Source: Cyanophyceae cyanobacterium
GTDB lineage: Bacteria > Cyanobacteriota > Cyanobacteriia > Cyanobacteriales > JBHJGN01
NCBI GenBank assembly: GCA_050331735.1
Contig: JBHJGN010000016.1
Coordinates: 1 to 64,000, forward strand
DNA: 64,000 nt
Direction of reading: 5' to 3'
Shown: one piece after another, positions 1 through 64,000 of the stretch
Layout: every line of letters begins with the position of its first letter
Position numbering within the stretch: position 1 is the first letter of the stretch
Notes under the pieces: model-generated
The model's input: the letters and a program-made list of their open reading frames with translations, nothing else
What the model was told of the DNA's origin: nothing
Databases searched by the model: none
Position numbers and translations under genes: made by a program

Positions 1-163
1 GTCTCATCAACTGCGAATTTTACGCACGATGCGCCTAGTCAGCCATCGTAAACAAGGGCGAAATGTTTTTTACTGTCTTAAAGATCATCACATTTTCAAT
101 CTTTACCGCGATGTGTCTGAGCATTTGGATGAGCCAGAAGAAGTGTTGTTAGAAGATGAATAA
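1..163 (+). CDS. ArsR/SmtB-family metalloregulator (SmtB/ZiaR-like), 3' part only
   Basis: Manual translation from base 2: [53 protein letters not shown]. Shows the ArsR recognition helix and wing, plus the alpha5 D-x-H...H-x-x-E zinc site. Not in the ORF track because it is 5'-truncated. Confidence 0.85.
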
Positions 164-786
164 ACGTTTTATGCTTCAACCTGCATAAACTAGGCAGGAT
201 AGCGGATGCGCCATTGTTGGAAGGCTCTGATGCCGACGCAGTAATACAATGATCGCGAGAGTCGGTGAAGTGATTGCGATCGCTTCATTTGAGTGCTGAG
301 TAGAACTAAGTCACCTACGTTCTTCGGTAACGGTGGTCTTAATCGTTCCTTATGCTTCTTAATCTTGCTGACAAATGTTCTTTAATAGTCACGACTCTGC
401 CTCAATCTAGGGAAAGGCAATTCTATAACTTCTGCCACGTAAAACTTTGAGAGGGATATGGCAGTGAAATTTACGAATAGTTGCAATACCCCGTTGCGGA
501 CTGAGTCAGCAGACAAAATACTCTTCTCACTCTCTCTCAGATTCCCCATCGATTTGTGGTCTGTTTTCATGTGCTGATATCCGCCAAAAACGCCAGTAGG
601 CAGTCTCCCGCTAGCCGACAGAGAGCGATCGCCCCTCAGCGCAGATGAGAAGATTTCAACTATCTGTTGCTGACTGTAACGATTTAGCGATCCCGTTAAT
701 AATTATTGCAGGTACTTGTCACAGTTGTTAGTGTCTGATATGTAAACCCACTCAGTCAGCAATGAGTGTTTATCGGAGGAACAACC

Positions 787-918
787 ATGTCATCTACAAC
801 GATCGCATTAATTGCCGTCTTGGCTCTCGGCTGGTTTTTCGCTGTCACCTTTGGCACCTGGGCTTATTTTGCCAATGAGCCTCAAGCGGGACGCTTAGGA
901 GACAACAATAAGAACTAA
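787..918 (+). CDS. Small single-TM cyanobacterial protein (43 aa)
   Basis: GGAGGA RBS at 775-780, ATG at 787, TAA at 916-918. Sequence MSSTTIALIAVLALGWFFAVTFGTWAYFANEPQAGRLGDNNKN has one hydrophobic helix. Below the ORF-track cutoff. Confidence 0.7.
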   Translation: MSSTTIALIAVLALGWFFAVTFGTWAYFANEPQAGRLGDNNKN

Positions 919-1089
919 GTCGGATCGGGGACGACACCGAGATAGGCGCGACTAGCGGTATGGTGTGCTTAGGAACGTCAAAAAGGAGCAATAGTCAATC
1001 CCTAGGACACGATCGAGCCCCCGACGGTGTTCGTCCCTTCCTGACTTGTCAACTGTGCAGCGCTGCTAATCTGAATCAATGGATCGCTT

Positions 1090-4000
1090 CTAGTTCAAGT
1101 CTGAGTTTCCTTCAACCGCGCCTTCGGCTTGATGAACAATGGCCCTTAATTTATCAACGGTTTCCCGCTCAATATTTTGCCACAGTCCCCGCTGATGGGC
1201 TTCTAAAAGCCGTTCTGCCATATCTCGCAGCGCCCACGGGTTTTTCTGTTGAATAAACTTCTGTACCGCTTCATCCAACAGGTACGCCTCGGCAACTCCT
1301 TGATACATAAAATCTTCCACGCATCTGGCGGTAGCGTCGTAGGCAAACAAGTAATCGACCGTCGCCGCCATCTCGAAGGCTCCTTTATAGCCGTGACGCA
1401 TCACTCCCTCAATCCACTTGGGATTGACCACTCGGGAACGATATACCCGAGCAATTTCCTCTTTCAACTGCCGCACTTTCGGATGGAACGGAACCGAATG
1501 ATCACCAAAATAGGTTTGCGGATTCTTCCCCGTCAACGCCCGCACTGAGGCCGTTAAACCGCCCTGAAACTGATAGTAATCGTCGGAGTCGAGGAGATCG
1601 TGTTCGCGATTATCCTGATTGTGCAGCACCACCTGTAACTGCTTCAGGCGCTGCTCAAACGCTTCTGTCGCTGAATAGGCGCGACCGTTGGCTCCATAAG
1701 CATAGGCACTCCAGTTGATGTAGGCTCGGGCTAAATCTTGGTCATCGGTCCAGTTTTGGGCTTCGATCAATCCCTGCAACCCGGCTCCGTAGGCTCCCGG
1801 TTTAGAGCCAAAGATGCGAAAGCGCGCTCGCTCTTGGGCCTGCTCTAGCTCTAGTCCCTGCTGCTGCCAAAACTCGGTTTCTACGGCTACCTGAGCGGCT
1901 AGGGGGTTTATTTCTGGGGTTTCATCCAAATAAGCGATCACCTTTGTTACATTGTTTAGTAAGTCGAGTAGATTAGGGAAACTATCTCTAAAAAAGCCCG
2001 ACACCCTCACCGTCACGTCAACGCGAGGTCGTCCTAAAACAGCGGTCGGGAGGATTTCAAAATCGACCACGCGGCGCGATGGTCCGTCCCACACTGGGCG
2101 CACCCCCATCAGAGCGAGCACTTGAGCGACATCATCGCCTCCCGTGCGCATCGTTGAGGTTCCCCAGATGGAAATGGCCAGAGATTGAGGATATTCCCCG
2201 TTTTCCTGGGTATAGCGCTCGACAACCGCCTCCGCCGCTTTACTGCCCACATCCCAAGCCGTTTCAGTTGGAATGGCGCGAATATCCACCGAGTAGAAAT
2301 TCCGACCCGTTGGCAGCACATCCGGTCGTCCTCTCGTCGGTGCGCCCGCCGCACCGCTAGGAACATAGCGACCGCTCAATCCTCGCAAAAGATGGTCTAA
2401 TTCTTGAGGGGTTTGCTGGAGTGCAGGCAGGAGGAAAGTTTTAATCCAGTGAAGTTCTTTCTGGGTGCAAGTCCCTGAATCTGGCTTTGATTCAGGGGTA
2501 AGCAAATTTTCTACGAGTTGAGCAGCGGTTGCTTCTAGTACTTCAACGACATCGCCCAAGATACGACACTGCTTCAGTTCGTGGAGAAATGGGGTCATTG
2601 AGGCATCCGCAGAAAACGGCTCTCCCAAATCAGCACTGAGCGGATCGAAATCTAACTGGAGGTCGGCGGCTAAGGCACGGGTTAAACCCAGGCGATTCCG
2701 ACTTGGAGAACGAGCGATCGCCACTAGCAAATCGCGAAGCTGTTTTCCTTGGGGACATTGACCGTATATGTGCAATCCGTTCCGAATTTGAGCTTCTTTC
2801 AGTTCGCAGAGATAGCCGTCAGCGGTGGTGAGAAATTCAGCGAAATTGCGCTCGATTCGCTCAATGCCTAAATCTGCATTAAAGCTCGTTTGAGCACTCA
2901 GGGTGGTAATCCGCTCCTTAATCAGCTTCAGTCGAGCCGGATCTAACGTCTGGGCTTCGTAATATTCGTCGATGAGGGCTGCTAGTTTTTCCAGGGGACC
3001 GTAAAGTTCAGCCCGAGTCATCGGTGGCGTTAAATGATCGAGAATGACCGCCCCTGCCCGACGTTTCGCCTGTGACCCTTCGCCGGGATCGTTAACGATA
3101 AACGGATACAGATGGGGAATAGCGCCGAGGGCAATTTCAGGATAACACTGGGCAGAAAGCGCCACGCTATACCCCGGAAGCCACTCTAAGTTACCGTGTT
3201 TGCCAACGTGAACAATAGCGTGAGCTTCAAAAAGGTGGCGCAGCCAGTAATAGAAGGCTAGATAGTGATGAGTCGGCTCTAAATCCGGCGCATGATAATT
3301 TAAGCTCGGATCGAGATCGTACCCCCGCGACGGCTGAATGCCGACAAACACATTTCCTAGCTGAATGCCAGGAATGGGAAAGTCGCTGCGCGACGGGGAA
3401 AGGGCCAAGGGGAAGGGGGAAAGGGGGGGGAATGCTTCCTGTTCCTTTGCAGCGGTGTTTTGTGCATCTGTACATGGTCCCCAGCGATTAATAATCGCCT
3501 GCTGTACTGCTTCAGGGAGGGTAGTGAAATAGTGTTGATAGTCCTGGCAGGAGAGAGATTGATGAATCGAACGGTACTCTTGAGCTTCGGGGTCGTTGGT
3601 GATCCCCTTGGTTAACCGGGCGAGCAATTCATCTCCGGTAGCGGGAATATGTTTAACTGAGTAATCTGCTTGTTGCAGGGCCTTAAGAATTTCGAGGCAG
3701 CTAGCGATTGTATCTAAACCAACGCCGTTAGCGATTCTGCCGTCTCGATTAGGATAGTTGGCTAAAACGAGCGCAATTTTTCTCGATGCTGGCGGCGTTT
3801 GCCGCAGGCACACCCAGTTAGCGGCTAAGTCAGCCACAAAGTTAAGGCGATCGCTTTCGGGCTGATAAACAACCACATCGGTTTCTAGCTCGTCATTCCA
3901 GGTCTGTACTGACTTAAAAGAAACAGCGCGGGTAATAATTTTGCCGTCTACTTCGGGTAAAGCGACGTTCATCGCTACATCTCGCGGCGTTAGTCCGCCG

Positions 4001-4956
4001 CCAGCGCGCCACTGAGCGGCGGTGCTGCTGCTCAGCACCACCTGCAACACTGGCACATCCAGGTGATGCCACACCGACTGGTACTCGCCGGACGCATCCA
4101 GCTTGGCTACCGAGAAGCTAGTGGTGTTGAGTAATAGCTGTACAGAATCACCGGGAGACTGCCAGTAGGAGAATAATGCTGCTTGCAGCTCCTCGTCGCG
4201 GGGTGAAGCCACAAACACGGGCACCGGCTTTAAATTCCTGGCTGCTAATGCTTGACAAAGCGCATCAATCGGTAAGGTATTGCCAGCCAAATAATGAGAC
4301 CGATAAAACAGAATCCCCACAGAAGCCCGAGGAGTCAGGAAGGTCGTCTCTTCTCCCCTTTCCCCTTTCCCCTTTTCCCCTTCCCCGTCGCGAAGCGACT
4401 GCTCTTTATCCCACTGATATAGTCCGACGCGAGGCACTGCCTGCGGTCCCGGTGGCTGATAGGCAGTGCCTAAGCACATATCGCTGATAAACTGAAGCGC
4501 ATTACCAATATTGTCTCGGCCTCCTTCGGTAAAATAGCGCCACAGCTTGTCAACAGCCGCGAGAGGAACGGTAGAGTGACTCATGAGATCCGGGTCGGGA
4601 GCGGCATCACCGGGCAAAACAAAGAGAGCCGTGCCAGTTTGGGCACTCTCTTGGACCACTTCTAAGCCGTAGGACCAGTAGGAACGTCCTCCCAATAACC
4701 GGAGAACAATCACCTGAGCTTGCGAAAGGATGGTATCGGCATAGGTATCGATGCTAAGCTGCTGTTGAAGCTGGAGAAGATGAGCCACTCGAATCTGGGG
4801 GAATTTCTGGGGCAGGAAAGCAACAGCAGCAGCGAGGGTTTGAATATCTGTGTCTGCTGCCGTCAAAACGATGAGAGGAGCCGGAGTTTGCTCAACAATA
4901 ATGACTCCTTCTGAACCAGGATGCCACCCTCCAGGAGTGGCAGCGATGCGATGCAT
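1090..4956 (-). CDS. cobN: Cobaltochelatase subunit CobN
   Basis: 1288 aa. N-terminal MHRIAATPGGW; motifs ALPEVDG, HVGKHGNLEWLPG, PGEGSQAKRR, LPTGRNFY, GRPRVDV and NPKWIEG of the CobN/ChlH family. Confidence 0.95.
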   Translation of the reverse strand: MHRIAATPGGWHPGSEGVIIVEQTPAPLIVLTAADTDIQTLAAAVAFLPQKFPQIRVAHLLQLQQQLSIDTYADTILSQAQVIVLRLLGGRSYWSYGLEVVQESAQTGTALFVLPGDAAPDPDLMSHSTVPLAAVDKLWRYFTEGGRDNIGNALQFISDMCLGTAYQPPGPQAVPRVGLYQWDKEQSLRDGEGEKGKGERGEETTFLTPRASVGILFYRSHYLAGNTLPIDALCQALAARNLKPVPVFVASPRDEELQAALFSYWQSPGDSVQLLLNTTSFSVAKLDASGEYQSVWHHLDVPVLQVVLSSSTAAQWRAGGGLTPRDVAMNVALPEVDGKIITRAVSFKSVQTWNDELETDVVVYQPESDRLNFVADLAANWVCLRQTPPASRKIALVLANYPNRDGRIANGVGLDTIASCLEILKALQQADYSVKHIPATGDELLARLTKGITNDPEAQEYRSIHQSLSCQDYQHYFTTLPEAVQQAIINRWGPCTDAQNTAAKEQEAFPPLSPFPLALSPSRSDFPIPGIQLGNVFVGIQPSRGYDLDPSLNYHAPDLEPTHHYLAFYYWLRHLFEAHAIVHVGKHGNLEWLPGYSVALSAQCYPEIALGAIPHLYPFIVNDPGEGSQAKRRAGAVILDHLTPPMTRAELYGPLEKLAALIDEYYEAQTLDPARLKLIKERITTLSAQTSFNADLGIERIERNFAEFLTTADGYLCELKEAQIRNGLHIYGQCPQGKQLRDLLVAIARSPSRNRLGLTRALAADLQLDFDPLSADLGEPFSADASMTPFLHELKQCRILGDVVEVLEATAAQLVENLLTPESKPDSGTCTQKELHWIKTFLLPALQQTPQELDHLLRGLSGRYVPSGAAGAPTRGRPDVLPTGRNFYSVDIRAIPTETAWDVGSKAAEAVVERYTQENGEYPQSLAISIWGTSTMRTGGDDVAQVLALMGVRPVWDGPSRRVVDFEILPTAVLGRPRVDVTVRVSGFFRDSFPNLLDLLNNVTKVIAYLDETPEINPLAAQVAVETEFWQQQGLELEQAQERARFRIFGSKPGAYGAGLQGLIEAQNWTDDQDLARAYINWSAYAYGANGRAYSATEAFEQRLKQLQVVLHNQDNREHDLLDSDDYYQFQGGLTASVRALTGKNPQTYFGDHSVPFHPKVRQLKEEIARVYRSRVVNPKWIEGVMRHGYKGAFEMAATVDYLFAYDATARCVEDFMYQGVAEAYLLDEAVQKFIQQKNPWALRDMAERLLEAHQRGLWQNIERETVDKLRAIVHQAEGAVEGNSDLN
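3381..3432 (-). repeat. CCCCTTT-like heptamer tract with GTCGC-GCA-GCGAC mini-hairpin, in frame within cobN
   Basis: Minus strand TTCCCCCCCCTTTCCCCCTTCCCCTTGGCCCTTTCCCCGTCGCGCAGCGACT; encodes FPPLSPFPLALSPSRSD. Confidence 0.75.
4351..4400 (+). repeat. CCCCTTT heptamer tract with GTCGC-GAA-GCGAC mini-hairpin, in frame within cobN (opposite orientation)
   Basis: TTCTCCCCTTTCCCCTTTCCCCTTTTCCCCTTCCCCGTCGCGAAGCGACT; encodes SLRDGEGEKGKGERGE on the cobN strand. Confidence 0.75.
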
Positions 4957-5001
4957 TAAGCTTGTTTACCTTTAGTGGAGAAAGGGTGTGAAGATTCCAT
5001 G

Positions 5002-5053
5002 AGTGACCAATTATCCGTTGTTGGTTGAGTTGATTACTGGCTCACGGGTCACT
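5002..5053. repeat. STRR-like heptamer cluster bracketed by AGTGACC/GGTCACT inverted repeat
   Basis: AGTGACC...GTTGTTGGTTGAGTTGATTACTGG...GGTCACT. Similar GTTGAT/GTCACTG clusters at about 8122-8151 and 14685-14725. Confidence 0.5.
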
Positions 5054-5164
5054 GTTAAAAATACTTTACCGACCTTTAGAAATAATTAGAGACTGCGGCA
5101 GTCAATTAATAACGCGCCATGCTGTAGGTAGCACTAAGACGCTACTAAGAATTGTAGCAACGAG

Positions 5165-7456
5165 ATGTCTAGTTACCAAGAGTCCATTTTACGTCGGGCT
5201 ATATCAAAAGAGCAGTTTGAGCAACTGTGCTGTCTGTGGCAGCAGACGGCACAATCGACTCAAGCTTTGTTAGTGACAGAGACAGAGCTATTGACTCGCG
5301 GTAAAAATCAACGGCAAGAGCGCTTCCGGCTCCTCCTCGGCCAGCAGTTTAGCGCTCTTCTCTTCGGCAATCAAATTACAGAGGATGACGTTTACGTATC
5401 CGCTACTTTCGACCCACAAGCGATCGCCAATTTCTCGCCTCTGCTAGAGCAGCAGCTCGGGTCTTCTGCGGGCAAACGCCTTGAGCGCCTTCACCAGGCT
5501 CGGCTAGCGAAGCCAACAGAAATTATCAGTCATTTTGCTCTGCAATTGCTGGAGATTTTGGCTCCGAATACTGAGCGTCCATCTACTTCAGTTGCTCAGG
5601 TGGTGCGCCAACCGCTTGAACAAGAACCGATTCTCGATGCTTTTCAGAACATTAACGGGTCGATCGCAAAAACGGTGAAGCAGGTTCGCAGCTTGCTTCA
5701 GGTCGATAGAGTAGTGATTTATCAGACCGATGTTGAGCTGAGTGAGGAAGCGGACGAGCGACGCTTGGTTGATGCGGTTACCTATGAAGCTTTGGCTTCT
5801 GAGCGCATTCCCTCGATTCTGCACTTTCAAGAGGAAGTCTGTTTGAGCGAGTCTCCCGACTGTCGAGATAAATATCGTCAAGGGTTTACCTTAGCCGTTG
5901 ATGACGTTCATACAGATTCTCGGCTTGGTTTGTGTGTGCAAATGCTCATGCAAGAGCTCCGGGTAAGGGCAAAGCTCGTCACGCCAATTGTCGTTCAGGA
6001 AAAGCTCTGGGGGTTACTGATTGCTCATCAATGCACGGCTCGTCAGTGGCAGCCAGCCGAAATCCAGTTTCTCAAGAACGTCGCCGACTATTTGGCGATC
6101 GCTATTTACCAAACCCAGTCTTACCAGCAACTCCACCAGCAACAGCAAGGGTTAGAACGGCAAGTCGTGCAGCAGGCTCAAGAACTGAAAGAGGCCCGCA
6201 TCGTCGCTCAAGCTGCTAACCAGTCTAAAAACGAGTTTTTAAGCAATATTAGCCACGAGTTTCGCACTCCTCTGACCCACGTCATCGGTTTGTCCGGGAC
6301 GCTGATGCATTGGTCTAAACAAGGAGTTTCTTTCCCGGTTCACAAACAGCGGCAGTATTTAGACAAGATTCACGATAGCGGCAAGCAGCTTCTCGCTCTC
6401 ATCAACAACCTTCTCGACCTCTCTCAAGTTAAAGCTGGACAATCCTTGCTGCACATCAGCGAGTTTTCTCTTCAGCAGCTTGCTCGGCAGGTGTTCCAGT
6501 CTGTGCAGCCAGAAGCCGCTGCTCAAAATATCACTCTCCAGCTAGATTTACAAGTTGAGCCTTACCAGGACCGGTTTTGGGCAGATCCAGAGCGAGTGCA
6601 GCAAATCCTAGGGCATCTGCTCGATAACGCGATTAAGTTTACTCCGGCTGGAAACAGGGTGACACTGAGAGTCCATCGCGAAGATGAGTATGCTATTTTC
6701 CAAGTAGAAGATAACGGCATTGGGGTTGCTCAGGAACAGGTTCCGCTGCTATTTGAAGCGTTTCAGCAGCTAGAGCATTCGCGCCAGCGGACTCATGGCG
6801 GCGCTGGCTTGGGTTTGTCTTTAACAAAAGAATTAGTCGATCTTCATCGAGGCACCGTTGAAGTAGAATCAACCGTTGGCCAAGGCTCTTTGTTTACTGT
6901 CCGGCTCCCGCCTCAAAGTTCCGCCGAAGCACTTCCTGACAAATTGAAAGAAGACAGTACCGCTGTTAAAGGAGCGACGGGTTCCTCCCAGGCGAATCCA
7001 TCGCCAAACGCAGGTTTCCGAGCCCAGCCCCAAGAATTATGCCCCGACTGCTCTCCGCAAAACACGCTAGCCGCACTCAGTTCCGGCACTGAAGGCAGGG
7101 CGAGTCGTAGCCAGGGCGTAGTTGTTCTCGTGGAAAACGACGAGGAAGAAGCGTCCTGGATCGGCAAAATGCTGTCCGCTAACGGCTATCAGATGGTCTG
7201 GTTAACCAATGGCTCAACGGCGGCGGCTCAAATTCAGTGGCTGCGGCCAATCTGCGTGATTCTCAGTTGGCAATTGCCTAACGTGCGCCATACTATTCAC
7301 ACTCTCAAGCAACTGCTAACGACCAGCAACACCAAGGTACTTCTCCTCACTTCTTCAGGCGCTCCCGGGCAGCAAGAATTGTTCGAGGAGCTGGCAGACG
7401 ACTTTATTCAAAAGCCAATACAGCCAGAGCAGTTTTTAGCAAAGCTTAGCAATTAA
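5165..7456 (+). CDS. cikA: Circadian input kinase A-like GAF-histidine kinase-pseudoreceiver protein
   Basis: N-terminal domain; GAF (VDRVVIYQ...LWGLLIAHQC); HisKA H-box ISHEFRTPL; HATPase N/G boxes. The C-terminal receiver-like domain lacks the phospho-Asp (VILSWQLP). Confidence 0.8.
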   Translation: MSSYQESILRRAISKEQFEQLCCLWQQTAQSTQALLVTETELLTRGKNQRQERFRLLLGQQFSALLFGNQITEDDVYVSATFDPQAIANFSPLLEQQLGSSAGKRLERLHQARLAKPTEIISHFALQLLEILAPNTERPSTSVAQVVRQPLEQEPILDAFQNINGSIAKTVKQVRSLLQVDRVVIYQTDVELSEEADERRLVDAVTYEALASERIPSILHFQEEVCLSESPDCRDKYRQGFTLAVDDVHTDSRLGLCVQMLMQELRVRAKLVTPIVVQEKLWGLLIAHQCTARQWQPAEIQFLKNVADYLAIAIYQTQSYQQLHQQQQGLERQVVQQAQELKEARIVAQAANQSKNEFLSNISHEFRTPLTHVIGLSGTLMHWSKQGVSFPVHKQRQYLDKIHDSGKQLLALINNLLDLSQVKAGQSLLHISEFSLQQLARQVFQSVQPEAAAQNITLQLDLQVEPYQDRFWADPERVQQILGHLLDNAIKFTPAGNRVTLRVHREDEYAIFQVEDNGIGVAQEQVPLLFEAFQQLEHSRQRTHGGAGLGLSLTKELVDLHRGTVEVESTVGQGSLFTVRLPPQSSAEALPDKLKEDSTAVKGATGSSQANPSPNAGFRAQPQELCPDCSPQNTLAALSSGTEGRASRSQGVVVLVENDEEEASWIGKMLSANGYQMVWLTNGSTAAAQIQWLRPICVILSWQLPNVRHTIHTLKQLLTTSNTKVLLLTSSGAPGQQELFEELADDFIQKPIQPEQFLAKLSN

Positions 7457-7615
7457 ATCGATAGCCGAGCGCTACATCAAACGGTTGCTACTTTCAGGTA
7501 CTATGGAAAAACAAACTTTAAAATGCTTTGCGTAATTTAAAAGTGAGTTTTTCTGTTAATCTTTAAGCAACGACTGACTCCTCTGAGGCTCTTCTCAAGC
7601 AATTAGCTACTTATT

Positions 7616-7972
7616 ATGCAGTACTTACTGATTTTAGCCTTATTTATTGCTATTTTATCTGTCGTTTTTGCCCTGCAAAACGCCATTCCTATTCCAGTTA
7701 ATCTTCTCATTTGGGAAGTGAGAGGATCGTTGGCGTTAGTTTTGCTGGTTACGTTGGGAGTCGGAATTATCGTCGGTATTCTAGCAATGGCTCCTAGCTT
7801 AGTTAAAAAAAGTTTGAAGATATCGCATCAAAACAAAAGGATTAAGCAACTTCAAGAAACCATTACTGAGAAAGATACGGTAGCAGCACCATCCTCAAAC
7901 CTTGATTCATCAAGTTCAATGCCAAGCGATTCAACAGCAAAACTAGACCAAGAAACAGTCAACAACGATTAG
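7616..7972 (+). CDS. LapA/DUF1049-family membrane protein
   Basis: Two TM helices flanking FALQN, followed by a coiled-coil tail. Confidence 0.75.
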   Translation: MQYLLILALFIAILSVVFALQNAIPIPVNLLIWEVRGSLALVLLVTLGVGIIVGILAMAPSLVKKSLKISHQNKRIKQLQETITEKDTVAAPSSNLDSSSSMPSDSTAKLDQETVNND

Positions 7973-8174
7973 CGATCGCTCGTCATAGCGTTTCTCAAAA
8001 AGTGTGAGGTACACCAGAAACGATGGCGGGAACAATCAACAATCAAGCAGCGCCCCCAGCCATCAACAAAAACTGGGATTTAGAGCTTGACCTCATTAAA
8101 GTGAGAATTGTTATCTGAAATAGCGATTAGTTGATTGGTAACTGGTCACTGCTAAACTGAGCAAGCACAACAAA

Positions 8175-8846
8175 ATGTTGGCCATAACTAAAATCAAGTC
8201 TGGATTAATTGTTTCCTGCCAAGCGCCCGCTGATTCGCCGCTGCATCATCCGCTAGCGATCGCCCTGATGGCCAAAGCGGCAGTAGCGAGGGGAGCCGTT
8301 GGCGTGAGAATTGATACGCCGGAACACGTGCGAGCCGTCCGAGAACAGTTGCCCACGGCTCCCATTATTGGGTTATGGAAGCGACACACCGAGTCTGCCG
8401 TTTATATTACTCCTCGCTTTACAGACGCGGCGGCCATTGCGCAAGCCGGAGCAGATGTGGTGGCGATTGATGCGACCGCTAGACCGCGCCCCCAGGGAGA
8501 AACGATGGCGGAGATAATTGCTCGTATTCATCAGGAACTGGGAAAACCAGTGATGGCCGATGTCGATACCCTAAACAATGCGATCGCTGCGGCTGAAGCG
8601 GGAGCAGACCTGGTGGGAACCACGCTCTACGGCTACACAGAGCAAACTCGCCATTGTTCTCCCCCTGGCTATACGTTGCTAAAGAGTATCGCTGAGCTGA
8701 ATATTCCGGCCATTTGCGAAGGAGGCGTTGCGTCCCCGCAAATGGCTCAAGAGGCTTTAGAGTTAGGAGCCTATGCTGTCGTTGTCGGCACAGCGATTAC
8801 AGGCATTGATGCCCACGTAGAAGCTTTTCAAACCGTTTTCAATTAA
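8175..8846 (+). CDS. nanE: N-acetylmannosamine-6-phosphate 2-epimerase
   Basis: Motifs GLIVSCQA, PIIGLWK, YITP, DATARPRP, GTTLYGYT and VVVGTAIT. Confidence 0.93.
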   Translation: MLAITKIKSGLIVSCQAPADSPLHHPLAIALMAKAAVARGAVGVRIDTPEHVRAVREQLPTAPIIGLWKRHTESAVYITPRFTDAAAIAQAGADVVAIDATARPRPQGETMAEIIARIHQELGKPVMADVDTLNNAIAAAEAGADLVGTTLYGYTEQTRHCSPPGYTLLKSIAELNIPAICEGGVASPQMAQEALELGAYAVVVGTAITGIDAHVEAFQTVFN

Positions 8847-8956
8847 AGCGCCACCGGCGCGGGGTAAGCAGCGGAGCTGCGGGAAAAGGGGAAAGGGAGA
8901 ATAAAACAGTTTGTTCCTCAATTTTGGGTTTTTATTCCCGTTTTATAGGGCCTGAT

Positions 8957-8980
8957 CCCTTTCCCCGTCCCGGAGCGACT
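8957..8980 (+). repeat. Mini-hairpin repeat copy (intergenic)
   Basis: CCCTTTCCCCGTCCCGGAGCGACT; same consensus as the cobN copies. A GGGAAAA-type tract lies at about 8880-8900. Confidence 0.65.
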
Positions 8981-9334
8981 CTATGATTGAACAGATTGTC
9001 GTGCTGGCACAATTCCTTTGCGGTTAAGGCAGCTTTCAAACTCTTTTTCGGCATCGCTTATGGCCGGACTGTTGGTGAAATTGAAGGCGCGCTCTACCTG
9101 ATCGTTGGTCATTTCACCTAAAGCGCGGGAGATGCGATCGCCAACGTCCTTATTGTTAAGAGTCAGTTCCTTTGGCAAACAAGAAGTAAAGGCTTCAATG
9201 CGTTCGCTGGTGGCCGATGGGGTGCTGACCTGTGCAGCCTGAGCGGGTTGTCCCCAGTTTAGCCACAGGAAACCAACGAGCAAGCCTGTAAATACGGTTG
9301 TATAGAGTTTAATGCTTTTGATGAGTTTAATCAT
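8981..9334 (-). CDS. Small secreted protein with two Cys (paralogue of 9485-9868)
   Basis: Signal peptide ending AQA; SCLP...SDAEKEFESCL. ATG 9334 is preferred over GTG 9361 because the candidate -10 box lies at 9364-9369. Confidence 0.75.
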   Translation of the reverse strand: MIKLIKSIKLYTTVFTGLLVGFLWLNWGQPAQAAQVSTPSATSERIEAFTSCLPKELTLNNKDVGDRISRALGEMTNDQVERAFNFTNSPAISDAEKEFESCLNRKGIVPARQSVQS

Positions 9335-9363
9335 GGTTTTGTCCACGTTTAATTTCGTCACTT

Positions 9364-9408
9364 ACGCTAAATTGAGAGAGGAGCAGATTTCATCTTTCCT
9401 AGGACAGG
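9364..9408 (-). promoter_or_regulatory. Palindromic motif CCTGTCCTAGGAAAGATG + 21 nt + TAGCGT (-10)
   Basis: Shares 17/18 nt with the motif upstream of the neighbouring paralogue. Confidence 0.55.
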
Positions 9409-9484
9409 GAAGACGCAGAATTCTTCATAAAAGCGGTATTCTCAACGGCTATTTTCTTAATGTTGTGTCTTCCCGTATCAAGGC

Positions 9485-9868
9485 TTAAGAAAGTTTTGGA
9501 AGAACTCCCTTCGTTCGTAAACAGCTTTCAAACTGCTTTTCTGCATCACTAAGCTGAGGATTGTCAGTAATATCAAACGCTTGTGCCAGATTACTGCTCG
9601 ATTTTTGGATGGCCTGTTCGACCCGTTCTCCAATGTCGGCTGCTGCTAGTCCTGGCGGTAAGCATTCCTTAATCGCTTCTGAAACTCTCGCATCTGCGGG
9701 TTTTGGTTTAATGGTATCTCTATCGGTGCGGGCTTGAGCGATATAAACGGTGTCAGTACTCGTTGCTGCTTCAGCAAACCCCCAACCAGAAAGCCAGAGG
9801 AAACTACAGGCCAGCACCGCAAAACAGAAGCGGATTATTGATTGTCGACGTTGCTTAATTTTGCTCAT
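9485..9868 (-). CDS. Small secreted protein with two Cys (paralogue of 8981-9334)
   Basis: Signal peptide ending AEA; ECLP...SDAEKQFESCL. ATG at 9868; alternative TTG at 9874. Confidence 0.75.
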   Translation of the reverse strand: MSKIKQRRQSIIRFCFAVLACSFLWLSGWGFAEAATSTDTVYIAQARTDRDTIKPKPADARVSEAIKECLPPGLAAADIGERVEQAIQKSSSNLAQAFDITDNPQLSDAEKQFESCLRTKGVLPKLS

Positions 9869-9893
9869 AGTCAATTCGGATTTGAACTTCTAT

Positions 9894-9937
9894 AAATTAG
9901 GCAAAACCGACTCCTCCTTCATCTCTCCTAGGACAGG
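9894..9937 (-). promoter_or_regulatory. Palindromic motif CCTGTCCTAGGAGAGATG + 20 nt + TAATTT (-10)
   Basis: Same motif and spacing as 9364-9408, 25302-25346 and 25825-25868. Confidence 0.55.
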
Positions 9938-9997
9938 AAATCGGTTAAGCATAAGTAATTCTATAGCGCGACTGCTATTGGAGCAGAATCAGCCTAT

Positions 9998-10999
9998 TTA
10001 CGGCCTGCGATTGAGAATCACCATCTCGGAGCCAACTACCGGAGAACGCGCTAGCAGAGCATTTTGCGAGTCAGTAATTTCTAGCTTGCGAAAATCTAGC
10101 TCTTGGGAGCGGCGCAGCATCTCGTTGGCAAGCTGGTCTTGGCGAGTATCCTCAAGGGCATACCAGTCATCGCCAACTTTAACAATAAGACGACTGTCGG
10201 CAAAATTGGCTTCGAGGGTTTGAATCAAGCCCTGAGCATATTGAGAAGTAATCTGAGCGACCTGAGCTTGAATCGCCGCGATCAAACTCTGCTCGGGCGT
10301 TAACTTTAATTCCGGCTCTGGAGAAGCAATTGTTTCTAACGGTTGCTCAGCGGTTGGGGCTTCTAAAGCGGGGGGAGTTTTTATATCTATCGCTGGAGGC
10401 TTGTCGCCGGTCGTCTCTGGCCCACCCTTGGGAAACAACAGCACAGAGCTTAACAAAACGGCAATAACAGCCCCGGCTAAAATCGCCGTTAGCCTCCAAT
10501 AGGAAAGCTTTTGGGTGAAAGAAGTCGGTAAAAGAGCGCGAATTTTGTTCAGAAGTTCATCCCATCTGTCTAGGCGCTCTCCTTCTGGCAGCGCCGGATT
10601 GACAAACGGTGGCGACACCGGTTGGGAAGCCTCAGCCACCGTTGCGTCGGTCGCTGACTCGGCTGAGTTGCTGTCAGCCGCAGTCGGCCCGACCGCCGCC
10701 TCTTCTGGCTCGGGTGCTTCAGCAGCAGTCGCTGAAGATGCTGGTTCTGCTTGCTCTTCGGTGGCGGAAGCGAGGTTAGGCTCAACGACCGCTGCTTCCG
10801 GCTTGAGAACCGCCGCTAAAGTCTCAGTACTATCGACGAGAGAGGTAATCGACGGCGGCAACTCTGATTCTGGTTTGGCGCTGAGGGTATCAGCGATTTC
10901 CTCAAGCCGCTGAATCGTTTCCCGCAGCCGCTGAAGAGTTTCTGCTTTCGATAAACGCTCGGAATGCTCGCCTGGTGTTGGCTGCTGATGTTCTACCAT
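9998..10999 (-). CDS. Hypothetical single-TM membrane protein
   Basis: 333 aa: acidic Ala/Pro-rich linker, one TM helix, and a globular C-terminal region (LTPEQSLIAAIQ...LARSPVVG). Confidence 0.75.
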   Translation of the reverse strand: MVEHQQPTPGEHSERLSKAETLQRLRETIQRLEEIADTLSAKPESELPPSITSLVDSTETLAAVLKPEAAVVEPNLASATEEQAEPASSATAAEAPEPEEAAVGPTAADSNSAESATDATVAEASQPVSPPFVNPALPEGERLDRWDELLNKIRALLPTSFTQKLSYWRLTAILAGAVIAVLLSSVLLFPKGGPETTGDKPPAIDIKTPPALEAPTAEQPLETIASPEPELKLTPEQSLIAAIQAQVAQITSQYAQGLIQTLEANFADSRLIVKVGDDWYALEDTRQDQLANEMLRRSQELDFRKLEITDSQNALLARSPVVGSEMVILNRRP

Positions 11000-11096
11000 A
11001 ATGATTTCGTACAGCCTTGATAATGCACGCTTTTATCACTATAGTCAGCTCTGTTGCTGATTTGATCGTCAAATAACAATTTGCTACCGAACCGGG

Positions 11097-11516
11097 TTGT
11101 CTGTTGAGAGCATGAATTGTTTGTTAGTGGCTTGCTTAATTTTGCTCAGTGCCTGTAGCGCTGCGGCTCCCCCCCTTGAATTTGCGCCGCCGGGGAAAAT
11201 TGTGCAGCAGGCGATCGCCCTTCAGCTCGACCTCACCCAACAGCAGTTGAGCCAACGTCTCAAAGCCGTTCCTCCTCAGCTAGAGCTTGGTCCAATTACC
11301 GTCCAGCACATCGAACCGCTGTTTGTCGCTCGACTGCCTACCTACCATCTGACAGGGGCTTACCAGCTCACCATTAAGCTTCCCCATCAGCAGGTCACCC
11401 AAAAAAACAATCGCTTCGATATTTATCTTCAGCGTCAAGCAGAAGGAAAAACGTGGCGCCTACTGAGGCGGGAAGCCCAGCGTTCGGAATGGTCTAGCTA
11501 TTTGATTAGAGATTAA
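11097..11516 (+). CDS. Hypothetical lipoprotein
   Basis: Lipobox LSAC after a hydrophobic stretch; the real start may be ATG 11112. Confidence 0.7.
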   Translation: MSVESMNCLLVACLILLSACSAAAPPLEFAPPGKIVQQAIALQLDLTQQQLSQRLKAVPPQLELGPITVQHIEPLFVARLPTYHLTGAYQLTIKLPHQQVTQKNNRFDIYLQRQAEGKTWRLLRREAQRSEWSSYLIRD

Positions 11517-11546
11517 TTTTTGTTGATGGCTTCCTCTCTGAGGGCT

Positions 11547-14500
11547 TTACGTTGCCAAAGTTAGCTGAGATCCCTGATTGGTTTTGTAGACCTCGATGCG
11601 GTTCTGAAACGCTTCTTTGAACTGAGGCATGTGGGTCACGGTGAGAATGCAGGAAAAGTCAGCCGCGATCGCATTAATGGCGGCAATCAGGCGATCGCAG
11701 CCTTCAGCATCCTGAGTCCCAAATCCCTCATCGACGATCAGCATCTGGAGCGACGTTCCGGCTCGCTGAGCCAACAGCCGCGCCAGCGCTAACCGGATCG
11801 AAAAGTTAATCCGAAACGCTTCGCCGCCCGAGTAGGTTTCGTAGGCCCGGGTTCCTCTGGCATCAGCAATGAGGATTTCTAGGGTGTCGATTAGCTTAGC
11901 AGACTGCTTGCGGCTGCGTCCGGCCTTTTGCGTCAGGAACTGAACGTGCAGTTGATTTTCGGTGAGGCGAGAGAGAATCTGATTGGTTTCTGCCTCGAGC
12001 TGGGGCAGCACATTTTCGATCATCAGCGCCTGAATGCCGTTTTTCCCGAACGCTTGGGCTAGCTCCTGATAAACTCGACCCTGCTTGCGGACCTCTTTAA
12101 GCCTTGAACGAGTCTCTTGATATTGGGCCTGGAGCTGTTCTAGCTGGGTGAGCGTTTGCTCGAGTCGTCCCTGTTCGGCCAAGAGCTGGTCGAGGCGCTG
12201 TCGCCGCTGGTGAATCTGCTGCTCTAAGGCGCTAATTTCCGTGCCGTTATCTTGCCTCTGCTCAACTTGAGCCGTGAGACTGTCTAGATGAGCCTTCATC
12301 GCCTCTTGATTTTGCCGTCGTTCCTGCAAAGCCTGCTGAAGCTGTCGCAGATTTTCCTGAAGCTGAGGGGCTTGCCGCTGAGCCTCTTGCAGTTGTTGGT
12401 AGCGCAACTGCCAGGATTGCGCCTGCCGGAGCGTACTGACTAAATCGGTGTGATGCGATCGCTCGTATCCTAGCTGCGCTAGAGTCTGTTGCTCCTGCTC
12501 AATCTGTTGCTGCACCCTAGACGTCAGGCGTAACTGCTCCAATTGCTGCTGCACCGAAGTTAGCCGTTCGAGCAGTTTGGGCTTTTGAGACTCCAAAGTT
12601 TGTTGCCGACGCGCCGCTTCTTCAATTTTTGCCTGTTTAATTTCTGCCCAGCGCCAGCGTTCGACTTCTCCCCGCACCAGAGCGTGGGTTTGTTCGTCGT
12701 AGTTGAGCCGCTGAAGTTCCTGCTCTAGCCGCTGTATTTCCTGGTAAATTTCTTGAGCATAGCTACCGCTGGTGAGGGCGCTTTCGAGCTGTTCGCGTTC
12801 CTGCTGAAGCTGCTTGAGGCGCAGATGCTTTTCTCCGGTGGCTTCTAGCTGAGCTTCTAGCTGGCCGAACTTTTGAAGCAGAGAGTCATAGGGCGCTAAT
12901 TCACCGGTAATTTGAGCATACTCTGCCCGCAGCACCTGTAGCTCCCGTTCGCACACCGCCATCTGCTCTCGAATCATCCAAAGCTGTTCCTGAATTTCCT
13001 GCTGCTGAGTTTCGGTTTTATGGATAACGCGGTGACGAATCTGCTCGTTGAGATCTTGTTCGCACAGAGGACAGCTCGCTTCGGGCTTCTCTAACAGGTG
13101 TAGCTTTTGCCGCAGTTCCTCCCATTGCTTCTCGCACCCGCGCTGATTCTCCTGGAGTCGCTGTTGAAAACTCCTGCGTTCCTGTCCCTTTTCATTGACC
13201 CGCTGTTGATAGGTTCGCTTCTTCTCTAGTTCGCCGATTTCGGCATCGACGGCAATGACTGCCTGCCGAATTTGCGGTACCTGCGCCATCTCTGTTCGTA
13301 GTTGGGTAGTTGAGGAGCAAACCTGCTCTAATTTTGCCGTTAGTCGCGCTCGGGAATGTTCTAGCTTAGTTTGCAGCGAGGTCCGCTGCTGCAATAGAGG
13401 AGAGACGTGATGCTGAAGGCGATCTAATTTCTGGAGGCGATCGCGGCAGGCGTGAAGCTGCTGGAGGGCCTGCTGCACTTCCTCGGCCCGATTCAAAATG
13501 ACCTGGTTTTCTTGTTCCTGCTGTTCGAGCGTTTCGAGTCGAGTTTGAGTTTGCTGAATTTGCAGGTTCAGTTCATTGGTATGCTTGAGCAACTGCTGCT
13601 CTAGCTGCTGGAGGCGCTGCTGAGCCTCCTGATGGGCCTGAAATTTAGCGGCGAGAGCTTCTTCTTCCTGCTGAAGCCGCAGCAGGTGCTGGTATCCGGC
13701 GGTAATTTCTGGAGCTTGCTCGACCCGTTGTTGCACATCTGCTAACCTGTGGGCGAGGGCCGTTTGCTCTTTGAGGAGGCGATCGCAGTCGTGGCTGACG
13801 TTTTGGTATTGGGTTTGCTGCCAAATGAGCTGGTCTTCCCAGGTTTTTCGCTGATGCTGAACGGCCTGGAGCGCCTGCAATCGAGTCCGCGCTTCTCCCT
13901 GGATGCGCTGAAGCTGCTGTAATTCTTGCTTGACCCTGGCCTGTTCTTGAGCGATGGCTCCTCGCTGCTCTAGCTGCTCTTTCTGAGGCTGCAAGGCACT
14001 TTCTAACTGCTCGGCCTGCCCTTTTAACTGCTTGGAGTAATCTTTGGCCTGAGCGGCTAATTCTTCGTAGCGCTCCAGCTTCAAAAGATCGGCTAGAATT
14101 TGTTTCCGCTCGCTAGGGCGGCGCAGCATAAATTCATCGGCTCGTCCCTGGCGCAGGTAAGCCGAGTTAATAAAGGTGTCGTAGTCTAATTTCAGATTGT
14201 CAATAATCTGCTGCTGAGTGGCCCGCACTCCTTTAGCGGTGAGCGACAGAAACTGGTCTTCGTTCTTGAGCTGCAAATCTAGAGAACTGCCTCGTCCCCG
14301 CTGGCGGCTGCGAATGATGCGGTACGTTTGCCCATTACTCACGAACTGAAAATCGACCCGGACATCGTTTTCCCCCGCGTGGATCACGTCATCTTCAGTG
14401 GCGGTTCGGCTTTGCCCCCATACCGCCCAGGTAATCGCCTCTAAAAGAGAAGATTTCCCCGCGCCGTTGGCTCCACAGATGCAGGCCGTATGCAGACCGC

Positions 14501-14564
14501 GAAAGTCTAGAACCGCATCACGATAGCTCAGAAAATTGTGCAGCTTTAGTTGCAGAGGAATCAT
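11547..14564 (-). CDS. sbcC: Exonuclease SbcC (Rad50-like ATPase)
   Basis: Walker A GANGAGKSS, long coiled coil with central CPLC zinc hook, YSGGE signature, Walker B IVDEGFGTQD. Confidence 0.93.
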   Translation of the reverse strand: MIPLQLKLHNFLSYRDAVLDFRGLHTACICGANGAGKSSLLEAITWAVWGQSRTATEDDVIHAGENDVRVDFQFVSNGQTYRIIRSRQRGRGSSLDLQLKNEDQFLSLTAKGVRATQQQIIDNLKLDYDTFINSAYLRQGRADEFMLRRPSERKQILADLLKLERYEELAAQAKDYSKQLKGQAEQLESALQPQKEQLEQRGAIAQEQARVKQELQQLQRIQGEARTRLQALQAVQHQRKTWEDQLIWQQTQYQNVSHDCDRLLKEQTALAHRLADVQQRVEQAPEITAGYQHLLRLQQEEEALAAKFQAHQEAQQRLQQLEQQLLKHTNELNLQIQQTQTRLETLEQQEQENQVILNRAEEVQQALQQLHACRDRLQKLDRLQHHVSPLLQQRTSLQTKLEHSRARLTAKLEQVCSSTTQLRTEMAQVPQIRQAVIAVDAEIGELEKKRTYQQRVNEKGQERRSFQQRLQENQRGCEKQWEELRQKLHLLEKPEASCPLCEQDLNEQIRHRVIHKTETQQQEIQEQLWMIREQMAVCERELQVLRAEYAQITGELAPYDSLLQKFGQLEAQLEATGEKHLRLKQLQQEREQLESALTSGSYAQEIYQEIQRLEQELQRLNYDEQTHALVRGEVERWRWAEIKQAKIEEAARRQQTLESQKPKLLERLTSVQQQLEQLRLTSRVQQQIEQEQQTLAQLGYERSHHTDLVSTLRQAQSWQLRYQQLQEAQRQAPQLQENLRQLQQALQERRQNQEAMKAHLDSLTAQVEQRQDNGTEISALEQQIHQRRQRLDQLLAEQGRLEQTLTQLEQLQAQYQETRSRLKEVRKQGRVYQELAQAFGKNGIQALMIENVLPQLEAETNQILSRLTENQLHVQFLTQKAGRSRKQSAKLIDTLEILIADARGTRAYETYSGGEAFRINFSIRLALARLLAQRAGTSLQMLIVDEGFGTQDAEGCDRLIAAINAIAADFSCILTVTHMPQFKEAFQNRIEVYKTNQGSQLTLAT

Positions 14565-14591
14565 TCAGCGTCGCACCGTTATCAAGAGGGC

Positions 14592-14605
14592 AGTACATCT
14601 GCACT
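14592..14605. promoter_or_regulatory. Candidate cyanobacterial LexA box upstream of sbcC
   Basis: AGTACATCTGCACT, one mismatch to AGTAC-N4-GTACT, 27 nt upstream of a DNA-repair gene. Confidence 0.5.
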
Positions 14606-14811
14606 GTTGCCTAGTCTATCCACGCTATAGCAAGGATTATAGACTGCAACGAATAATTTTCACAATTGTTAACAAAATTATGGTCAGTGGTTAACGGTTG
14701 ATGGCTGATAGCGCACTAGTCACTGTTTCGAGAAAACGGTAGCAATTTTAGCTAAATAGTCTGGTGGTTTCCTGCTAAAACGGTCAGTCATGTGGTGTAT
14801 AGAGGAAAACA

Positions 14812-16107
14812 ATGCCTAAAGTGAAGCGTCAACTGGTGCTATTTCTCGCTGTTCTGCTCGTGCTGGGGAGTGGGGCGATCGCTCGCTCGCAGTTGTTGAG
14901 CCAATCATCTCCGGTGGTGCTCGAACGAGTGGGAGATTTTTGCCGAGATGACCCCAAGTGCTTTAACCGCCTGCACCCAGCCATTGAGCCAGCCGCGACC
15001 GCTGAACCCGGTCAGCAAATTGTCTTTGGGGCTCGCGATGCTTTTGATGGCGTGTTGACCATTGAATCGACGGCGGAGGATGTAGCAGCAGCAGACCTAT
15101 CGGGAGTCCATCCCCTCACTGGTCCCGTGGCAATTGCCGGGGCGCAGCGGGGAGATGCGATCGCCGTGACCATTGTCGATATCGAGCCAGACGAATACGG
15201 CTACACTGCCATCGTTCCTGGCTTTGGGTTTCTCCGCGACCTGTTTCCCGATCCCTATCTGGCCAACTGGAATTTAACGCCGACAGCAGCAACGTCCGAA
15301 CAAATTCCCCAGGTGACCATTCCCTTTGCTGGCTTTACCGGGTCCATTGGCGTACTGCCGGGAGAACCAGAGTTAGAACGGTTTCTGGAACGAGAAGCGG
15401 CACTGGAGGAAGTCGGCGGGATTGTGCTGACTCCTCTGCCCACCGGTGCCCTACCGGAAGCTTTATGCGGCCCGAACGGAACTGAATCAGAGCGCTGCTT
15501 GAGAACCGTTCCTCCCCGCGAGAACGGTGGCAACATGGATATCAAGCAGATGCAGATTGGGACAACGGTCATTTTGCCCTGCTTCGTTGATGGCTGCGGG
15601 CTGTACGTCGGAGATGTTCACTTTGCCCAAGGAGACGGGGAAGTGTCCGGAACAGCCATTGAGATTGGAGCCAACGTGACGGTGACAGCCGAAGTCCGAC
15701 CCGGGTTAGGGGAATCGATGACCATGCCTCAGTTTGAGGGCGGCGATCAGCTCAAAGCCATTGAACCCGATGCTTTTCATGCCACAACGGGTATTCCAAT
15801 TAAACCAGCCGGAGAAATTCCACCTTACCTCACTTACCTTGATAGCGAAGAGATCGCGCCTCTCGAAAATCTCTCAGAAGATTTGACTCTGGCTGCCCGC
15901 AATGCCTTGATTGAGATGGTAGATTACATCGTAGCCGAGTACGAGCTAACCCGCGAACAGGCATATGTGGTGTGCTCTGTGGCGGCAGATTTGCGCATTG
16001 GTCAACTGGTAGATGTTCCTAACTACATTGTCTCCGCCATTCTCCCGCTCAATATTTTCAATCAAACCGGACAGCTAGAAACGAGTGCTGTTGTAGCCAA
16101 GCCATGA
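14812..16107 (+). CDS. Acetamidase/formamidase (FmdA/AmdA) family protein with N-terminal signal peptide
   Basis: Motifs HPLTGPV, ENGGNMD, GDVHFAQGDGEVSGTAIE and QLVDVPN. RBS GAGG. N-terminus MPKVKRQLVLFLAVLLVLGSGAIA. Confidence 0.88.
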   Translation: MPKVKRQLVLFLAVLLVLGSGAIARSQLLSQSSPVVLERVGDFCRDDPKCFNRLHPAIEPAATAEPGQQIVFGARDAFDGVLTIESTAEDVAAADLSGVHPLTGPVAIAGAQRGDAIAVTIVDIEPDEYGYTAIVPGFGFLRDLFPDPYLANWNLTPTAATSEQIPQVTIPFAGFTGSIGVLPGEPELERFLEREAALEEVGGIVLTPLPTGALPEALCGPNGTESERCLRTVPPRENGGNMDIKQMQIGTTVILPCFVDGCGLYVGDVHFAQGDGEVSGTAIEIGANVTVTAEVRPGLGESMTMPQFEGGDQLKAIEPDAFHATTGIPIKPAGEIPPYLTYLDSEEIAPLENLSEDLTLAARNALIEMVDYIVAEYELTREQAYVVCSVAADLRIGQLVDVPNYIVSAILPLNIFNQTGQLETSAVVAKP

Positions 16108-16607
16108 AGCGACGTCATTTTTTAAGATGCACGGCCATCCTGCCGCTGATAGCCCATACTCCCTATCCGCAGTGGAAAGTCTATCGTCAGCGGCATTTAT
16201 TTATTGTGACGAATAAAGCCGATCCGCGCTCCTACGAGCTGGGGCAGGCCATCGTCGAAACCTTGCTCGCCCATCTGCCCGCTTCTCGGGCTATGGTAAC
16301 TCGCGCCACCGATGCAGCCCATACGGCTCGCCTGATTACGACTAAACAGCTTGACGTGGCTATTCTGAAGCGTTCAGAAGTGGCGGACTGGCTGGCTGCT
16401 GCTGTCGAACCCGTCGCGCTGCGATCGCTGGCTGCTTTTGACGAGCATTTATTAATCTGTCGAGAAGATTTTCCGGCACGACATGCGTATCTAATTGCCG
16501 AAACTCTTCAGCAGCATCAGCGACTATCGATGGCTGCTCTTACATTAGAGAACGAGTCACTGATGCCTGTGCATGCTGGGGTATTAGAGTATTACAAACT
16601 TCACTAA
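16104..16607 (+). CDS. Tat-signal hypothetical protein, short periplasmic-binding-protein-like
   Basis: MKRRHFL twin-arginine motif; 4-bp ATGA overlap with the upstream gene; C-terminal PVHAGVLEYY resembles TAXI/PBP2 C-termini. Confidence 0.7.
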   Translation: MKRRHFLRCTAILPLIAHTPYPQWKVYRQRHLFIVTNKADPRSYELGQAIVETLLAHLPASRAMVTRATDAAHTARLITTKQLDVAILKRSEVADWLAAAVEPVALRSLAAFDEHLLICREDFPARHAYLIAETLQQHQRLSMAALTLENESLMPVHAGVLEYYKLH

Positions 16608-16694
16608 TTAAGTATCTTCAAGAAAGCTATTCTTGCCGAGCGATCGCTATCAGTGACGCTAACGTTAGTGGAAAAGTTAGCCGATTATTATCAG

Positions 16695-17010
16695 TTAGAT
16701 GTTGTCGTTAGTTTTTGCTTTCTCTGATCTTAAGCTTTCTTCAAGTAAAAATTTTACCTCCTTCAAATCTTCATAGGATAAATTTGTAGGGATGAGTAAA
16801 GAGTAAAAAACAGTAGCAACGCCAATTGAAAACGGAGTTAGATCTTCAAAAGTGCCAGAAAGAACAGCAGATGAAGCTAGTATTGCTAAGACGGGTTTTT
16901 GAATATCAGCAAATGATGGAAAATTTTTTCCTCTACTAGTATATTGTTCACAATCATGTTCAATCCTTCTTATCCAGGCTTCTCGTTCGCTTTTAATGGG
17001 AATTCCACTA
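16695..17010 (-). pseudogene. AT-rich 3' gene fragment without a start codon
   Basis: Stop-free frame ...EREAWIRRIEHDCEQYTSRGKNFPSFADIQKPVLAILASSAVLSGTFEDLTPFSIGVATVFYSLLIPTNLSYEDLKEVKFLLEESLRSEKAKTNDNI*, with no suitable start. Confidence 0.4.
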
Positions 17011-17454
17011 TTAATCGTCGCTGCAAAAATTTCTCTCGGTAGTAAAATTGATGCTGTCTGGTTGTCGCCTCAGCAATTTGCTCTTCCAGTTCTATCCCCT
17101 CTCGACCAAACAGTGTTTCCAAATCGATGATGGAATCAGTCAACTAGTGTACTGGCATGGGTAAAAAAGCCGCTAAACCGCCCGGAAGAAAGCGGACACC
17201 AAGAACGTGAATGTTCCCCGCTGCTGAATGGAAACTGAATAAGTTCTCTGAGCGTCGAGATTGGATTTAGCAATCTCTGAACGGCGGGGAGCAAGAAAAT
17301 TACCTCTGTAGTAGGGTTGGTTCATATTAATGATCAAGTCAGCTTGTCCATCAAGCCAGATATTTTCCTGGAGACAGTGACTAGTGGTGTGCAAACTCCA
17401 GTAGCAGCTAATGTAAGGATGCAAGGCGGCAGCAGGACGCTTAATCTGATACAT
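16970..17454 (-). pseudogene. Degraded AraC-family regulator (DUF6597-type N-terminal domain)
   Basis: MYQIKRPAAALHPYISCYW...DGQADLIIN. After a frameshift near 17215 it continues as VLGVRFLPGGLAAFLPMPVH*LTDSIIDLETLFG...FLQRRL, with an internal TAG and no HTH. Confidence 0.7.
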
Positions 17455-17746
17455 GAAGATTTTGTAGCGTTTAAAGCGTTCCTCAGATATTTCCAGCGAT
17501 GGGTAAGGCTTGCAGTGCGATCGCCTCTAATTCTACTTGAAATCAGCAGACAACGGCAGAAGAGCGAGGACGGACACACTTTGGGCTAGACCGTCAGAGG
17601 CTAGGGAGGTCGCAGTCGTCGCTTTTTAGCTTACTACTTTCTGCACAAGCGATCGCCCCTGGTGGCAGTTAGGAAATAAATGAAGTAGAGTTTTGGTTAA
17701 ACTCGCTCATTTCAACAAGAGTCTATCTACTGCTCATCTATTCATT

Positions 17747-18718
17747 ATGTCTCCTGATTTAGATTCTGTAGAACTTTCTGTTGTCGTTCCTCTCTACAAC
17801 GAGGAGGCAAATATTGACTACCTATTTGAGCAATTACTGTTGGTGTTGAAGGAAAGCCACACGACCTATGAAATTGTGTGCGTTAACGATGGTTCTAGAG
17901 ATCGGACGCTAGCGCGCTTGGTAGAATATCATCAGCGCTGTCCGGAGATTAAAGTTGTCAACTTATCCCGCAACTTTGGCAAAGAAATTGCCCTGACTGC
18001 TGGCCTAGACTACGCCACGGGGGCTGCGATTATTCCTATTGATGCCGACCTGCAAGATCCGCCCGAACTCATCAAAGAACTCGTGGAAAAGTGGCGTGAA
18101 GGGTACGATGTGGTTTACGCTACTCGGCGATCGCGCCAGGGGGAAAGCTGGCTAAAGCGCATGACCGCGAATGCTTTCTATGAAACGATCGACAAAATGA
18201 GTCGAGTGCCGATTCCGGCCAACACCGGAGATTTTCGCTTACTCGACCGGCGCGTTGTCGATTCCTTGCGGCAGATGCCCGAACGAACTCGCTTTATGAA
18301 GGGGCTATTTGCCTGGGTTGGATTTAAGCAAACGGCTGTCTTCTTTGACCGTAAGCCGCGATATCAGGGGAAAACAACCTGGAACTACTGGAAGCTGTGG
18401 AATTTTGCGATCGACGGCATTACCTCTTTTAGCTTTCTTCCCCTAAAAATTTGGGGCTACGTGGGGTTGTTTATTTCTTTCGTATCACTCCTTTACGCCG
18501 TCCTGTTGGTGCTGCGAACTCTCATTTTTGGAATCGATGTTCCTGGTTACGCTTCTTTGATGGTGGCTGTTCTCTTTTTAGGGGGAATTCAGCTTCTCAC
18601 TCTTGGAATTATTGGGGAGTACCTAGCGCGGGTTTATGAGGAAGTGAAGGAACGCCCGCTCTACCTAGTGCGAGACTGCTACGGTTTTCATCAGGGGAAG
18701 GAGCCTTATTCGCCCTAG
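17747..18718 (+). CDS. GT2 polyprenol-phosphate glycosyltransferase (GtrB/YkoT-like)
   Basis: Motifs VVPLYNEE, NDGSRD, SRNFGKEIALTAG, DADLQDPP and GDFRLLDR; two C-terminal TM helices. ATG 17747 preferred over TTG 17693. Confidence 0.9.
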   Translation: MSPDLDSVELSVVVPLYNEEANIDYLFEQLLLVLKESHTTYEIVCVNDGSRDRTLARLVEYHQRCPEIKVVNLSRNFGKEIALTAGLDYATGAAIIPIDADLQDPPELIKELVEKWREGYDVVYATRRSRQGESWLKRMTANAFYETIDKMSRVPIPANTGDFRLLDRRVVDSLRQMPERTRFMKGLFAWVGFKQTAVFFDRKPRYQGKTTWNYWKLWNFAIDGITSFSFLPLKIWGYVGLFISFVSLLYAVLLVLRTLIFGIDVPGYASLMVAVLFLGGIQLLTLGIIGEYLARVYEEVKERPLYLVRDCYGFHQGKEPYSP

Positions 18719-18787
18719 GATGGAGATGACAAACGCAATGTTAACAGAAGCATTAGGATTGAGCGCAAGCGGGAGGCTAGGCAGAAA

Positions 18788-19486
18788 TTGAAACCGAAGC
18801 AAGGCATTGTCTTTCTTACCCTTGTCTGCATTATTGCCACCGGGATCGGGGTGTATCTGATTGGAGAAGTCGATCGGGCACAGATTCAGGCTTGGCTCAT
18901 TGAAGCAGGCATCTGGGCTCCGGTTGTTTACGTGCTCTTTTACACTATTGGGACGCTCCTGATCTTACCTTCAACGCCCCTTAACCTTTCTGGAGGGGCC
19001 ATCTTTGGGATTTGGTGGGGAACCCTTTGGACAACCGTGGCGGCAGTGATAGCGGCGATTGTTGCTTTTGCCTTTGCGCGTACAGTGGGGCGCGAGTGGA
19101 TGACGCGCAGGCTAGCAGGACGCTGGGAAGTGATGGATGCAGAAATTCGTCAGGGCGGCCTATTCTATCTATTTGCGATTCGGTTACTGCCGATTATTCC
19201 CTATGGAATTGTCAATTTTGCGGCAGGCTTAACCTCAATTCGCTTCCGGGACTACTGTTTAGGAACTATCCTAGGCACGGTTCCCGGAATTTTGCCGTTT
19301 GTGATGATGGGAGCTGGCTTACAGGCCTTGACCGGCGGGAACGTTGTCCCGTTTATGGGAGCATTGGCGTTAATTGGGGTGCTCGTTGGTGGCGCTACCT
19401 GGTATCGTCGCCGTCGGCGAGATCCGCGTCAGGCATTGCAAAAAATCGAACAGAATTCCTCGCTGCCGCCTCACGAGCGGAAATAG
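18788..19486 (+). CDS. TVP38/TMEM64 (DedA/VTT) family membrane protein
   Basis: LILPSTPLNLSGGAIFG...RLLPIIPYGIVNFAAGLTSIRFRDYCLGT. Confidence 0.88.
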   Translation: MKPKQGIVFLTLVCIIATGIGVYLIGEVDRAQIQAWLIEAGIWAPVVYVLFYTIGTLLILPSTPLNLSGGAIFGIWWGTLWTTVAAVIAAIVAFAFARTVGREWMTRRLAGRWEVMDAEIRQGGLFYLFAIRLLPIIPYGIVNFAAGLTSIRFRDYCLGTILGTVPGILPFVMMGAGLQALTGGNVVPFMGALALIGVLVGGATWYRRRRRDPRQALQKIEQNSSLPPHERK

Positions 19487-19616
19487 AGAGCAGGAATCGG
19501 GAGGATGATTGTTGGCTCTATCCTCGCTATTGACCGCTATTCCCACAGAACTATCGCGAGAGATGAGCGGCCAAAAAGATGTGCTAAAGTAAAACCCGGA
19601 ATGGGGTTCAATTAAG

Positions 19617-21908
19617 ATGCAGCGCTATCTAACAGCTTTACTCTTGGGAACGCTAACGGCGGCTTCCGGTCTGGCCTCTGCTTCCGCCAGCATACGCAAC
19701 GCAGCAGCGGAAAGCATCGACGAGAGGCGAACACCGCAGGCAGTGCTGCACTCTATGCAGCCTGCAACCGTGACGGCTAATCTCAGTCAGGAGAACAGCA
19801 TCGACCCTCGCCCGCTATACCTGCTGACGGAAAATCTAGCCTCTAGTGAACGTCAAGCGTTTCCCCTGATCACTGGAGTCACCTATACTGCCGATCCAGC
19901 CTACCAAAATCCCCCCGATACAACAAATCGTCGGCTGATCGATGGCGATCCGAAGAATAACTGGAATCATCGCGTGGGAGTCAACCATGCCGATCAAACG
20001 GTAACGTTTGATTTTCAGCAGCCCTTTGATATTGAAATTGTTGAGATTAAGTTTTTCCAAGGGAACAAAAACCACCCCCGCCAGATTCAGGCGGCCCTCG
20101 CTGAGACGACGGATGGACCTTGGCAGCACGAACAGAGCGTGGAGTTTGCCAACTGCAACAGCCAAACCTGCACCCTCACCTGGTCAGCAGATACTGTGGG
20201 TCGCTTCCTCAAGCTCGACTTCGAGCTGCTTCAGTGGGGATGGTATGTTCAAGAGGTGCGAGTATACGGGCGGCTTCCGGCGGCTGAGGTGCAGGCAGCG
20301 AAGACAGACTCTGGCGAACTACTGCTGGTTGATGAAGCCGGACCGCGCGCCACGATTGTCGTGGGCGATCACCCCACTGAGGAAACCCGAGAAGCAGCCT
20401 CCTACCTTCAGTATTATCTCTATAGCATGACGGGTGCCACGCTGCCCATTGTGGCAGAAGCAGCGTTTGACGGGGAGAGCGCTGCGCTGCTCGTCGGTCC
20501 TTCAGCACTGGCCCAAGAAAAGGGAGTGAGTGTTTCCCAAGACATCCTAGACGACGATCGTTTTGTGCTCAAAAGTGGCTCAGACTGGGTAGCGATGGTG
20601 GGCAACGATGCTGACGAACTCTCGGGTACCGCCTATGCTGTCTTTGAGTTTTTGCAGCGCATGGGCGCTGGCTGGTTTGCCCCCAAGCTAGCTTATCATG
20701 CGGTACCTGAGCTGTCGCTGCCGCTGCGAATCAGCCCTCTCGATTTCGACGAACGGCCTGTCTTCAAACACCGCAAGATCTGGACCAATTACCAAACCCG
20801 CGGACTCGAGAAACTCTATGCTCAACCCTATCTTTATGCCGTTAAGGCGGGTGGTCGAGAAGTCGCTCACGGCAACCATACTCTCGATAACCTCGTGCCG
20901 CCCCAGGAAGTGCGCGCTTCTCATCCCGAGTGGTATCCCAAAGGAGCCGGACAGCCAGACATCTGCAATCCGGAAGTGATTGAGTACGTGGCTCAGAAAC
21001 TGAGGCAGAGAATTGAGGAGGCTCCCCAGCATCGACCCCTAGAAATAGATATTGGTCAAAACGATACCGATAAATGGGTCAGAACTTCCCACACAGAGCG
21101 CTGCGGTCGCAATCCGGCGGCTCACATGATGTATTTTGCCAACGAGCTTGCTAAAGAACTGCGCTCCTCTCATCCGGAGCGGTTTCGCCTGACTCATTTG
21201 GCCTACGGGACGGCCCATAATCTTCCCAATCCCCCGCTCGAAGCAGAGCCAGAGGTTAAAATCTTCTATGTTCACCAGGGCAATCAAGCTAGACCGATTT
21301 CCTTTCCGGTCTACCCCAATCGCTGCGGAGATCCCCGCTGTGAGTACAATCTAATCCGAAGGTGGACCCAAACCAAGGCTCTGCAAGGAATTTGGCAATG
21401 GTGGATTCCCTACTGGAACCACAAGGAATGGGTGAACGGTCTCTGGTACGGCGGAGAAACGGCGATCGCCAATCAGCGTTTGTGGGAAGAGCTGGGCGTC
21501 GAGTATCTCTGGTACGAGAGCCACTATCCCCAGCAAAGATGGCCCCTGAATTTCTGGGCACAGTTTTATGTTGGGCAAACAGGAGCCTGGAACCCTTCTC
21601 AGGAGGCAGACGCCATTTTACGGGAGGCGATGGAAAAACTATTTGTCGAAGCGGCAGAACCGATGTTTCAATACTACAAAACTCTAGAAACCGGTCTGCC
21701 AGCCATGAACAAAGGCAGAAAGCCAATTATTAACTGGAACCTCCCTGCGCTCGCTTATTCTTACCGAGACGATTTGGCACAGTTAAACGATCGTCTTCAG
21801 CGGGCTGAACAGCTTGCTCAATCCTCTGCGGTTAAAGCTCGCCTCGTCGAGGAACGCCGCCTTTTTGAAACGATGCAGGAGACAATAGCCGAACATTCTT
21901 TGAGATGA
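19617..21908 (+). CDS. Secreted DUF4838-like protein with F5/8-type C (discoidin) domain
   Basis: Signal peptide; LIDGD...VTFDF...GRFLKL...VQEVRVYG discoidin pattern; GH67/GH20 N-domain-like segment (LQYYLYSMTGATLPI...GTAYAVFEFL...WFAP); HPEWY...QPDICNPEV of DUF4838-like proteins. Confidence 0.7.
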   Translation: MQRYLTALLLGTLTAASGLASASASIRNAAAESIDERRTPQAVLHSMQPATVTANLSQENSIDPRPLYLLTENLASSERQAFPLITGVTYTADPAYQNPPDTTNRRLIDGDPKNNWNHRVGVNHADQTVTFDFQQPFDIEIVEIKFFQGNKNHPRQIQAALAETTDGPWQHEQSVEFANCNSQTCTLTWSADTVGRFLKLDFELLQWGWYVQEVRVYGRLPAAEVQAAKTDSGELLLVDEAGPRATIVVGDHPTEETREAASYLQYYLYSMTGATLPIVAEAAFDGESAALLVGPSALAQEKGVSVSQDILDDDRFVLKSGSDWVAMVGNDADELSGTAYAVFEFLQRMGAGWFAPKLAYHAVPELSLPLRISPLDFDERPVFKHRKIWTNYQTRGLEKLYAQPYLYAVKAGGREVAHGNHTLDNLVPPQEVRASHPEWYPKGAGQPDICNPEVIEYVAQKLRQRIEEAPQHRPLEIDIGQNDTDKWVRTSHTERCGRNPAAHMMYFANELAKELRSSHPERFRLTHLAYGTAHNLPNPPLEAEPEVKIFYVHQGNQARPISFPVYPNRCGDPRCEYNLIRRWTQTKALQGIWQWWIPYWNHKEWVNGLWYGGETAIANQRLWEELGVEYLWYESHYPQQRWPLNFWAQFYVGQTGAWNPSQEADAILREAMEKLFVEAAEPMFQYYKTLETGLPAMNKGRKPIINWNLPALAYSYRDDLAQLNDRLQRAEQLAQSSAVKARLVEERRLFETMQETIAEHSLR

Positions 21909-21991
21909 TGTTTAAGTAGCTGTAATTCCATCGAAACCTAGATTTATAAATCCTAGCCAAATAACACATTTTTACCTTGCCCAAGCTGTTC

Positions 21992-22128
21992 TAATACCAT
22001 TCATCAAAAGTAGTCAGATAGTTCCCTAAACTAACCAAGACTTGGAGCAAGGGGAAAGGTAAGCACAGCAGATCTTTCCCCTTTCCCCAACTCATCAAGT
22101 CTCCTATTACTTTTTCTAATTGGTATAA
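21992..22128 (+). mobile_element. MITE-like element, copy 1
   Basis: TAATACCATT...AATTGGTATAA termini; shares ACTCATCAAGTCTCCTATTACTTTTTC with copies 2 and 3. Confidence 0.8.
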
Positions 22129-22163
22129 ATTTAGGTTTTCCCCGTTTTTCTAACAGATTAGCG

Positions 22164-23042
22164 TCAGGAACCGCTCTGCAAAAATGTTTGGAGAGCTAAA
22201 TAGGTTGCTTCCGGGGCTTCTTCTGGGAGAAAATGTCCACAGTTGATGGCCTCTCCCCAAACATCAAGCGCTCGTTCTCGCCAAATTTCTAAAACATTAT
22301 ATTTCCGCCCGACAATGCCCTTTACGCCCCATAAAGCCAGCACTGGACACTGAATTTTGTGGGTTCTGTCTGAGCGATCGTGCTCTAAATCAACAGAAGC
22401 CGAGGCGCGGTAATCTTCGCAGGTTCCGTGAATCGTTTCAGGCTTGCTGAAGCAGCGCAAATACTCAGCCACAGCCTTAGGCGTAAAAGCAGAAAAATTC
22501 TTGCCCCAGGATTGAAGACACGTTCGCAGAAAATATTCTGGATTAGCGCCAATCAGCGTCTCTGGGAAAGGGTGGGGCTGGATCAGAAAGAACCAGTGAT
22601 AGTAGGCCGAGGCAAATTCTCGATCTGTCGTCGTATACATATCATAGGTGGGGGCAATATCCAAAACGGCCAGCTTCTTAACTCGTTCGGGACGATCGAG
22701 GGTGAGGCGATGAGCCACCCGCGCCCCGCGGTCGTGACCGACTAAATAAAAATCACTGTAGCCTAGCTGAGTCATAACCTCAATCTGGTCTTGAGCCATT
22801 GCTCGTTTGGAATAGTTGCTATGATCGGCTTGAGCTGACGGCTTGTCACTATCGCCATATCCCCTTAAATCCGTGGCGACGACCGTAAATTCTGCGGCTA
22901 AGCGAGGCGCTATTTTGTGCCACATCACGTAGGTTTGAGGATAGCCGTGCAGCAGCAACACCGGCGGTCCCGATCCGCCTTTAACCACGTTGATTTTGAC
23001 TGCGCCCGTGTCGATGACTTGGTGTTCAAAATCGGCAAACAT
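22164..23042 (-). CDS. Alpha/beta hydrolase, fluoroacetate dehalogenase-like
   Basis: HGYPQT, nucleophile elbow GHDRGAR, YYHWFF, CEDYRA and catalytic GHFLPEE. Confidence 0.88.
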   Translation of the reverse strand: MFADFEHQVIDTGAVKINVVKGGSGPPVLLLHGYPQTYVMWHKIAPRLAAEFTVVATDLRGYGDSDKPSAQADHSNYSKRAMAQDQIEVMTQLGYSDFYLVGHDRGARVAHRLTLDRPERVKKLAVLDIAPTYDMYTTTDREFASAYYHWFFLIQPHPFPETLIGANPEYFLRTCLQSWGKNFSAFTPKAVAEYLRCFSKPETIHGTCEDYRASASVDLEHDRSDRTHKIQCPVLALWGVKGIVGRKYNVLEIWRERALDVWGEAINCGHFLPEEAPEATYLALQTFLQSGS

Positions 23043-23269
23043 TATTCAAACGATCTCGCAATTAACTGTTCAATGAGCAAGGAAGACTTTTCTGCGTAAT
23101 CATCCATGCCGATTTCGGTAATACTTAGCCCAGTATAAGCGTAGAGCGATCGCTTTTTATCCAGTAGCTTTGTCAACGGATTTGTGGGGCAGAATTTTGT
23201 GACGAGATCGCCCATTTTTCGGGTGGCAATCGCTATAAACTGAAAGGCGGATAGATTGAGAGTCACCCT

Positions 23270-24220
23270 ATGTCTAACCCTTCATTCGCGACCACTAGCG
23301 CCAATCCCTGGCCAAGCATTTCTCTAAAAGACTGGCAGGACACCTGTACAACCCTGCATCTTTGGACTCAAATTGTCGGTAAAATCCGGCTAGTGCAAAT
23401 GCCCTGGACGAATCACTCCTGGCACGTTCCTCTCTACGTTACCGCTCGCGGTTTAACCACTGCCTCGATGCCGGACAAAAACCGCTCTTTCCAAATTGAT
23501 TTTGATTTTATTGACCAACAGCTTTTGATTCAGAGCAGCGACGGGCTCGTTAAAACCCTCCCTCTCAAACCGCAATCAGTCGCTGATTTCTATAATCAGG
23601 TCATGGGACTGCTGCAAGAGCTAGATATGGAAGTTGCCATCAACACAAAACCGAACGAAGTTGCTGACCCCATTCCTTTTGAGCAGGATCGAGAACACGC
23701 TTCCTATGATGGCGAAGCCGCTCAACGCTTCTGGCAGGCACTGGTCCAGATGGATCGGGTATTTAAGCGTTTTCGGGCTCGTTATGTTGGCAAGTGCAGC
23801 CCTGTACACTTTTTCTGGGGCAGTTTCGATCTAGCCGTGACTCGCTTTTCTGGTCGTCCGGCTCCAGAACATCCCGGCGGCGTTCCTAATCTGCCTGACT
23901 GGGCAGCCAAAGAAGCGTATTCCCAGGAAGTAAGCAGCGCTGGATTCTGGCCCGGTAACGGGATTGGCTACCCGGCCTTCTATTCCTACGCCTATCCGAC
24001 GCCGGAAGGCTTCAGCGAGGCGACCGTGCGTCCAGCAGCCGCTTTTTACAGTAGCGACCTAGGAGAGTTTGTGCTTCCCTACGAAGCCGTACAGCACTCA
24101 GAATCACCCGATGACACGCTGCTAGATTTCCTCCAAAGTACCTACGAGGCTGCTGCTAACCTGGGCAACTGGAATCGGGAGGCGCTAGAAGCCCAAGGAT
24201 TTCCGTTTGAGAACTATTGA
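23270..24220 (+). CDS. DUF5996-family protein
   Basis: Motifs TLHLWTQIVGKIRL, NHSWHV, PVHFFWGSFDLAVTRFSG and EAYSQEVSSAGFWPG. Confidence 0.8.
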   Translation: MSNPSFATTSANPWPSISLKDWQDTCTTLHLWTQIVGKIRLVQMPWTNHSWHVPLYVTARGLTTASMPDKNRSFQIDFDFIDQQLLIQSSDGLVKTLPLKPQSVADFYNQVMGLLQELDMEVAINTKPNEVADPIPFEQDREHASYDGEAAQRFWQALVQMDRVFKRFRARYVGKCSPVHFFWGSFDLAVTRFSGRPAPEHPGGVPNLPDWAAKEAYSQEVSSAGFWPGNGIGYPAFYSYAYPTPEGFSEATVRPAAAFYSSDLGEFVLPYEAVQHSESPDDTLLDFLQSTYEAAANLGNWNREALEAQGFPFENY

Positions 24221-24285
24221 CCAGGGAGATTAAAGCTGAAGCAAAGTTTTTACCAGAGCGGTCGAGGAACGGTTGAAACTGTCGT

Positions 24286-24786
24286 CTATATCTGCGCTCC
24301 CTGCTGACGCAAAACTTCTTTAGCCCGCACGACTTCTTGTTCTGTTCCCCTAACTACCACTAAATATCTGGTGCTAAGGCTCTCGCTATCGGCTACCGTT
24401 GCTTTGGGGGCAGTGCCGCCAGACAGTGCACCGATGATGCTGAAAGCCAGCGCCCCAATCAGGCCTCCTGCTGTAGCAACGAGCATTGTAAAGGTTCCCG
24501 GATGAGAGGAAACGTCGGGACCGATACCCGAGGAACTAGTGGCACCAACACTAATGAATAAACCAGCACCACTCCCGAGAACGGCCCCGGCGATGGCCGC
24601 GCCAAAGGAGCTTTTCCGGGCTCGAGAATCTTTTTGACTCGGTTTGGGGTCAATAGCTTGCGTTTCGATAGATATTTGCGATCGCGCAAATCCCGCTGCT
24701 TCGAGGGCACTTTGAGCTTCCTGCGCTTCCGGCTCAGTCGAGAACTTGGCAATCGCCTGCTTTGATTGAGATTGCTGACTAGTCAT
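24286..24786 (-). CDS. Gly-zipper general-stress-type membrane protein
   Basis: Ferredoxin-like ends (AKF...EAQSALEAAGF...ISI / YLVVVRGT...AKEVL) flank a Gly/Ala-rich TM hairpin. Confidence 0.7.
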   Translation of the reverse strand: MTSQQSQSKQAIAKFSTEPEAQEAQSALEAAGFARSQISIETQAIDPKPSQKDSRARKSSFGAAIAGAVLGSGAGLFISVGATSSSGIGPDVSSHPGTFTMLVATAGGLIGALAFSIIGALSGGTAPKATVADSESLSTRYLVVVRGTEQEVVRAKEVLRQQGAQI

Positions 24787-24837
24787 ATAGGAATAGGAAA
24801 ATGGGGATGCTTATCAATCCCGGATTGCTAGAGTGAA

Positions 24838-25254
24838 TTACTGTTGAGGTTCCTCGTCGCGTCCTTTGACCTCTGCCGGGGGACTCGTGGCTTCAACGGC
24901 TGTAAACGGTTCTAAGATTTTGTAGGAATGAGCCGCTCCCTTCGGCACTACCCAAGAGTCACCAGGCTCTAGCAGCACCATCTGACCTTCGATGTGCAGC
25001 TCGCTCCGACCAGAAATCACGTAGCCAACCGTTTCATAATCTCGCTGTACTTTAGGATAAGGATCGGCGGGCTGTTCATTTTCCCAAAGGCGCATGGAGA
25101 GACTAGTGCCGGAAGCCAAGTATTTTTGACCCATTTCTCCTTGCGGGGAATAGGCAGAATTAATTTTTTTGACGGTAGTATCGCTCATATCCGTAGGTAC
25201 AAATTGTGCATCAATGATCTTGGGGTCAATACCAGAAATATTCACGCTAGGCAT
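24838..25254 (-). CDS. Cupin-domain protein
   Basis: GEMGQKYLASG, RDYETVGYVISG...LEPGDSWVVPKGAAHSY. The true start may be MSDTTVKK at 25188. Confidence 0.85.
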   Translation of the reverse strand: MPSVNISGIDPKIIDAQFVPTDMSDTTVKKINSAYSPQGEMGQKYLASGTSLSMRLWENEQPADPYPKVQRDYETVGYVISGRSELHIEGQMVLLEPGDSWVVPKGAAHSYKILEPFTAVEATSPPAEVKGRDEEPQQ

Positions 25255-25301
25255 TAGTAGCGCCTGTTCGCTCCTATTGTTTTAATTTTGCTTGTCAATT
25301 C

Positions 25302-25346
25302 AATGTATGAATCTTATCGCCGACAGAGCGTCCTTCTGTGGAGAGA
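25302..25346 (-). promoter_or_regulatory. Palindromic motif TCTCTCCACAGAAGGACG + 21 nt + TACATT (-10)
   Basis: Same architecture as 9364-9408. Confidence 0.45.
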
Positions 25347-25440
25347 TTTGCAGCGAGAGGCTATAAAAATACCGCAATGCCTGCACCGGAATAGTTGGCT
25401 TTCAAAGCCGTGTGGCGTTAACTGAAGCAAAAGCGATCGC

Positions 25441-25797
25441 CTACTTTTGAAAAAACCTGTAGGCTGCCTCTGCCATCAGTGCAGAGATTTCTGGTTCTCC
25501 CCGTTTGTAAAACAAATCTGCCAAAGCATTAAAGATATCAAAGTTAGTCGCACCCTGCGCTTCTAGCTCTTCAAAGGCTCTGCGAGTGGCAATAAAGGCT
25601 TGCTTCGTTGATAGCTGAAATTGAGCTTGCTCATCGCAGCCGGGATTTAGCTCCGGGCTTTCTAGGTTAGAACTTTGTTGACGCTTCGCGTCGACCCCGG
25701 AGTGGGGAACCTCAGAGCGTAAATCTGTTTCGGAGTCAGACATTCGGGCAGAAGGTTGAGCGTCGCTGGCTTCTTTTGAGGGCTGATACTGTGACAT
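25441..25797 (-). CDS. Hypothetical protein
   Basis: 118 aa; disordered N-terminus and helical C-terminus. Confidence 0.65.
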   Translation of the reverse strand: MSQYQPSKEASDAQPSARMSDSETDLRSEVPHSGVDAKRQQSSNLESPELNPGCDEQAQFQLSTKQAFIATRRAFEELEAQGATNFDIFNALADLFYKRGEPEISALMAEAAYRFFQK

Positions 25798-25824
25798 GAA
25801 GAGTCCCGTTTGTATACTTGCTCT

Positions 25825-25868
25825 AAGTTACTCGCTACGCCTCAATATTTCCTCTGTCTGCTGGGCGA
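25825..25868 (-). promoter_or_regulatory. Palindromic motif TCGCCCAGCAGACAGAGG + 20 nt + TAACTT (-10)
   Basis: Same architecture as 9894-9937. Confidence 0.4.
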
Positions 25869-25926
25869 CAAAGCGAGCCACAATAACAAGTAAGCCGCTT
25901 CACTGAGGCTGATACAGTCGCAGGAC

Positions 25927-27657
25927 TTAACTCCGACGACGATAGAGTTGTAAAAGTCCTCTGTTCGGGGAGGTATAGATCAATTCATACCCTCGGTTTA
26001 GCTGAGCCAAAATTGCTTGCGTATTAGTATATTCATACTGTTGTTCTTGCAGTTGCCAGAGAAGTACATAGTCAACTTTTCCGGTTGTCTGCTGCTCGTA
26101 AGCCTGAATATCTACCCCCGGAACTGCCGGATTTGCTGCAACAATCTCTCGCGATTGTTTGATGTAAAGGTAATTAAAAGGATTAATTTCACTCTGAAAA
26201 TTAATCGGAAAATATTCTAGGTTAGCTGCATAGTTATTGAGATAAACGCTGTGTCTTTGAGCTGCTAAATATCCTGCTGCATGAATAAAAGTACCAATCT
26301 GCCACGGTTGGCCGAAGAACAAAAACCGACCGTAGGGCTGCCAGAAAAGGGGCTTTCCTGCGGTTGTTTGGGCAAAATAGGAGAAGTTAATTGTTAGTAG
26401 AGTTGATTCGGTTTCGACTAACTGCGCACCCGAAAGATATTCTTTCAGATAGCCGTTAAGCTTAGCATATTGCCAGGTATGTACGCCGAGTAAAAATAAA
26501 GAAAGAGCAATGGCAATTAGCTGAATCCTTTTTGCCATAACGTAACGATAGCTTTTTGCTCCTAGCCACAGGATAAGCGCGAAATAGGGATAGAGCATCA
26601 TGCGCTCTTTAATCGTGACGCTATCATGCACTTGAGCGGGCGCCACAAAATAAATGACAACATAACCAACAAAAACTGCAAGCCAGCCATCTTCGTAGTG
26701 AAGCTGACGCTGCTTAATCTTTTGAATCAGGAAGTAAACAGTAACAGACATCAATAGACAGACTAAACCAATCGAAAATAGCAGTTCGATTTGGTCATAA
26801 GAAGCTAAAGAATCTAACCTGAGTAAAGACCACAGCTTTGTCAGGTCAAAAGAGTAATTTCCTCTAGAGCTTCCCTTCGGTTTCTGCAAAATAAATTGCG
26901 CGACTAGCAACAAAGACGGAAAAAAAGCAATGACTAAAGGAGCAGCTTGTTGAAAGAAAAATAGCAAAAGCTGCTGACTGCTCAACTGGGGTCGAATAAA
27001 GATTTGCCAGAAGGTTTGCCAAATCAGCAAAATAGCGATCGCTACATAGGCAGTAATTAACGAAAAGATATGACAACCGTAGAGTAAAAGCGACAGTAAC
27101 CCCAAAACTACTACGCGATAACAGCTTGGCTGTTGCTGATACCTTAACCAGTATCCAATCAAGAAGAAAAATAAAATCAGGCTATAGGAAAAGTTATAAA
27201 ATCCGAGGTGTAGCGTAATATTAAAAATAAATGGAAAACTTAAGAAAACAAAATATTTTGCCTCCTTCGTAATCGCCCCAAGGGTATAAGCGACAGCTAG
27301 AGGCAGTAAAATTACATAGCTACTCAAGAAAAATTTTTCGGCAGTTATCGGCGAAACCACAGTCATTAATCCTGCCATTGCAATGTGGCTAAACCAGTTG
27401 GGAGCAAGATTAGGATTGAATGTATAGTATTGCTGAAAAAAAGAATCAGAGGCCAAGAAATATTCTTTTAAAACCTCAGCGTTGTGAACATGAGCTGGAC
27501 CATCTTGAGAAGGAAAATAGCGGAATAACCAAATCGGTAGAAGATGAACCGTAATTAGCCCCCACAGCAGGAAGTTTTCTGTTGTTTTCCACCCAGTTTT
27601 CGTCTGATTCTGAAACCAAGGCATGGAGCATACTATGTTTTTCATTTTCCTTGCCAA
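25927..27657 (-). CDS. Polytopic membrane protein, GT-C glycosyltransferase-like
   Basis: About 11-13 TM helices; PSQDGPAH in the first loop; ER motif; soluble C-terminal domain. AT-richer than its neighbours. Confidence 0.6.
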   Translation of the reverse strand: MARKMKNIVCSMPWFQNQTKTGWKTTENFLLWGLITVHLLPIWLFRYFPSQDGPAHVHNAEVLKEYFLASDSFFQQYYTFNPNLAPNWFSHIAMAGLMTVVSPITAEKFFLSSYVILLPLAVAYTLGAITKEAKYFVFLSFPFIFNITLHLGFYNFSYSLILFFFLIGYWLRYQQQPSCYRVVVLGLLSLLLYGCHIFSLITAYVAIAILLIWQTFWQIFIRPQLSSQQLLLFFFQQAAPLVIAFFPSLLLVAQFILQKPKGSSRGNYSFDLTKLWSLLRLDSLASYDQIELLFSIGLVCLLMSVTVYFLIQKIKQRQLHYEDGWLAVFVGYVVIYFVAPAQVHDSVTIKERMMLYPYFALILWLGAKSYRYVMAKRIQLIAIALSLFLLGVHTWQYAKLNGYLKEYLSGAQLVETESTLLTINFSYFAQTTAGKPLFWQPYGRFLFFGQPWQIGTFIHAAGYLAAQRHSVYLNNYAANLEYFPINFQSEINPFNYLYIKQSREIVAANPAVPGVDIQAYEQQTTGKVDYVLLWQLQEQQYEYTNTQAILAQLNRGYELIYTSPNRGLLQLYRRRS

Positions 27658-28132
27658 AGTAGTGCGTTAATTCGTTTCTGTGCGCTGCTGAGGTATTCAA
27701 AGCGATCAATTAGCTTTTGTTAAAAAACGAGTTACTGAATAAAGAGTAAATCAAGGAGGAGGAAGTCGTTGTGTTTGCAATGCAAGCATGATTATGACTA
27801 TGAAGCTTTTTAAGAGTATACCCATTAAACTTCTAAAGATTTCGCTTGAATTAAAATAGCTTGTCTGAGCGCAGCGATATTGATGAAGTTGAAGAAAGTC
27901 CCCATCGTTTTACTGGGGTCTCTCTGACAACAAAAGACTGATTAATTGATGAGGGTAACTAATATTATTTGTGACCTAAGTATCTGCTAGTCCGCTAGTA
28001 AAGCCCTGAGCGTTCTTGGACTGAGAGGCTAGCTGAGGTCATCGAAAAATTTACCTTTTAGATAGCAAGCCTAGTTTGTGAAGCCCGTTATCATCATCGG
28101 TGCTACCGCCTTAAGCACAGGTGCGAGAAGAA

Positions 28133-28184
28133 GTTAAAGAACTAATAACCGCTCATTAACCTTAGCTTATAGTTCTGTTAATAA
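28133..28184 (+). promoter_or_regulatory. Pho box (SphR-type) upstream of phnC
   Basis: Five octamers at exact 11-bp period: GTTAAAGA 28133, AATAACCG 28144, ATTAACCT 28155, CTTATAGT 28166, GTTAATAA 28177. Consensus is PyTTAAPyPy(T/A). Confidence 0.75.
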
Positions 28185-28224
28185 ACAAGCGGCAAACTTG
28201 TCTATGTCATAAATAAAGGAATTT

Positions 28225-29028
28225 TTGAAGCACTTGACTCCGAACGCAGCCATCGAAGTGTCTAAACTGACAAAGAGTTTTAAGGGAAACTTGGCTCTCA
28301 ACAAAGTTAGTCTTGCGATCAACGAAGGTGAGATGGTCTCTTTGGTCGGAGCTTCGGGCTCTGGAAAATCTACCCTGCTGCGTAATATCAACGGCCTGCA
28401 GCGTTCAGACCAAGGAACAATTGAAATATTTAGGACAAAGCTTCAGACGGATGGGCGGCTTAGCTCTCGCATCAGAAGGTTACGCAGCCAAATCGGTTTT
28501 ATCTTTCAGCAGTTTAATCTGGTGAACCGCCTGACCGTTTTAGAAAACGTTCTGGTCGGTAAATCAGCTCATCTTCCCTGGCATCGTTCGGTCCTGCGCC
28601 TCTTTACCGCAGACGAGAAAATCCAGGCGCTATCAGCTCTAGAGCGAGTCGGCATTCTCGAACAGGCCTACAAGCGGGCTTCTTTACTCTCTGGGGGACA
28701 GCAGCAGCGAGTGGCGATCGCCCGCTGTCTGGTGCAGGGAGCCAAAATCATCTTAGCAGATGAACCCATTGCCTCCCTAGATCCAGAATCGGCTCGCAAG
28801 GTGATGGAGCTACTCCAGGAACTCAACCAAGACGGTCTGACGATTGTGACTTCCCTTCACCAGGTCCAAATGGTGTATCGTTACTTTCCAAGAGCGATCG
28901 CCCTCAAAGCCGGAGAGGTCAAGTTTGATGGAGACACGGATGCGCTCGACGAAGAGAGACTCAACCGCATCTATGGTGCTGCTGCCGAGGAGCTCGTTGT
29001 CCGTGGTCATGGAGAAGTTCCCGTTTAA
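28225..29028 (+). CDS. phnC: Phosphonate ABC transporter ATP-binding protein
   Basis: GASGSGKS, FQQFNLV, LSGGQQQRVAIAR and ILADEPIASLDP; first gene of phnCDE. Confidence 0.92.
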   Translation: MKHLTPNAAIEVSKLTKSFKGNLALNKVSLAINEGEMVSLVGASGSGKSTLLRNINGLQRSDQGTIEIFRTKLQTDGRLSSRIRRLRSQIGFIFQQFNLVNRLTVLENVLVGKSAHLPWHRSVLRLFTADEKIQALSALERVGILEQAYKRASLLSGGQQQRVAIARCLVQGAKIILADEPIASLDPESARKVMELLQELNQDGLTIVTSLHQVQMVYRYFPRAIALKAGEVKFDGDTDALDEERLNRIYGAAAEELVVRGHGEVPV

Positions 29029-29056
29029 TATCTAATGATTTGAGGATTCGATCACA

Positions 29057-30103
29057 ATGGAAAGACGACTGTTTATTAAGCTAGCCTCTTTATTTATTGT
29101 TGCTCTAGCAGGAACCAAGGTGCTTTCGGGCTGTTCCCAACAGACCACCGAACCTTCAACAGACCAATCTCAAACCGAGAGTCCTGAAACCGCCAGCTCA
29201 GAAATTGATGAATTGGTCTTTGGGATCATTTCTACCGAGTCTCAAGCTAACCAAAAACCCATTTGGGAGCCTTTTATTGAGGCAATGTCTGAGGAATTAG
29301 GAGTAACCGTTAAACCCTTTTACGTAACGCAGTACGCTGGCGTTATTGAGGGAATGCGAGCGGGCAACGTCGATATCGCCTGGTTTGGAGGTAAATCCTA
29401 TATTGAAGCCGCCGAAAGAGCCAATGCTGATGCTTTTGCCCAAACCGTCAACTCGGACGGCACTCAAGGTTACTACGCCTATCTAATCACGAATAGAGAT
29501 AATCCGATCGCTCAAGAAGTAGAAGGACAAAACGGCGACCAGTACGTGATTGAAAATGCCTCAGATATTACCTTTGCTTTTAACGATCCCAACTCCACCT
29601 CTGGCTATTTAGTCCCGAGCTACTATATTTTTGCTCAAAACGGGGTTAACCCAGAAGCGGCTTTTGAAAGACTCACCTTTGCTGGCAGCCACGAAGCAAC
29701 CGCTCTAGCCGTTGCCAACAATCAGGTGGACGTAGCCACCAACAACAGCGAATCACTAGATCGCCTCCAGGAAACCAATCCAGAAGCCCGCGACCAGATC
29801 GAGGTCATTTGGGAATCTGTGCAAATTCCCAGCGACCCCATTGCCTATCGAGAAGATTTACCGGAAGAGATCAAACAAGAAATCCGAGATTTCTTCTATG
29901 GCTACAGTGACCCTGCCGTTCTAGAACCTTTAGGCTGGTCTAATTTTGTTGAGGCGGGAGATGCGGACTGGAACCCGATTCGAGAGCTAGATATCGGCGA
30001 GCAGATTTTATCAGTGCAAAACAATCAAAGCCTCAGCGAGGAAGAAAAACAAACTCAGATTGAAGAACTGAACAAGCAGCTAGAAAAGATTAAGGGATCG
30101 TAA
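29057..30103 (+). CDS. phnD: Phosphonate ABC transporter substrate-binding lipoprotein
   Basis: Lipobox LSGC; GIISTES, DPNSTSGYLVP, GSHEA and DVATNN. Confidence 0.92.
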   Translation: MERRLFIKLASLFIVALAGTKVLSGCSQQTTEPSTDQSQTESPETASSEIDELVFGIISTESQANQKPIWEPFIEAMSEELGVTVKPFYVTQYAGVIEGMRAGNVDIAWFGGKSYIEAAERANADAFAQTVNSDGTQGYYAYLITNRDNPIAQEVEGQNGDQYVIENASDITFAFNDPNSTSGYLVPSYYIFAQNGVNPEAAFERLTFAGSHEATALAVANNQVDVATNNSESLDRLQETNPEARDQIEVIWESVQIPSDPIAYREDLPEEIKQEIRDFFYGYSDPAVLEPLGWSNFVEAGDADWNPIRELDIGEQILSVQNNQSLSEEEKQTQIEELNKQLEKIKGS

Positions 30104-30190
30104 GTCCCTGCGGGACGGGGAAAGTACACAGGATTGAGAAACAAGCTAATCAAGCTACCCTTTACCCCTTCCCCCTTCCCCTTTTCCCCG
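30103..30190. repeat. Mini-hairpin repeat (GTCCC-GCA-GGGAC on minus strand) with CCCCTTT-like tract, between phnD and phnE
   Basis: AGTCCCTGCGGGACGGGGAAAG at 30103-30124; pyrimidine heptamer tract at about 30157-30190. Confidence 0.65.
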
Positions 30191-30200
30191 TCTGCAAAGT

Positions 30201-31031
30201 TTGTGTAGTCTCTCAGCAACGAAAGAAATGATACAGGCTTCTCCTGACGTGAAGGCGATGCTGGAACGCGAGCAGAAGAAAATAACGCTGGCTCGCGTTC
30301 TCTATTTAGCAGCAGCGATCGCCATTCTGATTGTTTCCTACATCCGCAGCGAAATTGATTTTTGGGAGCTGCTTCAGGGCAGAAGCTCGATTATCAATCT
30401 GGTGAGAGAATTCTTTCCACCCGATTTCTCTTACTGGGAAGTTTACCTCGAAGAAACGCTAGCGACGATCGCGATGGGAATTTGGGGAACGCTGCTGGCG
30501 GCGATCGCTGCTGTGCCTCTGGCACTACTCGCATCTGAAAACGTCTGCCCGGTGTGGATTGTACAGCCAACGCGCCGGGTTTTGGATGCGATGCGAGCGA
30601 TTAACGAACTGGTATTTGCCCTGATTTTTATTGTTGCGGTGGGTTTAGGGCCGTTCGCCGGGGTGTTAGCGCTGTTTGTGCATACGGCTGGCACGTTAGG
30701 CAAGCTCTTCTCCGAGGCCGTTGAATCCATCGAACCGGGTCCGGTGGAAGGCATTCGCGCCACCGGCGCTAGCAAAGTCCAGGAAATTGTCTTCGGCGTA
30801 ATTCCCCAAGTCGTGCCTCTGTGGTCTTCTTTTACCCTGTATCGCTTTGAAGCCAACGTTCGTTCTGCTTCGGTCTTGGGAATTGTTGGGGCTGGCGGCA
30901 TTGGCGTTTCCCTCTATCAAAGCTTTCAGTCTTTTGACTATGGCAAAGTCTGCGCCATTTTAATCATTTTAATCGCCGCCACCAGCTTGATTGACTTTGT
31001 TTCCTCCAAAATCCGCAACTGGCTCGTTTAA
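30201..31031 (+). CDS. phnE: Phosphonate ABC transporter permease
   Basis: FFPPDF, GLGPFAGVLAL, EAVE...EGIRATGA and VLGIVGAGGIG. The start may be ATG 30228. Confidence 0.92.
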   Translation: MCSLSATKEMIQASPDVKAMLEREQKKITLARVLYLAAAIAILIVSYIRSEIDFWELLQGRSSIINLVREFFPPDFSYWEVYLEETLATIAMGIWGTLLAAIAAVPLALLASENVCPVWIVQPTRRVLDAMRAINELVFALIFIVAVGLGPFAGVLALFVHTAGTLGKLFSEAVESIEPGPVEGIRATGASKVQEIVFGVIPQVVPLWSSFTLYRFEANVRSASVLGIVGAGGIGVSLYQSFQSFDYGKVCAILIILIAATSLIDFVSSKIRNWLV

Positions 31032-31067
31032 TCCTGGTCAAACGAGCCACTCCTCCTGCCTGCTTCG

Positions 31068-32384
31068 CTAATTCGTAACCTCTTCGACTAACTTAGGAAC
31101 AGCCGCTGTCAAAATTTCGTGTCCTGCTGCCGTGACTAACACATCATCTTCAATGCGAATGCCGATGCCTCGCCACCGTTCCGGAACCTCCGGCTGACCT
31201 TCTGCTGGCTTAATATTGGGAGCAATATACAGTCCGGGTTCAACCGTTAGCACGTGACCGGGCTGTAGAGTTGTCCAAGACTCTTCACTGTGTTTGTAGA
31301 CCCCGGCATCGTGAACATCTAAGCCAAGCCAGTGACCGGTGCGGTGCATATAGAAGGGTTTGTATTTTTCTTCCTTAATCAGTTCCTCCAGATCTCCGAC
31401 TAGCAATCCAAGATCGATCAGTCCCTGCACCAAAACACACACGGCGATATCGTGAAACTCATTGTAAGGATTGCCCGGTCTCACTTCCTCTATGGCCTTG
31501 AGCTGTGCCTCTAACACCAGTTCATAGAGCGTCTGCTGTTCAGCGGTAAACTGGCCGCTTACGGGAAACGTGCGGGTAATATCGCCGTTGTAGTAGCCGT
31601 AGGAACAGCCGGCATCAATCAGCAAAAGCTCGTTATCCTGAATCTGTCCTGTGTTCTCTGTGTAGTGCAGGACGCAGGCATTCGCACCCGAGGCAACGAT
31701 CGAAGGATAGGCGGGGCCAATGCCGCCATGCAAACGAAAAGTATGTTCAATTTCTGCCTGCACTTCGTATTCAAACCGTCCGGGTTGAGCAAATTCCATC
31801 GCGCGGTGGTGGGCAGTGGCAGAAATTGTCGCTGCTTTCCGCATCATTTCTAGTTCAGCAGGACTTTTAACCAGGCGCATTGGATGCAGGATCAGATTGG
31901 TATCTTCGATCGCCACCGGACCGATGCCGCGTTTAGGATAAGTGGCAATCAGACGTTGCCAGTGCCGAAGGATGGTTTCATTAAAAGGGCGATCGCGCCC
32001 TAAATGGTAGTAAATGCGTTCCGCTTTTTCGAGATACTGCGGTAGCTTTTCATTCAGGTCTGTAATTGGGTAAGCTTCATCGGCGCCAAACCGTTCTTTA
32101 GCGGCTTCAACCCCAACGCGATATCCTGTCCAGGTTTCTTTCTCCAAGTCTTTAGGCTGTACAAACAGCACAAAGCGATGTTCTTCATGGTGAGGCGCTA
32201 ATACGGCCACCGCTTCTGCTTCATTAAAGCCCGTCAGGTAAAAGAAGTCACTGTCTTGGCGAAACACATACTCGACATCATTATGCATCACAGCCATCGG
32301 AGCGCTGCGAAAAATCGCGGTTCCGCGACCAATCTTAGCCATGAGCTGTTCGCGGCGATCGCGGTATTCTTGGAGATCAACCAT
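31068..32384 (-). CDS. pepP: Xaa-Pro aminopeptidase (aminopeptidase P)
   Basis: FRQDSDFFYLTG, LIDAG...DITRTF, HRTGHWLGLDVHD, TVEPGLY and GIRIEDD. Confidence 0.95.
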   Translation of the reverse strand: MVDLQEYRDRREQLMAKIGRGTAIFRSAPMAVMHNDVEYVFRQDSDFFYLTGFNEAEAVAVLAPHHEEHRFVLFVQPKDLEKETWTGYRVGVEAAKERFGADEAYPITDLNEKLPQYLEKAERIYYHLGRDRPFNETILRHWQRLIATYPKRGIGPVAIEDTNLILHPMRLVKSPAELEMMRKAATISATAHHRAMEFAQPGRFEYEVQAEIEHTFRLHGGIGPAYPSIVASGANACVLHYTENTGQIQDNELLLIDAGCSYGYYNGDITRTFPVSGQFTAEQQTLYELVLEAQLKAIEEVRPGNPYNEFHDIAVCVLVQGLIDLGLLVGDLEELIKEEKYKPFYMHRTGHWLGLDVHDAGVYKHSEESWTTLQPGHVLTVEPGLYIAPNIKPAEGQPEVPERWRGIGIRIEDDVLVTAAGHEILTAAVPKLVEEVTN

Positions 32385-32734
32385 AGCGGAGGAGAATCAT
32401 GAGAACGGTTACTTACTTATTATGTGCATAGGCATAGTTAGCAAATATTATATTTCCTAGAACACCGGATTTCTAATATCAAAGACTAAAATTATCCTGA
32501 CAAGGGCAATCGCAAGTATTTAAATTTAATATAGCCAAAGCCCAAAATCTGGTTCTGGCCTATCAAGAAAGCAACTATTTATTACTCAGAAGATAGGAAA
32601 CTGAATCAGATCCCGTTGAGTTAGTGGTTTTAGCTGCTTGTCAAACGGCTAAATTGTCCCTCGCTACTGAGATATATTTGTCGCTGAAAATAATTTAAGA
32701 TATAAAGCCGAACAACGCCACAGGTGGAGGAGTC

Positions 32735-34066
32735 ATGCCCAAAATTCGTTTAGCCCTAGCAGTCGGAGTGGCAAAAACAGTGACGGCGATGGTGCGTCGC
32801 TTAGGCTTAGGGGCAGCAAGCGTTCTCCCCGGAGAAGTTTCCCGTCGCCTGCATCCTCGCCTTCTCTCTCTGCTCTGCGAACAGGTTCAGGGCGTGATCT
32901 TGATCGTGGGCACGAATGGCAAAACCACAACCTCGCTACTGCTGCGCACGATTTTTGAAAATCAAGGCTGGAAAGTCACTCACAATGCGACGGGGGCAAA
33001 CCTCCTCAACGGCTTAGTCACAGCGCTGTTGGCAGACACCAATTTAGTTGGCAAGCTGAACGCCGACTATGCCATCCTAGAAGTAGACGAAAATGTGCTT
33101 CCCCTGGTCTTAAAAGACTGTCACCCTCGATTTATTCTCGGTTTAAATCTCTTTCGAGATCAGCTCGATCGCTACGGAGAGGTAGACACTATCAGTCAGC
33201 GCTGGCAACAGGCCATTTCTGCTTTACCTCCCGACACGGTTGTTGTGCTCAACGCTGACGATCCGGCGCTTTCCTACCTGGGGCAGCAGCTTCCGCAGAA
33301 GGTATTATTTTTTGGCCTCAGCGAACCCGAACTCTATCTTGATGCTATCCCCCATGCGGTAGATTCTATCTATTGCCCTGCCTGCGGTCATCTGCTGGAC
33401 TACCGGGGCGTGTATCTGTCCCACCTCGGAGATTTTGATTGTCCGAACTGCGACTTCGGCAAGAGTCAGCCAGCATTCGATAGTCGTAACTGGCCCCAAA
33501 TCCTGATCGGAGTTTATAACAAGTACAATACCTTAGCTGCGGGTCTAGTCGCCAAAGAAATTGGCGTTGAGGTAGCTGATATTTTCAACACTGTCAAAAA
33601 CTTTCGCGCGGCTTTTGGGCGGGCAGAAGAATTAACGATCGAGGGCAAACACGTCAGGATTTTGCTGTCTAAAAATCCTGTGGGCATGAATGAAACAATT
33701 CGCGCCGTGAACGATATCAAGCAGGCAGGCAAGGCATCCACCACCTTAGTAGTGCTTAATGATCGCATTCCCGACGGCACTGATGTCTCCTGGATTTGGG
33801 ATGTAGATACCGAGAAATTAGTGAGTTTAGGGGGAACAATTGTGATCAGTGGCGATCGCCTCTACGATATGGCGCTCCGTTTAGAATACAGCCGCGATCA
33901 GCAGGGCAATACTGATGATCTAGCTCTCATTGTCGAAGAAGATTTGCAGCAGGCGATTACCACAGCCCTTAAACAGACTCCAGACGATGAAACTCTTCAT
34001 ATTCTGCCGACGTATTCAGCCATGCTGGAAGTCCGGCAAATCCTCACTGGACGCAAGATATTATAA
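32735..34066 (+). CDS. murT: MurT-like Mur ligase (DUF1727)
   Basis: GTNGKTTT, LEVDE, NLFRDQLDRYGE, CPAC/CPNC zinc site, KNPVG, DGTDVSWIWD and LPTYSAML. Confidence 0.85.
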   Translation: MPKIRLALAVGVAKTVTAMVRRLGLGAASVLPGEVSRRLHPRLLSLLCEQVQGVILIVGTNGKTTTSLLLRTIFENQGWKVTHNATGANLLNGLVTALLADTNLVGKLNADYAILEVDENVLPLVLKDCHPRFILGLNLFRDQLDRYGEVDTISQRWQQAISALPPDTVVVLNADDPALSYLGQQLPQKVLFFGLSEPELYLDAIPHAVDSIYCPACGHLLDYRGVYLSHLGDFDCPNCDFGKSQPAFDSRNWPQILIGVYNKYNTLAAGLVAKEIGVEVADIFNTVKNFRAAFGRAEELTIEGKHVRILLSKNPVGMNETIRAVNDIKQAGKASTTLVVLNDRIPDGTDVSWIWDVDTEKLVSLGGTIVISGDRLYDMALRLEYSRDQQGNTDDLALIVEEDLQQAITTALKQTPDDETLHILPTYSAMLEVRQILTGRKIL

Positions 34067-34092
34067 AGGGGCCTCTTCTGCTGGTCGTAGTC

Positions 34093-34716
34093 CTAGGCTG
34101 AGTTCGCTTCTTCCCTGGCTTGATTGAGAATTTTCCGAACTCGCTTCTGGATTCGCTTCACTTTCCGAGACCAGTTGGCCCCGCTCGCATAGTTCTCCGC
34201 GAGCTTATCAATGTTTGCCACTTCCCCGTTTGTCAGCTTATCGACGGTTGTCGCAAAGATGTTGAAGCACTCAGAGGGATCGGGACAGGTTTCGTACTGA
34301 ATCGTTCTACCGCGCTTCACCCTAGCCACACAATCGTCGCTGACACAGCGCAGTCCAAAGTGGTTATTTTGGCCAATAACATGCTTTCCCCAACCAGTTT
34401 CCAAGATGGCGATCGCCAACGTCATCTCAACGGGAATGCCTTGCTCTTGCTGAATTCTGGCGGCTTCAGGCAAGAGTTGATTGATGTAGGGTTTAGCGGT
34501 TTCCAACTGGGCAACAGAAAGATGAGGTTGAGAGGAATCGGCACGAGCGCTATTGGAGGAAGAACCGTCTTGGGAGCTGGATGATACTTGTGCATCAGAG
34601 GGGAAAGCCTCTGTTGGCTTAGAAAAGGTTGACTCAGAGCCTGAGCAGGAAGTTAAACCGATAACAATTGTTGCTACACTTACCCACAGAAAAAGCTCAG
34701 ACCGAATCAATTTCAT
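34093..34716 (-). CDS. GH73 glucosaminidase-domain lipoprotein
   Basis: Lipobox LTSC; AIAILETGWG, NNHFGL and YA motifs of FlgJ-like glucosaminidases. Confidence 0.75.
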   Translation of the reverse strand: MKLIRSELFLWVSVATIVIGLTSCSGSESTFSKPTEAFPSDAQVSSSSQDGSSSNSARADSSQPHLSVAQLETAKPYINQLLPEAARIQQEQGIPVEMTLAIAILETGWGKHVIGQNNHFGLRCVSDDCVARVKRGRTIQYETCPDPSECFNIFATTVDKLTNGEVANIDKLAENYASGANWSRKVKRIQKRVRKILNQAREEANSA

Positions 34717-34897
34717 CGTTTTCTTGCTGTGACCACAAACTTCTTATACAACAGATTGGGAAAAAAAATAGAGCTGAATTTCCCAGAAAACACTGCTTGA
34801 GCCAATCGTCGTTAAATTTACTCTTCAAAAGTTGAGGCTTTTATTACTAAACTAAGATAGCAGTATTAGCCTGTAGCTTAGCTATCATTGCCTATCA

Positions 34898-36781
34898 ATG
34901 TCTAAATTTGTAGTCAAGCCTCTCGGGGCAGTGCTACAGCAGGCTGGTTTAGTCTCAGCAGCACAACTAGAAACGGCTCTTCAAGAACAAGCTCACTCTC
35001 GTCTCCGGCTCGGAGAAATTCTCGCGGCTCATGGTTGGATAAAACTAGAAACAGCAGAGTTTTTTGTTTTGAAATGGTCTGTTGCCTTAAAAAGACCGAA
35101 GCAGCGGCTCGGAAAGTATTTTAAACAAGCTGCCCTCTTGAGTGAAGCGCAAATTCAGACGATCCTCTTTGAGCAAAAGCAGACTAAGCAAAAATTTGGA
35201 GAAATAGCGGTTGACAAAGGATGGCTCGCTCCAAACACCCTGGACTTTTTTGTGCAGTTCCAGGCTTCTTTACCTAAAAAAAGACTCACTCCAGAACGGC
35301 TGATCCATGATTGGCTCAGTTCTTCTGAAGATCGCGAACTAAGGAATATTCGCGCTCGCCTGCTTTATAGTCAGCAGTGCAATCCTTTTTGGGTGCTAGA
35401 GCTTTATCGACAGATTTTACAGCAGGGGGCCATTGACAGCGATGGTTCCCCAGAGCAGCAGGAGCTGTTGATATCTGGTTTGGTTATCAAACAGCAGGGC
35501 AAATTAACAGTGGCTAAACCCATTTACGCTTCAGTTTTTAATCAAAATTGGGTAGAAAAACAGCAAAAACAACTGCAACCCCATCGACAAATTAAACTGA
35601 GGCTTGAGCAAAAAGTTGAATCTCCCTATAAAATTCTCGAAGAAATCCTGCTCTGGACAAATCGCCAACCTTGGCTAGCCCAAAAGCTGTGTCAAATGGT
35701 CTGTCAATCTCAACACTTCATTGTGTCAGGAGAGGAGGCTCAACGGATTGAGCAGATCGTGCAGACTGCGATGGTGAGGGATTGGCAACATGGGGTAGCG
35801 GCTGAGCACTTATTTGCAGTGCGCGATCGCCTCCTCGACTCTTCTGCTTGTCCCCCCACTCATGTCCTGTTGCACTACCTCCAAATTTGGCAGCAAGGAC
35901 AGGTTTCTGCCGATGGCAGTCTAGAACAGGCAGCGCTGCTCAATTCAGGACTTGTGGTTGAGCAGCAAAATGCTCTCAAAGTGGCTAATCCAATTTATCG
36001 TGCTGTTTTCGATCAAAGCTGGGTCATGCACGAGATGAAGAACCTGCTGCCGGGGAGTGAGCCGCTTAGCATAGCAGAGTCTTCCCCACAGCAGCCAGTC
36101 ACAGCAGCACCAATGCCGAACCGGAGGTGGCTAGAAAGGGCCGTTTTCGTGTTTATTAGTGCCGCCTTAACCGGAATTTTAGCAGCAATGGTCTTCAATT
36201 TTCAGCAAACACAACGCTTCCTCGAGTCACCTTCTCATTCCACCGTAGAACCAGTTCAACCGCCACCAAAAGCGGTTTTTCCCCCGATTCAAGAGGCTTC
36301 TCCAGATACCGAATCTTCATTCTCACCAGCAGAGGTTTCTCCTCTTCCAGAACCCGAGGAAGAAGCAACTGCCAGTAACGTTCCCACGTTTACGATCGGA
36401 ACGCCTGAGAAGGAAGTTTTGCAGGCTTTGGGAGAACCAGACTGGATCAGGAATGGATATTGGGCCAACAGTCGTGCTTGGCTTTACCAAGATATTGTTC
36501 CCGGTCAGGTTGATTTGGGCTATTTGTTTGATGTTGATACGCAAACGCTGCGCCAAACCGAAATTGCTTTTGCTCCAACAGCAGATTTAGAGACAATTCA
36601 GCAAACCCTACAGGCATTACTGCCTGATCGCATTTCAGACTCTGCCCAATCGGGACTTGTACAAGTGTATCAACGGCGAATCAAGCAATACTCGTTTCGA
36701 GCCGGGACTTTAGAAGGAATTATTCAGCGCAACGAAGAAGACCAAATCTATATTGGTATCTGGGATGCTGATTTTCATTGA
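34898..36781 (+). CDS. Membrane protein with tandem MshEN-like motifs, duplicated helical domain, TM and periplasmic C-terminal domain
   Basis: PLGAVLQQAGLVSAAQLETALQEQ / RLGEILAAHGWI / RLGKYFKQAALLS / KFGEIAVDKGWL; two copies of IRxRLL...LLxSGLV..Q..L.VA.PIY..VF...WV. Confidence 0.7.
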   Translation: MSKFVVKPLGAVLQQAGLVSAAQLETALQEQAHSRLRLGEILAAHGWIKLETAEFFVLKWSVALKRPKQRLGKYFKQAALLSEAQIQTILFEQKQTKQKFGEIAVDKGWLAPNTLDFFVQFQASLPKKRLTPERLIHDWLSSSEDRELRNIRARLLYSQQCNPFWVLELYRQILQQGAIDSDGSPEQQELLISGLVIKQQGKLTVAKPIYASVFNQNWVEKQQKQLQPHRQIKLRLEQKVESPYKILEEILLWTNRQPWLAQKLCQMVCQSQHFIVSGEEAQRIEQIVQTAMVRDWQHGVAAEHLFAVRDRLLDSSACPPTHVLLHYLQIWQQGQVSADGSLEQAALLNSGLVVEQQNALKVANPIYRAVFDQSWVMHEMKNLLPGSEPLSIAESSPQQPVTAAPMPNRRWLERAVFVFISAALTGILAAMVFNFQQTQRFLESPSHSTVEPVQPPPKAVFPPIQEASPDTESSFSPAEVSPLPEPEEEATASNVPTFTIGTPEKEVLQALGEPDWIRNGYWANSRAWLYQDIVPGQVDLGYLFDVDTQTLRQTEIAFAPTADLETIQQTLQALLPDRISDSAQSGLVQVYQRRIKQYSFRAGTLEGIIQRNEEDQIYIGIWDADFH

Positions 36782-36879
36782 GCAATCTGAATGCTCTAGA
36801 GACTTATCCTTCCCCCGACAACTGAATCGGGAGATATCTTCGTTATGTGATGCGTTTTCGATTGAAAGACTCAGACTAG

Positions 36880-37653
36880 CTAGGGGAATGTGCGATCACG
36901 CACGTCTGCTGCAAACTCCTGAGCGGCTTGAGTAATAATTTTCCGTAAGTTGACGTAAGCCTTAGCAAAAGGCGGTCTTTTCTGGGATAACCCAAGCAAA
37001 TCGGCAGTGACTAACACTTGACCGTCACAATCGGGTCCAGCGCCGATGCCGATGGTGGGAATGGAGAGTTTAGCGGTAATGTGGGCGGCTAAATCAGCAG
37101 GGACGTGTTCTAGAATGATAGCGAAAGCTCCTGCCTCAGAAAGAGCGATCGCCTCGGCTAGAATCCGCTCAGCCTCCTCTGCTGTTTTGCCCTGCTGCGC
37201 GTACCCTAATCGATGTACCGCTTGGGGAGTCAAGCCCACATGCCCCATCACCGGAATACCGATACTTGTAAGGGTCGCGACTGTTTGGGCGATCGCCGGA
37301 TACCCTCCTTCGACCTTCACGGCCTGGACTCCTGTTTCCTTCAGCGCCCTGCCTGCCGCTTGAATCGCTCGTTCGGTACTGCCTTGATAGCTAAGAAACG
37401 GTAAATCGCACACCACCAGCGCTCGATGAACCCCGCGACGCACCGCCGCCGCATGGTGCAGCATTTCCTCGAGCGTTACTGGTAGAGTTGTTGGATGTCC
37501 TAGCGCGACCATTGCCAGGGAGTCCCCCACCAAAATCACATCCACTCCCGCTTCATCTAAGACCTGGGCGATGCCGTAATCCCAAGCCGTCAGCGTGATA
37601 ATCGGACGACTTTGCTGCTTCCATTTGCTGAGTTGCCCAGGAGTAACCGCCAT
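36880..37653 (-). CDS. panB: 3-methyl-2-oxobutanoate hydroxymethyltransferase
   Basis: [23 protein letters not shown] and [15 protein letters not shown]. Confidence 0.96.
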
Positions 37654-37671
37654 AATGCTCGTTATGTGAGG

Positions 37672-38346
37672 TCAATCGCGAGTCGCTTCTAAAATCCGCG
37701 AGAAGTAAAAGCGTGTACTGGTCATGCCGTTACGTTGCAGGGAAAACCCGTTGCTTTTAAGCATATTAACGATATCGGCTTCCCGATGCTGATAGGCACG
37801 GGTGGTCTTACTCGGTCCCGGGAAAAACTCGCCTACTTTTTTTAGTATAGAAAGCCAGAATGTTTTTGGAGCAAAGCTGATAATCAAGCGCGACTCGGCG
37901 AGCGAGGCTAAATGAGCAATCATCTGGGCGGCATCTTTCTGGGGGTAGTGAATTAGCACATCCAAACAGACAACGGTGTGATATTGACCGCCCAAAGATT
38001 CTAAATCCTGAACGGCGAACGTCACGCCAGCTAAACCCCCGGCGCGGTGCTTCGCTTCCTCGACCATCTTTTCAGAAATATCGCTAGCAAAAACCTTAGC
38101 CCCAGCTTGAGCGAGGGGAATACTCAAGCTGCCTACGCCACACCCGGCATCACAAACAGAAATTGAATCTAAGTTCCCGTCTGCTTTGAGCCAGTCTAGA
38201 ACGGTGTCAATGGTTTGCTGATGGCCAATCCGGATATCGTTCTGGACTTTACTGACCTCGACCTCTCCATAAATGCGTCGCCAGCGTTCAAAGCCAGTGG
38301 TGTTGAAATATTCCTTGACAACGGCTTTATCGTCTACGGTGTTCAT
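37672..38346 (-). CDS. chlM: Mg-protoporphyrin IX methyltransferase
   Basis: YFNTTGFERWRRIYG, DAGCGVG, CLDVLIHYP, SFAPKT and FPGPSKTTRAY. Confidence 0.96.
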   Translation of the reverse strand: MNTVDDKAVVKEYFNTTGFERWRRIYGEVEVSKVQNDIRIGHQQTIDTVLDWLKADGNLDSISVCDAGCGVGSLSIPLAQAGAKVFASDISEKMVEEAKHRAGGLAGVTFAVQDLESLGGQYHTVVCLDVLIHYPQKDAAQMIAHLASLAESRLIISFAPKTFWLSILKKVGEFFPGPSKTTRAYQHREADIVNMLKSNGFSLQRNGMTSTRFYFSRILEATRD

Positions 38347-38601
38347 GGACAGAGTGGGAATAAATTGGGGACGGATAATTACTTTACCAAGTATTCTTAT
38401 TTCAATTGTTTTTATTGACGAAATAGATATATTTTTGGGCGGACGCAGCGTAGACTAACACAATAGGCTGGTGTTGATTGCTGATGGTTGCTCGTTTGCC
38501 CTCCACTAGATGTTTATTGATTCAAGGAGCGTGAGAGCGATGGACTGGTGATAGGAGGAGAGCCAATGACCACATGATGTTTACCTTAAGCACTGCACCG
38601 C

Positions 38602-38979
38602 TCAGCTAATTCTGTGTCCTGCTTGAGAGAGGACTGCTATTGCTTGCTCCAAATACTCTTCTTTAACCAGGAGGTAGTCTGTGTTGTAAGTCGAGATCGC
38701 AAAAATGGGGATGTTGGCTTCCGCTAAAGGAGAGGCGAGGGCTGCTAAAATTCCGATGAGGGAGAAATCGAGAGGTCCGGCTACTTGCAGACAGCGCCAG
38801 CGATCACCCCGCATTAATTCCGGCACACAAGCAAGGGGACAAACAATCGACAGTTCATCACGGCATCGCGTTATTGACACAAAACTGCCCGTCGCCCAGT
38901 CAGGAATGGCACTGGTGGGTGCAAGTTGACAAATCGTGAATACGTCTGGCAAGACACCAAGGGTAAGTTGAAGCGCCAT
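38602..38979 (-). CDS. ACT-domain protein (ACT_7/CASTOR-like)
   Basis: SITRCRDELSIV...GPLDFSLIGILA...IFAISTYNTDYLLV. Confidence 0.85.
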   Translation of the reverse strand: MALQLTLGVLPDVFTICQLAPTSAIPDWATGSFVSITRCRDELSIVCPLACVPELMRGDRWRCLQVAGPLDFSLIGILAALASPLAEANIPIFAISTYNTDYLLVKEEYLEQAIAVLSQAGHRIS

Positions 38980-39106
38980 TACTGCTCGAGAATTGCTGCT
39001 GATATACTGCTGACATGGCTCACTTCAAATTTTGGCAGTCCAAGTTAGATGACGCAACGTCATTGTCAAAACACGAATCAAGATATCGATTTATTGAAGA
39101 CACAAG

Positions 39107-39274
39107 ATGAATGACGCGCTCGATTCCAAAATGACTCAGCTAAAGCAGTTATGCCAGCAATACAAAGTGATTCGCATGGAACTATTTGGGCTAGCTCGCT
39201 ACAGCCATTCCCAAGCCGATGATGAGCGTTCCCACAGAATTGGGGGGCAGGGTGGTAACACTGAGGGACAATAG
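39107..39274 (+). pseudogene. Truncated minimal nucleotidyltransferase (MntA-like) remnant
   Basis: MNDALDSKMTQLKQLCQQYKVIRMELFGLAR... resembles the MNT N-terminus (LCxxYxVxxLxLFGS). It then diverges and stops with no SDxD motif. Confidence 0.5.
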
Positions 39275-39452
39275 TAGCATTGGGCTGATGAAGCTGCGCT
39301 CTTCAACTTTTCGCCAGAATGTCATATTACTAAAAAAACTGGTATCAATATTTACAACGGTGGGCGAATTTCCTAAAATGACACTCGACCTAAAATTGCT
39401 CTGACTGCGATCGCGGTTGAGCACTGCTCACACTGTTTGCCTGTAGTTAAAG

Positions 39453-42128
39453 ATGCCCACCCTAACCGTTAATATTCTCGCCGATCAAAACGACGGCAGT
39501 TCCGCTGGCGGTCTGTCGCTGCGCGATGCCATTCTCACCGCCAACGCTGACCCCAACACCGCCTACACCATCAATCTGCAAGCCGGACAAACCTATCTCC
39601 TCAGTGCCGGAGAAGCCGACGAAGACCTCGGCGTTGGCGGCGACCTTGATATTACCAACAGCAATATTACCGTGCGCTCAGCCGGGAGACAGCCAGCAAC
39701 CATTGATGCCGGAGGTCTGCAATTTAGCGATCGCGTGTTCCACGTTCTCGAGGGCGGTAATCTCACCCTAGAAAACGTGGTGCTGACGCGCGGCAACACT
39801 GAATTTGGGGGTGGACTGCGCATTGAAGAAGCGGGCACAGCCACGCTTGTTAACAGCACCGTCAGCGGCAACACGGCTGAGGATGGCGGTGGCGGTATCT
39901 ACACAGAAGGAACTACGACGCTCATTCAAAGTACCGTTAGCAATAACAGCACAACGACAAGCAACAGTGGCGGTGCTGGCATCAGGAGCAGCGGGACACT
40001 AACCTTAACTGACAGTACCGTGAGCGAGAACAGCTCTACCGCCAGCTTTAGCAGCGGTGCTGGCATTAGCAGCAGCGGGACCGCAACGCTGACTCAAAGT
40101 AGTGTGAGCAATAACAGCAGCTTCAGCGGCGGCGGCATCAGTAACGGTGGCTCTATGACCTTGACTAATACCACCGTCAGCGATAACACGGCTACAAATT
40201 CTAGTGGCGGCGGCATCCTCAGCAGTGGTTTCAACAATGCTGTCCTAAATTTAATCGACAGTACCGTGAGCGGGAACAGCTCCGATTTAGGTGGAGGAGG
40301 CATTAGTTCTAATGATACTTTAAACCTCCTCAATAGCACCATTAGCAACAATGCCTCAGCAAGAAGAGATGGGGGTGGAGTCGAGATCAGTGGCAATGCT
40401 ACCATCACCAATACTACTATCAGCGGCAACTCCGCCATCAACGGTGGCGGGATTGCTGTTGGCAGCAGTTTTATTAATACAGCCGTTTTGACGAACAGCA
40501 CCGTTAGCGGCAATAGCGCGACAGATAACGGCGGCGGTATTTATCTTCGCGGCGGGACAGCTACGCTCACCAACAGCACCATTGCTAACAACACGGTCAA
40601 CACAGACAGGGATAGCCGAGGCAACGGCGGTGGCATTAGCAACCGTTCTACCCTAACTCTCAGAAACTCGATTGTGGCCGAAAATATCGATCTCCCTGAT
40701 AATGCCGGGGCGGGAGAAATTCACCCCGACCTATCCGGGACGATCAACGGCAGTAACTTTAACCTCATCGGCACTGTCGAGGGAGCAACTGGCAACGTTG
40801 GTTCTGGCAGCGATATTGTTACCTCTAATCCCCTCCTTGGTCCTTTGGCCGAAAATGGTGGACCCACTCTCACCCACACCCCCCTCCAAGGCAGTCCCGC
40901 TATTAACCGAGGCAACAGCGCTCTCGTTGCTCCCGATACCCTTGATATTGATGCCGACAACAACTTTACCGAACCCGTTCCCTCCGACCAGCGCCTCCGA
41001 CAGCGCATTGCCGGACCGTCCGTCGATATTGGCTCTGTCGAAGTGGGAGCCGCCCCTCTGCCCCCAAATTTCATTGCCCGGACTGGCCCTAGTAGCCTCC
41101 TCACCCCAATTGAAACGACTTCCAGCCCAGTCCCCGCCTTTGCCGACCTCGATGCCGACGGCGACCTCGATGCCACAGTGGGCGATATCAACGGTGGACT
41201 GCTCTATTTCCGCAATGACACTAACCGCTTTACCCGCGTAACGGGAGCGCCTAATCCCTTTGCTGGCATCGACGTGGGCTTTGTCAGCACCCCGGCCTTT
41301 GCCGACCTCGACGGCGACAGCGATCTGGATCTGTTTATCGGTGCTTTTGATGGCACTTTCACCTACTATCGCAACACCAACGGACGCTTCGTCGAGCAAA
41401 CGGGTAGTGCAAACCCCTTCAACGGCATCGATGTGGGCAGCTATAGCAACATTGCCTTTGCCAACATCGATGGCGATAGCGATGTCGATGCGTTTCTGGG
41501 ACTGGCGAACGGACGGGTGGCTTACTACCGAAACACCAACGGCAACTTTACTTTAATCCGAGGGACGGGAAATCCTCTCAATGGATTGGATGCCGGAGAC
41601 TTCAGCTTCCCTAGCTTCGGCGACCTGGATGGGGATGGCGATGAAGATGCGGTGGTGGGAGAAGTGTTTGGCGAACTGCGCTACTACCGCAACGACGGCG
41701 GACGCTTGGTGAGCGCTACGGGCACGAACAATCCTTTGAACGGGGTTGATGTTGGGTTTTATGCGGCTCCTAGCTTTGCCGATATCGACGGCGACGGGGA
41801 TGTAGATGGCATCATCGGTGGAGACGTGAGCTTGAGCGGCACGAGCCGAGGACGACTCTCCTTGATTGAAAATACCTTGCCCGTCGGATCAACCACGGTG
41901 CAGCGTGATGCCAACGCTGGGTCAGCCGTTAGGGCTGGGTTAGGAGCTGGTCAACCAGAGGAGTCCCTACTAGGCGGCACGTTGAGCCACATTACCGCCA
42001 CGTCGGAGGGCTTTGAGGAGTTAACCTGGTCAGCCGAGAGTACTGAAAAAGGCTTCATTCAAGAGCAGGAATTCAAATCGGAGTTGAGCGTAGCCGCTTT
42101 AACGAGTTTCGACCATACTGTTATTTAG
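39453..42128 (+). CDS. Large extracellular beta-helix (CSLREA / choice-of-anchor-Q-like) protein with FG-GAP repeats
   Basis: LSLRDAI N-terminal motif, GGGI/STVSGN beta-helix repeats, LGPLAENGGPTLTH...SPAIN...DQR...DIGSVE, and five FADLDGDGD-type repeats. Confidence 0.85.
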   Translation: MPTLTVNILADQNDGSSAGGLSLRDAILTANADPNTAYTINLQAGQTYLLSAGEADEDLGVGGDLDITNSNITVRSAGRQPATIDAGGLQFSDRVFHVLEGGNLTLENVVLTRGNTEFGGGLRIEEAGTATLVNSTVSGNTAEDGGGGIYTEGTTTLIQSTVSNNSTTTSNSGGAGIRSSGTLTLTDSTVSENSSTASFSSGAGISSSGTATLTQSSVSNNSSFSGGGISNGGSMTLTNTTVSDNTATNSSGGGILSSGFNNAVLNLIDSTVSGNSSDLGGGGISSNDTLNLLNSTISNNASARRDGGGVEISGNATITNTTISGNSAINGGGIAVGSSFINTAVLTNSTVSGNSATDNGGGIYLRGGTATLTNSTIANNTVNTDRDSRGNGGGISNRSTLTLRNSIVAENIDLPDNAGAGEIHPDLSGTINGSNFNLIGTVEGATGNVGSGSDIVTSNPLLGPLAENGGPTLTHTPLQGSPAINRGNSALVAPDTLDIDADNNFTEPVPSDQRLRQRIAGPSVDIGSVEVGAAPLPPNFIARTGPSSLLTPIETTSSPVPAFADLDADGDLDATVGDINGGLLYFRNDTNRFTRVTGAPNPFAGIDVGFVSTPAFADLDGDSDLDLFIGAFDGTFTYYRNTNGRFVEQTGSANPFNGIDVGSYSNIAFANIDGDSDVDAFLGLANGRVAYYRNTNGNFTLIRGTGNPLNGLDAGDFSFPSFGDLDGDGDEDAVVGEVFGELRYYRNDGGRLVSATGTNNPLNGVDVGFYAAPSFADIDGDGDVDGIIGGDVSLSGTSRGRLSLIENTLPVGSTTVQRDANAGSAVRAGLGAGQPEESLLGGTLSHITATSEGFEELTWSAESTEKGFIQEQEFKSELSVAALTSFDHTVI

Positions 42129-42131
42129 GGT

Positions 42132-42170
42132 AAAGTAGCGGCATCAAAAACGAGGCCGCTACTTTCTTCT
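42132..42170 (+). terminator. Intrinsic terminator between the paralogues
   Basis: 11-bp perfect stem AAAGTAGCGGC/GCCGCTACTTT followed by CTTCT. Confidence 0.65.
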
Positions 42171-42228
42171 GGAAAATCACACCTGGCCTTGAGCGTCAAA
42201 TTTCAATATCCTTCGTCTACAAAAAACT

Positions 42229-44274
42229 ATGCCGACGCTAACCGTTAACGTCCTTGCCGATCAAAACGACGGCAGTCCCGCTGGCGGTCTCTCGCTGCGC
42301 GATGCGATTCTCACAGCTAACGCTGACCCCAACACCGCCTACACCATCAATCTGCAAGCCGGACAAACCTATCTCCTCAGTAGAGGAGAGGCTGACGAAG
42401 ACCTTGGCATTGGTGGTGACTTAGATATTAGCAGCCGCAACATCACGATTCGCTCAGTCGGTGAACCGGCAACAATTGATGCCGGGGGGCTACAGTTTAG
42501 CGATCGCGGATTTCACGTTCTCGATGGCGCCAATCTCACCCTAGAAAACGTGGTGCTCACCCGCGGCAATAGCGAATTAGGGGGCGGACTACGGGTTGAA
42601 GGCACAGCGACACTCGTCAACAGTACCGTCAGCGGCAACACCGCTGAGGAGGGCGGCGGCATCTACAACGAGGGCACGGTCACGCTCCATCAAAGCACCG
42701 TGAGCAATAATAGCGTCACCAGTAACGGTGGCGGCATTGCCAGCAGCGGCATGTTGACCTTAACCGAAAGCACCGTCAGCGGCAATCGTACGCCCGCAAA
42801 CTTCAGTAGCGGTGGCGGCATCAGTAACGTTAACGGCACAGCAACCCTAACGAAAAGTACCGTTAGCAACAACAGCAGCAGCTACGGCGGGGGCATTAGC
42901 AGCAGTGGCGTTGTTACCTTAACCGAAAGTACCGTCAGCAGCAACTCAGCCAATACGGGAGGCGGAATTGGCAGCGGTGGAGTGAATACAGGAGTTCTCA
43001 ATTTAACCAACAGCACCGTCAGCAGTAACACAGCCGCTGGCGCAGGCGGCGGCATTTTTGCCCGGAACCGGCTCAATTCCCTCGGCAGCACCATCAGCAA
43101 TAATCGGGCTGAGAGCAACGATGGCGGCGGAGTCTATAGCCGAGGCAGCGCCACTTTTGTCAATACGACGATTAGCGGCAATTCCAGTCGTCGCGGCGGC
43201 GGCCTCTTCAGTAGCGGAAGTTCTTTAACCACCACGGCAATTTTGACAAACAGCACTGTTAGTGGCAACGAGGTGACGAGCTCTGGTGGTGGGGTTTACG
43301 TTGGTCTGGGAACAGCCACCATCACCAACAGCACCATTACCGACAACACGGCCAACACAGCTAGCAATACTGTGGGCAACGGCGGCGGGATTTTTAACGA
43401 TGCCACTCTCACTCTCAGAAACTCAATCGTCGCCCAAAATACCGCTCTTCGCGATAATGCCGGGTCTGGAGAAATTCATCCCGACCTTTCCGGGACCGTC
43501 AACGGCAACAACTTTAACCTGATCGGCTCGATTGCAGGAGCAAGCGGTAATGTAGGCACCGGCAGCGATATTGTCAATGCTAATCCGCGCCTTGGTCCTC
43601 TCGCCGACAACGGTGGGCCGACTCTCACCCATGCGCTACTCCCCGATAGCCCCGCCATCGATCGGGGCAATAATGCTTTAGTGGCTCCCGATACCTTAGA
43701 TATCGACACCGATAACAACGTGACTGAATCCGTCCCAACCGACCAGCGCGGAACAGGCTTTTCCCGTATTCAAAGACAGCAAGTTGATATTGGAGCCTTC
43801 GAGGTGGGTTCAGGTAACGCTGGTGAGCAAGATTTCAATGGTGACGGCAACCCAGACCTCCTGTGGCGCAACTCAGTAACGGGAAACAATACCGTCTGGT
43901 ATATGAACACCACCACCCGCATCGGTAGCGTCTCGCTCGCTTCCTTAACCAATCTGGACTGGACCATCGGCGGCGCGGGCGACTTTAATAACGACAATCA
44001 GGATGACCTAGTGTGGCGCAACTCAGCCACCGGACAAAACGTAGTCTGGTATCTCAACAATACCACCCGCATCGGCAGCGCGACCTTAGACCCGGTGAGC
44101 GATCGCCACTGGACCATCAGCGGCGTCGGCGATTTTAATCAGGATGACCAAGACGACCTGGTATGGCGCAACTCAGCCACCGGACAAAACGTAGTCTGGT
44201 ATCTCAACAATACTACTCGCGTCAGCACTGCATCCTTTCCGACCTTGGGTTCTGATTGGACTCTCATTGCCTGA
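42229..44274 (+). CDS. Paralogous beta-helix protein with DFNxD-LxWRN-type FG-GAP/VCBS repeats
   Basis: N-terminal ~520 aa homologous to the 39453 gene; C-terminal DFNGDGNPDLLWRN...WTI repeats with a 150-nt period. Confidence 0.85.
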   Translation: MPTLTVNVLADQNDGSPAGGLSLRDAILTANADPNTAYTINLQAGQTYLLSRGEADEDLGIGGDLDISSRNITIRSVGEPATIDAGGLQFSDRGFHVLDGANLTLENVVLTRGNSELGGGLRVEGTATLVNSTVSGNTAEEGGGIYNEGTVTLHQSTVSNNSVTSNGGGIASSGMLTLTESTVSGNRTPANFSSGGGISNVNGTATLTKSTVSNNSSSYGGGISSSGVVTLTESTVSSNSANTGGGIGSGGVNTGVLNLTNSTVSSNTAAGAGGGIFARNRLNSLGSTISNNRAESNDGGGVYSRGSATFVNTTISGNSSRRGGGLFSSGSSLTTTAILTNSTVSGNEVTSSGGGVYVGLGTATITNSTITDNTANTASNTVGNGGGIFNDATLTLRNSIVAQNTALRDNAGSGEIHPDLSGTVNGNNFNLIGSIAGASGNVGTGSDIVNANPRLGPLADNGGPTLTHALLPDSPAIDRGNNALVAPDTLDIDTDNNVTESVPTDQRGTGFSRIQRQQVDIGAFEVGSGNAGEQDFNGDGNPDLLWRNSVTGNNTVWYMNTTTRIGSVSLASLTNLDWTIGGAGDFNNDNQDDLVWRNSATGQNVVWYLNNTTRIGSATLDPVSDRHWTISGVGDFNQDDQDDLVWRNSATGQNVVWYLNNTTRVSTASFPTLGSDWTLIA

Positions 44275-44295
44275 CAGGAAGCGCGAAACCAATCA

Positions 44296-44450
44296 TTATA
44301 CCATTTACCGAAAGTAGTCAGATAGTTCCTTAAACTAACTAAGCATTGGAGGTTCAAGGGCAAAGAGCTGCTGTGCTTCCCCTTCCCCTTTCCCCCTTCC
44401 CCTTTCCCCCGACTCATCAAGTCTCCTATTACTTTTTCCAATTGGTATTA
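44296..44450 (+). mobile_element. MITE-like element, copy 2
   Basis: TTATACCATTT...AATTGGTATTA termini; internal CCCCTT tract expanded. Confidence 0.8.
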
Positions 44451-44640
44451 GATACCAGCGTAATTGCCTAGCGCTCGCTTGTGTTCGTCCCACGTCGAGT
44501 TCGCTCAAAAATCACAGGGGTTATACAGTTGGAGAGCAGGGCTATTTCAGCCCATCCCTCTTCTATCAGATTCCGAGTGAAGGAATAGAATCAACCAAAG
44601 ATAAAATCTCCACAAGGCAGAGAGCGCGATCAATGCAGAG

Positions 44641-46356
44641 TCACTTAACCTTTAAACTCCGCAGGCGGTTGAGGGCAGCGGCTAACTCATAGCGGCGAAA
44701 CAGCGCCAAATCTCCTTGAGGATACTCTGTTAGCACATCTAATCCTTGGTCTGCAATGTCTGCCATGACTCGCTCTAATACCTCTGGAATCGGGCGCCGT
44801 CGATCGAGATACTTTTCCTTGGCATAAACAATCGCGGCGGCAACGGCTCGCAACTGTCCGGTATCGACAATCTGCTCAACGGCGGCTAAATCGATCGCTT
44901 CTTGCCCAAACGCCACCTCATCCACATCTCGAACCTTCAATTTTACGGCCCGGCGTCCGCGACTGGGATCGATACTTTCGGGCAGGGGAACGCGCGGGGT
45001 AATATCTCCAAAGTGCTGACCGCCCTCGGCAACCCGTTCAGTCGTGTACTGCTTGGCGATCGCCTGGGCTTTCTCGGTAAGATCGTAGGGCTGAAAATCC
45101 TCCATGCCGATGACGGTATCGGCAACGTCAAAATAATCGCCACTGCCCCCCATCACTAGAATAGTAGACACCCCGTAATCTCCGTATAGCTGGCGAATCT
45201 TATCGATGAACGGCGTGATCGGCTCTTTATCCTTAGCGATGAGCTGCTGCATGCGGCGATCGCGGATCATAAAGTTAGTCGCTGCTGTATCTTCATCGAC
45301 TAGCAACACCTGAGCGCTAGCTTCTAGCGCCTCGATAATATTGGCCGCTTGGGAGGTACTGCCGCTGGCGTTGGCGGTTGAAAAGTTACGGGTAGAACGT
45401 CCTTGGGGAAGCTGATTAATAAACGGAGAAATATCAACTCCGGCAATCGAGCGCCCGTCCTCCGCGCGAATTTTCACCGCCGCCGGATTGGTGACGACCA
45501 GTTCTCGTCCGTCTCCGGGAATATGATTGTATACTCCGAGTTCAATCGCTTTTAGCAGTGTTGATTTACCGTGATAGCCACCGCCGACGATGAGGGTGAT
45601 GCCAGCCGGAATGCCCATCCCTGTAACGACACCGCGATGAGGGCAGTGGAACTCTACTTCTAGAGAGGCAGGAGATTGAAAAGGAATGGCCTCTTTTACC
45701 AACGGGCGCTGATCCACTCCACTACGACGGGGCAAAATCGCTCCATTAGGAACGAACGCCACTAGTCCCTGAGCCGATAACTGCTGGCGCAGCCAGTCGG
45801 CATCTTCTACAGTATTGAGGTGCTGCTGAATCTGTTGAGGATCTAGAGAGGCATACTGAAGGGCTGTGACGACCTTGGGAATGTCATCACACAGCATTTC
45901 TGCTGCCTGACGACCTAAAATGCGTCGTCCTCGCGCTGGCAGTCCCACCAAAAACCGGACTTCCACCTGCTGGTCATCAATCAACACTGAAGTGCGCTCT
46001 AATACTTCCTGTCCGGTGCGGGCGATCGCCATCATGCCACTTTTGCCCGTGCCGCGTGAAGCGAAGCTATCCCGAAGGAAATTGCTGCTGATGCGGTCTG
46101 CTTCAAACTGGCGCGTCAGGTAATCTCTGAGGGCAACCTCCCGCGAGGGAGTTGCGTATAGTTGTCGGGGAAATTGAGCCACCGACTGAGGGACCAACAC
46201 GCGAAATTTACTGGGTGAAGCGAAAGGGTCGGACTGAACGCGATCGATCGCGAGAGTAAAGTCTGGAAAGCGGTAGCTGCCCTTAATATCTTTGTAGGCT
46301 TTGTATCCGCACCCGTCGAGTCTTAGTAGAGTAGAGCGTAATTCTTGATCGGACAT
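44641..46356 (-). CDS. ABC-class ATPase (ABC_ATPase / PF09818-type)
   Basis: VGGGYHGKST, NHIPGDGRE, KIRAEDGR, ASGSTSQAA and VDEDTAATNFMIRD. Confidence 0.88.
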   Translation of the reverse strand: MSDQELRSTLLRLDGCGYKAYKDIKGSYRFPDFTLAIDRVQSDPFASPSKFRVLVPQSVAQFPRQLYATPSREVALRDYLTRQFEADRISSNFLRDSFASRGTGKSGMMAIARTGQEVLERTSVLIDDQQVEVRFLVGLPARGRRILGRQAAEMLCDDIPKVVTALQYASLDPQQIQQHLNTVEDADWLRQQLSAQGLVAFVPNGAILPRRSGVDQRPLVKEAIPFQSPASLEVEFHCPHRGVVTGMGIPAGITLIVGGGYHGKSTLLKAIELGVYNHIPGDGRELVVTNPAAVKIRAEDGRSIAGVDISPFINQLPQGRSTRNFSTANASGSTSQAANIIEALEASAQVLLVDEDTAATNFMIRDRRMQQLIAKDKEPITPFIDKIRQLYGDYGVSTILVMGGSGDYFDVADTVIGMEDFQPYDLTEKAQAIAKQYTTERVAEGGQHFGDITPRVPLPESIDPSRGRRAVKLKVRDVDEVAFGQEAIDLAAVEQIVDTGQLRAVAAAIVYAKEKYLDRRRPIPEVLERVMADIADQGLDVLTEYPQGDLALFRRYELAAALNRLRSLKVK

Positions 46357-46462
46357 AGAGATAGCGCCATCAACGATACATATAAACTAGCGTTCTACCT
46401 GAAGGAATGATGTCTTCCAAAAGATGATTCTACCGGAGATGTGTAGCAAATGACACCTATTT

Positions 46463-46493
46463 TTTAATGCCTTCTTAATCTAGCCATTAGCAG
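46463..46493 (+). promoter_or_regulatory. Possible Pho box upstream of the extracellular nuclease
   Basis: TTTAATGC (46463) and CTTAATCT (46474) at 11-bp spacing; weaker ATTAGCAG at 46486. Confidence 0.4.
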
Positions 46494-46837
46494 AGCTTGA
46501 GGTAGCTTGCCTAGGATAATAGCCGTTCGTCTTTCAAAAAGCGATTTAACGTTGTTCAAATAGCTGAATAGTCCAGCTTTTTGACGGGGTTGTTGAGGAA
46601 TTTGCCTGCGGCTCTTTTTTTTGAGCTTTAGCAAACTTGACGAACTCCAACTCTAGCTTGCTAAAACGCCAGTTTTGTGTTCTAGCTAACTGCAACGCGC
46701 AGTGCTTTCTTTAGCGGCAATGCCACAGTGTGTTGCCTCATTCTAAATCGGTCCAAACGACACTTCCCTAGGGAATATAGAGCGGACAAAGTTGCATCGA
46801 CAGTATCTACATCTAAGGCATAGGAGAAACCTCAATC

Positions 46838-49800
46838 GTGGCGACTATTTTTACAGAAAGCTTTGAAACAGATGGCAACGGCAGCCGTTACACCACATCA
46901 ATCCCGGAATTTACCGACGGTAGTAGCGATTTCTTGACTCGCACCGACGGTAGCAACATCAGCGGTGGCTATGATGTCACTGGTTCAGACGGCAGCTTTT
47001 ACTTTGCCGCCCAGGATATTGACGGTGAAGGGGATGCCTCACAACAAACCCTGATATTCTCTGAGATTGACATCGCCAATTTTACCAACCTCAGCTTTAG
47101 TGCCCTGTTTGCTGAAGATGATTCTAGTGACGGCAATGAAGACTGGGATGCCCCCGATTTTGTAACCGTTGAGTATCAAGTTGACGGTGGCGGATTCCTC
47201 GACTTGCTAGCCTTTGAGAATGACGGCAGTACCTTCAACAGCGCTCCTCTTCAAGACACGGATTTTGATGGCACTGGTGACGGCACCGAGGTTACAGATA
47301 CCTTTGCGACCTTCTCAAACACCATTGATGCAACAGGTTCCACACTAGACCTCCGCATTACCTTTGACCTTGACTCCGGTGACGAGGATATTGCCATCGA
47401 CAACATCCAGCTCATGGGCGACGCTGCTACTTCAGAACTATTAATCAGCGAATTTCAGCCAAATCCCCCCGGCACCGATCCCTCTTCTCAAACATTTGAA
47501 CTGAGCGGAACACCGGGTGAGTCTTTCAGTGGCGTGATTGTCGGTATTGAGAGCGATTCTGGAAGTGCCAACCCAGGAGATATCAATAACTTCGAGTCAG
47601 TTTCAGGAACCTTTGATGCCAATGGTTTGTTGACTGTCAGCATTGATGACTTAGAAAACCCCTCGTTTACCGTTGCTTTGCTCTCCGATTTCACCGGGGA
47701 TACCTCCACGGATATCGACCCTGACGACGATGGAATGGCGGATGACCTCTCCACCTTCGGGACCGTTTTTGATGCGATCGGTGTACTGGACGCAATGAGC
47801 GATCAGTCATTATTGTACGGAGCACAGCTTGGCGGAACGGACTTTGACTTCACAGGGTCTGAACCCGAAATTATCTTTCGAGACGCGAGTGTAGGAGCCC
47901 TATTTGCGGTTAACGAGCTCGGTGTTAATGAAGTTTTTGATACCGCCGGGAACAGCGTAGACCCAAACTCTTTTGACATCAACCCTACTACCGGGACAAC
48001 CTTTGGAGCAATTAACCCCAGTTCCGATAATGGTGGGACAACGCTATCGATTCAGGCTAGCGATGCGGTTCAAGCTGAAGGAGACAGCGGTACGACTAGT
48101 TTCACCTTTACGGTAACTCGCTCCGGCGATACTAGCGGAGCAACCGACGTTGATTTTGCCGTTTCCGGTGAAGCTGATGCGGCAGACTTTGGCGGCACAC
48201 TTCCCTCCGGTACGATTAGCTTCGCGGCTGGCGACACCACTCAAACAATCACCCTTGCCGTATCGGGGGATACAGATACAGAAGCAGACGAAGACTTCAC
48301 TGTTACCCTCTCCAACCCGACTAACGGAGCCACAATTGCGACTGCTACCGCTACAGGCACAATCCAGAACGACGATATTACCGTCACCCCGATCTTTGAA
48401 ATTCAAGGAGCTGCTCAAAGCTCACCGCTCGCAGGACAATCTGTTTCCACAATAGGGATTGTGACAGCAGTGGATACCAACGGATTTTACCTGCAAGATC
48501 CGACTGGAGACGGTGACAGTGCTACCTCTGACGCTCTGTTTGTCTTTACTAGCTCTGCTCCTGGCGTAAGCGTCGGCGACGAACTTCAGGTGAGCGGTAC
48601 GGTTAGCGAGTTTATTCCTGGCGGTGCGGGGACAGGCAACCTATCGATTACTCAAATCAGCGGCAGTCCCACGATTACCACCTTATCTACTGGTAATGCG
48701 CTACCGAACTCGGTGGTTTTAGGGGTCGATCGCACTCCTCCCACAGAAATTATTGATAACGATCAAGACACTCAGTACAACGTTCTGCAAGGCGGCGGCG
48801 ACTACGAACCGACCGCAGACGGCATCGACTTCTACGAAAGCCTAGAAGCGATGAGAGTGACGGTTAACGAGCCAGTTGCCGTTGCTGGAACCTCTCAATT
48901 TGGTGAAATCTTTACGGTGGTGAATGATGGTGCTGGCGCCAGCAATTTGAGTCAGCGCGGCACAGCAAATATTGCTCCTGAAGACTACAACCCAGAGCGA
49001 GTTCAGATTGACAGTGACTCGTTTACTCCAGGCGGAATTCCGGATGTCGCGACCGGGGCTGAGCTTAACAACGTCACCGGCGTAATCAGCTACAGCTTTG
49101 GCAGCTTTGAGGTGCTGGCGACAGAAGCCATTACTGTTACTGAATCAAACCTAGAGCCAGAGATCAGCACCATTGCACCAACGGCTACGAACCTTACCAT
49201 TGCCACCTACAACGTCCTCAACCTCGACCCGAACGATAACGATGGCGATATGGATGTGGCCAACGGACGCTTTGAGGCGATCGCTAACGACATTGTTACT
49301 AACCTGAATACGCCGGACGTCATTGGTTTACAGGAAGTTCAAGATAACGATGGTTCCGACAACACCGGCGTTACTTCTGCCAGCGAAACATTACAGCTAT
49401 TGGTTGACGAAATTGCCGCTGCTGGTGGTCCCCAGTACGAATTTATCGACAATACCTTTATCGAAGATGGCGAGAGTGGCGGTCAGCCGGGCGGTAACAT
49501 CCGCACTGCCTTTTTGTATAATCCGAATCGTGTCAATCTCGTTGATGGTTCGGTTCGTCCGATCGGCGATCAAGAGCCAGGTAGCCCCTTTAATGGGTCA
49601 CGTTTACCTTTAGTGGCCGATTTTGAGTTCAACGGTCAAACAGTAACCGTTGTTGACAACCATTTTTCCTCCAAAGGTGGCAGCAGCCCGCTCTTTGGGG
49701 CGATTCAGCCTGCTAGCGATCTTCAAGAAGATCCAGACATTAACGGGAGCCTAGATGAACGTCGGGAGCAGGCGCAGGCGGTGAATGATTTCGTCGATGG

Positions 49801-51028
49801 AATTTTAGCTAACGATGCCGATGCCAACGTTGTCGTTGTCGGTGACCTCAACGAGTTTGAGTTTATTTCTCCTCTTGATATTTTGGCCGGGACGACAGTA
49901 AGCACCAACGGCGGTCAAGAGACTGCCCCGGGTGGAGAGGCTGTTCTGACCAACCTCGTCAATACCATTTCTGAAGAGGAGCGCTATAGCTTTATCTTCC
50001 AGGGCAACTCTCAACAGATCGATCACATTCTGGTCAGCGATAGCTTGCTAGAGGGAGCAGTTATTGATAATGTTCACGTCAATACTGAATTTGCAGCGAC
50101 CGATGAACGCGCCAGCGATCACGATCCGGTGATTGCGAGCCTGAGTCTCGAAAGCGATCGCACTGTTAACGAGATTAACGGAACTCGCGGAGACGATACC
50201 ATTACCGGGACGAACGAGGATGATTTGATTCGTGGCGATAACGGCAATGACATCGTTAATGCTCGCGGTGGTAACGATACCGTTATAGGCGGTCGCGGCG
50301 GAGATTCTCTGAGAGGAGGGGCTGGCGACGATGTGCTGGCCGCCGATCGCGTTGATCGCTTTGACGACTTCGACGGGACTACTAGCTTCCTCAGCGGCGA
50401 CAGCGGTAACGATACTATCTTTGGCGGTCGTAAAGACGACACTATCGGTGGCGGTAACGACGACGATGTTCTATTTGGCAAGGGCGGCGACGATCTGATT
50501 CGCGGAGGAAGCGGTGACGATCTCCTCAACGGCGGTGTTGGGAATGACACCCTTCGCGGTCAAGGCGGTATCGATACGGCTGATTATTCCGACCTCACCT
50601 TTAATGGAGTCTTCGCCAGCGTCGCGGGTCTGGATGTGAACCTGTCTGACAACAGTGCTCGTCACTCCAGTACTAACAATGCCCTGACTTGGGAAGACAC
50701 GTTGACCACCATTGAAAATATAATCGGGACCAGCCGCAACGATCGCTCGATCGGTAACGGCCAGAACAATGTCTTTGACGGCCAAGGGGAAGTCGGTCGC
50801 AGCGATCGCCAAACCCAATTTACCGCTCTTAATGGGGAAACCTACAGCGTCACGGCTGATGTGGTCGAATACAGCGGCTCCCAGAGCGACTTGACCTTCA
50901 TGGGCAGTGCCGATAGCTTCACCGTCATGGGCAGCGGCATCGGCACAGATACTCTAATAGACATTGAGTTTGTGAGGTTTAATGCAGATAGTGCTGTCGT
51001 GGCAACGTCTGATCTAGCCTTCGCTTAA
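46838..51028 (+). CDS. Large secreted ExeM/NucH-like EEP nuclease with Calx-beta, OB-fold and RTX repeats
   Basis: AGGAG RBS with GTG start; Calx-beta (EGDSGTTSFTFTVTRSG); OB fold (IFEIQG...GIVTA...GFYLQD); EEP motifs TYNVLN, GLQEV, NHFSSK, GDLNE, IDHIL and SDHDP; GGxGxD RTX repeats. Confidence 0.88.
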   Translation: MATIFTESFETDGNGSRYTTSIPEFTDGSSDFLTRTDGSNISGGYDVTGSDGSFYFAAQDIDGEGDASQQTLIFSEIDIANFTNLSFSALFAEDDSSDGNEDWDAPDFVTVEYQVDGGGFLDLLAFENDGSTFNSAPLQDTDFDGTGDGTEVTDTFATFSNTIDATGSTLDLRITFDLDSGDEDIAIDNIQLMGDAATSELLISEFQPNPPGTDPSSQTFELSGTPGESFSGVIVGIESDSGSANPGDINNFESVSGTFDANGLLTVSIDDLENPSFTVALLSDFTGDTSTDIDPDDDGMADDLSTFGTVFDAIGVLDAMSDQSLLYGAQLGGTDFDFTGSEPEIIFRDASVGALFAVNELGVNEVFDTAGNSVDPNSFDINPTTGTTFGAINPSSDNGGTTLSIQASDAVQAEGDSGTTSFTFTVTRSGDTSGATDVDFAVSGEADAADFGGTLPSGTISFAAGDTTQTITLAVSGDTDTEADEDFTVTLSNPTNGATIATATATGTIQNDDITVTPIFEIQGAAQSSPLAGQSVSTIGIVTAVDTNGFYLQDPTGDGDSATSDALFVFTSSAPGVSVGDELQVSGTVSEFIPGGAGTGNLSITQISGSPTITTLSTGNALPNSVVLGVDRTPPTEIIDNDQDTQYNVLQGGGDYEPTADGIDFYESLEAMRVTVNEPVAVAGTSQFGEIFTVVNDGAGASNLSQRGTANIAPEDYNPERVQIDSDSFTPGGIPDVATGAELNNVTGVISYSFGSFEVLATEAITVTESNLEPEISTIAPTATNLTIATYNVLNLDPNDNDGDMDVANGRFEAIANDIVTNLNTPDVIGLQEVQDNDGSDNTGVTSASETLQLLVDEIAAAGGPQYEFIDNTFIEDGESGGQPGGNIRTAFLYNPNRVNLVDGSVRPIGDQEPGSPFNGSRLPLVADFEFNGQTVTVVDNHFSSKGGSSPLFGAIQPASDLQEDPDINGSLDERREQAQAVNDFVDGILANDADANVVVVGDLNEFEFISPLDILAGTTVSTNGGQETAPGGEAVLTNLVNTISEEERYSFIFQGNSQQIDHILVSDSLLEGAVIDNVHVNTEFAATDERASDHDPVIASLSLESDRTVNEINGTRGDDTITGTNEDDLIRGDNGNDIVNARGGNDTVIGGRGGDSLRGGAGDDVLAADRVDRFDDFDGTTSFLSGDSGNDTIFGGRKDDTIGGGNDDDVLFGKGGDDLIRGGSGDDLLNGGVGNDTLRGQGGIDTADYSDLTFNGVFASVAGLDVNLSDNSARHSSTNNALTWEDTLTTIENIIGTSRNDRSIGNGQNNVFDGQGEVGRSDRQTQFTALNGETYSVTADVVEYSGSQSDLTFMGSADSFTVMGSGIGTDTLIDIEFVRFNADSAVVATSDLAFA

Positions 51029-51054
51029 GCTCAGCCGGGAATTTTACGTCAAGG

Positions 51055-51083
51055 AGCAGGACAGCTACCTGTCCTGCTTGTTT
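51055..51083 (+). terminator. Intrinsic terminator after the nuclease gene
   Basis: AGCAGGACAG-CTAC-CTGTCCTGCT followed by TGTTT. Confidence 0.7.
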
Positions 51084-51240
51084 GCGTGGAGAGAATCTCC
51101 CCATTTGTGAGAGCACAGATACTACAGTTTAGAAGGAAGCTTAATAACAAAGCGTCAACTTCCAACTAACAAGGAAGCAAAGGCTGTCAAAACGACAACA
51201 ACTTCTATTAGCCTGTAAATATCCCTGTATTCGCTTATCC

Positions 51241-54216
51241 TCACTGAGCATCCATCCAGTTTTGCCCGACGCGCACATCCACAACCAAAGGTACGCTTAG
51301 CTCTACCGCATTCTCCATTGTAGAAACAATCTGAGGCTGCAACCCTTCCCACTCATCGGGGGGAACTTCAAACACCAGTTCATCGTGAACCTGAAGCAAC
51401 AACTGGGCCTGATAGTTTTGTAAAATGGAGTGTAGCTTGACCATCGCAATTTTAATAATATCAGCGCTAGAGCCTTGGATTGGGGCGTTAGCGGCGGCTC
51501 TAAGCAACTGGGCATCGCCGTAGTTCATCTTGATTTGGCTCAGGTTGAGCGCATCCGGGTTGCAGCCGCGCAGCTTCATTAAATTTTTGCTGGCAAAGTT
51601 GAAGTAGCGCCGCCGTCCTAAAATGGTGGTAACGTATCCATGAGCGATCGCCTCTCGCTTCATCTTCTCTAAATACGCAAATACCTCAGCATAGCGGCTG
51701 CGGTACTTTTCAATAAACGCTTTACCTTCTTTCGCGCTCACTCCCGCTTCTCTAGCGAATCGCTGCGCTCCCATGCCGTAGATCACGCCGAAGTTAATAA
51801 TCTTGCCAAGGCGGCGTTCTTGAGAAGTTACGGACTCTTTATCAAAAATTAGCTTCGCCGTCACGCCATGCACGTCACTTCCAGTACGATAGGCTTCTAG
51901 CAGCACTGGCTGCTGAGTGAGGTGAGCCAAAATTCTCAACTCAATTTGGGAATAATCCACCGCAACCAATTGCCATCCTGGCTTAGGAATAAATGCCTGA
52001 CGGATTTTGCGCGAGAACTCAGTCCGAATCGGAATGTTTTGCAGATTGGGATCAGAAGAAGAAAGTCGTCCGGTGGTGGTAACGCTTTGATTAAAGTTGG
52101 TATGTACTCTCCCCGTATCTGAACGAACCAGCGCTGGTAAAGCATCAACGTAGGTAGACTTGAGCTTAGACAGCGTACGATGCTCCAGCACCGTGCTGAC
52201 GATGGCGTGGTCATGCTGGAGCTTTTCTAAAGTCGCGTGATCGGTTGAATATCCTGTTTTTGTCTTTCGCGACTTACTGCGATCGAGTCCAAGTTTTTCA
52301 AACAAAATCTCGCCAAGCTGTTTCGGAGAACCGAGATTAAATTCCTCGCCTGCATACTGATAAGCCTGAGCTTCCAGCCTTTGCAAATCCTGTTCTAGCT
52401 GCTGAGACAGTCTGTGCAGATACTCTGTATCAATGCATACCCCGCGATCTTCCATCGCCGCTAAAACTGGTTCTAGTGGTTGCTCAACCTCCAACAGCAG
52501 CTTGCGGAGTTCCGGTTGTTTCAGTTCAGCGTTGAGGACTGAAACGAGGCAAAAAGTAACATACGCATCTAAGCCACAGTAGTCAGCTACTTTCTGAATT
52601 TCTAAATCGGCAATGGTTTTTCCTTTGGGAATTTTTAGCTCTTTATAACTCAGAGATCTGATTCCCGATAAATATTCCTCGGCTAAATCCTCTAGTTTAT
52701 GACTCTGTTCGGGACGCAGCACGTAGCTAGCCAGCATTGTATCAAACACAACTCCGGCTAGCCTAATTCCCTGATGCCACAAAATCACCCGGTCGAATTT
52801 AGCATTTTGAAAGGCTTTTGGGTAGTTTTCATCTTCTAGTATCGGACGCAGCGCTGATAGAACCTGCTCCTTGGCAAGCTGGTGTCCTTGAGTATGTGCG
52901 GTGGGAATATACGCTACATCAGTTGCCCCCCAACAGCAGCCAATGCCAACTAATTCAGCATCTCGCGGATTTAACGACGTTGTTTCTGTATCCCAAGCAA
53001 CGGGATGATTTTTGTCGGTATGAGTTTTAAGAAGCTCAACTAATTCTGTGAGTTGCTCTGAAGTGTCAATAATTTTTGGAGCAACGGACGATGAGTAAAC
53101 GACGGTTTGTTCGGCTGACTCCGGCTGTTCAGAACTTGAATCAGATCCCGCTGCAAATAATGCCAACTGTCCATCTGGATTAGATGTCGCTGAAGGAAGT
53201 GGTTCTTTCCCTGAAATATTAGCACTATCTTCTACGGGGGCAGATGTACCGCCAAATTTTTCCTGTAGCCGGTCAATTCTCTTGAGGAATGTTTTGAGCT
53301 CTAGCTCTTCTAAAATAGGTTTTAATGCTTCACTGTCAAATCCTTGAAGCTTGCACTCTTCTAAAACAACATCTACGGGAGTATCTAAGTGAATCTGTGC
53401 TAGGTACTGGGAGTGCAAAGCGTCTGCTTTGCCCGTTTCTAGCTTTTTCTGAACGGCTCCGCCAATGTTATCTAAGTTTTGATAGATTGTTGCTAGATCG
53501 CCGTATTCTTGCAGGAGTTTGACGGCGGTTTTATCTCCGATGCCGCGAACCCCGGGAATATTATCAGATTTGTCTCCACACAAGGCTTTATAGTCTACAA
53601 CCTGATGAGGCTTGATTCCAAGCTTTTCCTCAACAGCGATGGGATCCATTTCTATGTAGCCTTCGCTGGAGCGGTTTTTTAAAGCACTGTTGCTCAAGTA
53701 GAGAACTTTAATATTATTCTGGTCAACCAGTTGAAATAAATCGCGATCGCCTGTTAAAATCTTGACTCGATACCCAGCAAGGCTTGCCTTTTGGGCTAGT
53801 GTCCCTAAAACGTCATCGGCTTCGTATCCAGGAGCCGTAATCACTGGTAAGTTGAGAGCCGCCAGCAGCTCTTTGAGATTGTTTAAATCAGGAACAAAAT
53901 CTTCTGGAGTTTCTTTTCTGTCAGCTTTATAGTTCGCATCCGCTTCATGGCGAAAGGTTGGTTCTCCACGGTCAAAGGCAACAGCGACGAACTGAGGCTG
54001 CTGGGACTCCACCACCTGAGTCAAAGAATTAAGAAACCCAAAGCAGATGCTGGTGGGAATCCCCGTCGAAGTTTTGAGCGGACCTTTCCTCGATGTCGCA
54101 AACGCATAATAGGCCCGAAAAGCTAGAGAATGACCGTCTATCAAAACCAATAGCGGTGCTGTCTCTGACTCGGAACCGCCGGAGAAGGAAGGAGAGGAAG
54201 GAGAAAATTCAGACAT
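51241..54216 (-). CDS. polA: DNA polymerase I
   Basis: 5'-3' exonuclease (IDGHSLAFR, YEADD, GDKSDNIPGV); 3'-5' exonuclease (WDTET); polymerase motifs DYSQIELR, KIINFGVIYG and QVHDEL. Confidence 0.97.
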   Translation of the reverse strand: MSEFSPSSPSFSGGSESETAPLLVLIDGHSLAFRAYYAFATSRKGPLKTSTGIPTSICFGFLNSLTQVVESQQPQFVAVAFDRGEPTFRHEADANYKADRKETPEDFVPDLNNLKELLAALNLPVITAPGYEADDVLGTLAQKASLAGYRVKILTGDRDLFQLVDQNNIKVLYLSNSALKNRSSEGYIEMDPIAVEEKLGIKPHQVVDYKALCGDKSDNIPGVRGIGDKTAVKLLQEYGDLATIYQNLDNIGGAVQKKLETGKADALHSQYLAQIHLDTPVDVVLEECKLQGFDSEALKPILEELELKTFLKRIDRLQEKFGGTSAPVEDSANISGKEPLPSATSNPDGQLALFAAGSDSSSEQPESAEQTVVYSSSVAPKIIDTSEQLTELVELLKTHTDKNHPVAWDTETTSLNPRDAELVGIGCCWGATDVAYIPTAHTQGHQLAKEQVLSALRPILEDENYPKAFQNAKFDRVILWHQGIRLAGVVFDTMLASYVLRPEQSHKLEDLAEEYLSGIRSLSYKELKIPKGKTIADLEIQKVADYCGLDAYVTFCLVSVLNAELKQPELRKLLLEVEQPLEPVLAAMEDRGVCIDTEYLHRLSQQLEQDLQRLEAQAYQYAGEEFNLGSPKQLGEILFEKLGLDRSKSRKTKTGYSTDHATLEKLQHDHAIVSTVLEHRTLSKLKSTYVDALPALVRSDTGRVHTNFNQSVTTTGRLSSSDPNLQNIPIRTEFSRKIRQAFIPKPGWQLVAVDYSQIELRILAHLTQQPVLLEAYRTGSDVHGVTAKLIFDKESVTSQERRLGKIINFGVIYGMGAQRFAREAGVSAKEGKAFIEKYRSRYAEVFAYLEKMKREAIAHGYVTTILGRRRYFNFASKNLMKLRGCNPDALNLSQIKMNYGDAQLLRAAANAPIQGSSADIIKIAMVKLHSILQNYQAQLLLQVHDELVFEVPPDEWEGLQPQIVSTMENAVELSVPLVVDVRVGQNWMDAQ

Positions 54217-54319
54217 ACATCTATTTTAGCGAGAGACTTTGGCCACCAAGGAACCCAGAAGGGTGCTGCGACCATAAACTTGTTTTGGTCGTAGGGAAAT
54301 TCTGGGGCAGTAGTGAGAG

Positions 54320-54718
54320 CTAAGCACTATCTTGATTTTTGATATAGTCTTTAATTTTCTCTAAGGTAGCACCGCCGCAGGAGTTGACGGCATAACCCAG
54401 CGACCAAAGAACGGGCTTGCGATAAAACCCCGACAAATAATCGCTAAACTCCTTGCGAACCAGGCGAGAAGAAACCGTTTTAAGGTTGTTGACCAACTTG
54501 CTAGGAGCGACTTTTGGGTTAACGTCGAGCAGGACGTGCAGATGGTCAGCCTCCGTATTGAACTCCAAAACCGAGCAATCCCATTTAGAACAAGTATCGT
54601 GGAAGATTTGTTCTAGCCGTTCATGGATAGCTCGGTTAATCACTTTATAACGATATTTTGTCACTATAACTAAGTGTAGTTTCAAGCTGTAAACAGCTCC
54701 GCTCGTTGACTTGTGCAT
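54320..54718 (-). CDS. tnpA: Y1 HUH transposase TnpA
   Basis: HLVIVTKYR, EADHLH (HUH), LKTVSSR, LWSLGY and catalytic Y in KDYIKNQ. ATG at 54718. Confidence 0.93.
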   Translation of the reverse strand: MHKSTSGAVYSLKLHLVIVTKYRYKVINRAIHERLEQIFHDTCSKWDCSVLEFNTEADHLHVLLDVNPKVAPSKLVNNLKTVSSRLVRKEFSDYLSGFYRKPVLWSLGYAVNSCGGATLEKIKDYIKNQDSA

Positions 54719-54745
54719 TATTGGACTAAGTGATACAATCTGTTC

Positions 54746-56125
54746 ATGATACTCGCGCACGTCTACAAGCTCAAGCCCTCGCCCTCCCAATCGGCACTAA
54801 TGCACGACTGGCTGAACATGCTGCGGGCGCACTACAACTTCTCCTTGCGAGACCGTATTGAAGCCTATGAACAGGCAAGAAGTCCTGTGCTAGGTAACTA
54901 CTCTCGACTGGACAACCAGGGGAGGACGCGACACCGGAACTTGGTTCCGGTGCGCGAGTCGTCCGTGGTGTGCTGCCCATTGACTTGCTCAGTTAACAAA
55001 ACAGCAACAGTGGGCTATCCTTGGACAAAAGTGGGGAAGAGGCGCTCTGCGGGGATGCAGCAGGACGCTTACCTACCGGAGATGAAGTCAGCTAGACCTT
55101 GGTATAAGCGAATTAACTCTGACGTTCTGCAAACGAACCTGCGGCGGCTCAACGATGCCTTTAACCGTTTCTTTGACGGACTAGAAAAGTATCCCCAGTT
55201 CAAGACTCGCAGTAAGTTTCGCTCTTTTAGCTACAAGCCCAAGCAGGTCAAGATGGAAGGGAATCGAGTTTATCTGCCAGGGTTGGGCTGGATGCGCTTT
55301 TACCTATCTCGTCCTCTGCCAGAGGGGTTTGAAATTAGAACGGTAACGGTAAGGCGCAAGAGTGACGGCTGGCATATGTCGGTGCGGCTAGAGAACGAGG
55401 ATGTTCCTAGCCTGATGCCAAAAGAAACCAGCCAAATTGGTTCAGCCATAGCAGTAGACTTGGGCATTAGGAAGCTAGCGGCGTTGAGCAACGGGGAGTT
55501 GGTTGAAAATCCTAGATTTTCCAAGCGAGTCGAGCGCCGAAAACGGATTAGGCAAAAAGCCGCTGCCAGGAAGATCAAAGGGTCGAAGAATCGCGCCTCG
55601 GCGTATCGATATTTGGCGAAGCTAGACCAGAAAGTAGCTAGAGGGCGAGCCGACTATCACTGGAAGCTAGCTAACCAGTTAGCCCGTGCTGGAGATGCCA
55701 TTATTTTTGAGGCACTCAACATCCGAGGCATGATGGCAAGGTGCAAGCCGAAGCAGTGTCCAGAAACTGGGAAGTATCTTAAGAACGGGCAGGCGGCTAA
55801 GCGCGGTCTCAATCGCGTTATTGCTGATGCTGGCTGGGGAGAGCTAAAGCTAAAGACGAAAGCCGTAGCTGCGAAGCTAGGCTTGATCGTCTGCGAAGTT
55901 GACCCCAAGTTCAGCTCTCAAGAGTGTAGTGAATGCGGCTATATCTCTCCGGTTAATCGAGACAAGGAGAAGTTTCTGTGCGAGGCTTGCGGGTACTTCT
56001 GCGACGCAGATACTCAGGCTTCGCATAATTTGCTCCAAAGAGGACTAAAATCTCTGGGAATTAGTCCAGCCCAGCTACGGGGAGTCCCCTCGAAAGTTAC
56101 ACCTAGGAGTTCTGCTCAGCCGTGA
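54746..56125 (+). CDS. tnpB: RNA-guided endonuclease TnpB
   Basis: N-terminal YKLKP; RuvC-I AVDLG; RuvC-II IIFEAL; zinc finger CSECG/CEACG; RuvC-III DADTQAS. Confidence 0.92.
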   Translation: MILAHVYKLKPSPSQSALMHDWLNMLRAHYNFSLRDRIEAYEQARSPVLGNYSRLDNQGRTRHRNLVPVRESSVVCCPLTCSVNKTATVGYPWTKVGKRRSAGMQQDAYLPEMKSARPWYKRINSDVLQTNLRRLNDAFNRFFDGLEKYPQFKTRSKFRSFSYKPKQVKMEGNRVYLPGLGWMRFYLSRPLPEGFEIRTVTVRRKSDGWHMSVRLENEDVPSLMPKETSQIGSAIAVDLGIRKLAALSNGELVENPRFSKRVERRKRIRQKAAARKIKGSKNRASAYRYLAKLDQKVARGRADYHWKLANQLARAGDAIIFEALNIRGMMARCKPKQCPETGKYLKNGQAAKRGLNRVIADAGWGELKLKTKAVAAKLGLIVCEVDPKFSSQECSECGYISPVNRDKEKFLCEACGYFCDADTQASHNLLQRGLKSLGISPAQLRGVPSKVTPRSSAQP

Positions 56126-56341
56126 AATGCGGTCGCCCATCTGAATGCGGGACGCTGCATTCCGCAGTTCCCGCATGAGGAGCGACAGAAAACATCATCG
56201 GGGTTGCTCGATGAGCCTAGGAACCCTCGGCAGCTCAGTCTGTTCGAGTGGAGGAATGGTCAAGTAATTGGCTGTTCAGATTCTGCGACTGTAGCTTTAG
56301 CTCAATCGTAGAGTATGTCAAAAGGACAAATGAGACAACCG
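56075..56341 (+). ncRNA. Putative TnpB omega/reRNA (boundaries approximate) with flank-derived guide
   Basis: Established IS605 architecture: the reRNA overlaps the tnpB 3' end, runs through the right-end hairpin and takes about 16-20 nt of flank (from 56322) as guide. Confidence 0.55.
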
Positions 56342-56782
56342 CCCCATCTGTTCAGAGACTTTGTTGAGCTTATTCGCCAACCTTTACTGTCTTTTAATAA
56401 GTGTAAAGTCCTGTAAATATCAGGAGCCATGTTTTAAAGAAGGCCTTATCTTAATAAATAAGCACAGAGGCAAGCAAAGCTTAAAGGAAACAGAGATTAG
56501 AACTTGTGCTTCCCGTTCTCAATCTCACCGGCAACTCCTAGAGCTAGCGTCAATTTTAGATAGTTCTGCTTCTAATCTGCTAAGAGATTAATGCTAACAG
56601 ATTAGTCAAAGTAGCCGCTATAAGTATCGCCTGAATCGGTGTTGTGATGCTAGCGAATTAAGAAGCTCTGTTGGTACGTCCACTCTAGTAATAACATTCT
56701 TCCTGTTTAGTTAGGAGTCCAAATCGCTTTTACGTCTTGTACACCCGATCGCCCGCCCTCCCTTGAAGGCGGGCAAATTGTT

Positions 56783-57415
56783 TTAAAGACAAAAGCTCTG
56801 GATTTGCTGCCAAATCGTCGGCAATGTACTGGTTAACGTGTGATCGCTCTTCAGCTCAATTAATTCTACCCAAGGACGCTGACTAGCATAGTCTCGACTC
56901 GCCTGCACTGGAATTACTTCATCCGAGCGTCCGTGAAGAATTAGCGTTGGCACAGGGCGCTGTAGCTGAAGTTCTGGGTACTGCTGGATATCAGGAACGA
57001 ACTGATAGTGAAGCGGGAGACAGCGCCCCTCGCCGTAGTGATAGATTGATAAATACCCAGTTTCCTGCCATTGCTGAAGCCGACCTCCGAGTTGAGGCAA
57101 CCAGTATTCCAGAAAGCTAAAAGCCGGGGCAAGAAGGACCAGTCGCTGTACCTGCTGATGCTGCTGCCCCAACCACGCTGCCGTTAAGCCCCCAAAACTA
57201 GAGCCAATAAGGGTGATTGGGGTAGACGCTGGAAATGCTGCTGCCGCCTGCTGCAATTGCCGGGTTAGCGTCAGATGCGAAAAATCCTCCTGATTCAGGT
57301 CGAGAATCTGAAGGTCAATGTGGCGTTGCCAAAAGCGATCGCGCAAGTACTGAGCCTTTGTTGACCGGGGACCAGAAGCAAAGCCGTGGAGGTAGATGTA
57401 GGCAGGTTGAACCAC
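56783..57415 (-). CDS. YqiA/YcfP-family esterase (alpha/beta hydrolase)
   Basis: YLHGFASGPRSTKA, GSSFGG, HGRSDEVIP and SDH. Confidence 0.88.
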   Translation of the reverse strand: MVQPAYIYLHGFASGPRSTKAQYLRDRFWQRHIDLQILDLNQEDFSHLTLTRQLQQAAAAFPASTPITLIGSSFGGLTAAWLGQQHQQVQRLVLLAPAFSFLEYWLPQLGGRLQQWQETGYLSIYHYGEGRCLPLHYQFVPDIQQYPELQLQRPVPTLILHGRSDEVIPVQASRDYASQRPWVELIELKSDHTLTSTLPTIWQQIQSFCL

Positions 57416-57502
57416 AATTTTATCAACGCTCTTAGCTCTTAGTTTCTAAGTTTTATACTAATCAGTTAGCGAATAGCTAAGGGCTAATCGCTATTCACTA
57501 GC

Positions 57503-57841
57503 TTGAAAGCCAAAAAGTGCTTAACTAAACTAGGGGAATGTGAGGAACTGCTTATGCGCTGTGCTATTTCCAGTCGGGCTGGACAAATTCTTGCTAGAGG
57601 TCGGCTTGTTGTTCGTTCAGAAGAGGATGGATTAAGACTCTATTTTATGAGCGATCGCGGCACGACGATCGAGGGAGGACTGGCTGATGCTGATGGAGAT
57701 TTAACTTCCGCAGGAGAAGTGCTGTTTGCAAAGCTGTTTGAAACCTGGGGGATGACAGATTTAACCCTGACGGCGATCGCCACAAGCGCCGAGGAAAAGC
57801 AAAAGCTACTGCGAGCTAAAGATGAAATTGAACTTCTCTAA
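57503..57841 (+). CDS. Hypothetical protein
   Basis: Likely start ATG 57554 (MRCAISSRAGQILARG...) after GAGG. Confidence 0.65.
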   Translation: MKAKKCLTKLGECEELLMRCAISSRAGQILARGRLVVRSEEDGLRLYFMSDRGTTIEGGLADADGDLTSAGEVLFAKLFETWGMTDLTLTAIATSAEEKQKLLRAKDEIELL

Positions 57842-58044
57842 GAAGAGCCTGTGGAGGTCAGAATTGTGACGACAACGGATCCGGTTCTAAATCTCAGCGA
57901 GATTCTCAACAGAACGAGGTCAAATCCTGTATAGTGCCTAGTTAGCAGCTTGTAGTATGTTCGAGCAGCGATCGCTCCTGATGGAAAATATTCCGCTTCG
58001 GGAGACATAATTGTTCAGTTTTGCATTTTGAACTTTGAATTGAC

Positions 58045-59241
58045 ATGGTTCCGTTCAGCTTGTGCATGATTGTCAAAAACGAAGAGGCAGCTCTACCACA
58101 GTGTTTAGAAAGCGTTCAGAATGTCGTTGACGAGATGGTGGTGCTGGATACTGGCTCTACCGATCAAACCATAGCAGTTGCCCAAAGCTTCGGGGCTAGG
58201 GTCCACACCTTTGAGTGGGACGGTAGTTTCGCTTCGGCACGGAATCAGGCACTTCAGCACGTGCAGGGAGACTGGGTGTTGGTGCTGGATGCCGATGAGG
58301 TTCTCAGACCAGAAGTGGTGCCGCTGATGCAGCAGGCAATGGCAGTGGAAAACAATTTAGTGATTAATCTATTACGACAGGAAATTGGAGCCGTACAGTC
58401 ACCCTATTCTTCGGTGTCTCGCCTATTTCGCCGTCACCCGCAGATTTACTTTTCCCGCCCCTACCACGCCATGATAGATGACAGTGTGGCACAGCTTTGG
58501 CAGCAAGAACCTCACTGGCAAATCGTTGAGCTATCAACCGTAGCCATTTTGCACTACGGCTATCAGCCAGGAGTCATTACCGCTCAAGATAAGTACGCGA
58601 AAGCCAGACAAGCTATGGAAGGGTTTCTGGCGACTCACCCAGACGATCCCTATACCTGTAGTAAGCTGGGAGGACTTTACTTGCAAATGGGTCAAGTTGA
58701 GGAAGCGATCGCTCTCCTGACGCGAGGACTAACCGCCCAGGGAGATGCTCCTGTGCTGTTTGAGCTTCACTATCACCTTGGTAATGCCTATCGTACCCAA
58801 GATTCCAATCAAGCCGTTCAGCACTACCAGCGGGCGATCGCCCAGCCGATTCTGCCGAGATTAAAGCTCGGAGCCTACAATAATCTCGGTGCGTTGCTCC
58901 AGGCAGCCGGCGAAGGCCAAGCTGCCCAGAAAATTTATCAAATGGCGTTAGCAATTGACCCCAGTTTTGCCGTTGGATACTACAACTTGGGGATGACCCT
59001 TAAGGCCCAGGGACGTTATTCAGAAGCGATTACCGCTTATCGGCAAGCCATTCGCCTCGAACCTCACTACGGGTTTGCCTACCAAAATTTAGGAGTCGCT
59101 TTGTTTAAACTGGGTCAGCTTCCGGAAAGTCAGGAGGCCTTCACCACCGCTATCCGTCTTCACGAAGCGCAAAATCCCCCAGAGGCGCAGAGACTCCGCC
59201 AAGGATTGCAGGCGCTCGGCCTGAGTCCTGCTACTTGGTGA
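58045..59241 (+). CDS. GT2 glycosyltransferase with TPR repeats
   Basis: SLCMIVKNEE, DTGSTDQT, FASARN, LDADE and HYGY; C-terminal TPRs (YNNLG, YYNLG, YQNLG). Confidence 0.9.
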   Translation: MVPFSLCMIVKNEEAALPQCLESVQNVVDEMVVLDTGSTDQTIAVAQSFGARVHTFEWDGSFASARNQALQHVQGDWVLVLDADEVLRPEVVPLMQQAMAVENNLVINLLRQEIGAVQSPYSSVSRLFRRHPQIYFSRPYHAMIDDSVAQLWQQEPHWQIVELSTVAILHYGYQPGVITAQDKYAKARQAMEGFLATHPDDPYTCSKLGGLYLQMGQVEEAIALLTRGLTAQGDAPVLFELHYHLGNAYRTQDSNQAVQHYQRAIAQPILPRLKLGAYNNLGALLQAAGEGQAAQKIYQMALAIDPSFAVGYYNLGMTLKAQGRYSEAITAYRQAIRLEPHYGFAYQNLGVALFKLGQLPESQEAFTTAIRLHEAQNPPEAQRLRQGLQALGLSPATW

Positions 59242-59351
59242 CAGCAAGGACTAACAGCCCTCTTCCTTGCTTCTCTGTGTTCTAGAATAGGCTATCATTC
59301 CCTCTCTCGATCTCTTGTCAGGAACACTTCACAAGCTGGACACTTCCACCG

Positions 59352-60794
59352 ATGCTCAAGCAACTTCTCCCCATCGATCGCCTTGCTCTCTCCTTAATGC
59401 TCGTCTTGAGTGTGATGATTGGAGTATTAGTGTGGGGAGGAGAAGCGTGCGGCACAAACTGCTTGTTCCGTTTTGGATCTCCCATTCAATTTAGCTGGCA
59501 AAATCAAGAGATTAGCGCAGAGGATCAGGCATTTATTTTAACCTTTGAGCGCCCAGTCGATCGAGAAAGCGTTGAGCAAAATTTAGCGCTTGAGCCAGTA
59601 CTCCCCGGCAAGATTAGCTGGGCCGGGAAAAGACTAGCCTACACCTTAGAAACCCCGGCTCCTTACGGCGAATCCTACCGAGTCTTTTTGCAGGGAGTCA
59701 AGGTAGCCGCTAATGAGGAAACACTGCCGCCCTTTGAAGGACAGTTTAGTACCCGCGATCGCGCTTTTGCCTATATCGGGAGCGAAGCAGAAGAACAGGG
59801 ACGATTAATCTTCTTTAACCTCACCAGAAAAGCGAAAACGATTTTAACGCCTGCCGATTTAGTGGTCAGCGATTTCCAGTTCTATTCCCAAGGAAACAAA
59901 ATTCTGTTCTCTGCTGCTCCATCTGATGCTAGCAATACGCTCCAGTCTTTGCGACTGTATACCGTTTCAATGAATGAACAGCCCCAGATAGAGTTACTGC
60001 TAGACAATCAACACTATCAAAATCATCAGTTTGAGATTACCCCGGATGGTCAATCCGTTGTGGTTCAGCGGGTCAATCAACAAAATCCAGCAGATTTTGG
60101 GTTGTGGCTGATTACCCCCGACCGAGAGCCCCGTCCGCTTAACATCTCTGGGGGAGAATTTTTAATTGCGCCGGACGGTCAAACTCTGGCTGTCGCTCAA
60201 GGAGAAGGCATCGGCTTGTTCCCCCTAGAGCCAGGGGCAGAACCGCTCAATTTTCTACCGCAGTTTGGTAAAGTTCTTAACTTTTCTCCCGATGGTTCTG
60301 CTGCCGCCATGGTAAATTTCAACACCAACGATCCGCAGCGTCGCTATACGCGATCGCTCTACTACGTCACTAATCAAGGGGAACAGAAAGAGCTGCTCAA
60401 TATTAAAGGTTCTATTGTCGATTGTCAGTTCGCACCGACCTCCACTGCTCTATACTGTCTGCTGACTGAGCTACTAGAGAAAGAGGAATACCAAGAGCAA
60501 CCTTATTTTGCCAAAATCGATCTCCAAACCGCCACCATTCAGCCAGTGTTCACTCTCCCCGATTACCAAGACATCGAGGTTAGTTTAGCTCCCGATGGTT
60601 TAGGCTTGCTGTTCGATCAGATAGTGACCGCAGACATCCCCATGACTGATGCCCCCATTGCTGATTCTGGTGAAGCGATTGTGAGTAGTCGTCTGTGGAT
60701 GCTGATTCTTCCTGCCGCGCATCTATCTGAGAATAGTCAACCCCAACTAGAGCCCCTACCGCTAGCAGGCATTCGTCCCCAGTGGATGCCCTGA
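59352..60794 (+). CDS. Membrane-anchored Ig-like plus TolB-like beta-propeller protein
   Basis: N-terminal TM; Big_5-like LTFERPVDRESVE...PGKISW; PDG repeats. Confidence 0.72.
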   Translation: MLKQLLPIDRLALSLMLVLSVMIGVLVWGGEACGTNCLFRFGSPIQFSWQNQEISAEDQAFILTFERPVDRESVEQNLALEPVLPGKISWAGKRLAYTLETPAPYGESYRVFLQGVKVAANEETLPPFEGQFSTRDRAFAYIGSEAEEQGRLIFFNLTRKAKTILTPADLVVSDFQFYSQGNKILFSAAPSDASNTLQSLRLYTVSMNEQPQIELLLDNQHYQNHQFEITPDGQSVVVQRVNQQNPADFGLWLITPDREPRPLNISGGEFLIAPDGQTLAVAQGEGIGLFPLEPGAEPLNFLPQFGKVLNFSPDGSAAAMVNFNTNDPQRRYTRSLYYVTNQGEQKELLNIKGSIVDCQFAPTSTALYCLLTELLEKEEYQEQPYFAKIDLQTATIQPVFTLPDYQDIEVSLAPDGLGLLFDQIVTADIPMTDAPIADSGEAIVSSRLWMLILPAAHLSENSQPQLEPLPLAGIRPQWMP

Positions 60795-60954
60795 CGGATG
60801 CTGACCGATGTTTGAAAAAACTGAACGACCTCCAGCGAACAACTAGCATTAGCAACTCTTTCCTCCTGCAAAGCTGCACATCACGCCTTCTGCCTTGCAC
60901 CGGAGGGTCAGGACAATCATCCTACAGCCGATGCGATCTCTTTGTTAATGAGAG

Positions 60955-61095
60955 TAATACCAATTAGAAAAAGTAATAGGAGACTTGATGAGTTGGGGGA
61001 AAGCGTTAAAGGAAGCACAGCAGCTCTTTGCCCTAGAACCTCCAATGCTTCGATAGTTAAAGGATCTATATCACTATTTTCCGTAAATGGTATAA
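60955..61095 (-). mobile_element. MITE-like element, copy 3 (inverted)
   Basis: Reverse complement aligns end to end with 44296-44450. Confidence 0.8.
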
Positions 61096-61731
61096 CGCTA
61101 TGCCTGCATTTTCCGCTTGCTGAAACATTTTTCCTTTGTTATTCTCTCAACTCACAAAAAAGGAATAAAGACTCTGAGCGCGACAAGAAGAGAGCAGCTA
61201 TCCTTTTGAGCAATAATACTGACAGTGAGCTCTTGCTTATTTTAATTTGCGTGGTATTACAATTGCTCTTTTCCTATCTTGGCTTTGTAATCTGCAATCT
61301 TTTAATGCTTTTGACGAATCAACAAACTCTGTACAAAAGCATTGTTTCTAAAACACTTTTTCTGGATGACAAGTGGCAAGGTTGCCATTCATTTGAATCT
61401 TGCAACTAATTAAGCTTTTAACTTTTTAGGTTTTCAACATTTCCTGATTAGTTTTGTCTTTCTGCTGGTGCAGCGAGCTAAGTAATCCGTGTACGCACTG
61501 ACACATCAAGGTTAAAGCCTGAAAAATCAGTAGTATTACAATTTTTTCTTGCTGGCTCTGTTTTTACGATTGAAACCGAGAAGTGGATCTTTACCGAGTA
61601 TCGGCTATCGAAATATTGAGTTTTCAATTCTTTTCTCATTCAATGGGTGTTCATCGCTGAACGCAGTTTGGGATTTTAATCATTACCAAAAAAAATATTA
61701 ACAAGATTCGTTACTTAAACTATTTGCACCT

Positions 61732-64000
61732 ATGTCTAACAACTCATCTTTTCAAGATTATTTTGAAACTATTGATTCACTTTTTAGCACTAACTTAAGT
61801 GAGGATTTGGCCAATAGTGGCATGAGCGGGGAATTAGACAACGCGAATATTCAGCTCGCCTCATTTCAAGATTCCTCAACTGCTCAGCTTCTTCGTGAAA
61901 TGACTCCTGAAGCACCCAAGCCCAATCCTCTTCAGCAGTCAGAGAAGCGCCGCAATTTAGCATCGATCCAGCCCGAAGCGCTGCTCGACCGTTTCGCTGA
62001 TATTCGCCAACGGGCTCAACAGAATGACTTTCAAGAGCAGCTTAGCGCTAACAATGCCACACAGCGTTCTACAAACATACTAGCCGAAAAGATAGGCTGG
62101 CTCGGCAATGGTGGCCAGTCAACTATGGAGCACTTGCTCATCTGTAGCTGTGCCTATTGCCACAATCCTGTCTTTGAGACTCCAGAAGTTGAGCGATCGC
62201 CTCAGCCAAGTGGTTCTGCTGTTGAGGTGAGTCAGGCGCTAGCAGCACTACCGCTATTGAGCAGCAATCCGAATGCAGACGCTAAAATCTATCTCGACTT
62301 TAATGGACACGTCACCTCTAATACTTATTGGAACTCCAAGTACAAGGACGGTCAAGATTTTACAACTCCCGCGTATGATACTGATTCGGATACCAGTACC
62401 TTCAGTAGCTCTGAACTCGGCAGAATTGAAAAAATCTGGCAGCGAGTAGCCGAAGATTATGCTCCATTTAACGTTGACATTACCACCATCGACCCGGGGG
62501 ATTTTTCTGCCAAGTCAGGATTGCGGGTTGTCATTGGTGGTTCCTCAAAAAGTTGGTTCGGCAAAAGCGCCGGTGGCGTCGCCTTCATCAACTCGTGGCG
62601 GTGGAGTAGTGATACTCCTGTGTATGTTTTTGAAAATCAGTTGGGCAACGGCAACATTAAGTATACAGCCGAAGCTATTTCCCACGAAGTGGGCCACGCC
62701 CTGGGCTTGTATCATCAAAGTTCCTACAGTGCCAGCGGAGAGAAAACGTCTGAATATTATTCCGGTAGTGGTAAGGGAGAGACAGGTTGGGCTCCCATTA
62801 TGGGAAACAGCTACTCCAAAAATCTTACCACCTGGCATAACGGGACTAATAGCAAAGGCTCGGAGTCCTACCAGGATGAGCTCGCCATCATCGCTTCAGA
62901 TACGAACGGATTTGGCTATCGCGCTGACGACCACGGCAATACCAATGCCTCCGCAACACAACTAATCGGCAGTGAGACGGTTAGCGGTGCAGGCATTATC
63001 AGCACCAAAAACGATGTCGATGTATTTTCCTTCCAAACGGGGGCGGGAGACGTTAGTTTTGATATTGACGTGGCGACCGAAGGCGCCAACTTAGATATTG
63101 TTGCCGAGCTGTACCAAGGTAACAAGCGACTGCTGCGCAATAATCCAACGGACAAACTCGATGCGAGCTTGAGTACCTTTCTAGAGGCGGGGACATACTC
63201 CCTCCACATCAAAAGCAACGGCGATTACGGACGACTGGGCCAATACACGCTGCAAGGCAACATTAATCCTCTAAGCCAGCCTGACCCAATTCTCTCCGTC
63301 AGCGACGTCACCATCAGCGAAGGAAACAGTGACGAGGCTCAAGCACTAGTGACGGTAGAGTTGAATCAGCCATCCTCGAAACCAGTAGCTGTAAAGTACA
63401 CCACGGTAGATGGGAGTGCGATCGCCGCTGAAGATTACGTGGCTCAAAACGGCACTCTCACCTTCAATCCCGGTCAGACTCGCCAAACAATTGCCGTTGA
63501 CATCCTAGGCGATTTGCAAGCGGAGGACACCGAGACTTTCTCGCTTCAGTTTAGTCAAGCCACTAACGGACAGCTTTCCGATCCCGTCGCGACAGTTGCG
63601 ATTCTCGATGATGATGTAGCAGACTCCGTTACCGCAACCATCGCTGAAATTGGCCGAGTAGAGGCGATTAACCACCAGCAGCAAACCATTGTGCTTGACC
63701 AACGCTATACCAATCCGGTCGTTTTTGCCCAACCTCTGTCTCGCAATGGCGGTCAAACTGCCACAGTTCGCATCGACAATATTCAAAGCGATCGCTTTAC
63801 GGCCTCCATTCAAGAACCCGGTAATTTAGATAACTGGCATACCTCAGAAAGCTTTAGCTACCTGGTCGTCGAAGCCGGAACTTGGCAGCTAGCAGACGGC
63901 ACTTTTTTAGAAGCTGGCACCTTAAACACCAATGCCACCACCACAGATGCTTGGGCAACGGTTAACTGGGAGACAGACTTCGACGGAACTCCAGTAGTCC
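61732..64000 (+). CDS. Large extracellular metzincin metalloprotease with PPC-like and Calx-beta domains (3' truncated by window)
   Basis: Manual translation from ATG 61732: LSSNPNADAKIYLDFNGH, HEVGHALGLYH (62683-62715), Met-turn WAPIMG, DDHGN, DVDVFSF, and Calx-beta at about 63290-63615. Runs off the window end, so it is absent from the ORF track. Confidence 0.85.
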   Translation, partial: MSNNSSFQDYFETIDSLFSTNLSEDLANSGMSGELDNANIQLASFQDSSTAQLLREMTPEAPKPNPLQQSEKRRNLASIQPEALLDRFADIRQRAQQNDFQEQLSANNATQRSTNILAEKIGWLGNGGQSTMEHLLICSCAYCHNPVFETPEVERSPQPSGSAVEVSQALAALPLLSSNPNADAKIYLDFNGHVTSNTYWNSKYKDGQDFTTPAYDTDSDTSTFSSSELGRIEKIWQRVAEDYAPFNVDITTIDPGDFSAKSGLRVVIGGSSKSWFGKSAGGVAFINSWRWSSDTPVYVFENQLGNGNIKYTAEAISHEVGHALGLYHQSSYSASGEKTSEYYSGSGKGETGWAPIMGNSYSKNLTTWHNGTNSKGSESYQDELAIIASDTNGFGYRADDHGNTNASATQLIGSETVSGAGIISTKNDVDVFSFQTGAGDVSFDIDVATEGANLDIVAELYQGNKRLLRNNPTDKLDASLSTFLEAGTYSLHIKSNGDYGRLGQYTLQGNINPLSQPDPILSVSDVTISEGNSDEAQALVTVELNQPSSKPVAVKYTTVDGSAIAAEDYVAQNGTLTFNPGQTRQTIAVDILGDLQAEDTETFSLQFSQATNGQLSDPVATVAILDDDVADSVTATIAEIGRVEAINHQQQTIVLDQRYTNPVVFAQPLSRNGGQTATVRIDNIQSDRFTASIQEPGNLDNWHTSESFSYLVVEAGTWQLADGTFLEAGTLNTNATTTDAWATVNWETDFDGTPVV

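Follow-up and report, generated by a model that had tools for sequence, protein, structure and literature searches.

The element at positions 54247-56321 (2075 bp) of the window, the whole 64,000-nucleotide stretch of Cyanophyceae cyanobacterium DNA that we analysed, is a member of the IS200/IS605 family and not a new kind of mobile DNA. We consider it very likely that this is an insertion sequence with an IS608-type TnpA and a divergently transcribed tnpB, that it is cut out after CCAC on the left and after TCAA on the right, and that its TnpB is guided by an RNA whose guide part is copied from the flanking DNA. Every feature of IS200/IS605 elements and their TnpB proteins that can be tested in silico was found, with the exception of an Rfam match. 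Downstream of the element, the polA start codon follows after 27 bp. Judging from its ends and those of its relatives, the element probably uses CCAC, an unusually C-rich four-base motif, for landing and cutting.

The tnpA gene occupies 54320..54718 on the minus strand and encodes a Y1/HUH transposase of 132 residues when read from the ATG at 54718; the open frame also permits a TTG start at 54790. TnpA matches Pfam Y1_Tnp (4e-40) and the NCBIfam equivalog transpos_IS200 (4e-38, 130 bits against a cutoff of 55). Its closest solved relative is the TnpA of IS608 (ISHp608, from Helicobacter pylori), at 6.5e-23, and the ISDra2 TnpA is farther away at 1.4e-10. Residues H59, H61 and Y125 align with H64, H66 and Y127 of IS608 TnpA, and both the HUH motif and the catalytic tyrosine are present. 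The gene order differs from that of IS608 in that tnpA is divergent from tnpB, an arrangement that is also the IS605 layout.

The tnpB gene lies on the plus strand at 54746..56125 and encodes 459 residues with matches to Pfam OrfB_IS605, Cas12f1-like_TNB and HTH_OrfB_IS605, and to NCBIfam guided_TnpB (239 bits, cutoff 100). Another point of comparison is the TnpB of ISDra2, a protein reportedly described together with its reRNA, or omegaRNA, by Karvelis in 2021. The two proteins share their domain order, catalytic D/E/D residues and zinc finger (ISDra2 structures 8exa and 8h1j), but only residues 114-442 are alignable (6e-26 against 8bf8/8exa). Within that region, D238, E322 and D422 align with the RuvC triad D191, E278 and D361 of ISDra2 TnpB, and C394, C397, C412 and C415 align with its zinc finger as two CxxC pairs; a preliminary description of this DNA, which had called the acidic triad and the zinc finger intact, was correct on both. 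Unlike the TnpB of IS608, the protein belongs to a cyanobacterial clade and carries an extra segment of about 50 residues containing CCPLTCS. An AlphaFold model of TnpB has a mean pLDDT of 76.5, with residues 47-88 below 50. A scan for promoters and terminators is uninformative: it gave three promoter-like and three terminator-like sites, where shuffled sequences lead one to expect 2.0 and 2.3.

Imperfect subterminal palindromes are present on the same, plus strand at both ends, exactly where the preliminary description had placed them along with their GGTG and GATT guides and the CCAC and TCAA motifs. The left end (54247..54319, plus strand) consists of a 15-nt linker, the DNA guide GGTG at 54262-54265 and an imperfect hairpin, CTGCGACC..GGTCGTAG, at 54266-54294. 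It is preceded by the target and left cleavage tetranucleotide CCAC (54243..54246, plus strand), which belongs to the flank and not to the element and is the predicted TnpB TAM. On the right, GATT at 56279-56282 precedes the hairpin CTGCGAC..ATCGTAG at 56283-56311, and TCAA follows at 56318-56321. Folded as DNA, the left hairpin reaches -10.6 kcal/mol (z -2.75). In the right hairpin a C:A mismatch takes the place of one stem pair, and the fold is accordingly weak, at -5.8 kcal/mol (z -1.4), a stability that 18 of 200 shuffles also attain. The distance from CCAC to the foot of the left hairpin is 19 nt, and that from the foot of the right hairpin to the cut is 10 nt. IS608 has top-strand subterminal hairpins with a 4-nt guide 5' of each, the same 19-nt and 10-nt spacings and the same right cleavage site, TCAA, in the cited part of its description (PMC3201880). 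The left target distinguishes the two, being TTAC with AAAG in IS608 and CCAC with GGTG here.

The same genome holds two further left ends and two further right ends, which together define the boundaries. Contigs C90 and C5 terminate in left ends with 95% identity to that of the window, and contigs C45 and C70 open with right ends that are 85% identical. On the left, the three genome copies match from CCAC inward and differ outside it (GGCCAC, TGCCAC and CACCAC), so that the position just before the motif, -5, is G, G and A. On the right, the copies match through TCAA and then diverge to AAGG, AGTT and TGCT. No target duplication is common to the flanks of the copies. These match limits place the element at 54247-56321 with CCAC outside it. 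The preliminary description had expected other copies to share its boundaries and a 5' CCAC, and the genome copies do. Insertion 3' of a fixed tetranucleotide extends beyond this genome: the three copies and six CCAC-type relatives all adjoin CCAC. Similarly, the right end of all 12 trimmed relatives from other genomes terminates in TCAA, after which the flank diverges, and within-genome copies in three other genomes (G246, G056 and G010) part ways immediately 5' of CCAT.

Relatives were collected in two sets. A TnpB protein search gave 35 loci, all but one labelled cyanobacterial, the best being 73% identical; a hairpin-motif scan of 401 genomes of the order gave matches in 16 genomes, and its reversed-pattern control never produced more than one match per genome. 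The relatives found with the protein point to a cyanobacterial host. There are 35 distinct hairpin matches, comprising 26 left ends, 4 right ends and 5 that are neither or are degenerate. Among the 26 left ends, the guide GGTG has CCAC upstream in 9 of 9 cases (19-22 nt from the hairpin) and the guide GGTA has CCAT upstream in 16 of 16 (16-21 nt), with no crosswise combination; in these counts, rows of one genome or element lineage are not independent, and only position 4 of guide and target varies. Two left-end-like rows do not follow this rule: L082, the one remaining left end, has AGTA with CCAT, and L079 has GCAG with CCAT. For 22 more distant loci, pairing of left and right hairpins by similarity failed in most cases, because the ends differ or the loci are tnpB-only, and these loci were left out of the left-end count. 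The GGTG group includes at least four unlike left-end sequences, and one GGTG-type end from genome G010 (L081) resembles the GGTA-type ends of that same genome. The switch between GGTG and GGTA therefore occurred more than once.

The right end is less informative. Its guide is GATT or, in more distant relatives, GAAT; both are always found with TCAA, and the site itself shows no variation. GAAT, the right guide of some relatives, is the right guide of IS608 as well. GATT is not related to TCAA by a simple complement rule. The earlier proposal that one guide rule serves both ends is supported on the left; on the right, since GATT and GAAT both go with TCAA, it amounts to an analogy with IS608.

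A reconstructed empty site gives a separate view of the cut positions. Of the four possible pairings of the sister flanks, only the left flank of C5 with the right flank of C70 gives a long frame across the joint. Joined as CCAC/TGCTTG (a slash marks the joint here and below), these flanks form a single tonB-like frame of 438 codons, to which C70 contributes 258 and C5 179. The C70 side is N-terminal and contains a membrane segment and a Pro-rich region, while the C5 side is C-terminal and contains a TonB_C domain (3e-8) that begins 12 residues past the joint. The in-frame union of these two sides indicates that this sister copy interrupts a tonB-like gene. Shifting the joint by -4, +1, -1 or +2 nt breaks the frame; shifts of -3, +3 and -6 nt also keep it, and the frame test alone is not base-exact. 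Taken together, the similarity boundaries and the frame test place the cuts after CCAC and after TCAA, with CCAC in the target.

These data bear on whether the boundaries might be shifted, such that CCAC is part of the insertion sequence, or that five bases, CCACC, make up the target. Inter-copy similarity does begin at CCAC itself, and a C follows CCAY in all copies and nearly all relatives. However, the tonB-like frame does not survive either dropping CCAC or adding one base, relative L084 has CCAT followed by T, and the motif covaries with a guide inside the element. The 19-nt spacing also fits IS608, whose cleavage tetranucleotide lies outside the insertion sequence in the cited part of PMC3201880. 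A shifted boundary is accordingly very improbable, and we keep the element at 54247-56321.

The empty site upstream of polA was not found among 40 relatives, all of which belong to the same order but to other families. In the nearest relative, G010, polA still adjoins the hydrolase gene, and of the 1.2-kb spacer only the 17 nt next to polA can be aligned. Among public sequencing runs, one DNA run matches the locus (X1, a stromatolite metagenome, 0.86 of words) and no RNA run is listed. The contigs of run X1 contain neither an element-skipping joint nor a circle junction, and runs X2 and X3 yielded no contig for the locus; since such contigs drop rare variants, this absence carries no weight in either direction; the exact right-flank 24-mer has no match in the metagenome contigs.

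The predicted omegaRNA (reRNA) scaffold occupies 56194..56321 on the plus strand and includes the GATT guide, the right-end hairpin and TCAA. These last 128 nt are conserved among relatives whose hairpins and flanks differ. We aligned 11 sequences, that of the window copy and those of 10 of the 12 trimmed relatives, and RNAalifold finds five helices with 36 pairs in this alignment, 21 of which show compensatory changes. Pairing holds in 95.4% of cells, against 79.2% in shuffled alignments (0 of 500 are as fully paired) and 38-48% in controls with pairing partners slid by 1-3 columns. Of the covarying pairs, 11 belong to helices 1 and 4, neither of which is a TnpA hairpin, and this covariation points to selection on an RNA. 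Helix 3 is invariant and hence uninformative on covariation. As in ISDra2, the scaffold lies at the 3' end of tnpB and the right end, the guide would be derived from the flank, and the TAM would lie 5' of the target. Unlike that of ISDra2, this scaffold matches no Rfam family, with no match at E<=1 over 53500-57000. Rfam models include few TnpB omegaRNAs, according to the cited part of Meers et al. (PMC10055086). The 11-sequence alignment can be used as it stands for the omegaRNA scaffold of a clade outside Rfam coverage.

The right flank (56322..56341, plus strand; AAGGACAAATGAGACAACC..) is the predicted omegaRNA guide. It starts at the first base after TCAA, and the sister copies differ here. 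The 19-mer named as the guide in the preliminary description, AAGGACAAATGAGACAACC at 56322-56340, is indeed the flank directly after TCAA. The flanking 20-mer is unique in the genome, where its best other match is 13 nt long. A guide beginning at 56322 and a TAM of CCAC are well-supported predictions from these alignments.

The window copy differs from its sisters by two small inserts. The earlier account of a complete TnpA/TnpB element with readable ends is therefore right about the ends, which the sister-copy boundaries establish, and needs qualifying as to completeness. The first insert is a 46-nt palindromic micro-element at 54921..54966 (plus strand) within tnpB, which adds 15 residues (RTRHRNLVPVRESSV). 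Sister copies in the contigs of run X1 skip 54923-54969 and have GA there instead, and the insert is missing from 11 of 12 aligned relatives. The palindrome is mobile: it recurs, identical at 46 of 46 positions, at 553-598 of contig C65. The second insert, a hairpin-forming sequence of 66 nt at 56119..56184 (plus strand), is likewise skipped in sister copies and is unique in the genome. It contains the tnpB stop codon, TGA at 56123-56125. Downstream of this insert the same frame stays open for 41 codons, up to a TAG at 56309-56311 within the right hairpin, and this stretch matches the C-terminal tails found in relatives.

Such features raise the possibility that the element is real but that the window copy is a decaying relic, with its nuclease, its mobility or both disabled, and that only the near-identical sisters are active. 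The two sister left ends are identical in the sequence shown, as are the two sister right ends, which suggests recent transposition. Divergence between the window copy and these sister ends is 5% on the left and 15% on the right. The right hairpin of the window copy folds weakly, the sisters lack both inserts, and 42 codons retained by relatives are lost to the early stop. On the other hand, both open reading frames are intact with every catalytic residue in place, and both inserts are in frame, being multiples of three. The 15-residue insert falls in the disordered segment of the TnpB model and, on the weak evidence of the low pLDDT there, may sit in a loop; relative L028 carries a different palindrome of 45 nt, also encoding 15 residues, at the very same tnpB codon. 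The C-terminal tails of relatives vary in length, so that conservation there may act on the RNA rather than on the protein, and the 66-nt insert stops 9 nt short of the conserved scaffold. We regard a disabled window copy as possible but doubtful.

An element working as published for IS608 and ISDra2 is the most likely reading, that is, by peel-and-paste transposition followed by TnpB re-cutting of the scarless joint and copying back of the element (cited parts of PMC3201880, PMC10055086 and PMC10278001). TnpA would bind both top-strand subterminal hairpins. On the left, GGTG 5' of the hairpin would pair with CCAC, and on the right GATT would act with TCAA. The top strand would be cut after each tetranucleotide, and the element would leave as a single-stranded circle with the predicted junction ..TCAA/CAAGGAAC.. 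and a predicted donor joint ..TTTGGCCAC/AAGGACAAATG.. The circle would then re-insert 3' of another CCAC in a DNA-guided step. Transcription through tnpB would produce an RNA whose last 128 or so element-derived nucleotides form the scaffold and which continues into the flank, giving the guide AAGGACAAAUGAGACA.. Loaded with this RNA and reading CCAC as the TAM, TnpB would cleave the joint CCAC/AAGGACAAATGAG.. left at the empty donor site, and repair from the sister chromosome would restore the element. Expression of the element, activity of its TnpB and the identity of the TnpB TAM with the target of TnpA are inferred. All of this is standard biology of IS200/IS605 elements and TnpB, with no new concept.

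The motif itself is of more interest. In the systems tested so far, the TnpB TAM equals the TnpA target or native flank motif, and covariation of guide and TAM is known (cited parts of PMC10055086 and PMC10278001). ISGst from Geobacillus stearothermophilus (Meers 2023) resembles the element described here in that its TAM/TEM motifs covary with transposon-encoded DNA guides, the spacing between motif and guide is flexible, and TnpB targets the donor joint; its TAMs are TTTAT- or TTCAT-like and experimentally tested, whereas CCAC is a sequence-based prediction (cited part of PMC10055086). A survey of 59 TnpB orthologs obtained TAMs for 27, described in the cited part as nearly all AT-rich with a small subset that is G-rich (PMC10278001). 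The preliminary description set a C-rich TAM apart from the TTGAT of ISDra2, and as a prediction this holds: a GC-rich four-base CCAC differs from TTGAT. It is, however, one position away from TCAC, the four-base, non-T-rich TAM of AmaTnpB from Alicyclobacillus macrosporangiidus (cited part of PMC10278001). AmaTnpB comes from another host and has another omegaRNA, and the comparison made here is of the TAM. No source combining TnpB, TAM and CCAC was found in the literature searched, although the TAM logos of PMC10278001 may include CCA-type TAMs.

It is also conceivable that the TnpB TAM is not exactly CCAC: the motif could be degenerate, as in CCAY or a shorter form, or could include an additional base that the protein reads, with the TnpA target only approximating it. 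A single DNA-guide base flips close relatives between CCAC and CCAT, and TnpB must either track this switch through protein contacts or tolerate either base at position 4; published TAMs reach 5 nt in length (cited part of PMC10278001). Against an inexact TAM stand the identity of TAM and native flank motif in the systems tested to date (cited parts of PMC10055086 and PMC10278001) and the lack of conservation at position -5 among the nine CCAC-type insertions. We think an inexact TAM rather unlikely and retain CCAC as the predicted motif.

The broader proposal, in which this cyanobacterial TnpB clade reads the GC-rich TAM CCAC, its close relatives read CCAT, and a single G/A change in the guide flips the specificity, strikes us as evenly balanced. 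If it is true, TnpB either accepts both C and T at the fourth TAM position or has protein contacts that co-evolved over very short distances. A C-rich motif would then be added to the known TAMs, which the cited part of PMC10278001 describes as "nearly all AT-rich". A compact nuclease with a CCAC or CCAT TAM would broaden the range of targetable sites, which is of modest practical interest for genome editing. The CCAC/CCAT pair, one DNA-guide base apart, amounts to a natural experiment that sets a TAM read by protein against a target read by DNA.

Structured palindromes of about 45 nt form a family whose members lie within reading frames. One member is the insert at window positions 54921-54966, inside the tnpB gene of the IS200/IS605 element, and the other copies in the same genome are located on contigs C65 (553-598 and ~2560-2610), C44 (~80730-80780) and C81 (~15215-15270). 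Each family member has an outer stem of the form GGAC(G/A)..(C/T)GTCC and a 3' bulge of sequence YGAGN, and the copies in this genome carry the apical stem CCGGAAC/GTTCCGG. All five copies fall within open reading frames, none of which is disrupted by its copy. The hosts are the window tnpB, a DUF4277/DDE transposase, an MmeI-like protein, a TnpB paralog, in which the palindrome directly follows the GIDVG motif, and a 199-aa open reading frame, where it lies at the end. A palindrome of the same outer architecture but with a different apical stem is present in the tnpB of a relative (L028, ~2665-2712), at the identical codon to that of the window insert. The 17-nt palindrome core was found solely in the genome holding the window, among the 41 genomes searched. 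The family is similar to the in-frame Rickettsia palindromic elements and to the cyanobacterial SDRs.

The 3' end of tnpB was compared between the window (54746-56125) and related loci L027-L051. The frame in the relatives spans nearly the whole predicted omegaRNA scaffold (EPGNP..QLSLFEW), with its stop inside the right hairpin. Tail length differs between relatives, and the tail may therefore be conserved for the RNA rather than the protein. The genome holding the window also encodes at least eight additional, distant TnpB paralogs with 23-33% identity (contigs C61, C55, C48, C37, C38, C7, C15 and C81), several of which adjoin a tnpA.

Miniature derivatives without genes occur in two other genomes of the order. 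The first (L091, G399 contig C194, ~5175-5300) consists of a left end joined to a right end, about 110 bp from CCAC to TCAA. The second (L088, G056 contig C63, ~2205-2275) is a single hairpin with the left-type guide GGTA, with CCAT on its upstream side and ..GTCAA on its downstream side. Each of the two resembles a non-autonomous, PATE-like element that could be mobilized by TnpA.

The element lies upstream of polA, 27 bp from its start codon (an ATG on the minus strand at 54216; window 54216-54243), and therefore stands between polA and whatever promoter was located farther upstream. The polA gene and the alpha/beta-hydrolase-like gene are also adjacent in G010, the nearest relative, where the element is absent. 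Elsewhere in the genome holding the window, a sister copy splits a tonB-like gene (C5, ~49674-50212, with C70, 142-916). The protein encoded by this gene has a membrane segment and a Pro-rich region on its N-terminal side, followed by a TonB_C domain.

Follow-up and report, generated by a model that had tools for sequence, protein, structure and literature searches.

A 66-nt palindrome bearing a stop codon appears to sever a putative clamp-binding tail, encoded within the omegaRNA scaffold, from a cyanobacterial TnpB

Our analysis indicates that, in the TnpB clade considered here, the C-terminal tail unites a putative DnaN-binding motif with the omegaRNA (reRNA) scaffold, and that one copy has been truncated by a 66-nt in-frame palindrome carrying a TGA codon; we put the probability of this reading at about 0.8. 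The insertion, the truncation, the translation of homologous tails, the conservation of the motif as protein and the covariation of the RNA are demonstrated by the comparisons described below. The truncated copy lies in the window, that is, the whole 64,000-nt stretch analysed (contig JBHJGN010000016.1 of the Cyanophyceae cyanobacterium assembly GCA_050331735.1, positions 1 to 64,000), where it belongs to the following element:

54240..56321, + strand: IS200/IS605-family insertion sequence with a Y1 tnpA and a tnpB; left end approximate (+/-15 nt)
54320..54790, - strand: tnpA, Y1 (HUH) transposase; listed as an ORF of 156 aa, the true start of which may lie further in
54746..56125, + strand: tnpB, 459 codons plus TGA, shorter than its homologues (477-488 aa)

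The right end of the element, which reads ...GTATGTCAA, was set by alignment with two other right-end copies of the same genome (on contigs C45 and C70), the sequences diverging after TATGTCAA, and the terminal helix at this end (helix 5 of the scaffold described below) covaries. The left end was taken as the start of similarity to the homologous locus L045, where a palindrome GCGACCA..TGGTCGT is also conserved. The tnpA product matches Pfam PF01797 (Y1_Tnp) with an E value of 4.4e-40 over profile positions 2-121 of 121, and that of tnpB matches OrfB_IS605 (PF01385, 1.9e-19), the Cas12f1-like TNB domain (PF07282, 5.5e-15) and HTH_OrfB_IS605 (PF12323, 4.1e-8). On the Y1 TnpA and on a TnpB with OrfB (RuvC) and zinc-ribbon domains, the predicted proteins place the element in the IS200/IS605 family. 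The DLG, FE and DAD segments, which we take to be the RuvC I-III motifs, are invariant in the TnpB alignment and are retained by the 459-aa product of the window. This product is 74-78% identical to the related proteins P0001-P0003 and L045, which continue through a tail that the window copy places beyond its stop codon:

56123..56125, + strand: tnpB stop TGA, within the left end of the insertion
56126..56311, + strand: orphaned tail frame, 61 codons plus TAG (56309-56311), from translation
56231..56245, + strand: QLSLF codons (CAG CTC AGT CTG TTC), putative beta-clamp-binding motif

A preliminary description of this region had pointed to this TGA, to the open codons and the hairpin that follow it and to the QLSLF codons, all of which we recovered at the same positions. 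The segment 56036-56320 translates as ...PRSSAQP*NAVAHLNAGRCIPQFPHEERQKTSSGLLDEPRNPRQLSLFEWRNGQVIGCSDSATVALAQS*. An open frame of 61 codons is expected by chance with a probability of (61/64)^61, or about 0.05, which is weak evidence taken alone; the frame nevertheless stands above chance through homology, since related TnpB proteins end in a translated form of this tail, whose last 42 codons (56183-56308) are homologous to their C-terminus. When longer proteins were searched with the 61-aa tail, three TnpB proteins out of 43 candidates carried it at their C-terminus (E 3.7e-12 to 5.3e-9), and the ORFs of P0001-P0003 cross the tail with neither stop nor hairpin. In the alignment the window stops at ..PRSSAQP while its relatives go on with ..RSSRKKTSLGLLDEPKNPRQLCLFEW..., so that QLSLF, 35 codons past the TGA and hence outside the translated protein in the window, is inside the protein in the relatives. 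The homologues thus do not share the stop of the window and run through QLSLF without the hairpin, as the preliminary description had proposed.

The motif is not universal: it was found in frame ahead of the first stop in 18 of 38 aligned rows (distinct 3' ends) and was absent from 17, one of them a weak second hit in L071, its share being inflated since some loci of the set had been recruited through their DNA similarity to the tail. Two distant homologues, L053 and L083, have two motifs each, and the spacing from EPxNP to the motif varies among homologue tails. The scan of the genome contigs for tail loci yielded 10 loci; at the 10 other TnpB paralogue loci of the same genome, QLxLF was found in none.

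The interruption of the window copy corresponds to a discrete element:

56119..56184, no strand: palindromic insertion of 66 nt (22 codons), which interrupts a CAA (Gln) codon and contains the TGA

In X1, the sole DNA metagenome run that contains the stretch, a contig (depth 88) joins 56118 directly to 56185, skipping exactly these 66 nt, and the X1 contigs bear the variant letters of C45 and C70. These two contigs begin with GCTCAACAGAAG, which is the uninterrupted form; C45 translates as AQQKTSPGLLGEPRNPRQLSLFEW.., and the sister form reads ...SSAQQKTS..PRQLSLFEW... in frame. The frame is continuous across the insertion-free junction because 66 is 22 x 3 and because the natural sequence of C45 reads through. 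The reading upstream of the C45 and C70 starts rests on the X1 joint, as both contigs begin inside the tail, with their first 25 nt present in no other contig, and the body of these two copies is not in the assembly. Contig C61 was considered as the missing body and rejected, its TnpB being 35% identical and its end different. Judged on the joint in X1 and on the related palindromes described below, the hairpin is an insertion that severs the tail, in agreement with the preliminary description, and these comparisons of sequences establish that the tnpB of the window lost its putative clamp-motif tail through a 66-nt mobile palindrome with a stop codon.

Taken as DNA, the 66 nt (56119-56184) fold with a predicted energy of -17.1 kcal/mol (z -2.57), which 7 of 200 shuffles equalled, and the hairpin is also present in the predicted RNA fold of 56060-56340 (z -3.65). 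A BLAST search with the 66-nt hairpin region against the same genome found no near-identical second copy, its relatives being reached through degenerate patterns only. These related palindromes lie at about 11860-11920 in contig C38, at about 15220-15275 in C81 and, in another genome, at L036; the C38 palindrome is in frame, without a stop, within a TnpB paralogue of 437 aa. At the position of the TGA, where the window reads GTGAAA, all three read GCGGAA. This type, which we call family B, has three copies in the genome, three out of three in or beside tnpB genes.

The same tnpB gene contains another palindrome:

54921..54966, no strand: small palindromic insertion, the first in tnpB, lying in frame in its N-terminal region and giving 15 extra alignment columns

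It produces G-RTRHRNLVPVRESSVV-CC where the relatives have G-E-CC, has an identical 46-nt copy at positions 553-598 of contig C65, and its predicted DNA fold reaches -18.4 kcal/mol (z -5.42). Small palindromic mobile repeats of the REP/REPIN kind have reportedly been described, and very small repeats are said to occur in cyanobacteria. The palindromes studied here share with them a short, imperfect palindromic form (46-66 nt) in few copies, presence or absence between paralogous sites and the toleration of in-frame genic copies; as repeated palindromes that are present or absent at homologous sites, they are REP/MITE-like. They differ from them in a very low copy number, in showing no GTAG tag and in the location of all family-B copies in or beside tnpB. 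The 46-nt element ends with ..GTCGTCC, and by eye no GTAG/CGTC tag was found in the 66-nt element.

Two other explanations of the hairpin and of the open frame behind it have to be considered. The hairpin could be an ancestral omegaRNA stem that the relatives have lost, or an artefact of assembly. A small covarying hairpin (NNNCTG-AANNAA-CAGNNN) does occur at a similar place in more distant homologues, and CATCTGAAT in the window resembles its 5' arm. However, P0001-P0003, L045 and the sister copies of the same sample are all devoid of the hairpin, with clean boundaries, and related palindromes occur in unrelated sequence contexts. The form with the hairpin is also present in the X1 contigs, which match it without a single difference over 56060-56269, although X1 is possibly the source sample and this agreement is then not independent. 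We consider this explanation hardly tenable. It is also very improbable, in our view, that translation continues past the TGA by read-through or recoding, the hairpin acting as a SECIS-like element or a stimulator, so that a full-length TnpB containing both a 22-residue insert and the clamp tail is made. Such a reading would fit an insert of exactly 22 codons, a frame open across both insert and tail and a stable hairpin that begins 8 nt past the UGA. Yet ARAGORN detected, among the 40 tRNAs of the assembly, 0 tRNA-Sec and 0 suppressors, an Rfam scan of 53500-57500 with E up to 1 returned no family, SECIS included, and the hairpin family is present in stop-free contexts such as C38. The possible read-through raised in the preliminary description thus gained no support, and the frame past the TGA is open because of a recent in-frame insertion together with the RNA constraint on the tail. 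We retain the insertion of a mobile palindrome as the origin of the truncated TnpB.

In IS200/IS605 elements, the 3' end of tnpB and the sequence from there to the right end encode the scaffold of the guide RNA. TnpB and its omegaRNA have reportedly been characterized in this family, for instance in ISDra2. The corresponding region of the window contains the following features:

56195..56321, + strand: conserved core of the predicted omegaRNA (reRNA) scaffold, from RNAalifold covariation; the guide would start at about 56322
56195-202/56207-214, + strand: omegaRNA helix 1
56224-228/56246-251, + strand: omegaRNA helix 2
56230-233/56240-243, + strand: omegaRNA helix 3
56255-263/56268-276, + strand: omegaRNA helix 4
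56282-285/56309-312, + strand: omegaRNA helix 5

In the RNAalifold consensus, compensatory changes occur in 18 of the 30 pairs. Of the alignment cells, 95.9% are paired; sliding the 3' partners lowers this share to 33-49%, and none of 500 shuffles attains the observed values. The overlap of the tail with the reRNA suggested by the preliminary description is borne out by this covarying scaffold, which extends across the tail codons, overlaps the 3' end of tnpB and ends at the right end of the element, as expected of an omegaRNA. The 66-nt insert lies about 10 nt 5' of its first covarying helix. The element resembles ISDra2-type TnpB/omegaRNA systems by its HTH, RuvC and zinc ribbon and by covarying helices that reach the right end; it differs from them by a scaffold with no match in Rfam and by a putative host-protein motif that shares its bases with an RNA hairpin. 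An early-stop clade (L049, L051, L081 and L084) apparently does without the whole middle of the scaffold, as judged from its translated tails, and was for that reason set aside as a test of whether QLxLF decays once it is no longer translated.

The bases of QLSLF are those of the inner omegaRNA hairpin (helix 3): CAG (56231-33) is the pairing partner of CTG (56240-42), the codons of L2 and of the following position x making up the loop. We analysed the codons of 27 tail motif instances. Q, L2 and F are invariant in 27 of 27 (columns Q17, L18 and F21 of the tail alignment), while L4 is Leu 26 times and Ile once. The third base of the Q codon and the first of L4 covary, with CAG/CTG in 7 instances, CAA/TTG in 16, CAG/TTG in 1 and no pairing in 3. 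Helices 1, 4 and 5 vary freely and alter residues, whereas the changes in helix 3 amount to this synonymous swap only. All six Leu codons are used at L2, and none was TTY (0/9 of the T-initial codons vs 11/18 of the C-initial ones; Fisher p 0.003, kinship ignored). Position x accommodates nine residues: S in 16 instances (AGY 9, TCN 7), N in 3, C in 2, and E, V, L, K, G and M in 1 each. The flanking GAGCCTAGCAACCCT and TTTGAGTGGAGG are conserved at the nucleotide level, and part of the apparent protein conservation is in fact RNA conservation, because the bases of the motif also form a helix and their neighbours are conserved as nucleotides.

One could go further and regard QLSLF as a mere by-product of translating the omegaRNA hairpin, conserved purely as RNA and with no clamp binding. 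CAG and CTG are indeed reverse complements, the bases of the motif make up helix 3 and border helix 2, the Q and L4 codons covary like paired bases, the adjacent bases are invariant in DNA, and several copies (L075, L057 and L078) retain the outer stem without the motif. This last observation can also be turned around, since copies without the inner hairpin show that the RNA can do without that sequence. Moreover, L2 lies in the loop and stays Leu over six codons, Ser alternates between AGY and TCN, and the sole compensatory change in helix 3 is synonymous while the other helices alter residues freely. The motif is also C-terminal in TnpB clades with unrelated tails, including entries in supplementary table S5 of PMC3971601; among the best 150 representatives of the family of P0002, 11 carry it within the last 60 aa and 0 elsewhere in the protein. 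The complex model described below, which docks the motif on DnaN, likewise argues for a function in the protein. We therefore judge a pure by-product unlikely. The preliminary description would have been contradicted by a motif not conserved as protein; codon usage and covariation instead establish that QLxLF is kept as protein while the same bases form a predicted covarying omegaRNA hairpin.

A pentapeptide consensus for binding to the beta-clamp is said to have been defined. QLSLF matches the QL[SD]LF-type consensus as used in PMC3971601. When the tail was modelled with the genome's own DnaN, the complex scored 0.73 (runs 0.74, 0.73 and 0.72), against 0.11 for the best of 3 controls; 116 of 157 solved complexes and 2 of 215 mismatched pairs attain the docking mark, a calibration that is rough here, where our own alignments were used. 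At least 60% of contacts are shared between the runs, and the partner pLDDT is 50-53. The modelled interface involves residues 15-21 (PRQLSLF), 23 and 26-28 of the tail and residues 157-160, 176-181, 247-255, 328-330, 354-356 and 370-376 (the C-terminus) of DnaN. The score may reflect a likeness to solved clamp-peptide complexes, which are well represented among structures. We infer that QLxLF would bind DnaN in vivo.

A contact with the clamp has precedents among transposons. TnsE of Tn7 reportedly makes one. Lavatine et al. 2016 (PMC5027513) describe an interaction of IS608 TnpA with DnaN that mutation of a candidate motif did not abolish. In these cases, as would hold here, the beta-clamp is contacted by proteins of transposons acting at replication forks; IS608 TnpA and Tn7 TnsE are a transposase and a target selector, whereas the partner here would be an RNA-guided nuclease. 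The clamp motif itself is not new, as it was proposed in print in 2014: according to supplementary table S5 of Gomez et al. 2014 (PMC3971601), a putative beta-motif lies at the C-terminus of cyanobacterial OrfB, this clade included, as in Crocosphaera (...EIEPGNPQQLSLFEWVNGEVIPC; Crocosphaera watsonii, ...SVSLEIEPGNPQQLSLFEWVNGEVIPC; compare L062). Protein family, position and motif all match those listed there, while the protein of the window differs in having lost the motif. The available parts of that paper, which predates the RNA-guided nuclease role, contain neither an overlap with a guide RNA nor a binding test of an OrfB peptide. In the literature on TnpB together with the sliding clamp or DnaN, we found no motif-guide-RNA overlap, no truncation and no later follow-up of the motif.

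We propose that TnpB of this clade normally ends in a tail of about 40 residues, ..EPxNPxQLxLFEW.., encoded by the DNA of the omegaRNA scaffold, in which QLxLF would be the binding motif for DnaN, the beta-sliding clamp, and its codons would double as the inner hairpin of the guide RNA. Through the motif, TnpB would be brought to freshly replicated DNA, the place at which TnpA cuts the element out and at which repair can draw on a sister copy. In the window, a 66-nt mobile palindrome has entered tnpB in frame (56119-56184), 37 codons ahead of the motif, and brought the TGA; the product is accordingly a tail-less TnpB of 459 aa, the tail codons surviving as sequence of the predicted omegaRNA. 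More tentatively, and with somewhat less confidence than doubt, we suggest that these 15 bases are doubly selected, as an omegaRNA hairpin and as a clamp anchor that couples donor-site cleavage to excision and repair at the fork, and that in-frame palindromes could recurrently disarm or remodel tnpB nucleases.

Cas12 descends from TnpB, which is itself a compact genome editor. A clamp anchor, if true, would be a concrete link between nuclease and replisome, and would bear on the coordination of TnpB with replication-coupled single-strand transposition. The overlap of the motif with the hairpin of the guide RNA clearly exemplifies one sequence with two readers, and it sets a constraint on engineering: altering the motif alters the guide scaffold, so that each limits the other. 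Finally, the window holds a damaged copy which, together with its uninterrupted sister copies, would provide a natural 'tail-less' comparison.

The region belongs to an IS200/IS605-type insertion sequence, whose features in the window are as follows.

Features of the insertion sequence and its left neighbour
51241-54216, minus strand: DNA polymerase I gene, left neighbour of the element
near 54240: left end of the element, where similarity to its closest DNA relative (L045) starts and a GCGACCA..TGGTCGT palindrome is present
54320-54790, minus strand: tnpA, Y1 transposase, 156-aa ORF (PF01797, E 4.4e-40)
54746-56125, plus strand: tnpB, 459-aa ORF with HTH_OrfB_IS605, OrfB_IS605 and Cas12f1-like TNB domain matches
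54921-54966: in-frame 46-nt palindrome in the N-terminal part of tnpB (15 extra alignment columns)
~56321: right end of the element (...GTATGTCAA), past which the copies on contigs C45 and C70 diverge

As listed, the two ORFs, which lie on opposite strands, share a 45-nt head-to-head overlap (54746-54790); the true tnpA start is probably further in, leaving a short divergent promoter region between the genes. Contigs C45 and C70 of the same assembly begin with copies of the right end (85-86% match to 56185-56322), and both contigs open at the same base within the tail sequence of a sister IS variant, to which their first 141 nt belong. The body of this variant is absent from the assembly, so that the genome has at least two more copies than the contigs show. 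In the metagenome run X1, which contains this stretch, the depth is ~88-99 for the sister variant versus ~52-55 for the window's copy.

The preliminary description had placed a TGA at 56123-56125, 61 sense codons after it, a TAG at 56309-56311 and, past the stop, a QLSLF at 56231-56245; translation bears out each of these, and the main points of its interpretation are supported. The hairpin described after the TGA is also present: 56119-56184 folds as DNA at -17.1 kcal/mol (z -2.57, 7 of 200 shuffles being equally stable), and the RNA region containing it folds well (z -3.65). The open frame proves little alone, since by arithmetic its chance is ~0.05. Read-through of the stop, proposed as the alternative to loss of the tail, is unsupported: the 40 tRNAs found include no tRNA-Sec or suppressor, and an Rfam scan of 53500-57500 at E up to 1 gave no match.

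The hairpin came in by insertion and brought the tnpB stop with it. Indeed, an X1 contig of depth 88 joins 56118 straight to 56185, skipping 66 nt, and has the bases by which the C45/C70 variant differs, while C45 starts with GCTCAACAGAAG..., translated AQQKTSPGLLGEPRNPRQLSLFEWRNGQVIGCSDSASLA. It follows from this joint and this translation that the sister copies read ...SSA-Q-QKTS... with no stop; relative to them, the window has 22 extra codons that split a CAA codon. Together with the relatives described below, these data confirm that a hairpin insertion cut off the tail, as had been suggested. X1 shows that forms with and without the 66 nt both exist, but as it may be the sample that the assembly came from, it is not an independent confirmation of the window's form.

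When longer proteins were searched with the 61-aa tail, three of 43 candidates reached E <= 0.01, and these proved to be TnpB proteins of 477-488 aa, with C-termini of the type ...KVTLRSSRKKTSLGLLDEPKNPRQLCLFEWRNGQVTGCSDSATIA. They are 74-78% identical to the window's TnpB and run on through the tail where it stops, which is the outcome of the homologue alignment that had been called for. Members of the family occur widely across the window's order (one of the three, P0002, has matches at E <= 1e-60 in 85 of the 401 genomes searched), the tail DNA has a match in 19 of 301 genomes, the window's own counted in, and the relatives with named records are cyanobacteria. We sorted 38 rows from loci L001-L084 by tail motif class, a set in which motif carriers are over-represented, part of the loci having been retrieved through their similarity to the tail DNA: 18 have Q[LIVM]x[LIVM]F in frame ahead of the first stop, one (the window) has it past a stop, one (L069) in another frame, 17 lack it (one being a weak second hit in L071), and one is cut by a contig end. 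Some distant homologues have the motif at different spacings or in duplicate (L058, L065, L072, L053, L083). Tails with two QLxLF motifs ~40 residues apart are found at L053:2521-2733 and L083:1312-1518, and also in P0008 and P0040; the pairs in distant tails are QLSLF + QLCLF, QLMLF + QLDLF, QLRLF + QLNLF and QLVLF + QLELF. Among the best 150 representatives of the wider family, 11 have QLxLF within their last 60 residues and none has it elsewhere. In the window's genome, the 10 further TnpB paralogue loci that were examined lack the motif.

From the alignments, constraint of both kinds, RNA and protein, is visible on the tail motif (positions Q, L2, x, L4 and F). Aligned, the right ends of 18 copies share five helices, and compensatory changes are seen at 18 of their 30 pairs; 95.9% of the helix cells pair, versus 33-49% with the partners slid, and the observed values were reached in 0 of 500 shuffles. 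The claimed overlap of the tail with the reRNA (omegaRNA) stands, as the QLxLF codons form the covarying helix 3 and its loop, inside helix 2 (CCCUC / GAG-GG). In 27 motif instances (two of 29 rows, L029 and L066 plus strand, were dropped as chance matches outside TnpB tails), the Q and L4 codons are CAA/TTG in 16, CAG/CTG in 7, CAG/TTG (a G-U pair) in one and unpaired in three. This swap is base-pair covariation that turns out to be synonymous on both sides; compensatory changes in helices 1, 4 and 5 alter residues, whereas helix 3 has the synonymous swap only. L2, in the hairpin loop, is Leu in all 27 through all six Leu codons, with a third-base pyrimidine in 0/9 when the first base is T versus 11/18 otherwise (Fisher p 0.003, kinship ignored). 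Ser at x is encoded by AGY in 9 and TCN in 7, a possible bridge being Cys (TGT), and x is otherwise free. The motif-lacking copies L075, L057, L078 and L076 keep the outer stem, with the inner hairpin deleted or replaced; the RNA thus does not demand the QLxLF sequence.

For the protein side, the 42-aa tail aligned with 23 homologous tails and the genome's DnaN (378 aa, L085:742-1875) aligned with 28 orthologues were given to a complex predictor. The model scored 0.73 (0.74/0.73/0.72), whereas none of three controls exceeded 0.11. Among solved complexes, 116 of 157 reach the predictor's mark, and among mismatched pairs 2 of 215, a calibration that is only rough here as our own alignments were used. 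The runs share >=60% of contacts (partner pLDDT 50-53), which involve P15-F21, W23 and G26-V28 of the tail and 157-160, 176-181, 247-255, 328-330, 354-356 and the C-terminal 370-376 of DnaN, an area that we take to match the cleft between domains II and III in which the E. coli clamp binds peptides. As solved structures include many clamp-peptide complexes, the predicted complex shows likeness, not binding. The neighbouring PolA has a QLALF of its own (..NPDGQLALFAAGSD..) at residue 350 (53155-53169, minus strand), in the linker past the 5' nuclease domain; this motif, of the type seen in the TnpB tail, likely serves the host's repair polymerase for binding the clamp.

The 66-nt insert belongs to a small family, with members on contigs C38 (~11860-11920) and C81 (~15220-15275) and in another genome (L036), of common shape ..GCCCATCTGAGTGCCGGAAC-CGA-GTTCCGGCACGAGGAGCG..; more copies in other contexts are indicated by loose ends that X1 shows at 56120 and 56152. 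Three relatives carry GCGGAA where the window's copy has GTGAAA, so that the TGA is a trait of this copy or subfamily, and the C38 copy lies in frame within an intact 437-aa TnpB paralogue (..SAEYDCPSECGNRVPARGAV..). All three copies found in this genome adjoin or sit inside tnpB genes (C38 = L010/L015; C81 = L012/L014); the family may prefer such genes or be mobilised in cis by TnpA, three copies being too few to tell. The 46-nt palindrome in tnpB (core CCGGAAC-TTG-GTTCCGG) has an identical copy at C65:553-598 and related cores at C65:2577-2593 and C44:80747-80763. It shares a common core, GCCGGAAC..GTTCCGGC, with the 66-nt relatives of C81 and L036, and its end, ..GTCGTCC, is reminiscent of CGTC-tagged REPs. 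At the place of the 66-nt insert (~56110-56190), directly upstream of the conserved scaffold, L059, L061, L062, L064, L071 and L073 have a small covarying hairpin, NNNCTG-AANNAA-CAGNNN, which the closest relatives (P0001-P0003, L045) lack. The insertion site seems to tolerate stem-loops in both gene and RNA.

As a kind of feature, a putative clamp motif on TnpB is already in print: Gomez et al. 2014 (PMC3971601) report a putative beta-binding motif at the C-terminus of IS200/IS605 OrfB in Cyanobacteria, with nine examples, and the Crocosphaera one (...EIEPGNPQQLSLFEWVNGEVIPC*) belongs to the clade of the window's TnpB. The window's copy is a broken member of this kind. IS608 TnpA interacts with DnaN, according to Lavatine et al. 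2016 (PMC5027513). Literature searches on TnpB with the sliding clamp, DnaN or clamp binding, and on cyanobacterial omegaRNA, brought up, as far as the papers listed show, no link between motif and omegaRNA and no test of TnpB-clamp binding; descriptions of the RNA/protein double coding, or of palindromes that land in tnpB genes, were likewise not found.

In the window, TnpB has an intact-looking nuclease core and has lost, through a mobile palindrome, a tail whose motif is doubly constrained. In intact relatives, this tail would anchor TnpB and its omegaRNA to beta clamps on DNA that has just been replicated. There, TnpA excises the element from the single-stranded lagging-strand template, and the sister copy can serve to repair the emptied site once TnpB has cleaved it. 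A tail-less TnpB would be the product of the window's copy, whose omegaRNA core 3' of the 66-nt insert is intact.
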